A stretch of 27,429 bases of DNA from a virus (taxonomy: Duplodnaviria; Caudoviricetes): positions 1-27,429 of IMG/VR virus record IMGVR_UViG_3300012952_000102. One strand, given 5' to 3'. Below, piece by piece: positions 1-27,429 of the stretch; position 1 is the stretch's first letter, and each line of letters opens with the position of its first letter. The position numbers and the translations under genes were made by a program. The notes below the pieces were generated by a model. The model saw only the letters and a program-made list of their open reading frames with translations, was not told the DNA's origin and searched no databases.

Positions 1-19
1 AGTATCTAAGCCATTTCTA

Positions 20-47
20 GGGTAACATAATGTATATTATACGAAGT
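20..47 (-). other. dif-like XerC/XerD recombination site (28 bp)
   Basis: The minus strand reads ACTTCGTATAA-TATACA-TTATGTTACCC, an 11-6-11 layout. The XerD-type arm TTATGTTA matches E. coli dif (GGTGCGCATAA-TGTATA-TTATGTTAAAT). The other arm resembles XerC arms (..CGTATAA). Confidence 0.7.
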
Positions 48-220
48 CGGGACCCAGTATCGTGCATAAAGGATGCATACCCCATCCACGGTCTGAGCTG
101 GGTCGAAAAATCGGACCCCCCCCTCGAAAACAGACGGGGGCGGGACGTGGACGTGGTCCTTACGCACCAAATCGCATTATCCGTATATTCTGAAAAATTC
201 TAAATCTTGGAGAGCCGTAT

Positions 221-514
221 ATGAGTTCTAATGGAGTAGTACCTAATTCAGAGCATACCGAGGTGCTCGAGCATTTACGTGGCCGTCGAAAGTTTCACAT
301 GGTTGGCAGTCCAATGCGGGTCATTATGGATCGGGCGATTGCATCAATTGATTCTCTGTTAAGCGAGCGGTGTTTCTGCGAAGATACAGAGGTGATTTTT
401 GATACTGAGCTGGGGCTGTCTTCTTTTGACGCTGTAGGGGTCCAGGCGTGGTTATCTGATCAAGGCGTAAAGCTGACTCCCAAGCAGAAACGCACCTTAA
501 ATCTCGAGGAGTAA
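221..514 (+). CDS. hypothetical protein (97 aa)
   Basis: ATG start with GGAGAG at 209-214; no recognisable motif. Confidence 0.55.
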   Translation: MSSNGVVPNSEHTEVLEHLRGRRKFHMVGSPMRVIMDRAIASIDSLLSERCFCEDTEVIFDTELGLSSFDAVGVQAWLSDQGVKLTPKQKRTLNLEE

Positions 515-639
515 TGCGGACAGGGGTTGCGGACACCTTTGCGGACACCCTGTCCTAGCCGACAGTCCAGTGTTTTTGCGGTATTCTAGCGTTTGTCTTG
601 ACAGGTTGCGGACACCTTTGCGGACAGGGGTTCCGGACA
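515..639. repeat. iteron-like direct repeat cluster, 6 x T[G/C]CGGACA
   Basis: Copies start at 515, 528, 540, 607, 619 and 632. An exact 23-bp repeat GGTTGCGGACACCTTTGCGGACA lies at 525-547 and 604-626. An AT-rich tract follows at ~640-682. Confidence 0.85.
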
Positions 640-874
640 ATAGTAAGAATACTAGTTAAAAAAAGAATTATATCTAAACAAAGCGAGGTTTCGTTCCATG
701 AAGTGGTTGGGTGCTGGTCTGGTTGTGTGTTCGTTAGTGGTGTTGGTTTGTGGTTCAGCCCGGAGGAGTCCCACACGGCGTCCCCCACACAGACCACGTT
801 GGTGGGATTAAGATGTATTTGACGGTTCTGGGTTGAGTGGTACACCTTTAAGGACCTTTTGCTTAGGAGTAGAT

Positions 875-1078
875 ATGCCCAACGTTGGTGGAAGAGAGTA
901 TCCGTACACGCCAGCCGGGATGGCGGCAGCGAAACAAGCTCGAGCTAAGCTTGGTGCCCAGGTGACTGATGCGGAGCGACGGCGATCAGCTAAACGGAAA
1001 AAATTACGAGATAGGTTGGGCATGAAGTTACGGCCCACTTCAGCGAGTCGTACTCAGTTTGGCGATTTTAGCGTTTAA
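875..1078 (+). CDS. small basic phage protein (67 aa)
   Basis: AGGAG at 865-869 before ATG 875 favours this start over 833. The N-terminus MPNVGGREYPYTPAGMAAAK resembles small basic proteins common in environmental phages. Confidence 0.75.
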   Translation: MPNVGGREYPYTPAGMAAAKQARAKLGAQVTDAERRRSAKRKKLRDRLGMKLRPTSASRTQFGDFSV

Positions 1079-1272
1079 TGAAGCTGACGACTGCAAAACG
1101 CAATCGTATGCGTTCAAGCTCGTTTGCGTTGCCAGAGCAGAGAGCGTATCCGATCAACGATAAAGCTCACGCTCGGAACGCATTGGCCCGGCTACACAAC
1201 GCGACACCAGCTGAGCAGAAAAGGATTAAGGCTGCGATCGACAAACGATACCCTGGGCTACGCAAGAAATAA
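1078..1272 (+). CDS. small basic phage protein (64 aa), FALP..YPI.D..HARNALAR type
   Basis: TAATG-coupled at both ends; recurrent phage motif SFALPEQRAYPINDKAHARNALAR. Confidence 0.8.
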   Translation: MKLTTAKRNRMRSSSFALPEQRAYPINDKAHARNALARLHNATPAEQKRIKAAIDKRYPGLRKK

Positions 1273-3104
1273 TGCCACACAGACCGTTCCATCGAGGGTT
1301 CGATTCTACTATTCCGTTACCAGACGACTACCGCCGTCGTTTACTGGCTATGCAGAATGGTGAGGATCAACAGACGCCACTCCAGACGCCTGGCTCACTT
1401 CTTTCTCAGGCACCCACCCCACCACCAGCTCGTCCAGTACGCGGATATCCGGAGCCACCACCGCCGACAGGGTTTGGACAGCCACCGATGTCGATATGGG
1501 AAGGAATGGATATTGCGGGCAAGCACACGTTAGGCAACGTGATGCAAGCAAACTTGACCGACCCACGGTTGCAACCAGAGCAATATCAGCAAGTTGCAGA
1601 CAACACTTTGAATGTTACTGGCGATATTTCACCTGGCATTGGTGAAGTTCGAGCGTTTCAGCGAATACCTGGGTTAATGGATGAAGGCAAAGTGGGTAGT
1701 GCAATCTTTGAAGGCACTACGGGTCTGCTCGGGTTGGTGCCGTATGTTGGTGGTGTGTTACAAGCTGGTGCGCGAGGCGGTAGGACTGCGCTGCGTAACT
1801 TGATGATTTCTCGAGCTGAGAGCGCGCTCGACCAATTACCAAAACGTACTAGAACGGAAACCGCTGCCCATCGTCGGCTAGAGCGTCATACAGCTTCGCC
1901 TGAAGCCGAAACTAGACGCGATCGTGCGATTGCTCGAGGGCAGACACCCGAAGAAGCTGAACTGCTGGCAAACTCGGCATCAGATGTTCGTGCTAACGTG
2001 CAACGTTTTTATTCGTTGTTGCCTACACCTAGAGCGTTTGCAGAAGCGGCTATTCGAGGCTCTGCTGCCCGTGGCTGGTATAAAGGCAGTGGACAAACGA
2101 TACGACAGTTGTTTGGTGAGGTAGACGCTCCACGCGCTACAGCGTTAATCGCAGCTCAAAGCCCGAACAAATCTGTTGAGGAAAACTTGCGGTATTCGTT
2201 AGCGACATGGCGCAATTGGGTTAATGCGGGCCGTCCCACAGATCCAGATGTGATTCGTCGATTGTCGCCCAGGGAAACCGTTGAATACATCGACAAAGGC
2301 AAACGCAAAACGAAACAAGTACCGACCGCTGACGCGATTATCCAGAGTCCACTCCAAGCCGATTACGAAAACACGATCCGGGCGCTGATCGCTACCGACG
2401 AAGTGTTAGCGAAAGGCGATCCACACCTACTTAGTGGCCCCAAGGTCGGTCCATTTTATGCGAACTTGCTAGGAGCTGTGTTGCCCGTAACAAACGACAC
2501 GCACATGGCTCGAGGCTATGGAACTAAACCTAGCGGTGTGGGCAGTGTGGCCCGGACACTGGCGCAAAACGCGATGATCGGGAACGCTGCTATTGAGTTT
2601 GAGCGAATTACAGGTGTGCCCGTAGATCGACGCGAAATCCAAGAAATGGCTTGGGCGTACATTCGTGGGCTGACAAACGCTGCGGGCAAAGACGGTAAAG
2701 CGCTTGATGTTTTAGAGCTGTCGCTCGTAGATCCCGATTTTAGAGTGCACAAGGCTCGACCCATTCAAGGTGGAAGATCAGTTGAACGTGGAGCACATTT
2801 AACACTGCACGATGAGATTGCGGATGCGGTGCCGATGGGTGAACTGTTAGCGCAACCACAATACGCGGATGTAATTGCTGAAATTGGGCTACCTACCCCG
2901 ATCGCACACCCGCCAACGGGCGTACAAGATCTTTCACCGTTTGCTGCTAATCCCAATGCTTTGCGGGATATCGCAGAACGTATTGACTTGGTTAAAGCTG
3001 GTAATCCGTTGTATAGCCTTGCGCCATTCTTGGCGGGTGGCGTAGCGGCTCAATACATGATGCCTAGACAAGAACAAGGCCCGTTTCCTGACGGTTATCG
3101 ATAA
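1272..3104 (+). CDS. 610-aa accessory protein A: Pro-rich N-terminus, shared module, HhH-GPD DNA-glycosylase-like domain
   Basis: Long ORF, TAATG-coupled. Motifs GWY, LIAAQSP, LSGPKVGPFYANLLG..PVTNDTHMAR and IQEMAW. The function is inferred. Confidence 0.6.
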   Translation: MPHRPFHRGFDSTIPLPDDYRRRLLAMQNGEDQQTPLQTPGSLLSQAPTPPPARPVRGYPEPPPPTGFGQPPMSIWEGMDIAGKHTLGNVMQANLTDPRLQPEQYQQVADNTLNVTGDISPGIGEVRAFQRIPGLMDEGKVGSAIFEGTTGLLGLVPYVGGVLQAGARGGRTALRNLMISRAESALDQLPKRTRTETAAHRRLERHTASPEAETRRDRAIARGQTPEEAELLANSASDVRANVQRFYSLLPTPRAFAEAAIRGSAARGWYKGSGQTIRQLFGEVDAPRATALIAAQSPNKSVEENLRYSLATWRNWVNAGRPTDPDVIRRLSPRETVEYIDKGKRKTKQVPTADAIIQSPLQADYENTIRALIATDEVLAKGDPHLLSGPKVGPFYANLLGAVLPVTNDTHMARGYGTKPSGVGSVARTLAQNAMIGNAAIEFERITGVPVDRREIQEMAWAYIRGLTNAAGKDGKALDVLELSLVDPDFRVHKARPIQGGRSVERGAHLTLHDEIADAVPMGELLAQPQYADVIAEIGLPTPIAHPPTGVQDLSPFAANPNALRDIAERIDLVKAGNPLYSLAPFLAGGVAAQYMMPRQEQGPFPDGYR

Positions 3105-3109
3105 AACAT

Positions 3110-6100
3110 ATGCCCCATAACCCTTGGCACCCAGCAGGGCTGTTAGGCCCAGATCCTCTTCCGAGTAGACGCAACAGAGACTACGCTCAATTACAAGGAA
3201 TCTTGATGGCCCAGCCCGACGCAACGCGGGTCGGTCCAGAGTTTCCCGTAGCTACGCACCGAAGGGGCGTCGATGGTGTGACGCGCCCAATCCGGTTACC
3301 CGAACGTGTCCCGGGTGAGGCGGCGATCGGCCCAGCTCCTGGTTTGTTGTCGCGGATCGGCGCTCAAGTACAAGCGATGCCTCGCCGGATGACTGAGTTT
3401 GGTGAAGGCGTCAAACACGGCCAAGGTCGATGGGCAATGCACGCAGCAGAGAATCTTCTACCAAATGAGCAATTTAGTCCATACGAACTCGCGGTTGTGG
3501 ATTCGATGGCTGCAGCAGGGACACCAGACACTCCAGCCGGCAAGGTAGGACGGTTTGGTGGAGAGATGGCGGGTGAGTTTACGTTGGCGGGGGATGCTCA
3601 AGCGCTACAACGTGTGCCTGGATTGCTAGAAGAGGGCGAGTATGGTCAAGCGACTCTTGAGGGGTTAAGTGCTATTCCAGTAGCTGGTGCGTTAGTTGGG
3701 CCGTTAGCTGCTATGGGCCGCTTGAACCGCGTGGGGTTAGACGCGATGAGCACATCGCGTTTAACAGAGGCAATCAAAAACGCGCCTCAAGATCGTGCGT
3801 CGGGATCGCAATGGGCTGGGATGATACGGAAAACACCTGGAGGTGTGCCGTCAGGTGAGATGGAATGGACGGGTATTACGGGGTTGTTAGGCGATAACCC
3901 GGATCGAGTGTTTACTCGAGACGAGTTGCTGCAAATAATGGACGAGCGAGGAGTCAAGCTCAGAGAATCATGGTATGGACGCTCGGGCGCTTCAGATGGA
4001 GTTGATCTTTATAAAGAAAGAGAACTTGCTCAAATGGATCTTGACGAAGCGAGAGAATTAACTCTAGAGGCGCAAGAAGAGTTTGGCTTAGAAAGTCGTG
4101 AGTATGCCGAAGCTGCACTACATGAAGGTGAAGTTCGAGCAGCACTTGGAGTGATACGACAAAAAATTCATGCGAATCAAGACAGTCCCCGCGCACTTTA
4201 TAGCAATTGGCGCATAGAGCGTAGCGACTACAACAAACCAACAAGGACTGTGTTTGGTCAAAGACCCCCCGAAAACTATCGGGAAGTTACCCTTCAGTTG
4301 GAAAGCCCAGGACAGAGTGCTCAAGCTGCTTCAAGGTTAGAGCAAGAGGATTTTTTGGCAAACGCTCTTCGCCGACATTGGGACATCAATGGTTATCCTG
4401 ACAGAACTGAGATACAGGCTCACTGGGCTGAAGGAACAAGTTGGGACGATGTCGCTCGTTCTGCGCTTGCAGATCCCGCTTATCGTGAAGAAGCTTTTGA
4501 CGCTTTAACAGATGCAGACCTGGAAAGATGGGATGAGCTGACTGATCGATCAGAGGGCTGGACACCTAGTGCTGAAGAAACGGCCAGAGGTGAGTATCAA
4601 AGTGTTCATTGGCCCGCTGACAAAAACGTGCTTGTGCATATGCGGATGTCAGATATTGAATACACAAATCCCGAAACAGGCAAACAAGAAAAAGTTTTGT
4701 TTCTCGAAGAGATCCAAAGCGATTGGCACCAAACAGGTCGCAAGAAAGGTTACCAAGAGCCTCGGACCCCAGACCCAGAAGAGGTCCAGAGAGCACAACA
4801 AAATTTAACTGACCTTTGGGATGAGAGATCCCTCGTCCAAGAGCGAATTGAAAAAGAAGTAATACCAGATCTTCTGTCAGATGCAGTAGACACAGCCACA
4901 ATGGCTGACGGCTCTATAATTCGTAGGCAACCAGATGGAACGTGGGTAGTAACGTATGCCGCTACTGATGAAATGTCTGGTTACGTCTACGAGAGCGGTA
5001 GTGATCTTTACAGAGATATGATTGAAAACGCGCAAGACTTGATTGAAAATGTTGATGAGGAGGCGGCATCTTTCTTGGGTGAGGGCGCAGTAACGTGGTC
5101 GCACTCAAATGACGCTAACGCAATAGTTTTTGAAACAAATGCCTATGGGGTAAATGAGGATATGTTTACCCGGTTTCCGTATCGTCAAGGTCAAAGTCCA
5201 ATGCTACCGCCTTCCAGCTGGACATTACCTCTCGGGGGTGCGCTTCGAAATAATCCGCTGATGGTCCGTTTGGCACAATTAAAACAAGGGGCTCGTAGCG
5301 GACAAGAATCTCTTCGTCGGGCCGAAGCAACCGTGAGTAATCCTGAACTTCCACCTCAAGGTCCATACGAAACAACTGGTGAGTGGACTGAACTTGCGTT
5401 GAGGCGAGCAATTCAAGAAGCAGTTGACGGTGGTTACGATCGCATAGCGTGGGCGCATGGGCGTCAAGCAGGTGAAGCTATGGGCGTTCGGGATTATGTA
5501 GATCAACTGCAATACGATACAAAAACAAATCGTCTGTACGGAACAGAAGCTGGCGAAGCTTTAGGTCTAAAAGTAGATGAGTTTGAAATTGATGGGATTG
5601 AAGTTTCGCCAGAAGATTTACCGTCAATCGTTGGGCAAGGAGTTGCGGAGCGGTTGTTGGATGCAGACCAAACTGGAGGAGTGAAGTGGCACATTGAAGA
5701 TTTAGGTCACACAATTGATGGAGAACCGCATATTGTAGTCACAGGCCAACGTCCAGGCCAAGTTGATTCACGCAGTGTGCAAGATTGGACTCTTATGCGC
5801 GGTGGCGAGTACATTGGGACCAAAGAATTTACTAGCATGGCTGATGCTGAAGAATGGATAGAACAGCAGAAAGGTATGCGGTTCTTGAATGAAGGTGGTT
5901 TGCGCGTTGGTGGCGAAGGGATGATAGGGTATTATGGCAAAATCGTCCCAAGAATAGCTCAAAAATACGGCAGACAACTAGAGGGTATTGAAATTGAGAA
6001 TGTTGATTTAGGGGTAGTGCCAACGACTAAAGGTCAGTGGTATATACGAGATACAGAAAGTGGCGGGGACGCATGGGGTCAACGTTTTGACACTCGAGCC

Positions 6101-6418
6101 GATGCAGATATTGCGTTAGACGATACCGCAATAGGACGAACGGGCCTTGGCGAAGACTTATCTGCGTTTGAGAAGTTGGAAGTTGCAAATTACGTTGGAG
6201 ATAACGCAGTTTATGAACATACTCCTGGCTCTAGGACATCTGGGTTAATGAATTTGTCTTTTGCTATTACGCCTGAAATGCGAAGAATAGTGGGCCAAGG
6301 CGACCAGAGGTTGTGGGGAGCAGGGGCGTTAGGGTTGTTAGGTGCTAACGCAGCAGCTCAAAGACAGAACGATGAGCAGAACCAAGGCAACGGACTTTTG
6401 ACACCGTCTAGACGCTAG
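3110..6418 (+). CDS. 1102-aa accessory protein B, large polyvalent-type phage protein (EEIQSDWH motif)
   Basis: Long ORF with motif blocks NYREVTL, HW..NVLVHMR, KVLFLEEIQSDWHQTGRKKGY, W.ELALRRAI..A...GYDRIAW and GGEGM..YY. Its stop overlaps the terL start (TAGTG). Confidence 0.65.
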   Translation: MPHNPWHPAGLLGPDPLPSRRNRDYAQLQGILMAQPDATRVGPEFPVATHRRGVDGVTRPIRLPERVPGEAAIGPAPGLLSRIGAQVQAMPRRMTEFGEGVKHGQGRWAMHAAENLLPNEQFSPYELAVVDSMAAAGTPDTPAGKVGRFGGEMAGEFTLAGDAQALQRVPGLLEEGEYGQATLEGLSAIPVAGALVGPLAAMGRLNRVGLDAMSTSRLTEAIKNAPQDRASGSQWAGMIRKTPGGVPSGEMEWTGITGLLGDNPDRVFTRDELLQIMDERGVKLRESWYGRSGASDGVDLYKERELAQMDLDEARELTLEAQEEFGLESREYAEAALHEGEVRAALGVIRQKIHANQDSPRALYSNWRIERSDYNKPTRTVFGQRPPENYREVTLQLESPGQSAQAASRLEQEDFLANALRRHWDINGYPDRTEIQAHWAEGTSWDDVARSALADPAYREEAFDALTDADLERWDELTDRSEGWTPSAEETARGEYQSVHWPADKNVLVHMRMSDIEYTNPETGKQEKVLFLEEIQSDWHQTGRKKGYQEPRTPDPEEVQRAQQNLTDLWDERSLVQERIEKEVIPDLLSDAVDTATMADGSIIRRQPDGTWVVTYAATDEMSGYVYESGSDLYRDMIENAQDLIENVDEEAASFLGEGAVTWSHSNDANAIVFETNAYGVNEDMFTRFPYRQGQSPMLPPSSWTLPLGGALRNNPLMVRLAQLKQGARSGQESLRRAEATVSNPELPPQGPYETTGEWTELALRRAIQEAVDGGYDRIAWAHGRQAGEAMGVRDYVDQLQYDTKTNRLYGTEAGEALGLKVDEFEIDGIEVSPEDLPSIVGQGVAERLLDADQTGGVKWHIEDLGHTIDGEPHIVVTGQRPGQVDSRSVQDWTLMRGGEYIGTKEFTSMADAEEWIEQQKGMRFLNEGGLRVGGEGMIGYYGKIVPRIAQKYGRQLEGIEIENVDLGVVPTTKGQWYIRDTESGGDAWGQRFDTRADADIALDDTAIGRTGLGEDLSAFEKLEVANYVGDNAVYEHTPGSRTSGLMNLSFAITPEMRRIVGQGDQRLWGAGALGLLGANAAAQRQNDEQNQGNGLLTPSRR

Positions 6419-7803
6419 TGGATTACGCCGAACAGCTAATTCTTATGCGGGAAGACCCAGTGCTTTTTGTTGAAGGCATTTTGGGAGCTGAGCCGGACAA
6501 ATGGCAAGCCGAAGTAATGACAGCGGTTGCTGCTGGATCTCGAGGAGTCAGTATCCGTTCAGGACACGGCGTTGGAAAAACAAGTTGCTTGTCCTGGCTG
6601 GCACTTTGGTGGATTGCTACGCATTATCATGCTAAGGTGGTGGTTACAGCACCAACGTCAGCCCAGCTTCAAGACGCTCTTCTGCCAGAGACGAAAGCGT
6701 GGCTAAAACAAGCACCTCGAGAATATCGAGAGATGTTTAACGTGAAAGCCGACCGAATCGAATTGGCAGCGGATCCGGAACGCAATTTTATATCTGCAAA
6801 AACGTCCCGGGCAGAGCAGCCCGATGCACTCCAGGGCGTACACGCAGACCATGTATTGTTGATTTGTGATGAGGCGAGCGGTGTACCCGAACAAGTGTAC
6901 GAAGCTGCGGGTGGATCGATGTCCGCTCACCACGCGACAATGGTGTTAGCTGGAAACCCTGTTCGCTCAAGCGGCTACTTTTACGACACGTTTCACAAAA
7001 TGTCAGACCGCTGGGATACGTTTCATGTGTCATGTGAAGACACAAAAAGAGTATCTCAAGAGTATATCGAAGAATGCCAGGTTCGGTACGGCGAAGAGAG
7101 TAACGTTTACCGTGTTCGGGTTCTCGGAGAGTTTCCCAGAGGCGATGATGATACGGTTATCCCCCAAGAGCTAATAACAGAAGCAATCAATCGAGATGTT
7201 GAGCCAACACAGTTTGGTTCAGTTGTGTGGGGTGTTGACGTAGCGCGGTTCGGCTCAGATGCGTCAGCACTTTGTAAACGCAAAGGCAACGCTATTACGG
7301 AACCTGTCAGGCTCTGGCGCAACCTGGACACTATGCAATTAACGGGGGCAATTAAGGCAGAATACGATTCCACCGAAGAGCGCCCAACAGAAATTTTTGT
7401 TGATGTGATCGGGTTAGGAGCTGGAGTCGTTGATCGATTGCGCGAATTAGGCTTACCAGCTTTTGGAATCAATGTCTCTGAGTCGCCAGCAATGGGAACG
7501 CAGTACATGAACTTGAGATCAGAACTCTGGTACAAGGCCAAAGCGTGGCTTGAGGGCAGAGATGTTCGTTTGCCTCGAGACGCAACACTAAAGACAGAAC
7601 TCGCTACAGTGCGTTACAATTATACGTCGAGCGGTCGGGTTAAGATCGAAAGCAAGGCCGAACTAAAAAAACGCGGGGTTGCAAGCCCGGATTCGGCTGA
7701 CGCTTTTGTTTTAACGTTCGCATCGGATGCGGGCACTGCGATCGGTGGCCGTAGCTATCGGCGTCAGGGTGAATTGAAAAGAAATCTGGCTGGAATTGTT
7801 TAA
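6418..7803 (+). CDS. terL: terminase large subunit
   Basis: Walker A SGHGVGKT, Walker B LLICDEASG, motif III AGNP and RNase H-like nuclease motifs GVDVARFGSD and SPDSADA. GTG start; lies upstream of the portal. Confidence 0.97.
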   Translation: MDYAEQLILMREDPVLFVEGILGAEPDKWQAEVMTAVAAGSRGVSIRSGHGVGKTSCLSWLALWWIATHYHAKVVVTAPTSAQLQDALLPETKAWLKQAPREYREMFNVKADRIELAADPERNFISAKTSRAEQPDALQGVHADHVLLICDEASGVPEQVYEAAGGSMSAHHATMVLAGNPVRSSGYFYDTFHKMSDRWDTFHVSCEDTKRVSQEYIEECQVRYGEESNVYRVRVLGEFPRGDDDTVIPQELITEAINRDVEPTQFGSVVWGVDVARFGSDASALCKRKGNAITEPVRLWRNLDTMQLTGAIKAEYDSTEERPTEIFVDVIGLGAGVVDRLRELGLPAFGINVSESPAMGTQYMNLRSELWYKAKAWLEGRDVRLPRDATLKTELATVRYNYTSSGRVKIESKAELKKRGVASPDSADAFVLTFASDAGTAIGGRSYRRQGELKRNLAGIV

Positions 7804-7908
7804 AATACGCTCGAGGGGCTGATGCTGTGAAGCTGCTTGGTGAACGGCTCAGCTTAAATAACCTATGGATTGACGGCTCTGCGCTGTGGTGCCCTCGAGT
7901 TTTTACCT

Positions 7909-7938
7909 TTGACACTAGAGAACTTTGCTATCTACTTT
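7909..7938 (+). promoter_or_regulatory. candidate sigma70-type promoter for the head operon
   Basis: TTGACA (7909-7914), 18-nt spacer, TACTTT (7933-7938), ~30 nt before the portal start. Confidence 0.45.
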
Positions 7939-7967
7939 CTTGGTAGCAGAGCTAAGGCGTAATAACT

Positions 7968-10034
7968 TTGGCAACATACATCGACGAAGCTGAGACTGAA
8001 GCTGGCGTTGGCATGACCGACGCAGAAATGCAAAGTACAGTGCGTTCGTATATTGAGGACGCAATTCAGTACATTGACGATGAGATTTCACCGCAACGCG
8101 CTGAAAGCTTGCGTTATTACCGTGGGCAACCGTTCGGTGATGAGGTTGTCGGTCGGTCCCAGGTAGTTTCTAGAGATGTACGCGATGCTGTCATGGCGGT
8201 GCTCCCGTCGATGATGCGCGTATTCTTTGGCAGCTCAAAAGCTGTAGAGTTTGTTCCGCGTACTGCCGAAGACGTAGGTATGGCAGAGCAAGCCACAGAT
8301 TATGTGAATCACATTGTGCAACAAGACAACAACGGTGTAGAAATTTTCTACAGCGTGTTTAAAGATGCACTAATGAACAAAGGCGGCTTCGTTAAATGGA
8401 GCTGGGATGACTCGCTCGAGGTGCATACCCACACATTTGAGGGCCTGGATGAAGGGACGCTAGGACTGCTGTTGCAAGAAGAAGGCGTAGAGGCTGTATC
8501 TGTCAGTGGTACACCCGTAGAGGGTATTACGCCCGAACAAGTAGCAGAACTTCAAGCGCAAGGGATGCCAGTCCCACAATTGTACGACGCAGAAATCAAA
8601 CGCTCGAGTAGGCGCGATCGTGTAAAAATCGAAACGATGCCGCCAGAAGAGTTTTTTGTCGATGGCGCAGCAACGAGCCTTGATGATGCTATGGTCGTCG
8701 GACATCGGACAATGGCAACCGTCAGCTCTTTGGTGGCGCTAGGCTACGATCTTGATTTGCTCGAAGATCATTTAAGCGACCAGGTTGGTTTTATTGATAG
8801 TGAGCTGTACGTCACTCGTACATCTTACGAAGAAAACCAGACGCCATTATCAGATTATGAACGGCGACGGGTGCTTTATTGTGAAGCGTGGTGTTACATC
8901 GATTACGATGGGGACGGGCTTGCTGAGTTACGGCGTGTCTGTACGATCGGTGACAATTATGAAGTCGTAAACAACGAACCAGCTGACATGATACCGTTCG
9001 CTGTGTTTAACGCAGATCCAGAACCTCATATGTTTTTCGGATCGGATTTAGCGGATCTTACGAAAGACATCCAGCGGATAAAGTCTGCAACCATTCGCGG
9101 TATGCTCGATTCGCTATCGTTTGCGTTGTATCCCCGGACGACCGTCGTTGAGGGTATGGTTGACCTTGATGACGTTATGAACCCAGAGGTTGGTTCAATC
9201 ATCAGAACGCGACAGCCTGGAATGATTCAGCAGATGAACGTACCATTTTTAGGCAAAGAAGCGTTTCCGATGGTTGCGTATCTTGATCAAATGAAAGAAG
9301 CTCGTACTGGTCAAACGGCTGCGTCACAAGGCTTAGATCCGGATGTGTTGCAAAGCACAACTCGAGCTGCGGTACAAGCTACAGTTAAGGGAGCTGAGCA
9401 ACATTTAGAGCTAATGGCTCGAATGTTTGCTGATGGCTTCAAACGTATGATGAAAGGTGTGTTGCATCTGGTCATTACACACCAAGACCGAGAGCGCGTG
9501 GTGCGTCTGCGCGACACCTGGGTGCCCATTGATCCGCGTGTGTGGGATTCCAACATGGATTGCTCAGTGAACGTAGGACTTGGGTCCGGCCTAACAGATG
9601 AAAAGCTGATGGTGTTGAACTCGGTCGCCACACAACAAAAAGAAATTTTGCAGACGATGGGACCAAGCAACGTGCTGGTTGGGTTAGGCCAGTTGCGAAA
9701 CACGTTAGCAAAAATGCTCGAGATTAGTGGGTTCAAGGATCCAAACCAGTTTTTTAAGCCTGTACCGTTGGATTACGAACCGCCACCGCCCCCGCCACCA
9801 GGGCCGACGCCAGAACAGCAGTTAATGGAAGTACAAATGGCTGATATCCAAGCGCGTCAACAGATTGAACAGCAAAAACTTCAACTAGCAGCTATGAAAC
9901 AACAGCAGCTCGATGAACGTGAAAGTGCTCGGATCGCTGGGGATTTATCAATTCGGGAATTCCAGGCCGAACAAAAGTTTCAAGATGATGTTGAATTGGA
10001 AGTTGTTAAAGCCAGCTTGAAAGAAGGCTTATGA
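7968..10034 (+). CDS. portal protein (P22/SU10-like)
   Basis: 688 aa after terL; motifs YYRGQPFG.E..GRSQVVSRDVRD, AEQATDYVN, PPEEF and C-terminal poly-Pro plus coiled coil. TTG start. Confidence 0.93.
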   Translation: MATYIDEAETEAGVGMTDAEMQSTVRSYIEDAIQYIDDEISPQRAESLRYYRGQPFGDEVVGRSQVVSRDVRDAVMAVLPSMMRVFFGSSKAVEFVPRTAEDVGMAEQATDYVNHIVQQDNNGVEIFYSVFKDALMNKGGFVKWSWDDSLEVHTHTFEGLDEGTLGLLLQEEGVEAVSVSGTPVEGITPEQVAELQAQGMPVPQLYDAEIKRSSRRDRVKIETMPPEEFFVDGAATSLDDAMVVGHRTMATVSSLVALGYDLDLLEDHLSDQVGFIDSELYVTRTSYEENQTPLSDYERRRVLYCEAWCYIDYDGDGLAELRRVCTIGDNYEVVNNEPADMIPFAVFNADPEPHMFFGSDLADLTKDIQRIKSATIRGMLDSLSFALYPRTTVVEGMVDLDDVMNPEVGSIIRTRQPGMIQQMNVPFLGKEAFPMVAYLDQMKEARTGQTAASQGLDPDVLQSTTRAAVQATVKGAEQHLELMARMFADGFKRMMKGVLHLVITHQDRERVVRLRDTWVPIDPRVWDSNMDCSVNVGLGSGLTDEKLMVLNSVATQQKEILQTMGPSNVLVGLGQLRNTLAKMLEISGFKDPNQFFKPVPLDYEPPPPPPPGPTPEQQLMEVQMADIQARQQIEQQKLQLAAMKQQQLDERESARIAGDLSIREFQAEQKFQDDVELEVVKASLKEGL

Positions 10035-10285
10035 CTCTAACGTTAGAGCAAAAAGCTCGACGGGCTAAGGAGATTCTTGAAGATGAAGTAATGCAGGAAG
10101 CGATTGAAGCGACAAAGCAGCAATATGTCGCTGAGTGGGCATTAACGGATTTTGAAGACTCGCAAACGCGAGAATTAAAATTTCTACAACATCGTCTACT
10201 TGACGATGTCTTTAGGAAACTGAGAAGTTTCGTAGACGATTGGACGATTACACAAAATCGACAATCAAACGCAAGGGATTTGTAA
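10031..10285 (+). CDS. conserved small protein between portal and scaffold
   Basis: ATGA overlap; ARRAKEILED-type helical protein at the usual position. Confidence 0.8.
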   Translation: MTLTLEQKARRAKEILEDEVMQEAIEATKQQYVAEWALTDFEDSQTRELKFLQHRLLDDVFRKLRSFVDDWTITQNRQSNARDL

Positions 10286-10287
10286 AC

Positions 10288-11313
10288 ATGAGCGAAGCAG
10301 TTGCGACAGAAACGCCTGACCGCAGCATACCGCGTACAATGGACGAGATAGGTGCCAGGCTCGGCCAAGTGCTTACCGGATCAAATGAGCAACCGCAAGA
10401 GGATTCTGATACAGAGCAACCCTCGAGCGATTCAATTGACGCAGAGCAGCAGGATGCCGCATTAGCCGATGATGCGGTGGTAGATGAGTTAGACGCTGAT
10501 GAACCAGAAGAAGAACAATTCCAAGACGATAACGATGGCGATTTATACACGGTCAAGGTAGACGGTGTAGAAGACCAAGTATCGTTAAACGAACTCATCA
10601 ATGGATACCAGCGGACGGCGACATTTACGAACCGTCAGAAGAAGTTGAGCGAAGAGCGGCAAGCGCTAGAATCAGAAAGAGCGCAATTACCAGCTCAAAA
10701 AGCTGAACTTCAGCAGACACTACAGCAGTACCAACAGGTGCTGCATTCGCTTCGTACACAGATGGAGGCAGCAAACGCGCCAGCAAGTGTTGATTGGGGT
10801 GTTCTCGAGAGAGAAGACCCGGTGCAATGGCTCAAGTTAAAAGAGCTAGAGCGTCAACGGGCTGGTGAGATTCAAGCTGTTGTTGCTGAACAGCAGAGAA
10901 TGCATGAGCTGATGGAAACTGAAAGAGTTGAAAATCTGCAAAAGCATTTAGCTGTTGAGCGCACCAAAATGGTCGAAGTGATACCTGAATGGGCTGACAG
11001 TGAAGTTCAGGCCAGTGATCAGCGGAAACTTATGGAGTATGGTAGAGATGTTGGGTTTTCAGAAACGGAACTCAACGAGTTGTACGACCATAGGGCGGTA
11101 CGAGTGTTGCGAGACGCAATGCGCTATCGTGAGTTGACGCAAGGCAAGAAAATTACTGCAGCAAAATCTAAAATCGGTAGCGTTAACGCGGGGAATCGAG
11201 AGACTTCTCGCCGGACACGCTCGCGTCAACGTAAAGCTGCTCGCGCAAAGCTGAAACAAACCGGAAAGGTTGATGATGCTGCTGCGTTACTGGGGCAAAT
11301 GTTGACGAACTAA
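10288..11313 (+). CDS. capsid scaffolding protein
   Basis: Acidic N-terminus, YTVKVDG.E..VSL.EL..GYQR motif, coiled coil and basic C-terminus, directly before the capsid gene. ATG 10288 avoids overlap with the upstream gene. Confidence 0.88.
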   Translation: MSEAVATETPDRSIPRTMDEIGARLGQVLTGSNEQPQEDSDTEQPSSDSIDAEQQDAALADDAVVDELDADEPEEEQFQDDNDGDLYTVKVDGVEDQVSLNELINGYQRTATFTNRQKKLSEERQALESERAQLPAQKAELQQTLQQYQQVLHSLRTQMEAANAPASVDWGVLEREDPVQWLKLKELERQRAGEIQAVVAEQQRMHELMETERVENLQKHLAVERTKMVEVIPEWADSEVQASDQRKLMEYGRDVGFSETELNELYDHRAVRVLRDAMRYRELTQGKKITAAKSKIGSVNAGNRETSRRTRSRQRKAARAKLKQTGKVDDAAALLGQMLTN

Positions 11314-11326
11314 CCAAAGGTCTATC

Positions 11327-12331
11327 ATGGCAGTTGTATCAAACACTTTTCTCACCTACGATGCCAAAGGGTTGCGTGAGGATCTATCAGACTTGATCGC
11401 TGATATTTCCCCGACGCAGACGCCGTTTCAAAGCAATATCGGCACCCGGGACGCATCAGCAGTTTATTTTGAATGGCAAACAGACTCACTTTCTGCGGCG
11501 ACCGCTGCAGGAGTGGTCGAAGGCCAAGATCTCAGCAGCTATACTGCGGTAACCCCGACAGCTCGTATGGGGAACTATTGCCAGATCAATATGCGCGATT
11601 TCATCATCTCGGGCACTGAGCAAGCAGTAGATAAAGCTGGTCGGGCATCCGAAGTTGGATACCAGGCAGCAAAAGCTGCAAAAGAACTAAAGCGGAACGT
11701 CGAAAAGGCGTGTCTACAGAACGCTGGTGCTGTCGCTGGTGCGACCGCAACCGCTCGAGTCACCGCTGGGTTCCCTGGTTGGATTAAAACCAACGAAACT
11801 TCCACGAACGTAACCAAGCCGTCGTACACGGGTTCAACCCCGACAGGCGCAACCCAAGTGTGGAAGTCGTTTGGTACACCAACCGCGTTTACCGAAGCTA
11901 TGCTCAAAACCACGATGCAAGAGTGTTTTGTCAGTGGTGGAGAGCCGACGATGCTTATGGTTTCTCCGTTCAACAAGACACAAGTAAGTGGCTTTAGCGG
12001 CATTGCTTCTAGCCGTTACAATGTGGACGGTGCCGAGCCTTCGGTGATTATCGGAGCAGCAGACATTTATGTTTCTGACTTCGGTAATCTGTCAGTTGTT
12101 CCGAACCGCTTCTTTACGACGGTAGAGGACGAGGGATCCGGTTCACTGCACAACGACTGGGCGCTACTCATCGATCCAGATGAGGTTAAACTCGCTACTC
12201 TTCGTCCGTATGCTATCGAGGCGTTGGCCCGTAGTGGTGACGCTGATAAGCGTATGGCGTTGGTCGAGTGGGGGCTTCAGGTTAGCAACGAAGCAGCCCA
12301 CGGTGTTATTGCTGGCATTACTGCGGCCTAA
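11327..12331 (+). CDS. major capsid protein (SU10/DUF5309-like)
   Basis: 334 aa; GLREDLSDLI.DISPT.TPF, FEWQTDSL, NYCQI, Y.SDFG and LA.SGD..K....EWGL motifs. Confidence 0.93.
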   Translation: MAVVSNTFLTYDAKGLREDLSDLIADISPTQTPFQSNIGTRDASAVYFEWQTDSLSAATAAGVVEGQDLSSYTAVTPTARMGNYCQINMRDFIISGTEQAVDKAGRASEVGYQAAKAAKELKRNVEKACLQNAGAVAGATATARVTAGFPGWIKTNETSTNVTKPSYTGSTPTGATQVWKSFGTPTAFTEAMLKTTMQECFVSGGEPTMLMVSPFNKTQVSGFSGIASSRYNVDGAEPSVIIGAADIYVSDFGNLSVVPNRFFTTVEDEGSGSLHNDWALLIDPDEVKLATLRPYAIEALARSGDADKRMALVEWGLQVSNEAAHGVIAGITAA

Positions 12332-12345
12332 CACAGTACCTGGAC

Positions 12346-12373
12346 GGGTGGGGGCTGGTAACAGCCCCTGCCC
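12346..12373 (+). other. stable GC-rich hairpin after the capsid gene (no U-tract)
   Basis: GGGTG-GGGGCTG-GTAA-CAGCCCC-TGCCC: a 12-bp stem (two G-U pairs) with a GNRA tetraloop. Confidence 0.7.
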
Positions 12374-12389
12374 CGATAGGGTCTAGCTA

Positions 12390-12707
12390 ATGACTAAACG
12401 AATCCTCGATTACGATCCGGTAACCGGAACAACGCAGTGGTTTCATTATGATTCTGCTGCTGATCGGTATGCGCTTGAGACAACGCAGGATGTCACAAAA
12501 ATTGTTGAAAGAAACAAAGCGCTGTTTAGGCAAGTAGACGAACGAGCAAACTGGAAAGGCGACCAACATCACGTTGCGTCGATTCCAATGAGCGTCTATC
12601 ACGAACTAGCTAAAATCTCGAATAATTTCAAAGATCAACGGGTAGTGCGTCGGTTTTTGAATAACCCAGACAATCGAGTCTTTAGAACTCGGCCAGGTGA
12701 GGTGTAA
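12390..12707 (+). CDS. conserved hypothetical phage protein
   Basis: TQDV..I...N, HVASIP and FLN.PDN..FRT motifs, typical of the post-capsid gene in this phage type. Confidence 0.85.
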   Translation: MTKRILDYDPVTGTTQWFHYDSAADRYALETTQDVTKIVERNKALFRQVDERANWKGDQHHVASIPMSVYHELAKISNNFKDQRVVRRFLNNPDNRVFRTRPGEV

Positions 12708-13339
12708 TGGCGATTACAACTTACGCCCAGCTGAAAACTGCTACGGCAAATTGGTTAGATCGAACCGACCTTACCGATCGGATCCCAGAGTTTATTGAGC
12801 TGGCTGAGGCAAATTTCAATCGTGTGATTCGTCAGCCCGACATGATCACGAAAAACGATTCGTATTCGATTGCTGGTCAGTACACTACGTTACCGACTGA
12901 CACGCTCGAGATTATCAGAATTGTTGTAGACGCGGATCCGGTCATTACTTTGGAGTATCTAACACCCGAAGAATTATCTGAGCGTCGAGCGACATTGTCA
13001 GGCACCGGGAAGCCGTATTTTTTTACGATTATTGGTGGCTCGAGTAACCAGCTCGAAGTTTTACGATCGCCAGACCAGACGTACACATCATCGATTGTTT
13101 ATTACACAAGAATTGCTGCACTGGTTAACGATTCTGATACGAATTGGTTGTTAACCGACCACCCAGACATCTATCTGTTTGGCACATTGGTAGAAGCAGA
13201 GCCGTACTTGAAAAACGATGAAAGGGTTGCGCTCTGGAGTACCAGACTAAACACCGCACTAAGCGCTTTGCGTCTTCAAGGGGAACGCGAGTTGTACAGT
13301 GGTGCATCCCTTCAAATGAGAGCGAGAGTGCTAGGGTAA
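12707..13339 (+). CDS. head-tail adaptor protein
   Basis: MAITTYAQLKTATANWLDRTDLT..IPEFI.LAE N-terminus and TNWLL..HPD.YL.G.L C-terminus; gene position. Confidence 0.8.
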   Translation: MAITTYAQLKTATANWLDRTDLTDRIPEFIELAEANFNRVIRQPDMITKNDSYSIAGQYTTLPTDTLEIIRIVVDADPVITLEYLTPEELSERRATLSGTGKPYFFTIIGGSSNQLEVLRSPDQTYTSSIVYYTRIAALVNDSDTNWLLTDHPDIYLFGTLVEAEPYLKNDERVALWSTRLNTALSALRLQGERELYSGASLQMRARVLG

Positions 13340-13345
13340 AAGACT

Positions 13346-15145
13346 ATGGCTGACACAACCACAACCAATTTAGGCTTAACCAAGCCAGAAGTAGGTGGCT
13401 CATCAAACACCTGGGGCACCAAGCTAAACAGCGATTTGGATTACATCGACGCAATGTTTTCTAAGTCGTCTACGTCAGTCACGTTTCATGTAAATAACCA
13501 GAACATCGCATCAAGTAGCTATAAGCTTGACCAGATCAAGATGGGCGACGACCGCCAGCTCCAGTTTGGTGCTGCACCCGACTATTGGCTGATCTACGAC
13601 AGTAGCAACACGCAGTTTGAGCTAAACTCTACAAATGTAGATGGAAGCGGAACTGACGGTGTTGTGTTTAGCGTTAGTGACGGGACAGATGACGTAGCTT
13701 TTACGGGTAAGATTAGCACGGCCCAGGTAGACATTCTTGCTGAAGGCGATTTAAGGCTCCAGGATGCGTCAGGAGGCCAATATGTTGGCTTCGACGCTCC
13801 AGCTACGGTCAGTGGCTCCTACACGCTTACGTTGCCAGCAGCGGTCGGCTCGTCAGGCCAGATCCTACGGACTTCGGATTCTTCTGGAACGCTAGAATGG
13901 GTTACGGACCAGGAAGGCGATCTCAAGTCTGTAGCAGATGCTACAAACGGTGGACTAACCGTTACGAACGGTACGGGTCCAGACGTAACGCTGGCGTTGA
14001 ACTTCAACGATTTGTCTGCTGCTGCCGTAAGTGTAGCCAACGACTCGATTGCAATTATTGATGCTTCCGACTCAAATGGTACACGCAAAGAATCTATAGC
14101 AGACTTGGCAACAGGCATGGGTGGTACGGGCCTAACGGGTTCCTCGGGTACGCTTAATGTCGATGCTTCGCAGACACAGATTACGGCGGTTGGTACGCTT
14201 GCAACGGGCACTTGGTCTGCAACGACGATTGCAGTAAACAAAGGTGGCACAGGGCTAACTAGCTATGCCGCAGGGGACGTTCTGTACGCTTCTGGCTCAA
14301 CAACACTAGCCAAGCTCGCCAAGGGGACAGACGGCCAGGTATTAACTCTAGCCTCGGGTGTTCCTTCGTGGGCTACTCCGACCACGGGTGATATTACAAG
14401 CGTTGTCGCGGGTACTGGACTGTCAGGTGGTGGTACTGCGGGCGATGTAACGCTTAACGTCGAAGCGTCACAAACGCAGATAACTTCGGTTGGTGCCTTA
14501 AACGCTGGCTCGATTACGTCTGGCTTTGGGGCCATCGACGTAGGTAGCTCGAACATAGACGGTGGCACGATTACGGCTGATACAGGGCTAACTGTTGGCA
14601 CAGACTTTCTGACCGTTGCCGATGGAGTTACCACCATTGGTGGAACTGACACATCAAAACTGCAATTTCACAACGCAGCAGGAACGCTAAGGTCGTTTCT
14701 TACGCTTAACGGCACATCCCTAGAAATCGACACCGACAGTGCCTTAATCTTTAGCCCTAACAACTCTGAAAGAGCTAGAATAGATGACAGTGGCCGACTT
14801 GGATTAGGCACAGCATCACCACATAGCTACTACTCTGGTTCAAACAAATTCGTAATTGCGAATACGGGTGGTAGCACTGGGATGACCTTTGCTACAAGCA
14901 ATACAGGTCAAGCCCGAATAGACTTTGCTGAAGGTACGTCTGGTGCAGAACAGTATCGCGGAACTATTTCCTATAATCACGCTGCGACAGAATCCGAAGG
15001 CTATTTAAGGTTTGTGGCTGGTGGAGCTGAAGCGTTAAGGCTAGGAAGCAATTATGTCTTAATGGGAAATCTTCCAACGTCCGACCCTGGTGTAGCGACC
15101 GCCTTGTACAACGATTCTGGAACTCTAAAAATAAGTGCTGGCTAA
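13346..15145 (+). CDS. tail fibre / receptor-binding protein
   Basis: N-terminal anchor [20 protein letters not shown]; G/S/T-rich beta repeats ([27 protein letters not shown]). Confidence 0.88.
14150..14500 (+). repeat. internal tail-fibre repeat, 100 codons apart
   Basis: [17 protein letters not shown] (14150) and [17 protein letters not shown] (14450). Confidence 0.8.
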
Positions 15146-15146
15146 G

Positions 15147-15560
15147 ATGACACTTACATGGACAATAGACAGCATGACCGTAGATAAGCTTCAGGACGGT
15201 CTAACGGATGTAGTCACCTTCGTGCAGTGGCGTTTAGTTGGCGAAGACGGAACGTATGTAGACTCTGCTGGAGAAACGGTTCCTAATACAACCAGCGTTT
15301 ACGGCTCATTGCGTGTAGGCCAGCCTAGCTCGGACAGCTTTACGCCGTATGCGGACTTGCCAAAAAGTGCCGTGCTAACATGGGTTCAGACAAAGTTTGA
15401 TTCAGAAATGGTGTCGTCAAAGAATCCAGACGATCCAGAAGAAATGATATCAAAAACCGAACTCTACGAGAGGCTGGTGGAAACCGAATTAGAAGAAAAC
15501 GCTCACCCGACAAGCGACACTCCAGAACTTCCGTGGGAGTCCGAGGATGACGGGGCTTGA
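15147..15560 (+). CDS. tail-fibre-associated protein (possible assembly chaperone)
   Basis: MTLTWTI..GLTDVV..V.WR...FTPYADL....VL.WV...LPW motifs; follows the fibre gene. ATG 15147 preferred. Confidence 0.7.
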   Translation: MTLTWTIDSMTVDKLQDGLTDVVTFVQWRLVGEDGTYVDSAGETVPNTTSVYGSLRVGQPSSDSFTPYADLPKSAVLTWVQTKFDSEMVSSKNPDDPEEMISKTELYERLVETELEENAHPTSDTPELPWESEDDGA

Positions 15561-15768
15561 GGAGATGCTTTCGTACTTTCCCGCTTTGTTAGCAGCAGGA
15601 GCAGCTTACGGCGGGGTACGAGCGGGACTCAACGGAGCCAGGCAGTCGATTACGCAAATAGAACGAATCGTAACTAGGCTTGATGAAAAAGTGGACAATC
15701 ATGGCGAAAGGATTTCGAGGCTCGAGGTCGAAACAGCGCACATCAAAGAAACCCAAGTCAAACCGTAA
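15547..15768 (+). CDS. small membrane-anchored coiled-coil protein
   Basis: Hydrophobic N-terminus then RLDEKVDNHGERISRLE; GGAG/GAGG upstream. Confidence 0.65.
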   Translation: MTGLEEMLSYFPALLAAGAAYGGVRAGLNGARQSITQIERIVTRLDEKVDNHGERISRLEVETAHIKETQVKP

Positions 15769-15778
15769 ACGAGGTAGT

Positions 15779-16036
15779 ATGGCTAAGAACGAAACATCGG
15801 GGTCAACCAATGGTGCAATTCTTATGGACGAGCGGTTAGCTCTGACTCCGGAACAAGCGTTTAGTCTAAGAACGTTGTATCAAGCAAAAAAAGAGCGAGT
15901 TGAAGCATTACAAGATATCGATGGCCGGATCCAGCTCGCATATCAAATGCTTGGAATAGAAAACCGTGAAATGACGGCGGGCGACCTTGGTGACGAGGAT
16001 CCCTACCTCATGCTGAAAGCACTACCCGCAAAATAA
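15779..16036 (+). CDS. hypothetical protein (85 aa)
   Basis: GAGGT before ATG 15779; fills the gap between neighbours. Confidence 0.65.
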   Translation: MAKNETSGSTNGAILMDERLALTPEQAFSLRTLYQAKKERVEALQDIDGRIQLAYQMLGIENREMTAGDLGDEDPYLMLKALPAK

Positions 16037-16045
16037 TGAGCCTTC

Positions 16046-17575
16046 ATGTCGCAGCTTTATCCTTTACAGTTTGAACCCGGACTTTGGAAGAACGGGACAG
16101 TATACCAAGCTCAAGGTCGCTGGTACGATGCTGATCTTATGCGCTGGAGCAATGGTGCATTAGGTCCGATTGGCGGTTGGCGTGGTTGGGGAGAGAGCAC
16201 GACGGCGGTTACGGGAGTGCCCCGGACGGCTATCACCTGGATGGACAATTCCAACAATCGATGGATCGGGGTTGGCTCAGCTAGCAAACTGTATGTGTAC
16301 GATTCGGGTGCCAGCATATATGACATTACACCTACGGGGTTTACTGCTGGTGAAACGGATGCTGATCCTAACACAGGGTACGGCGATTGGCTGTACGGCA
16401 AATCAAGCTATGGGACACCTCGACCGGATTTAGGTATTCCGTCGCCAGCTACAATTTGGTCGTTCGCGATGTGGGGCGAAGACCTAACAGGGTGTACTCC
16501 TGACGACGGCAAACTGTATTTGTGGGACACTAGTGTCGGGACGGGCACGAAAGCTGCCCAGGTAGCAAACTCGCCTGAGTACATTACTGCTACAATTGTT
16601 ACACCCCAACGCATACAAATGTGTTTTGGTGGTGTTGCTAACGGTGGGTCTTCTGCTAATCGCGATCGTCGAAAAATCTTTTGGTCTGATTCCGAAGACA
16701 ACACAGATTGGACCGCGACAGCTACAAACCAAGCTGGAGATGCAATAATTGAGTCTACTGGCGATTTGCTTGGTGCAGTTTTGGTGCGTGGGCAAATACT
16801 AATCTTTACAACGGCTGACGCTCACACAGCTACTTATGTGGGTTTACCGTATGTCTATCAGTTTGATAACGTAGGCGACGACTGTGGCCCTGTGTCGATC
16901 AACGCTGTGGCTGTAGCCAACAACACTGCCTACTGGATGGGTCGTAACGCCAACGGTTTTTTCGCTTACGATGGTTATACCCGCTCAATACCATGTGACG
17001 TAGAAGAGTTTGTTACGACAAACATGAACGAGGCCCAAGCAAGCAAAACTGTGGCTTGGCATAACAGTTTGTATTCGGAAATTGTGTGGTTCTATCCGAA
17101 CGGAACTGAGGTAGACTCATATGTGAGTTACAACTACCTCGAGGATCATTGGGCGGTAGGGACACTAGCGAGAACAGCCGTCACCAGTAGAGGCATTTTT
17201 GCGTACCCGATTTGCTTTGACTCAAGTGGAAATCCTTACGAGCAAGAAGTAGGCGGGACGTATGTAGAAAAAGATGGCACTACTAAAACTCCTTATGTCG
17301 AGTCAGGGCCGCTCCAGCTCGGCACAGGTGAAAGGGTTTTGTCTGCGACATCTTTGATCCCAGACGTTACGGCCTTGGGTGACATAACTACCACGTTTTA
17401 CACACGAATGTATCCGACTGATAGCGATACGAGTCACGGGCCGTACTCAATGGCTCAACCGACAAGCGTTAGGTTTACAGGCCGGACAGTTCGCATGAGG
17501 TGTACGTCAAATTCTGCTAATGCCTGGAACGTTGGGATACCTCGGTTGCAGTTACGTCCAGGAGGTAGACGATGA
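16046..17575 (+). CDS. tail nozzle / DNA-stabilisation protein (P22 gp10-like position)
   Basis: 509 aa, W/G/Y-rich beta-propeller-like sequence (WSDSED.TDW.....NQAG, AYWMG, EIVWFYP, YVSYNY.E..W..GTL.RTA). Confidence 0.75.
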   Translation: MSQLYPLQFEPGLWKNGTVYQAQGRWYDADLMRWSNGALGPIGGWRGWGESTTAVTGVPRTAITWMDNSNNRWIGVGSASKLYVYDSGASIYDITPTGFTAGETDADPNTGYGDWLYGKSSYGTPRPDLGIPSPATIWSFAMWGEDLTGCTPDDGKLYLWDTSVGTGTKAAQVANSPEYITATIVTPQRIQMCFGGVANGGSSANRDRRKIFWSDSEDNTDWTATATNQAGDAIIESTGDLLGAVLVRGQILIFTTADAHTATYVGLPYVYQFDNVGDDCGPVSINAVAVANNTAYWMGRNANGFFAYDGYTRSIPCDVEEFVTTNMNEAQASKTVAWHNSLYSEIVWFYPNGTEVDSYVSYNYLEDHWAVGTLARTAVTSRGIFAYPICFDSSGNPYEQEVGGTYVEKDGTTKTPYVESGPLQLGTGERVLSATSLIPDVTALGDITTTFYTRMYPTDSDTSHGPYSMAQPTSVRFTGRTVRMRCTSNSANAWNVGIPRLQLRPGGRR

Positions 17576-17814
17576 GCACCTCGGGAGCGTCCGCATCGCG
17601 TCGGCTACGTTTACCGCCTCCTGCTCAAGCGTATGATTCGCGTTCAGAAATTGAACGCAATCGAGCACTTGAGTCAGCCGATCGCGCCAACTTAAAACGA
17701 TTTGAAGACGTAGATCTAGCCAACAACGAACGATTGATTCTGGTAAGCGCTAACGGCACTCGTTACAGTTTAATAGTGTCAAATGCAGGGGTGCTTAGCA
17801 CTTCTGCGGTATGA
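17572..17814 (+). CDS. small virion-associated protein
   Basis: ATGA overlap; C-terminal LILVSANGTRY.L.VSN.G.L beta motif common in tail proteins. Confidence 0.7.
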   Translation: MSTSGASASRRLRLPPPAQAYDSRSEIERNRALESADRANLKRFEDVDLANNERLILVSANGTRYSLIVSNAGVLSTSAV

Positions 17815-18224
17815 TGTCGAACACGTTAGAAGGTTTTGATGAAGCGTGGACGAAAAGCACACCGTTTATTGAAAAAGCGTTAAAAGAAAACGGTGCAGAG
17901 TTTACTGTTGAAGATGTTTTGCGAGAAGTGCAGGATGAGCAAGCAATTTTTTATCCTGTCACAAATGGCGCAGCGATTTTTACGGTCGCGCAGTACCCGC
18001 AACGGCGATTGTTGCGAATATGGCTTTACGGTGGAAAAACAGATACGGGTCGAGCAAACCTAGATGTCATTATGGAAGCAGCAGATTACTTCGCAGAAAA
18101 ACACGAATGTGATGGCGTTGAGCTGACAGGCAGGAAAGGTTGGGAGAAAGTTTTGCATCCTTACGGTTATAAATACAAAAGCGTTACGCTAAGCAAGGAT
18201 TTAGGAGAGCACGGGAATGGCTAA
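17811..18224 (+). CDS. GNAT-like virion assembly protein (inferred)
   Basis: YPQRR.L.IWL.GG ... C.GVEL.GRKGW.KVL...GY pattern; sits between the nozzle and ejection genes. Confidence 0.6.
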   Translation: MMSNTLEGFDEAWTKSTPFIEKALKENGAEFTVEDVLREVQDEQAIFYPVTNGAAIFTVAQYPQRRLLRIWLYGGKTDTGRANLDVIMEAADYFAEKHECDGVELTGRKGWEKVLHPYGYKYKSVTLSKDLGEHGNG

Positions 18225-19965
18225 GAACGACAATTCAATGGAAAACATGAGGCTAACAAACGTTAGTCAGCAGGATCCGTTAAGCCAAGCTCGAGAACTT
18301 CAGTTGTGGCAGCAAGCTCAAATGTATGCTGGGCAACGACCATTTAGTCAGCAATATGTCGGGCCAGATGGGACTTCAGCAGTGCCCGGCTTTACTGGTC
18401 TACAAAGTCAAGCACAAGACTATTTAGGGTCAGCAATTTTTGGCAATCAGTATTCGCCAGAAAACTTAGGGTTTACTGGGTATACGCGCCCTGAAGGTGT
18501 TGCTGGTTCTCCAAGTTTTGCATTTACGCAAAATCAAATCAATCCAAGCCAAGTCGATCCTTGGAATCCCGCACCTCCACCTGTTCCGACGACACCAGGT
18601 GCGCCACCACCAGTTGGGCCGTGGAACCCTCCGACACCACCACCGCCAGTGCCTGGTGGCCCTCCGGGCGGTGATCCTTCAGATCCTCCAGTAATCGGTG
18701 GACCGTATGTGCCCACCCCGCCGGGTGGTCCGACTGTTCCGCCTCCAACTACAGTCAAGCCGTCACCTGGTGACGTAAACGTAGGAATGGGTGGGGCACT
18801 TTATCGCGACCCGTCACTAGCAAAACCAACTGGTTTTTCTAGCGACCCTGCGACACTTGCTCGACAACAAGCACAGCAAGCACAGTTTATGGCAAGCTCA
18901 CAGGTAAACCCTGTTACTGGTCAACGGGAAATGATAGGGGGGACCGCAGATGTTTTAGGAGGCGATAGGACGAGAACAGCAAGCCAAATGGCTGTGCCAA
19001 CAGATCCAATGGCAGGAATTAAATACGCTGACTCTCGTTTTGGCTATGCAAAGGCACCCGCTGGACCAGATTTTATGCCCCAGCCGATGCCACAACCGTC
19101 ACCAGACATAATGCCGCAGCCTGTCGGACCGTTAATGCCTGAGACGCCAATAGAGATAGCACCCCCACCCCCACCTGCACCGCCTATATCACAACCTTCT
19201 GAGGGTCAAGGATATTTACGACCTGGCGAAATGGGTACTAGCCCTACAGTAGGTTTAAATCCAATTCAGTTAAGCCAGATGGCTAACCGAAGGATGCTTG
19301 AAGAAGCTCAAGGTCCGATGGCGACCACTTCGTCGATTTTTGATGATCCGCGCACGGTTGAGGATTACATGAATCGGATCGGCGTAGATGCACAACGGGC
19401 ACAAGCTCAAGATGATTACGAGCGCATTCAAAATCAAATACAAGCAACGCAAGCTGGAACTGGTGCGTTTGCTTCTACTAATGCTCGAGGCGAGCTTCAA
19501 AATGTTCAAGCTGGTAGTGATCACTTACGAAACTTGGCAGCTATAGAAGGCGCTGGGTATCGAGATGCTGCTGCGGCGATGCGAGAAGCTGCTGCGGCTC
19601 GTACCGATACGTCTCGTCTCAACGTTGACGCTGCAACAGAGTTTCGACGCCAACAAGCTGCGTTAGCTGATCAGTACGCAGATCTTGGGTTACGCGAACA
19701 AGGTGCAACGTTTGCTGCAGGAGATGTTGCTAGAGGCTTAGGGCAAGACCAACGCGACGTTCGAGTGCAACAAGCCGCTCAAGATTACGAACAGTGGTTA
19801 CGAGGCCAGCAAGGTGGCGCAGAGGCGATGGCTCTGATGCGTGGAATGTTGCCAGGGGCTGGATATCAAACCTATGAGCGCAAGCCTAGCGTCTGGGGTC
19901 AAATCGGAGCCTTCGCGTTAAACGCAGCAAACACTGCCTCTAGATTCAAAAACCCGACTGCCTAA
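18217..19965 (+). CDS. probable ejection / internal virion protein 1, Pro-rich
   Basis: Q/A/G-rich helical C-terminal half (AGTGAFASTNARG), two Pro-rich tracts; gene position; GGAGAG upstream. Confidence 0.65.
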   Translation: MAKNDNSMENMRLTNVSQQDPLSQARELQLWQQAQMYAGQRPFSQQYVGPDGTSAVPGFTGLQSQAQDYLGSAIFGNQYSPENLGFTGYTRPEGVAGSPSFAFTQNQINPSQVDPWNPAPPPVPTTPGAPPPVGPWNPPTPPPPVPGGPPGGDPSDPPVIGGPYVPTPPGGPTVPPPTTVKPSPGDVNVGMGGALYRDPSLAKPTGFSSDPATLARQQAQQAQFMASSQVNPVTGQREMIGGTADVLGGDRTRTASQMAVPTDPMAGIKYADSRFGYAKAPAGPDFMPQPMPQPSPDIMPQPVGPLMPETPIEIAPPPPPAPPISQPSEGQGYLRPGEMGTSPTVGLNPIQLSQMANRRMLEEAQGPMATTSSIFDDPRTVEDYMNRIGVDAQRAQAQDDYERIQNQIQATQAGTGAFASTNARGELQNVQAGSDHLRNLAAIEGAGYRDAAAAMREAAAARTDTSRLNVDAATEFRRQQAALADQYADLGLREQGATFAAGDVARGLGQDQRDVRVQQAAQDYEQWLRGQQGGAEAMALMRGMLPGAGYQTYERKPSVWGQIGAFALNAANTASRFKNPTA

Positions 19966-21881
19966 TGTCTTACACTACTCCACAACAATGGCTTGCGATG
20001 CTGCGGAGCCATCCGAACCAGAGAGTTACCAGTTTTCGCGATAGTGGCCCGGGCGGGATCTTGGATGCTACGGGTGGTTTTGCTACGCGCTCGAGCGTTA
20101 ATCCAAGTAGAGATTGGCGCACGATGTTGGCAGATTTTGAAACTATTAACAGCCTCAGACAGCCCCCTGGAGGTCCTCAAGCCCAACAACAGTTAACGGG
20201 ACCGCGAAATGTGCGAGAAACGTTAGCGATGGCCCCAGGCAGTTTTGTAGCTGAGACAGAGGTTGAACCATTTGGTCCTTCGTTAGATCGTACCCCACCG
20301 ATTATTCCGGATTACGATCCATCGATGATGGAAGGAATGTTCCCTGGTTCACGGGCAACAGACGCGAACGCAGCTATGATGAACCTTCAGTTACCTGAAC
20401 AGATCGGAGCTGAAGATGGGCCGCAGGGATTTTTTAGCCGGATCTCTTCGTATTTCGGTGAGAATCCAGAAGTTTTAGGTGCGACCGCAGCCCGTATGTC
20501 GGAAGTAGCCAGCCAACCAGGTGCCTCATTTTTACAATCACTCAACGCGGGCATCGGAGCTGGAGTCCAGCAATCGGCTGTAAACAAAGCAGCCCAAACC
20601 GCTCAAGAGCGGTATGACAATCAATTGCAACTAGCAAGGCTAAATCAAGCAAATGAGGTTGCCGCTCGAGAAGCTGCGCTTCGTGCGATGTTTGAGAAAT
20701 ACGGCGTTGATGATGACATTCGAGCGCAATTGATAGGATCTGCTAGAGACGAAACAGCTTTTGCAGAAGTTATGGATATGTTTGAGCCAACTCCGGCAGC
20801 TTCAACGCCTGGAGGGCTTCAAGTGGCTGAGGCGCTAATAGCAACGGAGAAAAGAATTCGTGATCTAGAGGCTATCGATCCAGCGCAACGTACCACACAG
20901 GACGAAGAAGAACTGGCCGACGCCAAAGCTGCACTCCCGTACTTGGAACGTGCCCAGACACCGCTACCGTCAGGTCCAGCGCTTCCACCTAATGTGCGAG
21001 CAGAGGACACCATACATGATGTAGCGGAAGACATTTACGCTCATCACCGCCTAGGCACATACAGACCGAACATATCGCCAGTACCGCCAGAAGCGTATCG
21101 ATATCAAGCTAGAATAGATCTACTACCAGAAGCTCTAAAAGTGCTAGACAACGATAAAGCTACTGAGTTAGGCGCTTGGAATAGTGGTGGTAGCACAGCC
21201 CATCGAGTGAAACTCGAAAAGTTTGATGAGCTGATCAATTATCTTTCCCAAGACCCTGAAGAACAAGAAGTAACAGGTGCAATGCTTCAACTTTTCAGAG
21301 AAATTGTTGGAGAAACTGTGTTTGCAGGAGTAGAAGTAGACGCAGTTGATGCTCGTAACTTGGTTGAAAGCATTGTTTTTGAAACGTTGCGCGAAACACT
21401 TGGCCCAGCGTTTACTCAAGCAGAAGGTGAAAATTTAGTTGCGGCCTCGTATAACCCTGCATTGCCACCCGCAACCAACCTTCGGCGCATACGGAAACTG
21501 CAAAGCGCTGCGCTAGAGAGTGGTCAACTAAAAGACGCTGAGTCTCGTTATCTGCGAGAATATGAAACTATGGGTGGATACCATGATTATATGTCAGGGG
21601 CGTTCTCTCATGCCCAACCTGACCCAGCCGATGCTCAATTGTACGAACGTTTTGTTATTCGACCAGGCGAATCATCTGCATTGCTTGCAGACTTGATTGA
21701 TCCTAGCGATTACACAGGCTTGTCAGATGAAGCCCGTACACAGGCTATTAACGCCGACGTAGCAGCATTAGGTCCGCGAAACGTCATATCACTAGCAGAG
21801 CGTTTGAGAGCCGAAGGGATGTCTCCAAGCGATCCACTAATGTCAGCGTTGTTAGCTGAAATAAATCGAGGAAGATTTTAA
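19965..21881 (+). CDS. probable ejection / internal virion protein 2
   Basis: 638 aa, TAATG-coupled; ETLRETLGPAFTQAEGENL...YNP.L motif; gene position. Confidence 0.65.
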   Translation: MSYTTPQQWLAMLRSHPNQRVTSFRDSGPGGILDATGGFATRSSVNPSRDWRTMLADFETINSLRQPPGGPQAQQQLTGPRNVRETLAMAPGSFVAETEVEPFGPSLDRTPPIIPDYDPSMMEGMFPGSRATDANAAMMNLQLPEQIGAEDGPQGFFSRISSYFGENPEVLGATAARMSEVASQPGASFLQSLNAGIGAGVQQSAVNKAAQTAQERYDNQLQLARLNQANEVAAREAALRAMFEKYGVDDDIRAQLIGSARDETAFAEVMDMFEPTPAASTPGGLQVAEALIATEKRIRDLEAIDPAQRTTQDEEELADAKAALPYLERAQTPLPSGPALPPNVRAEDTIHDVAEDIYAHHRLGTYRPNISPVPPEAYRYQARIDLLPEALKVLDNDKATELGAWNSGGSTAHRVKLEKFDELINYLSQDPEEQEVTGAMLQLFREIVGETVFAGVEVDAVDARNLVESIVFETLRETLGPAFTQAEGENLVAASYNPALPPATNLRRIRKLQSAALESGQLKDAESRYLREYETMGGYHDYMSGAFSHAQPDPADAQLYERFVIRPGESSALLADLIDPSDYTGLSDEARTQAINADVAALGPRNVISLAERLRAEGMSPSDPLMSALLAEINRGRF

Positions 21882-23533
21882 TGCCTCATAACGCTTTTCA
21901 TGCTACGCCTGGCTTGCTGTCCCCACCTCGCCCAGCTCAACAAGCTGCCTCGGTTGACGATGACGATTATTGGGCAGATGTCTTGTCCAATGCTGGCCCT
22001 TCAACAGTACAATTGCTTAAAGATTTGATTCAACCGTTTGTGCATCCGATTGAAACGTTTGAGGGTCTAAAGAGTTTAGCTACTGACGCAGAAACTCAAG
22101 CAGCAGTGGGCGAATATCTAAGTGATCAATATGGTAGCATAGACGCTATTCAAGCATCGTTCCGGGAAAATCCAGTTGGAGTGGCATCAGACGTTCTTGG
22201 AATGATTTCACTGGTTTCGCCCGCTGCTGGGTTTGGTGCTGCCAGGTTAACGGGTAAAGCAGCAACAATGGCGGGTAAGGTAGCTGATATCTCACGCACG
22301 GTCGGAAAACTGGATCCAGCCTTTCAAGCGGTAAATTTGCCCGTCCAAGGTGTTCGATTGCCTTTTTCGAATTTGCAAACGCCAAACATCCGTTCTGCGT
22401 TACCAGCAATAACTGGAGTAACCACGGGTGTCGGAACGGGCACCGCTGCTCGAGCGTTAGAAACTGGTTTAGAGGGAGGCGCTCGAGGGACAGCGTTCAG
22501 GACGGGCATAAGAGGAAGTTCAGACGTTACTGACTTGGTCAATCGGTTGAGAAGTGAGTTAGATAGGATTGGATCTCGCCGTCGCGCAAAATACAAGCAA
22601 CAAAAATCTCAACTAGCAAACAGCGTAGTAGATCCCTCTGAAATACGAAACGTAATAGACAATCTCCGGGCCGAACGGTTAGCAGGAGGAGGTCCAGACG
22701 CTGGAGACAAGATCCTTGCTCGGTTAAAGCAAATTGAAGATTTGCTTGACGATCGAGTTGCTCGAGGCGACAACACTGTAGTTGGGATGGACACGTTAAA
22801 GCAAAACATTCGCGACTTGTCTTCTAGAAACATGGGTGAAATAGATCCAGCTTCAGCAATTACGATGCGGATTGCGGATTCTATTGGCGAAGAAATTGGC
22901 AAAGTTGATGCTCGTTATATCGAAATGATGAAAGATTACGAGCTGGCTAAGGCGTTAGAGACTGAACTGCGAACAGCATTTGCATCCAGAAACAATAATG
23001 TTGCCCAACAAGCGATGAAACGCTTAATGCAAGCGACCCGTGAGAACGTAAACTCAGACATGGGTGGCTTAGCGGATATGTTAGAAGGCATCGACCCGTT
23101 GTTACTAGATGAAGTGTCTGGTCGGGCAATGAATCCTCTTGCTCCCGTAGGTATACAGCGGACAGTAGCGGGTGGATTATTCGGAGGCGCACTTGGTTAC
23201 GATCCGGGACGCTTGCCAAGGATGCTTCCATCAATGGCGATGACAAGCCCACGGTTAGTAGGCGAAACATTGCACGGTATAGGAAGGACTACAAGTGCTG
23301 TTGCGCCTGTCGTACCAGCGGGCATTCGGGCAGCACGGCAAGCAGGGATTGCATCGCAAATTCCGTACGCTCCAGGGCAAAACCCAAGGCAAGAGCAAGG
23401 GCTGACTCGACAGCCAATAATGCCAGGGGGACCAACAAGCGGCGCGACATATGACGATCTTGTAGTATCACCAGAGCTTCAAGATCTGTTGGAAGAATGG
23501 AAGCGTTCTAACTCAGACGTTAGAAGAAGATGA
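21881..23533 (+). CDS. probable ejection / internal virion protein 3
   Basis: 550 aa, TAATG-coupled; ENPVGV..D and SPRLVGE motifs typical of such proteins; MPHNAFH N-terminus. Confidence 0.65.
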   Translation: MPHNAFHATPGLLSPPRPAQQAASVDDDDYWADVLSNAGPSTVQLLKDLIQPFVHPIETFEGLKSLATDAETQAAVGEYLSDQYGSIDAIQASFRENPVGVASDVLGMISLVSPAAGFGAARLTGKAATMAGKVADISRTVGKLDPAFQAVNLPVQGVRLPFSNLQTPNIRSALPAITGVTTGVGTGTAARALETGLEGGARGTAFRTGIRGSSDVTDLVNRLRSELDRIGSRRRAKYKQQKSQLANSVVDPSEIRNVIDNLRAERLAGGGPDAGDKILARLKQIEDLLDDRVARGDNTVVGMDTLKQNIRDLSSRNMGEIDPASAITMRIADSIGEEIGKVDARYIEMMKDYELAKALETELRTAFASRNNNVAQQAMKRLMQATRENVNSDMGGLADMLEGIDPLLLDEVSGRAMNPLAPVGIQRTVAGGLFGGALGYDPGRLPRMLPSMAMTSPRLVGETLHGIGRTTSAVAPVVPAGIRAARQAGIASQIPYAPGQNPRQEQGLTRQPIMPGGPTSGATYDDLVVSPELQDLLEEWKRSNSDVRRR

Positions 23534-23847
23534 TATTTGAGATCCTCGCTGACGAGAAAGGCAAACTGTCAGCTGCTCGAGTCTTGCTTACCGCTTCGTT
23601 GGCGTTTACAGCCGTTCTAATCATCTTTGACGCTATCCTGTGGGCAACGGTGCCGAATGCTGCCTACGCGCTGTTAGGGACGATTTTTACGGGCTTGCTC
23701 GGATGGACAGCTGGTCCTCGGATCGCTCAGTATTTTGGGCCACAGCTCGGCTCAATAGCGTCAGGTATTGGTGCATCCCTGCAACGCGAACCGCAACGTC
23801 CTACCACGTTGGACAACAGCCCAGACTTTTATGATCACGAAAGATGA
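23530..23847 (+). CDS. putative holin
   Basis: D.KGKLS..R motif followed by two transmembrane segments; immediately before the endolysin. Confidence 0.65.
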   Translation: MIFEILADEKGKLSAARVLLTASLAFTAVLIIFDAILWATVPNAAYALLGTIFTGLLGWTAGPRIAQYFGPQLGSIASGIGASLQREPQRPTTLDNSPDFYDHER

Positions 23848-24328
23848 GTGGATCAAAACTTGTGGCACGGCTCTATACAAAAAAAGATGTACGAACTTCC
23901 ACCCACTTGAGATTGCTGACGTTGGACGCCAGGCCGTAGCGTATGCCGCTGATCGCAACGATCGGCCCCGCTGGGAATCGTTTCTAAAGGCTCCTAAGCC
24001 TGAACTGCTAGACAACATCTTACAACTAGCAGAGTTGTTGTCGGAATTTCGTGCCGCTGAACCTGTTGGGTCGGTTTTGGTAAATTCGTGGTATCGAGAT
24101 TCGCTTTACAATTACACCATTGGTGGTGCTACCCATTCGATGCATATGACAGGTGGCGCAGCAGATATCGTTAAAACTGGTTGGACGACGCATGAGGTTG
24201 CCACCTGGTTTGAGCAACACAAAAACGCTGACGATCTAGGGGTCGGTCGATACAAGACGTTTACTCACGTTGACATTCGAGGTCGTTTGGGGCGAAAAGC
24301 TCCAGCGCGTTGGGGTTCTAGTGAGTAA
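23831..24328 (+). CDS. endolysin, peptidase M15A family (Zn D-Ala-D-Ala peptidase fold)
   Basis: VNSWYR...YN..IGGA..S.H..G.AADI and GVGRY..FTHVDIRG with the H/D/H zinc ligands. ATG 23831 preferred. Confidence 0.88.
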   Translation: MITKDEWIKTCGTALYKKRCTNFHPLEIADVGRQAVAYAADRNDRPRWESFLKAPKPELLDNILQLAELLSEFRAAEPVGSVLVNSWYRDSLYNYTIGGATHSMHMTGGAADIVKTGWTTHEVATWFEQHKNADDLGVGRYKTFTHVDIRGRLGRKAPARWGSSE

Positions 24329-24620
24329 GGCTGGGTTGAGCAAAAACAGCACACTGCCGGCAGTGTCTGTTGGCTTTGCGATTTCAATTTTAATTGCTAC
24401 CTGGGTGGCTGGCACCAGATTTGAACGGATGGACAGGGCCGACACTCAAGCTATGGTAGAAATACAAGACTTAGGCGACAGGCAACGTCGATACATCGGG
24501 ACAACGGGGATTCTCACGAAACGTCTCGAGGAGATTGATCAGCGCCTCGCTAAGCTCGAAACACAGCTCGCCTTACTGGAACAGCAACTTGAATCCTACA
24601 TTCAAGGGCGTAGTCCATGA
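24321..24620 (+). CDS. membrane-anchored coiled-coil protein
   Basis: GTG start overlapping the endolysin end; one TM segment and a heptad C-terminus. Start uncertain. Confidence 0.6.
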   Translation: MSKAGLSKNSTLPAVSVGFAISILIATWVAGTRFERMDRADTQAMVEIQDLGDRQRRYIGTTGILTKRLEEIDQRLAKLETQLALLEQQLESYIQGRSP

Positions 24621-25270
24621 TCTATTCGTTGTTCTATGAAACAAAAGAACGCATCCCTGGGTGGTCGATTGGAGTAATCTTAGCACTGTTGGCGGTTGCT
24701 CTTTTATTTCAAAGTGCAACACAATCAAGCTACTGGCGCGGTGTTGCTGATGACGCATCTAACCGTCTCGAGGAGCAACAACTTGTAGTCGATTCAATTG
24801 AGAACGTAGCTGACTCGTTAGCAATCCAGCTGGATCTTGCCAACGTTCGTGTCGTTGAACAACGCGAAATAGCTGAATTAGAAGTTGCCAGGCTAACGTT
24901 GATCCAGCACACAGCTCAAATACGATCGGAACAATTAAGTGTTTCGTTACGCGCCAGCCTGGACTCTGCTCAAGCAAAAGAGCTAGACGCTGTCGTGGAA
25001 AGTTACGAACAGCAAATCGACGCATTAGAATCGATGCTTGAGGTTGAGAGAGAGCTGACCGCCGCTGAACGCCTTAGAGCGACTGAGGCGACGGCTTTAG
25101 CGGTAAGTCTGCAAGCAGTTGTCGTTGAGCACGAAGCTGCAGCTCAGATAATGGCAACAGAGATTGAAGCTCTTCGATCGGCAATTAAGCCAAGCCTGGG
25201 CTTGAGAATTAAAGCTGATTGGTGGCTGGCTGCTGTTGGGTTTGTCGCTGGTGTTGCTCTAAGTAAATGA
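24617..25270 (+). CDS. long coiled-coil protein with hydrophobic ends (spanin-like candidate)
   Basis: N-terminal TM, ~150-aa coiled coil and C-terminal WWLAAVGFVAGVAL; lies in the lysis cluster. Confidence 0.55.
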   Translation: MIYSLFYETKERIPGWSIGVILALLAVALLFQSATQSSYWRGVADDASNRLEEQQLVVDSIENVADSLAIQLDLANVRVVEQREIAELEVARLTLIQHTAQIRSEQLSVSLRASLDSAQAKELDAVVESYEQQIDALESMLEVERELTAAERLRATEATALAVSLQAVVVEHEAAAQIMATEIEALRSAIKPSLGLRIKADWWLAAVGFVAGVALSK

Positions 25271-26598
25271 GTCCTCGAGCAATACCTTGGACCGCCGAAG
25301 AAGACGAGTTCATTCGTAAGGCAGCGAAACAAGGGTTAAAAAACCGACAAATCGTCAAGCTCTTTGAACGGCAATTTGGAACAACGCGAACAAAGTTTGC
25401 AATCAGAAAACGGCGAGCAAATTTGTACGAACCGCCAGAAGATATTGAGCCAGAGTTATCGGATTACAGCAACTACCCAGGCGAGATTGACGAAGCAATT
25501 GATCTGAAATTCGTAGACGATGTCGGGTACGTTTCGGTGGCCGCTTCTGCAACGGTTAAAAATCCAGAAGAGTTGTTTGCAAAAACGGACCTAGACCCCG
25601 AGGTCTGGGAAATTGTAGACAAGTCGCCTGTGCGGAAGTGGGATGTCCCAATGAAGATTAATGACAAGCCCATTGTCGTGCCCTGCTACTATGTCGCTAT
25701 CAAGGTGCAGAAAAAATGGGAACACTCGAGCTTGCCACAACCAATTGTGGTAGAGGTCGAAGTCCCGAAAACAAAAACTGGCGTGAGGTCAAAAGACACG
25801 TTTACCTCAGTCCATTATTCCGACATCCATTTTCCGCATCACGACCCAACCACCTTAAACGTGTTGTACGACATTCTGTCCCAGCTCGAGCACGAAGGTG
25901 GCGTAGATTTAGTCGTTGATCACGGCGACTTGCTGGACGCAGAACAGCTCAGCCGTTGGCCGAAAGACCCGCACAAACGGACATCTTTGCGCGATGAACT
26001 GTTAATGGCGGCGAAGCATTGTGGAATTGTTAATGCTTTAACTCCGGACGCTGAGCACTGGTTTTTGGCTGGCAACCATGAAGCTCGGATTACAAAAACG
26101 ATTTGGGCTCTTTGCGAATCACGCTCAGCTGGCGAATTGTTGACGTTGCCAGAGGTAACTGAGACGATGCAGATCCAAAACTTGTTAGGGCTGACTAAGT
26201 CGGGTTGGGAGTACACGCCCTACCCCAAGCATCGAATTCTTTTTGACAAGCTCGTTCTCTGTCATGGCGAGACAGCGAAGAAACACAGCGGTGCATCTGA
26301 GCGAGCTGAATACGAGCGGTACGGCAAGGGAGGCGCAAGCGGACACACGCATCGTGTAGGCCACTACTCGCTCCGGAATGCTCACGGCACCCATTCCTGG
26401 TGGGGCATGGGCATGATGGGAAAAGTCCGGGACGATTACACTAGCTTCCCAAATTGGAGCCAAGGATTTTTGGTGATAACGTGGAGCGAAGACCGAAGCG
26501 AATATCACGTTGAACGAGTTCGCATCTTTGACGGCGTCGGATACTTTCGGGGCCATCGATATGATGGAAATGAAAAAGACGCTAAACGCAGCAGTTAG
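25267..26598 (+). CDS. calcineurin-like metallophosphoesterase with N-terminal HTH-like region
   Basis: All five motifs present: SDIH, GDLLD, GNHE, HG, GHTH. The N-terminus WTAEEDEFIR...RT..AIR.R is HTH/Myb-like. Confidence 0.88.
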   Translation: MSPRAIPWTAEEDEFIRKAAKQGLKNRQIVKLFERQFGTTRTKFAIRKRRANLYEPPEDIEPELSDYSNYPGEIDEAIDLKFVDDVGYVSVAASATVKNPEELFAKTDLDPEVWEIVDKSPVRKWDVPMKINDKPIVVPCYYVAIKVQKKWEHSSLPQPIVVEVEVPKTKTGVRSKDTFTSVHYSDIHFPHHDPTTLNVLYDILSQLEHEGGVDLVVDHGDLLDAEQLSRWPKDPHKRTSLRDELLMAAKHCGIVNALTPDAEHWFLAGNHEARITKTIWALCESRSAGELLTLPEVTETMQIQNLLGLTKSGWEYTPYPKHRILFDKLVLCHGETAKKHSGASERAEYERYGKGGASGHTHRVGHYSLRNAHGTHSWWGMGMMGKVRDDYTSFPNWSQGFLVITWSEDRSEYHVERVRIFDGVGYFRGHRYDGNEKDAKRSS

Positions 26599-26786
26599 GA
26601 CCGCACACGAAGCGTCTCTCTCTTTCGGGGCAGACCCACGGGACAGGCTCTTTGCCTACCCTCTCACAGAGACTTGTGCTAGGCAACGATGAGCGTTTCG
26701 TCCGGCAACCCCTAGCGCCTACTGCTTCCGACTACTCGCTTCCTGTCCTGCGTTGTTGCCTACGCAAAGATACATGAGGTAGCTAC

Positions 26787-26817
26787 AAAAAAAAGTGGCC
26801 CCAACCTTCGGGACCAC
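26787..26817 (-). terminator. rho-independent terminator of the convergent operon
   Basis: The minus strand reads GTGGTCCC-GAAGGTT-GGGGCCAC-T8. Confidence 0.8.
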
Positions 26818-26834
26818 CTCTTTCCGTTTGGCTC

Positions 26835-26939
26835 TTATCGTCGTCGCTCAAACCACCATTCAAGAACTAAGGCGATAATCAAAAACGTGTACAGCACACC
26901 ACCGACTGCAAGCACAAACGTCAAATCGTCGTATGGCAT
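26835..26939 (-). CDS. 34-aa single-TM peptide (not in the ORF track)
   Basis: MPYDDLTFVLAVGGVLYTFLIIALVLEWWFERRR; AGGAGG upstream; TGATG overlap with the upstream gene; ends just before the terminator. Confidence 0.75.
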   Translation of the reverse strand: MPYDDLTFVLAVGGVLYTFLIIALVLEWWFERRR

Positions 26940-27148
26940 CAGCCCTCCTCCTGAGATCGCCAAGATTCTCGCCTTTCTGGGTCTGCTTTCAGTAACTGGA
27001 CGCGAGTAATCAGATCAGTCGTTTCTGTCCGAACGTCAAAGGGAAAGTCTAGATCTCCCTGCTCTTCAGCCTCTCGTAACACTTGTAGCACCTGAATCAT
27101 GTGATCGCGGTTTCTTACATAGACGCTGACCGTGTGACGATGTGTCAT
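26939..27148 (-). CDS. hypothetical protein (69 aa)
   Basis: GAGGG upstream; TAATG-coupled to the upstream ORF. Confidence 0.75.
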   Translation of the reverse strand: MTHRHTVSVYVRNRDHMIQVLQVLREAEEQGDLDFPFDVRTETTDLITRVQLLKADPERRESWRSQEEG

Positions 27149-27429
27149 TATTTTTCCCTCGCAGCAGGATGTCGCATAAGCCGATTTTTACGAAAAAGAG
27201 CAGCTTGGCGATGCTCAAGCTCTTTGTCGGCAGACTCAAGAATCTCACGAATTTGGGTAACGTTCTCAGGAGACTTACCGCCAATATGCCACTCCTTCAT
27301 GTCCCAGACACGCAAACCGTTCGCACCTAAATAGTTCTCACCGTCTTTCCAGTTGTAGATAAAAACAACGTGCGTGTGGCCGTCTTCCTCTTGAACCTCG
27401 ACGCACCACTCAACGTCTGTTTTGTACCC
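27148..27429 (-). CDS. conserved hypothetical phage protein, 5'-truncated by the window edge
   Basis: Open frame GYKTDVEW...FIYNWKDGENYLGANG...KEWHIGG...REK*; the KT..EW/IYNWK/WHIGG pattern recurs in phage early regions. Confidence 0.75.
   Translation of the reverse strand, partial: GYKTDVEWCVEVQEEDGHTHVVFIYNWKDGENYLGANGLRVWDMKEWHIGGKSPENVTQIREILESADKELEHRQAALFRKNRLMRHPAAREK

Follow-up and report, generated by a model that had tools for sequence, protein, structure and literature searches.

The window analysed here, a stretch of 27,429 nucleotides, derives from a podophage with an SU10-type portal. Two large genes, A (610 aa; positions 1272-3104) and B (1102 aa; 3110-6418), lie directly ahead of the terminase gene and, like every feature described below, are read from the plus strand. 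The upstream border of this pre-terminase slot is a small basic gene for a DUF6582 protein (1078-1272), conserved and present at empty slots too; the downstream border is the gene for the terminase large subunit (6418-7803). Genes for an SU10-type portal protein (7968-10034; PF23899, E 8e-198) and an SU10-type major capsid protein (11327-12331; PF17236) follow. The ATG of A overlaps the stop codon of the upstream gene, A and B are 5 nt apart, and the stop codon of B overlaps the start of the terminase gene; both genes lie in the late operon, fused or translationally coupled to the terminase. These overlaps and the 5-nt gap leave no space for an immunity gene around A, B and the terminase in the window, where an earlier note on this DNA had seen no evident immunity gene, and the DUF6582 gene, since it also flanks empty slots, is not a cognate immunity gene. 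The numbers of promoters and terminators in the window are at chance level, and PADLOC gave matches for 0/9. The region is found in one piece in a single public contig and in pieces in three runs of a second study; no RNA holder of it is listed.

The earlier note had also proposed that A and B have a module of 40 residues in common, and the two segments on which this was based (1620-1754 and 3572-3691) translate exactly to the stretches quoted there. BLASTP aligned A and B over a sole significant segment (26/71 identical, E 2e-7). The Smith-Waterman score of the module, 100, was reached by none of 1000 shuffles (mean 44, sd 5.6, maximum 72), nor by any of 1000 local shuffles (maximum 84). The two proteins do share a module; its length, however, was underestimated, the true extent being about residues 105-173 of A (1584-1790) and 139-207 of B (3524-3730). 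Within the 26 ungapped codons of the core, 13 residues are identical and 9 of these 13 are encoded by different codons, 45/78 bases matching between the two genes, which bears out the statement that the similarity is held at the protein level. The hydropathy of the module, a hairpin, is moderate (19-residue maxima of 1.33 and 1.56, versus 1.38 for the capsid protein).

The module is preceded in each protein by a proline-rich leader, as the earlier note had it (Pro is 19% of A 1-105 and 13% of B 1-140). The leaders carry GLL motifs and open with a His-rich motif, MPHRPFH in A (1272-1292) and MPHNPWH in B (3110-3130). At the other end, a Gly/Ala-rich hydrophobic segment is indeed present in both (3009-3065 in A, 6311-6358 in B); the Q-rich tail said to follow it amounts to a weak enrichment, Gln making up 6% of the last 50 residues of A and 14% of the last 42 of B. 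The tails of relatives are mostly Arg/Glu-rich. When the 28 distinct C-terminal ends found on module proteins are compared, 17 have the hydrophobic tail and 11 do not.

Between module and tail, A and B carry different payloads. Residues 251-522 of A (2022-2837) adopt, in a structure model with a pLDDT of 89.7, the helical two-domain arrangement of the HhH-GPD fold. Entries titled as DNA glycosylases or EndoIII/MutY-type enzymes account for 20 of the 22 top VIA-align structure matches, the best of which has a Z score of 9.2 (rmsd 3.6, 185 residues aligned), moderate for such a model. Lys391 (2442-2444) and Asp409 (2496-2498), 18 residues apart, are invariant in 17/17 sequences; the K120/D138 pair of EndoIII has the same spacing. 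On the strength of the model, the payload is predicted to be a base-excising DNA glycosylase/AP lyase with Lys391 and Asp409 as its putative catalytic pair. It differs from EndoIII, OGG and MutY in its identity of about 14% or less, in giving no sequence match to them, and in its fusion to a delivery-type module. Foldseek found no PDB match for the model at E<=0.001, the PDB sequence search produced no glycosylase for A, NCBIfam matched neither A nor B, and tblastn with the payload against 50,697 phage records returned nothing. A uS11 match to the C-terminal part of A in the PDB sequence search (E 0.001) was taken as chance. The Pfam match of A to DUF7178 (E 8.6e-5) is below the cut-off; a glycosylase fold is suggested as the function of that family. 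Payload subfamilies d and e are related weakly or not at all to the payload of A (HHalign 4% and 0.3%). The nearest viral models include proteins named ART-PolyVal and LPD.

The payload of B (residues 216-1060, 3755-6289) appears to be a GNAT-like fold with large insertions, modelled not on B itself but on a compact homologue (L045, 24% identical to B; pLDDT 81.9). Nearly all of the top 50 structure matches of this model have GNAT-fold titles (best match Z 10.7, rmsd 3.8, 154 residues aligned). Foldseek gave no PDB match at E<=0.001, its weak rows being GNATs too, and the PDB sequence search returned nothing for the B family or the module, and no GNAT. B is predicted, from the model of its homologue, to be a GNAT-fold transferase. 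Its invariant EEIQSDWHQ block (4706-4732) is atypical for the GNAT superfamily; EEIQSD had at first been considered a possible sign of a PD-(D/E)xK nuclease, a notion given up once the L045 matches proved to be GNAT folds. Z scores of 9-11 are moderate for large helical models such as those of A and the B family.

The slot was then followed across genomes. The 108 terminase loci collected reduce to 58 distinct ones, 42 of them with a slot readable in the tree and 21 with both borders; the window's own record (L218) was left out of all counts. Four of the 21 bordered slots hold two module genes, seven hold one, three a module-less lysozyme, and seven are empty: the slot is dispensable. Wherever a module gene has its terminase in view, it occupies this same slot (20/20). 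Payloads are exchanged just behind the module. One relative (P0022) matches B with 81% identity along residues 1-208 and continues into another payload; in a second pair (L082/L118) an identity of 74% is confined to the module; in a third (L106 and L121) the DNA is 94% identical up to ten codons past the module, the payload has no match, and the terminases are 98% identical. Different payloads stand beside near-identical terminases. The abrupt end of DNA identity behind the module is also what one would expect if the module did nothing by itself and were a leftover of gene duplication that survives as a recombination arm. We regard that as the least probable of the explanations considered here: A and B have kept residues while their codons differ (9/13), and the pattern is preserved in phages and bacteria alike. 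No DNA repeat joining A and B was found, and the reads contain no joint at the module.

The search proposed in the earlier note, with a catalogue of the C-terminal domains found, was run with module profiles built from anchored alignments and gave 300 matches at E<=0.001 among 1.84 billion sequences. Among the 143 new top matches, Pfam identified 20 ART-PolyVal domains (E<=0.001), 6 tail lysozymes, 5 DUF7178, 2 GNAT and 2 eCIS-core domains, and our own profiles 18 HhH-like and 7 B-type domains. ART-PolyVal was above the cut-off in 3 of the 20 slot proteins scanned. The module begins within the first 250 residues in 128/142. Single linkage grouped 187 module carriers into 55 payload clusters, an overcount since fragments are included. 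A and B each have one recognised enzyme; some relatives combine two (B-type with HhH-like in L215, GNAT with ART in P0100, B-type with ART-PolyVal in P0026). Queries with the module brought up no cultured member: the only records matched were from crassviruses or had no annotation, apart from a single weak match. The claim of swappable payloads is upheld by these many C-terminal domains and by identity ending directly behind the module. Two of the findings that the earlier note had said should count against it, an invariable C-terminus and an alignment no better than shuffles, were not obtained: the C-termini vary and the alignment is significant. As read from the sequences, the family has a conserved N-terminal region, of putative delivery function, joined to a variable C-terminal domain.

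This domain repertoire, with ART-PolyVal in relatives and a GNAT fold for the B family, is that of the phage polyvalent proteins of Iyer et al. 2017, for which packaging and injection were argued and which include mosaic orthologues and solo versions (PMC5512222). In the passages of that paper available to us, these are likewise large proteins of the late region with ART-PolyVal, GNAT, lysozyme and metallopeptidase domains, and the portal-terminase context of A and B, among late virion genes, is of the same kind. Neither an N-terminal hairpin common to such proteins, nor a fixed slot before the terminase, nor an HhH-GPD payload is named in the same passages; the term PT-TG is absent from them, and "glycosylase" occurs, in a single passage, only inside transglycosylase. 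As described there, the first GNAT family of polyvalent proteins adjoins ART in an uncultured marine phage (PMC5512222), and it may be the family of B, as P0026 combines a B-type domain with ART-PolyVal. A literature search that left most subscription papers outside its range returned no title or abstract start describing the slot, no paper containing the term DUF7178, none linking PT-TG with a phage virion, and only an unrelated paper for PT-TG, entry domain and FIX combined.

A conserved N-terminal part with a variable enzyme behind it, encoded near head genes, also characterises the MuF toxins of temperate phages, which in the portions of the source at hand are thought to be head-borne (PMC12226406). 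A and B could be read as killing toxins delivered by the phage, with a cognate immunity protein guarding the producer, and the pre-toxin-like hairpin and the ART payloads would suit such a role. However, Pfam, PHROGs and NCBIfam detect no MuF domain in A, B or the slot proteins. Many of the loci, too, offer little room for immunity genes: paired cargo genes are separated by 5-38 nt (6 pairs), the distance from cargo to terminase is at most 60 nt in 11/20 loci (longer in 9), and the small upstream gene flanks empty slots too. The frequent tandem paralogues and the occasional vacancy of the slot are further differences from MuF toxins. For this window the MuF-like toxin-immunity reading is largely refuted, and we consider it very improbable.

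Hairpins akin to the module occur in bacterial toxin proteins. HHalign compared the module with stretches from 36 of 41 bacterial loci at 95.9-96.6% (E 5e-9 to 6e-10), against 2.9-8.3% for reversed controls, in a set enriched for likeness because it was seeded from one of the module profile's own matches. In the 24 carriers submitted to a domain scan, the hairpin is situated between Rhs repeats and a PT-HINT or toxin domain, between a PAAR-like or TssD domain and Rhs, after eCIS-core, or after PT-VENN; PAAR-like or TssD domains are present in two of the 24 (L305, L306). By sequence, the module matches a hairpin that precedes the toxin domains of proteins from the Rhs, T6SS, eCIS and CdiA systems. 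The likeness to the PT-TG domain (PF14449) that the earlier note had seen did not survive. By eye the two are similar (helix-turn-helix, Pro-x-Gly end, basic helix, position before the payload), but the Pfam PT-TG profile matched 0/23 members and nothing in the genome, HHalign against nine PT-TG sequences (from 9/14 loci) gave 0.4-1.3%, and a TG loop is present in 0/24 phage modules. Membership in PT-TG was ruled out on these grounds, the profile test weighing more since the strict TG pattern caught only 2/9 PT-TG stretches. ESM Atlas placed a PT-TG cluster at 0.83, no more than a lead, with all of its scores under 0.9. Similar hairpins are entered in CDD as FIX-like. RhsF has FIX where L305 and L306 have the hairpin, between PAAR-like/TssD and Rhs (PMC6688995, PMC13324451). 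In the parts of these sources available, FIX, like the bacterial pre-toxin hairpin, is short and stands ahead of exchangeable toxin domains. It is reported there as T6SS-linked, whereas the hairpin occurs in phages, Gram-positive Rhs proteins, eCIS and CdiA and its phage context has no T6SS genes; the likeness is an analogy of position.

Several observations bear on whether A and B travel in the virion. At the position of podophage ejection genes the window has two large unannotated genes, E1 (18217-19965) and E2 (19965-21881), whose role in ejection we infer from that position, and a third, E3 (21881-23533). E3 starts with MPHNAFH, resembling A and B through different codons, and has a GLL motif at residue 11. 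Its relatives, none of which appeared in a direct scan, were reached through the nozzle gene. A His-rich start is present in 19/24 module proteins, 2/12 E2 and 2/12 E3, and is absent from all 247 proteins belonging to 14 other classes of gene; GLL motifs number 85 in module proteins (10.6 expected) and 28 in E3 (7.9 expected), and none occur in capsid, scaffold, terminase or nozzle proteins. Both patterns were defined post hoc, and these counts are of related, not independent, sequences. The His start is absent from 10/12 E3. Another genome varies the theme in parallel (MHRGQPH in the cargo protein, MHQGVPH in E3), and among the wider module matches the His start occurs in 10/143, so that it is clade-specific. 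As far as sequence can tell, cargo and module-less ejection-slot proteins thus share the His-rich start and the GLL motifs, a feature new to this analysis. Elsewhere, a B-type domain is found in gp34 of Pelagibacter phage HTVC028P, flanked by genes annotated as internal protein A and internal virion protein; two genomes (G004, G006) encode a protein with B-type and HhH-like domains directly after the ejection-slot genes; and crassvirus cr56_1 has the module, with an HExxH motif, in a gene between those for portal and capsid. The genomic context points to virion cargo.

The module itself could, as the earlier note's term "tagged" implies, be the packaging tag of a virion cargo, docking on portal, scaffold or core. 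The placement of all 20 module genes with a visible terminase in the same slot would favour this, as would the finding, in the available passages, that FIX, which is comparably placed, is required for secretion by the T6SS and not for toxicity (PMC6688995, PMC13324451). Yet the module is missing from E1, E2, E3, portal and capsid (HHalign under 0.5%) and was not found in the terminase, the slot lysozymes, the G006 protein, HTVC028P gp33/gp34 or PH1. A tag carried neither by ejection-slot proteins nor by some slot proteins is doubtful, and doubly so as the same hairpin serves four unrelated bacterial delivery systems that have no portal; its presence there would suit a stage that all of them go through, for example the crossing of a membrane. 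We consider the tag unlikely.

Alternatively, A and B might never be packaged and might work inside the infected cell as enzymes made late and anchored in the membrane, in superinfection exclusion or in modifying DNA at the packaging site. Translational coupling to the terminase agrees with this, both hydrophobic segments could be mere anchors, and a phage thymidine-modifying transferase (8z2m) is weakly similar to the A fold (Z 4.5). This explanation leaves out that the start motif and GLL are common only to ejection-slot proteins, that the B-type domain elsewhere sits at internal-virion positions, and that ART-PolyVal and similar multidomain late proteins have been argued, in the portions available, to be virion cargo (PMC5512222). 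It seems to us quite unlikely.

The explanation that we favour, with confidence evenly balanced, is that A and B belong with the polyvalent proteins as accessory enzymes, each a hairpin module with an exchangeable payload, which would be loaded into the head, co-ejected and active early. Likely both are packaged and leave with the ejection proteins, to work in the first minutes of infection. The disordered leader, with its His-rich start and GLL motifs, would be the loading signal and likely packages the protein; the hydrophobic hairpin, kin of the bacterial pre-toxin hairpin, likely helps the payload to pass through the inner membrane of the host or to become anchored there, and the C-terminal hydrophobic segment may provide a second anchor, as in T7 gp16. 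That protein, as described in the sources available, has a cytoplasmic domain with a membrane region on either side and, with SU10 gp20-24 and crAss001 cargo, is stored in the head and released before the DNA (PMC8954989, PMC9509320, PMC10172136). SU10 and this phage have portal and capsid families in common. Ejection proteins are essential parts of the conduit with a gene block of their own, whereas A and B are enzymes that vary, can be dispensed with and are encoded before the terminase. Leader and module DNA on one side and the terminase gene on the other would act as recombination arms for payload swaps. The purpose would most likely be to contend with the defences of the host or with competing phages rather than to kill, through base excision or modification, ADP-ribosylation or acylation of targets; for A, the main alternative would be repair of the incoming genome.

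A bolder version, tentative and on balance improbable, would make this a plug-and-play injection slot of podophages, in which the His/GLL leader loads the protein, the toxin-system hairpin takes it across the inner membrane, and the commonest payloads are diversifying DNA glycosylases directed against modified bases in the DNA of the host or of rival phages. If true, phage ejection would share one translocation module with four bacterial toxin systems, and the leader would be a portable loading signal. The natural series of swaps separates three candidate parts, leader, hairpin and payload, so that fusions can directly test how short-tailed phages pick head-stored proteins and pass these through the membrane of the host. 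The module ties putatively phage-injected enzymes to a pre-toxin hairpin, still without a name, of bacterial toxin systems, and it can serve as a marker in the search for further effector domains of phages. An anti-phage role is emerging for glycosylases as host defences, according to the portion of the report available (bioRxiv 10.1101/2025.10.29.685425), and phage-delivered glycosylases would mirror them.

All large genes of the 27.4 kb record (completeness estimate, 76%) lie on the same strand. They include genes for a terminase, an SU10-type portal, a scaffold, an SU10-type capsid, an adaptor, a fibre, a presumed nozzle (a virion structural protein), and lysis functions. Three further large, unannotated genes, E1 to E3 (18217-19965, 19965-21881 and 21881-23533), occupy the podophage ejection-gene position and are presumed to encode ejection proteins. 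Genes A (1272-3104, + strand) and B (3110-6418, + strand) fill a slot between a small DUF6582 gene and the terminase, the surrounding junctions being overlaps or 5 nt. Two small basic genes, phrog_33179 (875-1078) and the DUF6582 gene itself (1078-1272), are kept upstream of the slot clade-wide. Ahead of the late operon, non-coding DNA contains an exact 23-nt direct repeat (525-547 and 604-626, 79 apart) made of shorter repeats, a candidate origin, packaging or regulatory site. Directly before E1, a small gene conserved clade-wide (17811-18224; no match in a Pfam search) sits at the position of a putative acetyltransferase of phage HTVC028P.

The earlier note held that A and B share a module ahead of swappable C-termini. 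The module likeness is real (BLASTP E value of 2e-7; alignment score of 100, the best of the shuffled controls reaching 72) and is kept at the protein level, with different codons at 9 of 13 identical residues. As to the common C-terminal tail, its hydrophobic part was confirmed and its Q-rich part was not, Gln enrichment being weak. The module is attached to varied C-termini, contrary to the note's refuting case of one constant C-terminus, and payload exchange points lie directly behind it. The protein P0022 is 81% identical to B over 208 residues and thereafter carries the payload type of locus L082; the module is the sole part common to the proteins of L082 and L118. The DNAs of L106 and L121 are 94% identical until ten codons beyond the module, do not match in the payload, and are 98% identical again in the terminase. 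In a related gene (L102:1189-3231), the linker straight after the module is duplicated (codons 275-297), possibly a domain-insertion scar.

Terminase-anchored scans and whole records yielded 108 related loci, 58 of them distinct (terminase identity of at least 72%). The slot is optional and its contents are exchanged: among 21 slots with both borders visible, four hold two module genes, seven hold one, three a module-less lysozyme and seven nothing. In a terminase tree of 42 rows, payloads differ between sister rows. Sister rows L106, L121 and L102 carry three unlike payloads, those of L087/L088, L226 and L228 also differ, and L118 and L233, with an ART payload, have sister rows with an empty slot. 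The lysozyme-like gene of one sub-clade (L117:7966-8715, L249:9195-10001, L263:825-1604 and L204) has GLL motifs at its ends and no module. Records G004 and G006 (L205, L206, L215) are reordered, the ejection-slot genes being followed by a 1555-aa protein and then the terminase; this protein, B-type plus HhH-like, still has the tail motif within its chain and looks like two cargo genes fused. In another podophage lineage (L045, L017, L046, L035, L069, L070 and others), terminase and portal are separated by a pair of large, variable genes, of which the second has a B-type domain and no module. Record G001 (59.8 kb; L198-L200), with two terminase-portal-capsid sets, is probably two phages joined by assembly.

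The payload of A, which matches DUF7178 weakly, is predicted to be a glycosylase/AP lyase. Its model (pLDDT 89.7) retrieved DNA glycosylases or EndoIII/MutY-type enzymes in 20 of the best 22 VIA-align rows (best Z, 9.2); Foldseek against PDB gave no match. Lys391 and Asp409, 18 residues apart, are invariant across 17 sequences; the Lys/Asp pair of EndoIII has the same spacing. The remaining slot payloads form five groups, of which two match the profile of A (97% and 64%), one is linked via another group (98%) and two are weak or unmatched. Of 20 slot proteins scanned, 3 have an ART-PolyVal match above the cut-off. B is predicted to be a GNAT-fold transferase, from the model of a compact homologue with 24% identity (pLDDT 81.9; best Z to GNAT folds, 10.7). 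Its family occurs in proteins as long as 5200 aa, adjoins terminase or portal in many podophages, and may already be one of the GNAT families that Iyer et al. described in polyvalent proteins (PMC5512222). The module profile matched 300 proteins (E≤0.001) in 1.84 billion representatives; the 143 new matches listed include ART-PolyVal (20), HhH-like (18), B-type (7), tail lysozyme (6), GNAT (2) and eCIS-core (2) domains.

Identification of the module with PT-TG, as the earlier note suggested, found no support in profile comparison and was rejected. Weak matches in two eCIS-core proteins led to a set of 41 bacterial loci, whose hairpin appears akin to the phage module (HHalign 95.9-96.6% against 2.9-8.3% for reversed controls; bit scores to 37.5 against at most 10.7). 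In 24 carriers scanned, it follows Rhs repeats and precedes PT-HINT or a toxin domain, stands between PAAR-like or TssD and Rhs, or lies behind eCIS-core, or behind PT-VENN in a CdiA-like protein. The FIX domain of RhsF has this PAAR-like/TssD-to-Rhs position (PMC13324451), a likeness in position between FIX and the hairpin. Since the module is reused by machines without a common loading apparatus, its more likely role would be in a later stage that they share, passage across the target membrane or anchorage in it. Module hydropathy is moderate.

A better candidate for a loading signal is the leader, the sole feature linking slot proteins with the presumed ejection proteins; the module was not found in E1-E3. 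A, B and E3 start with MPH-x-x-(F/W)-H, with different codons and unrelated upstream DNA; in another genome, the cargo starts with MHRGQPH and E3 with MHQGVPH. Of the 24 module proteins of the clade, 19 begin with a His-rich stretch, compared with 2 of 12 E2, 2 of 12 E3 and 0 of 247 other proteins; the enrichment of GLL is eightfold in the module proteins as against 3.5-fold in E3. These patterns were picked after being seen, in mutually related sequences, and the link they make is a lead. Among the 143 wider matches listed, 10 have the His start and 11 a repeated xGGxV instead, so that any such signal would be lineage-specific. The xGGxV proteins (P0066, P0075, P0098, P0117, P0131, P0134, P0145 and others) often have two or three module copies, and six carry tail lysozyme; the motif is possibly a loading or cleavage signal of another lineage.

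Gene context makes it fairly probable that A/B-type proteins are virion cargo at all. In HTVC028P, gp34, with a B-type domain, is flanked by annotated internal proteins, and the 1555-aa protein of G004/G006 directly follows ejection-slot genes. Crassvirus cr56_1 gp73 (NC_055890.1; L331:11919-13448; TAG read through), with close homologues in 8 records, is encoded between the portal and capsid genes and combines the module with YADGG and HExxH motifs; the accessible portion of the crAss001 structure paper (PMC10172136) mentions no such protein. Of three other papers, one argues that late-region polyvalent proteins are packaged (PMC5512222), one reports five ejected proteins in SU10 (PMC9509320), and one describes a cytoplasmic domain flanked by two membrane regions in T7 gp16 (PMC8954989). 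A tblastn search of 50,697 phage records found no cultured phage with the payload of A.

A and B would work like phage polyvalent proteins and MuF-type cargo; a MuF toxin-immunity system finds no support, profile searches having shown no MuF domain in them and the window having no immunity gene. As far as our searches of the literature reach, the fixed, swappable pre-terminase slot is new, as are the apparent kinship of the module with a bacterial pre-toxin hairpin, the glycosylase fold predicted for payloads of the DUF7178 kind, and a leader seemingly common to slot and ejection-slot proteins. We propose that the leader would load A and B into the head, that they would be ejected along with the core proteins, that hairpin and tail would serve membrane passage or anchoring, and that the payloads would act early in infection; as a whole, this picture of accessory cargo enzymes is evenly poised between right and wrong. 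Less probably, the payloads could serve repair of the incoming genome. That several glycosylase-like groups, ARTs and GNATs replace one another so quickly is less in keeping with routine repair than with an arms race in which host defences or rival phages are the opponents.
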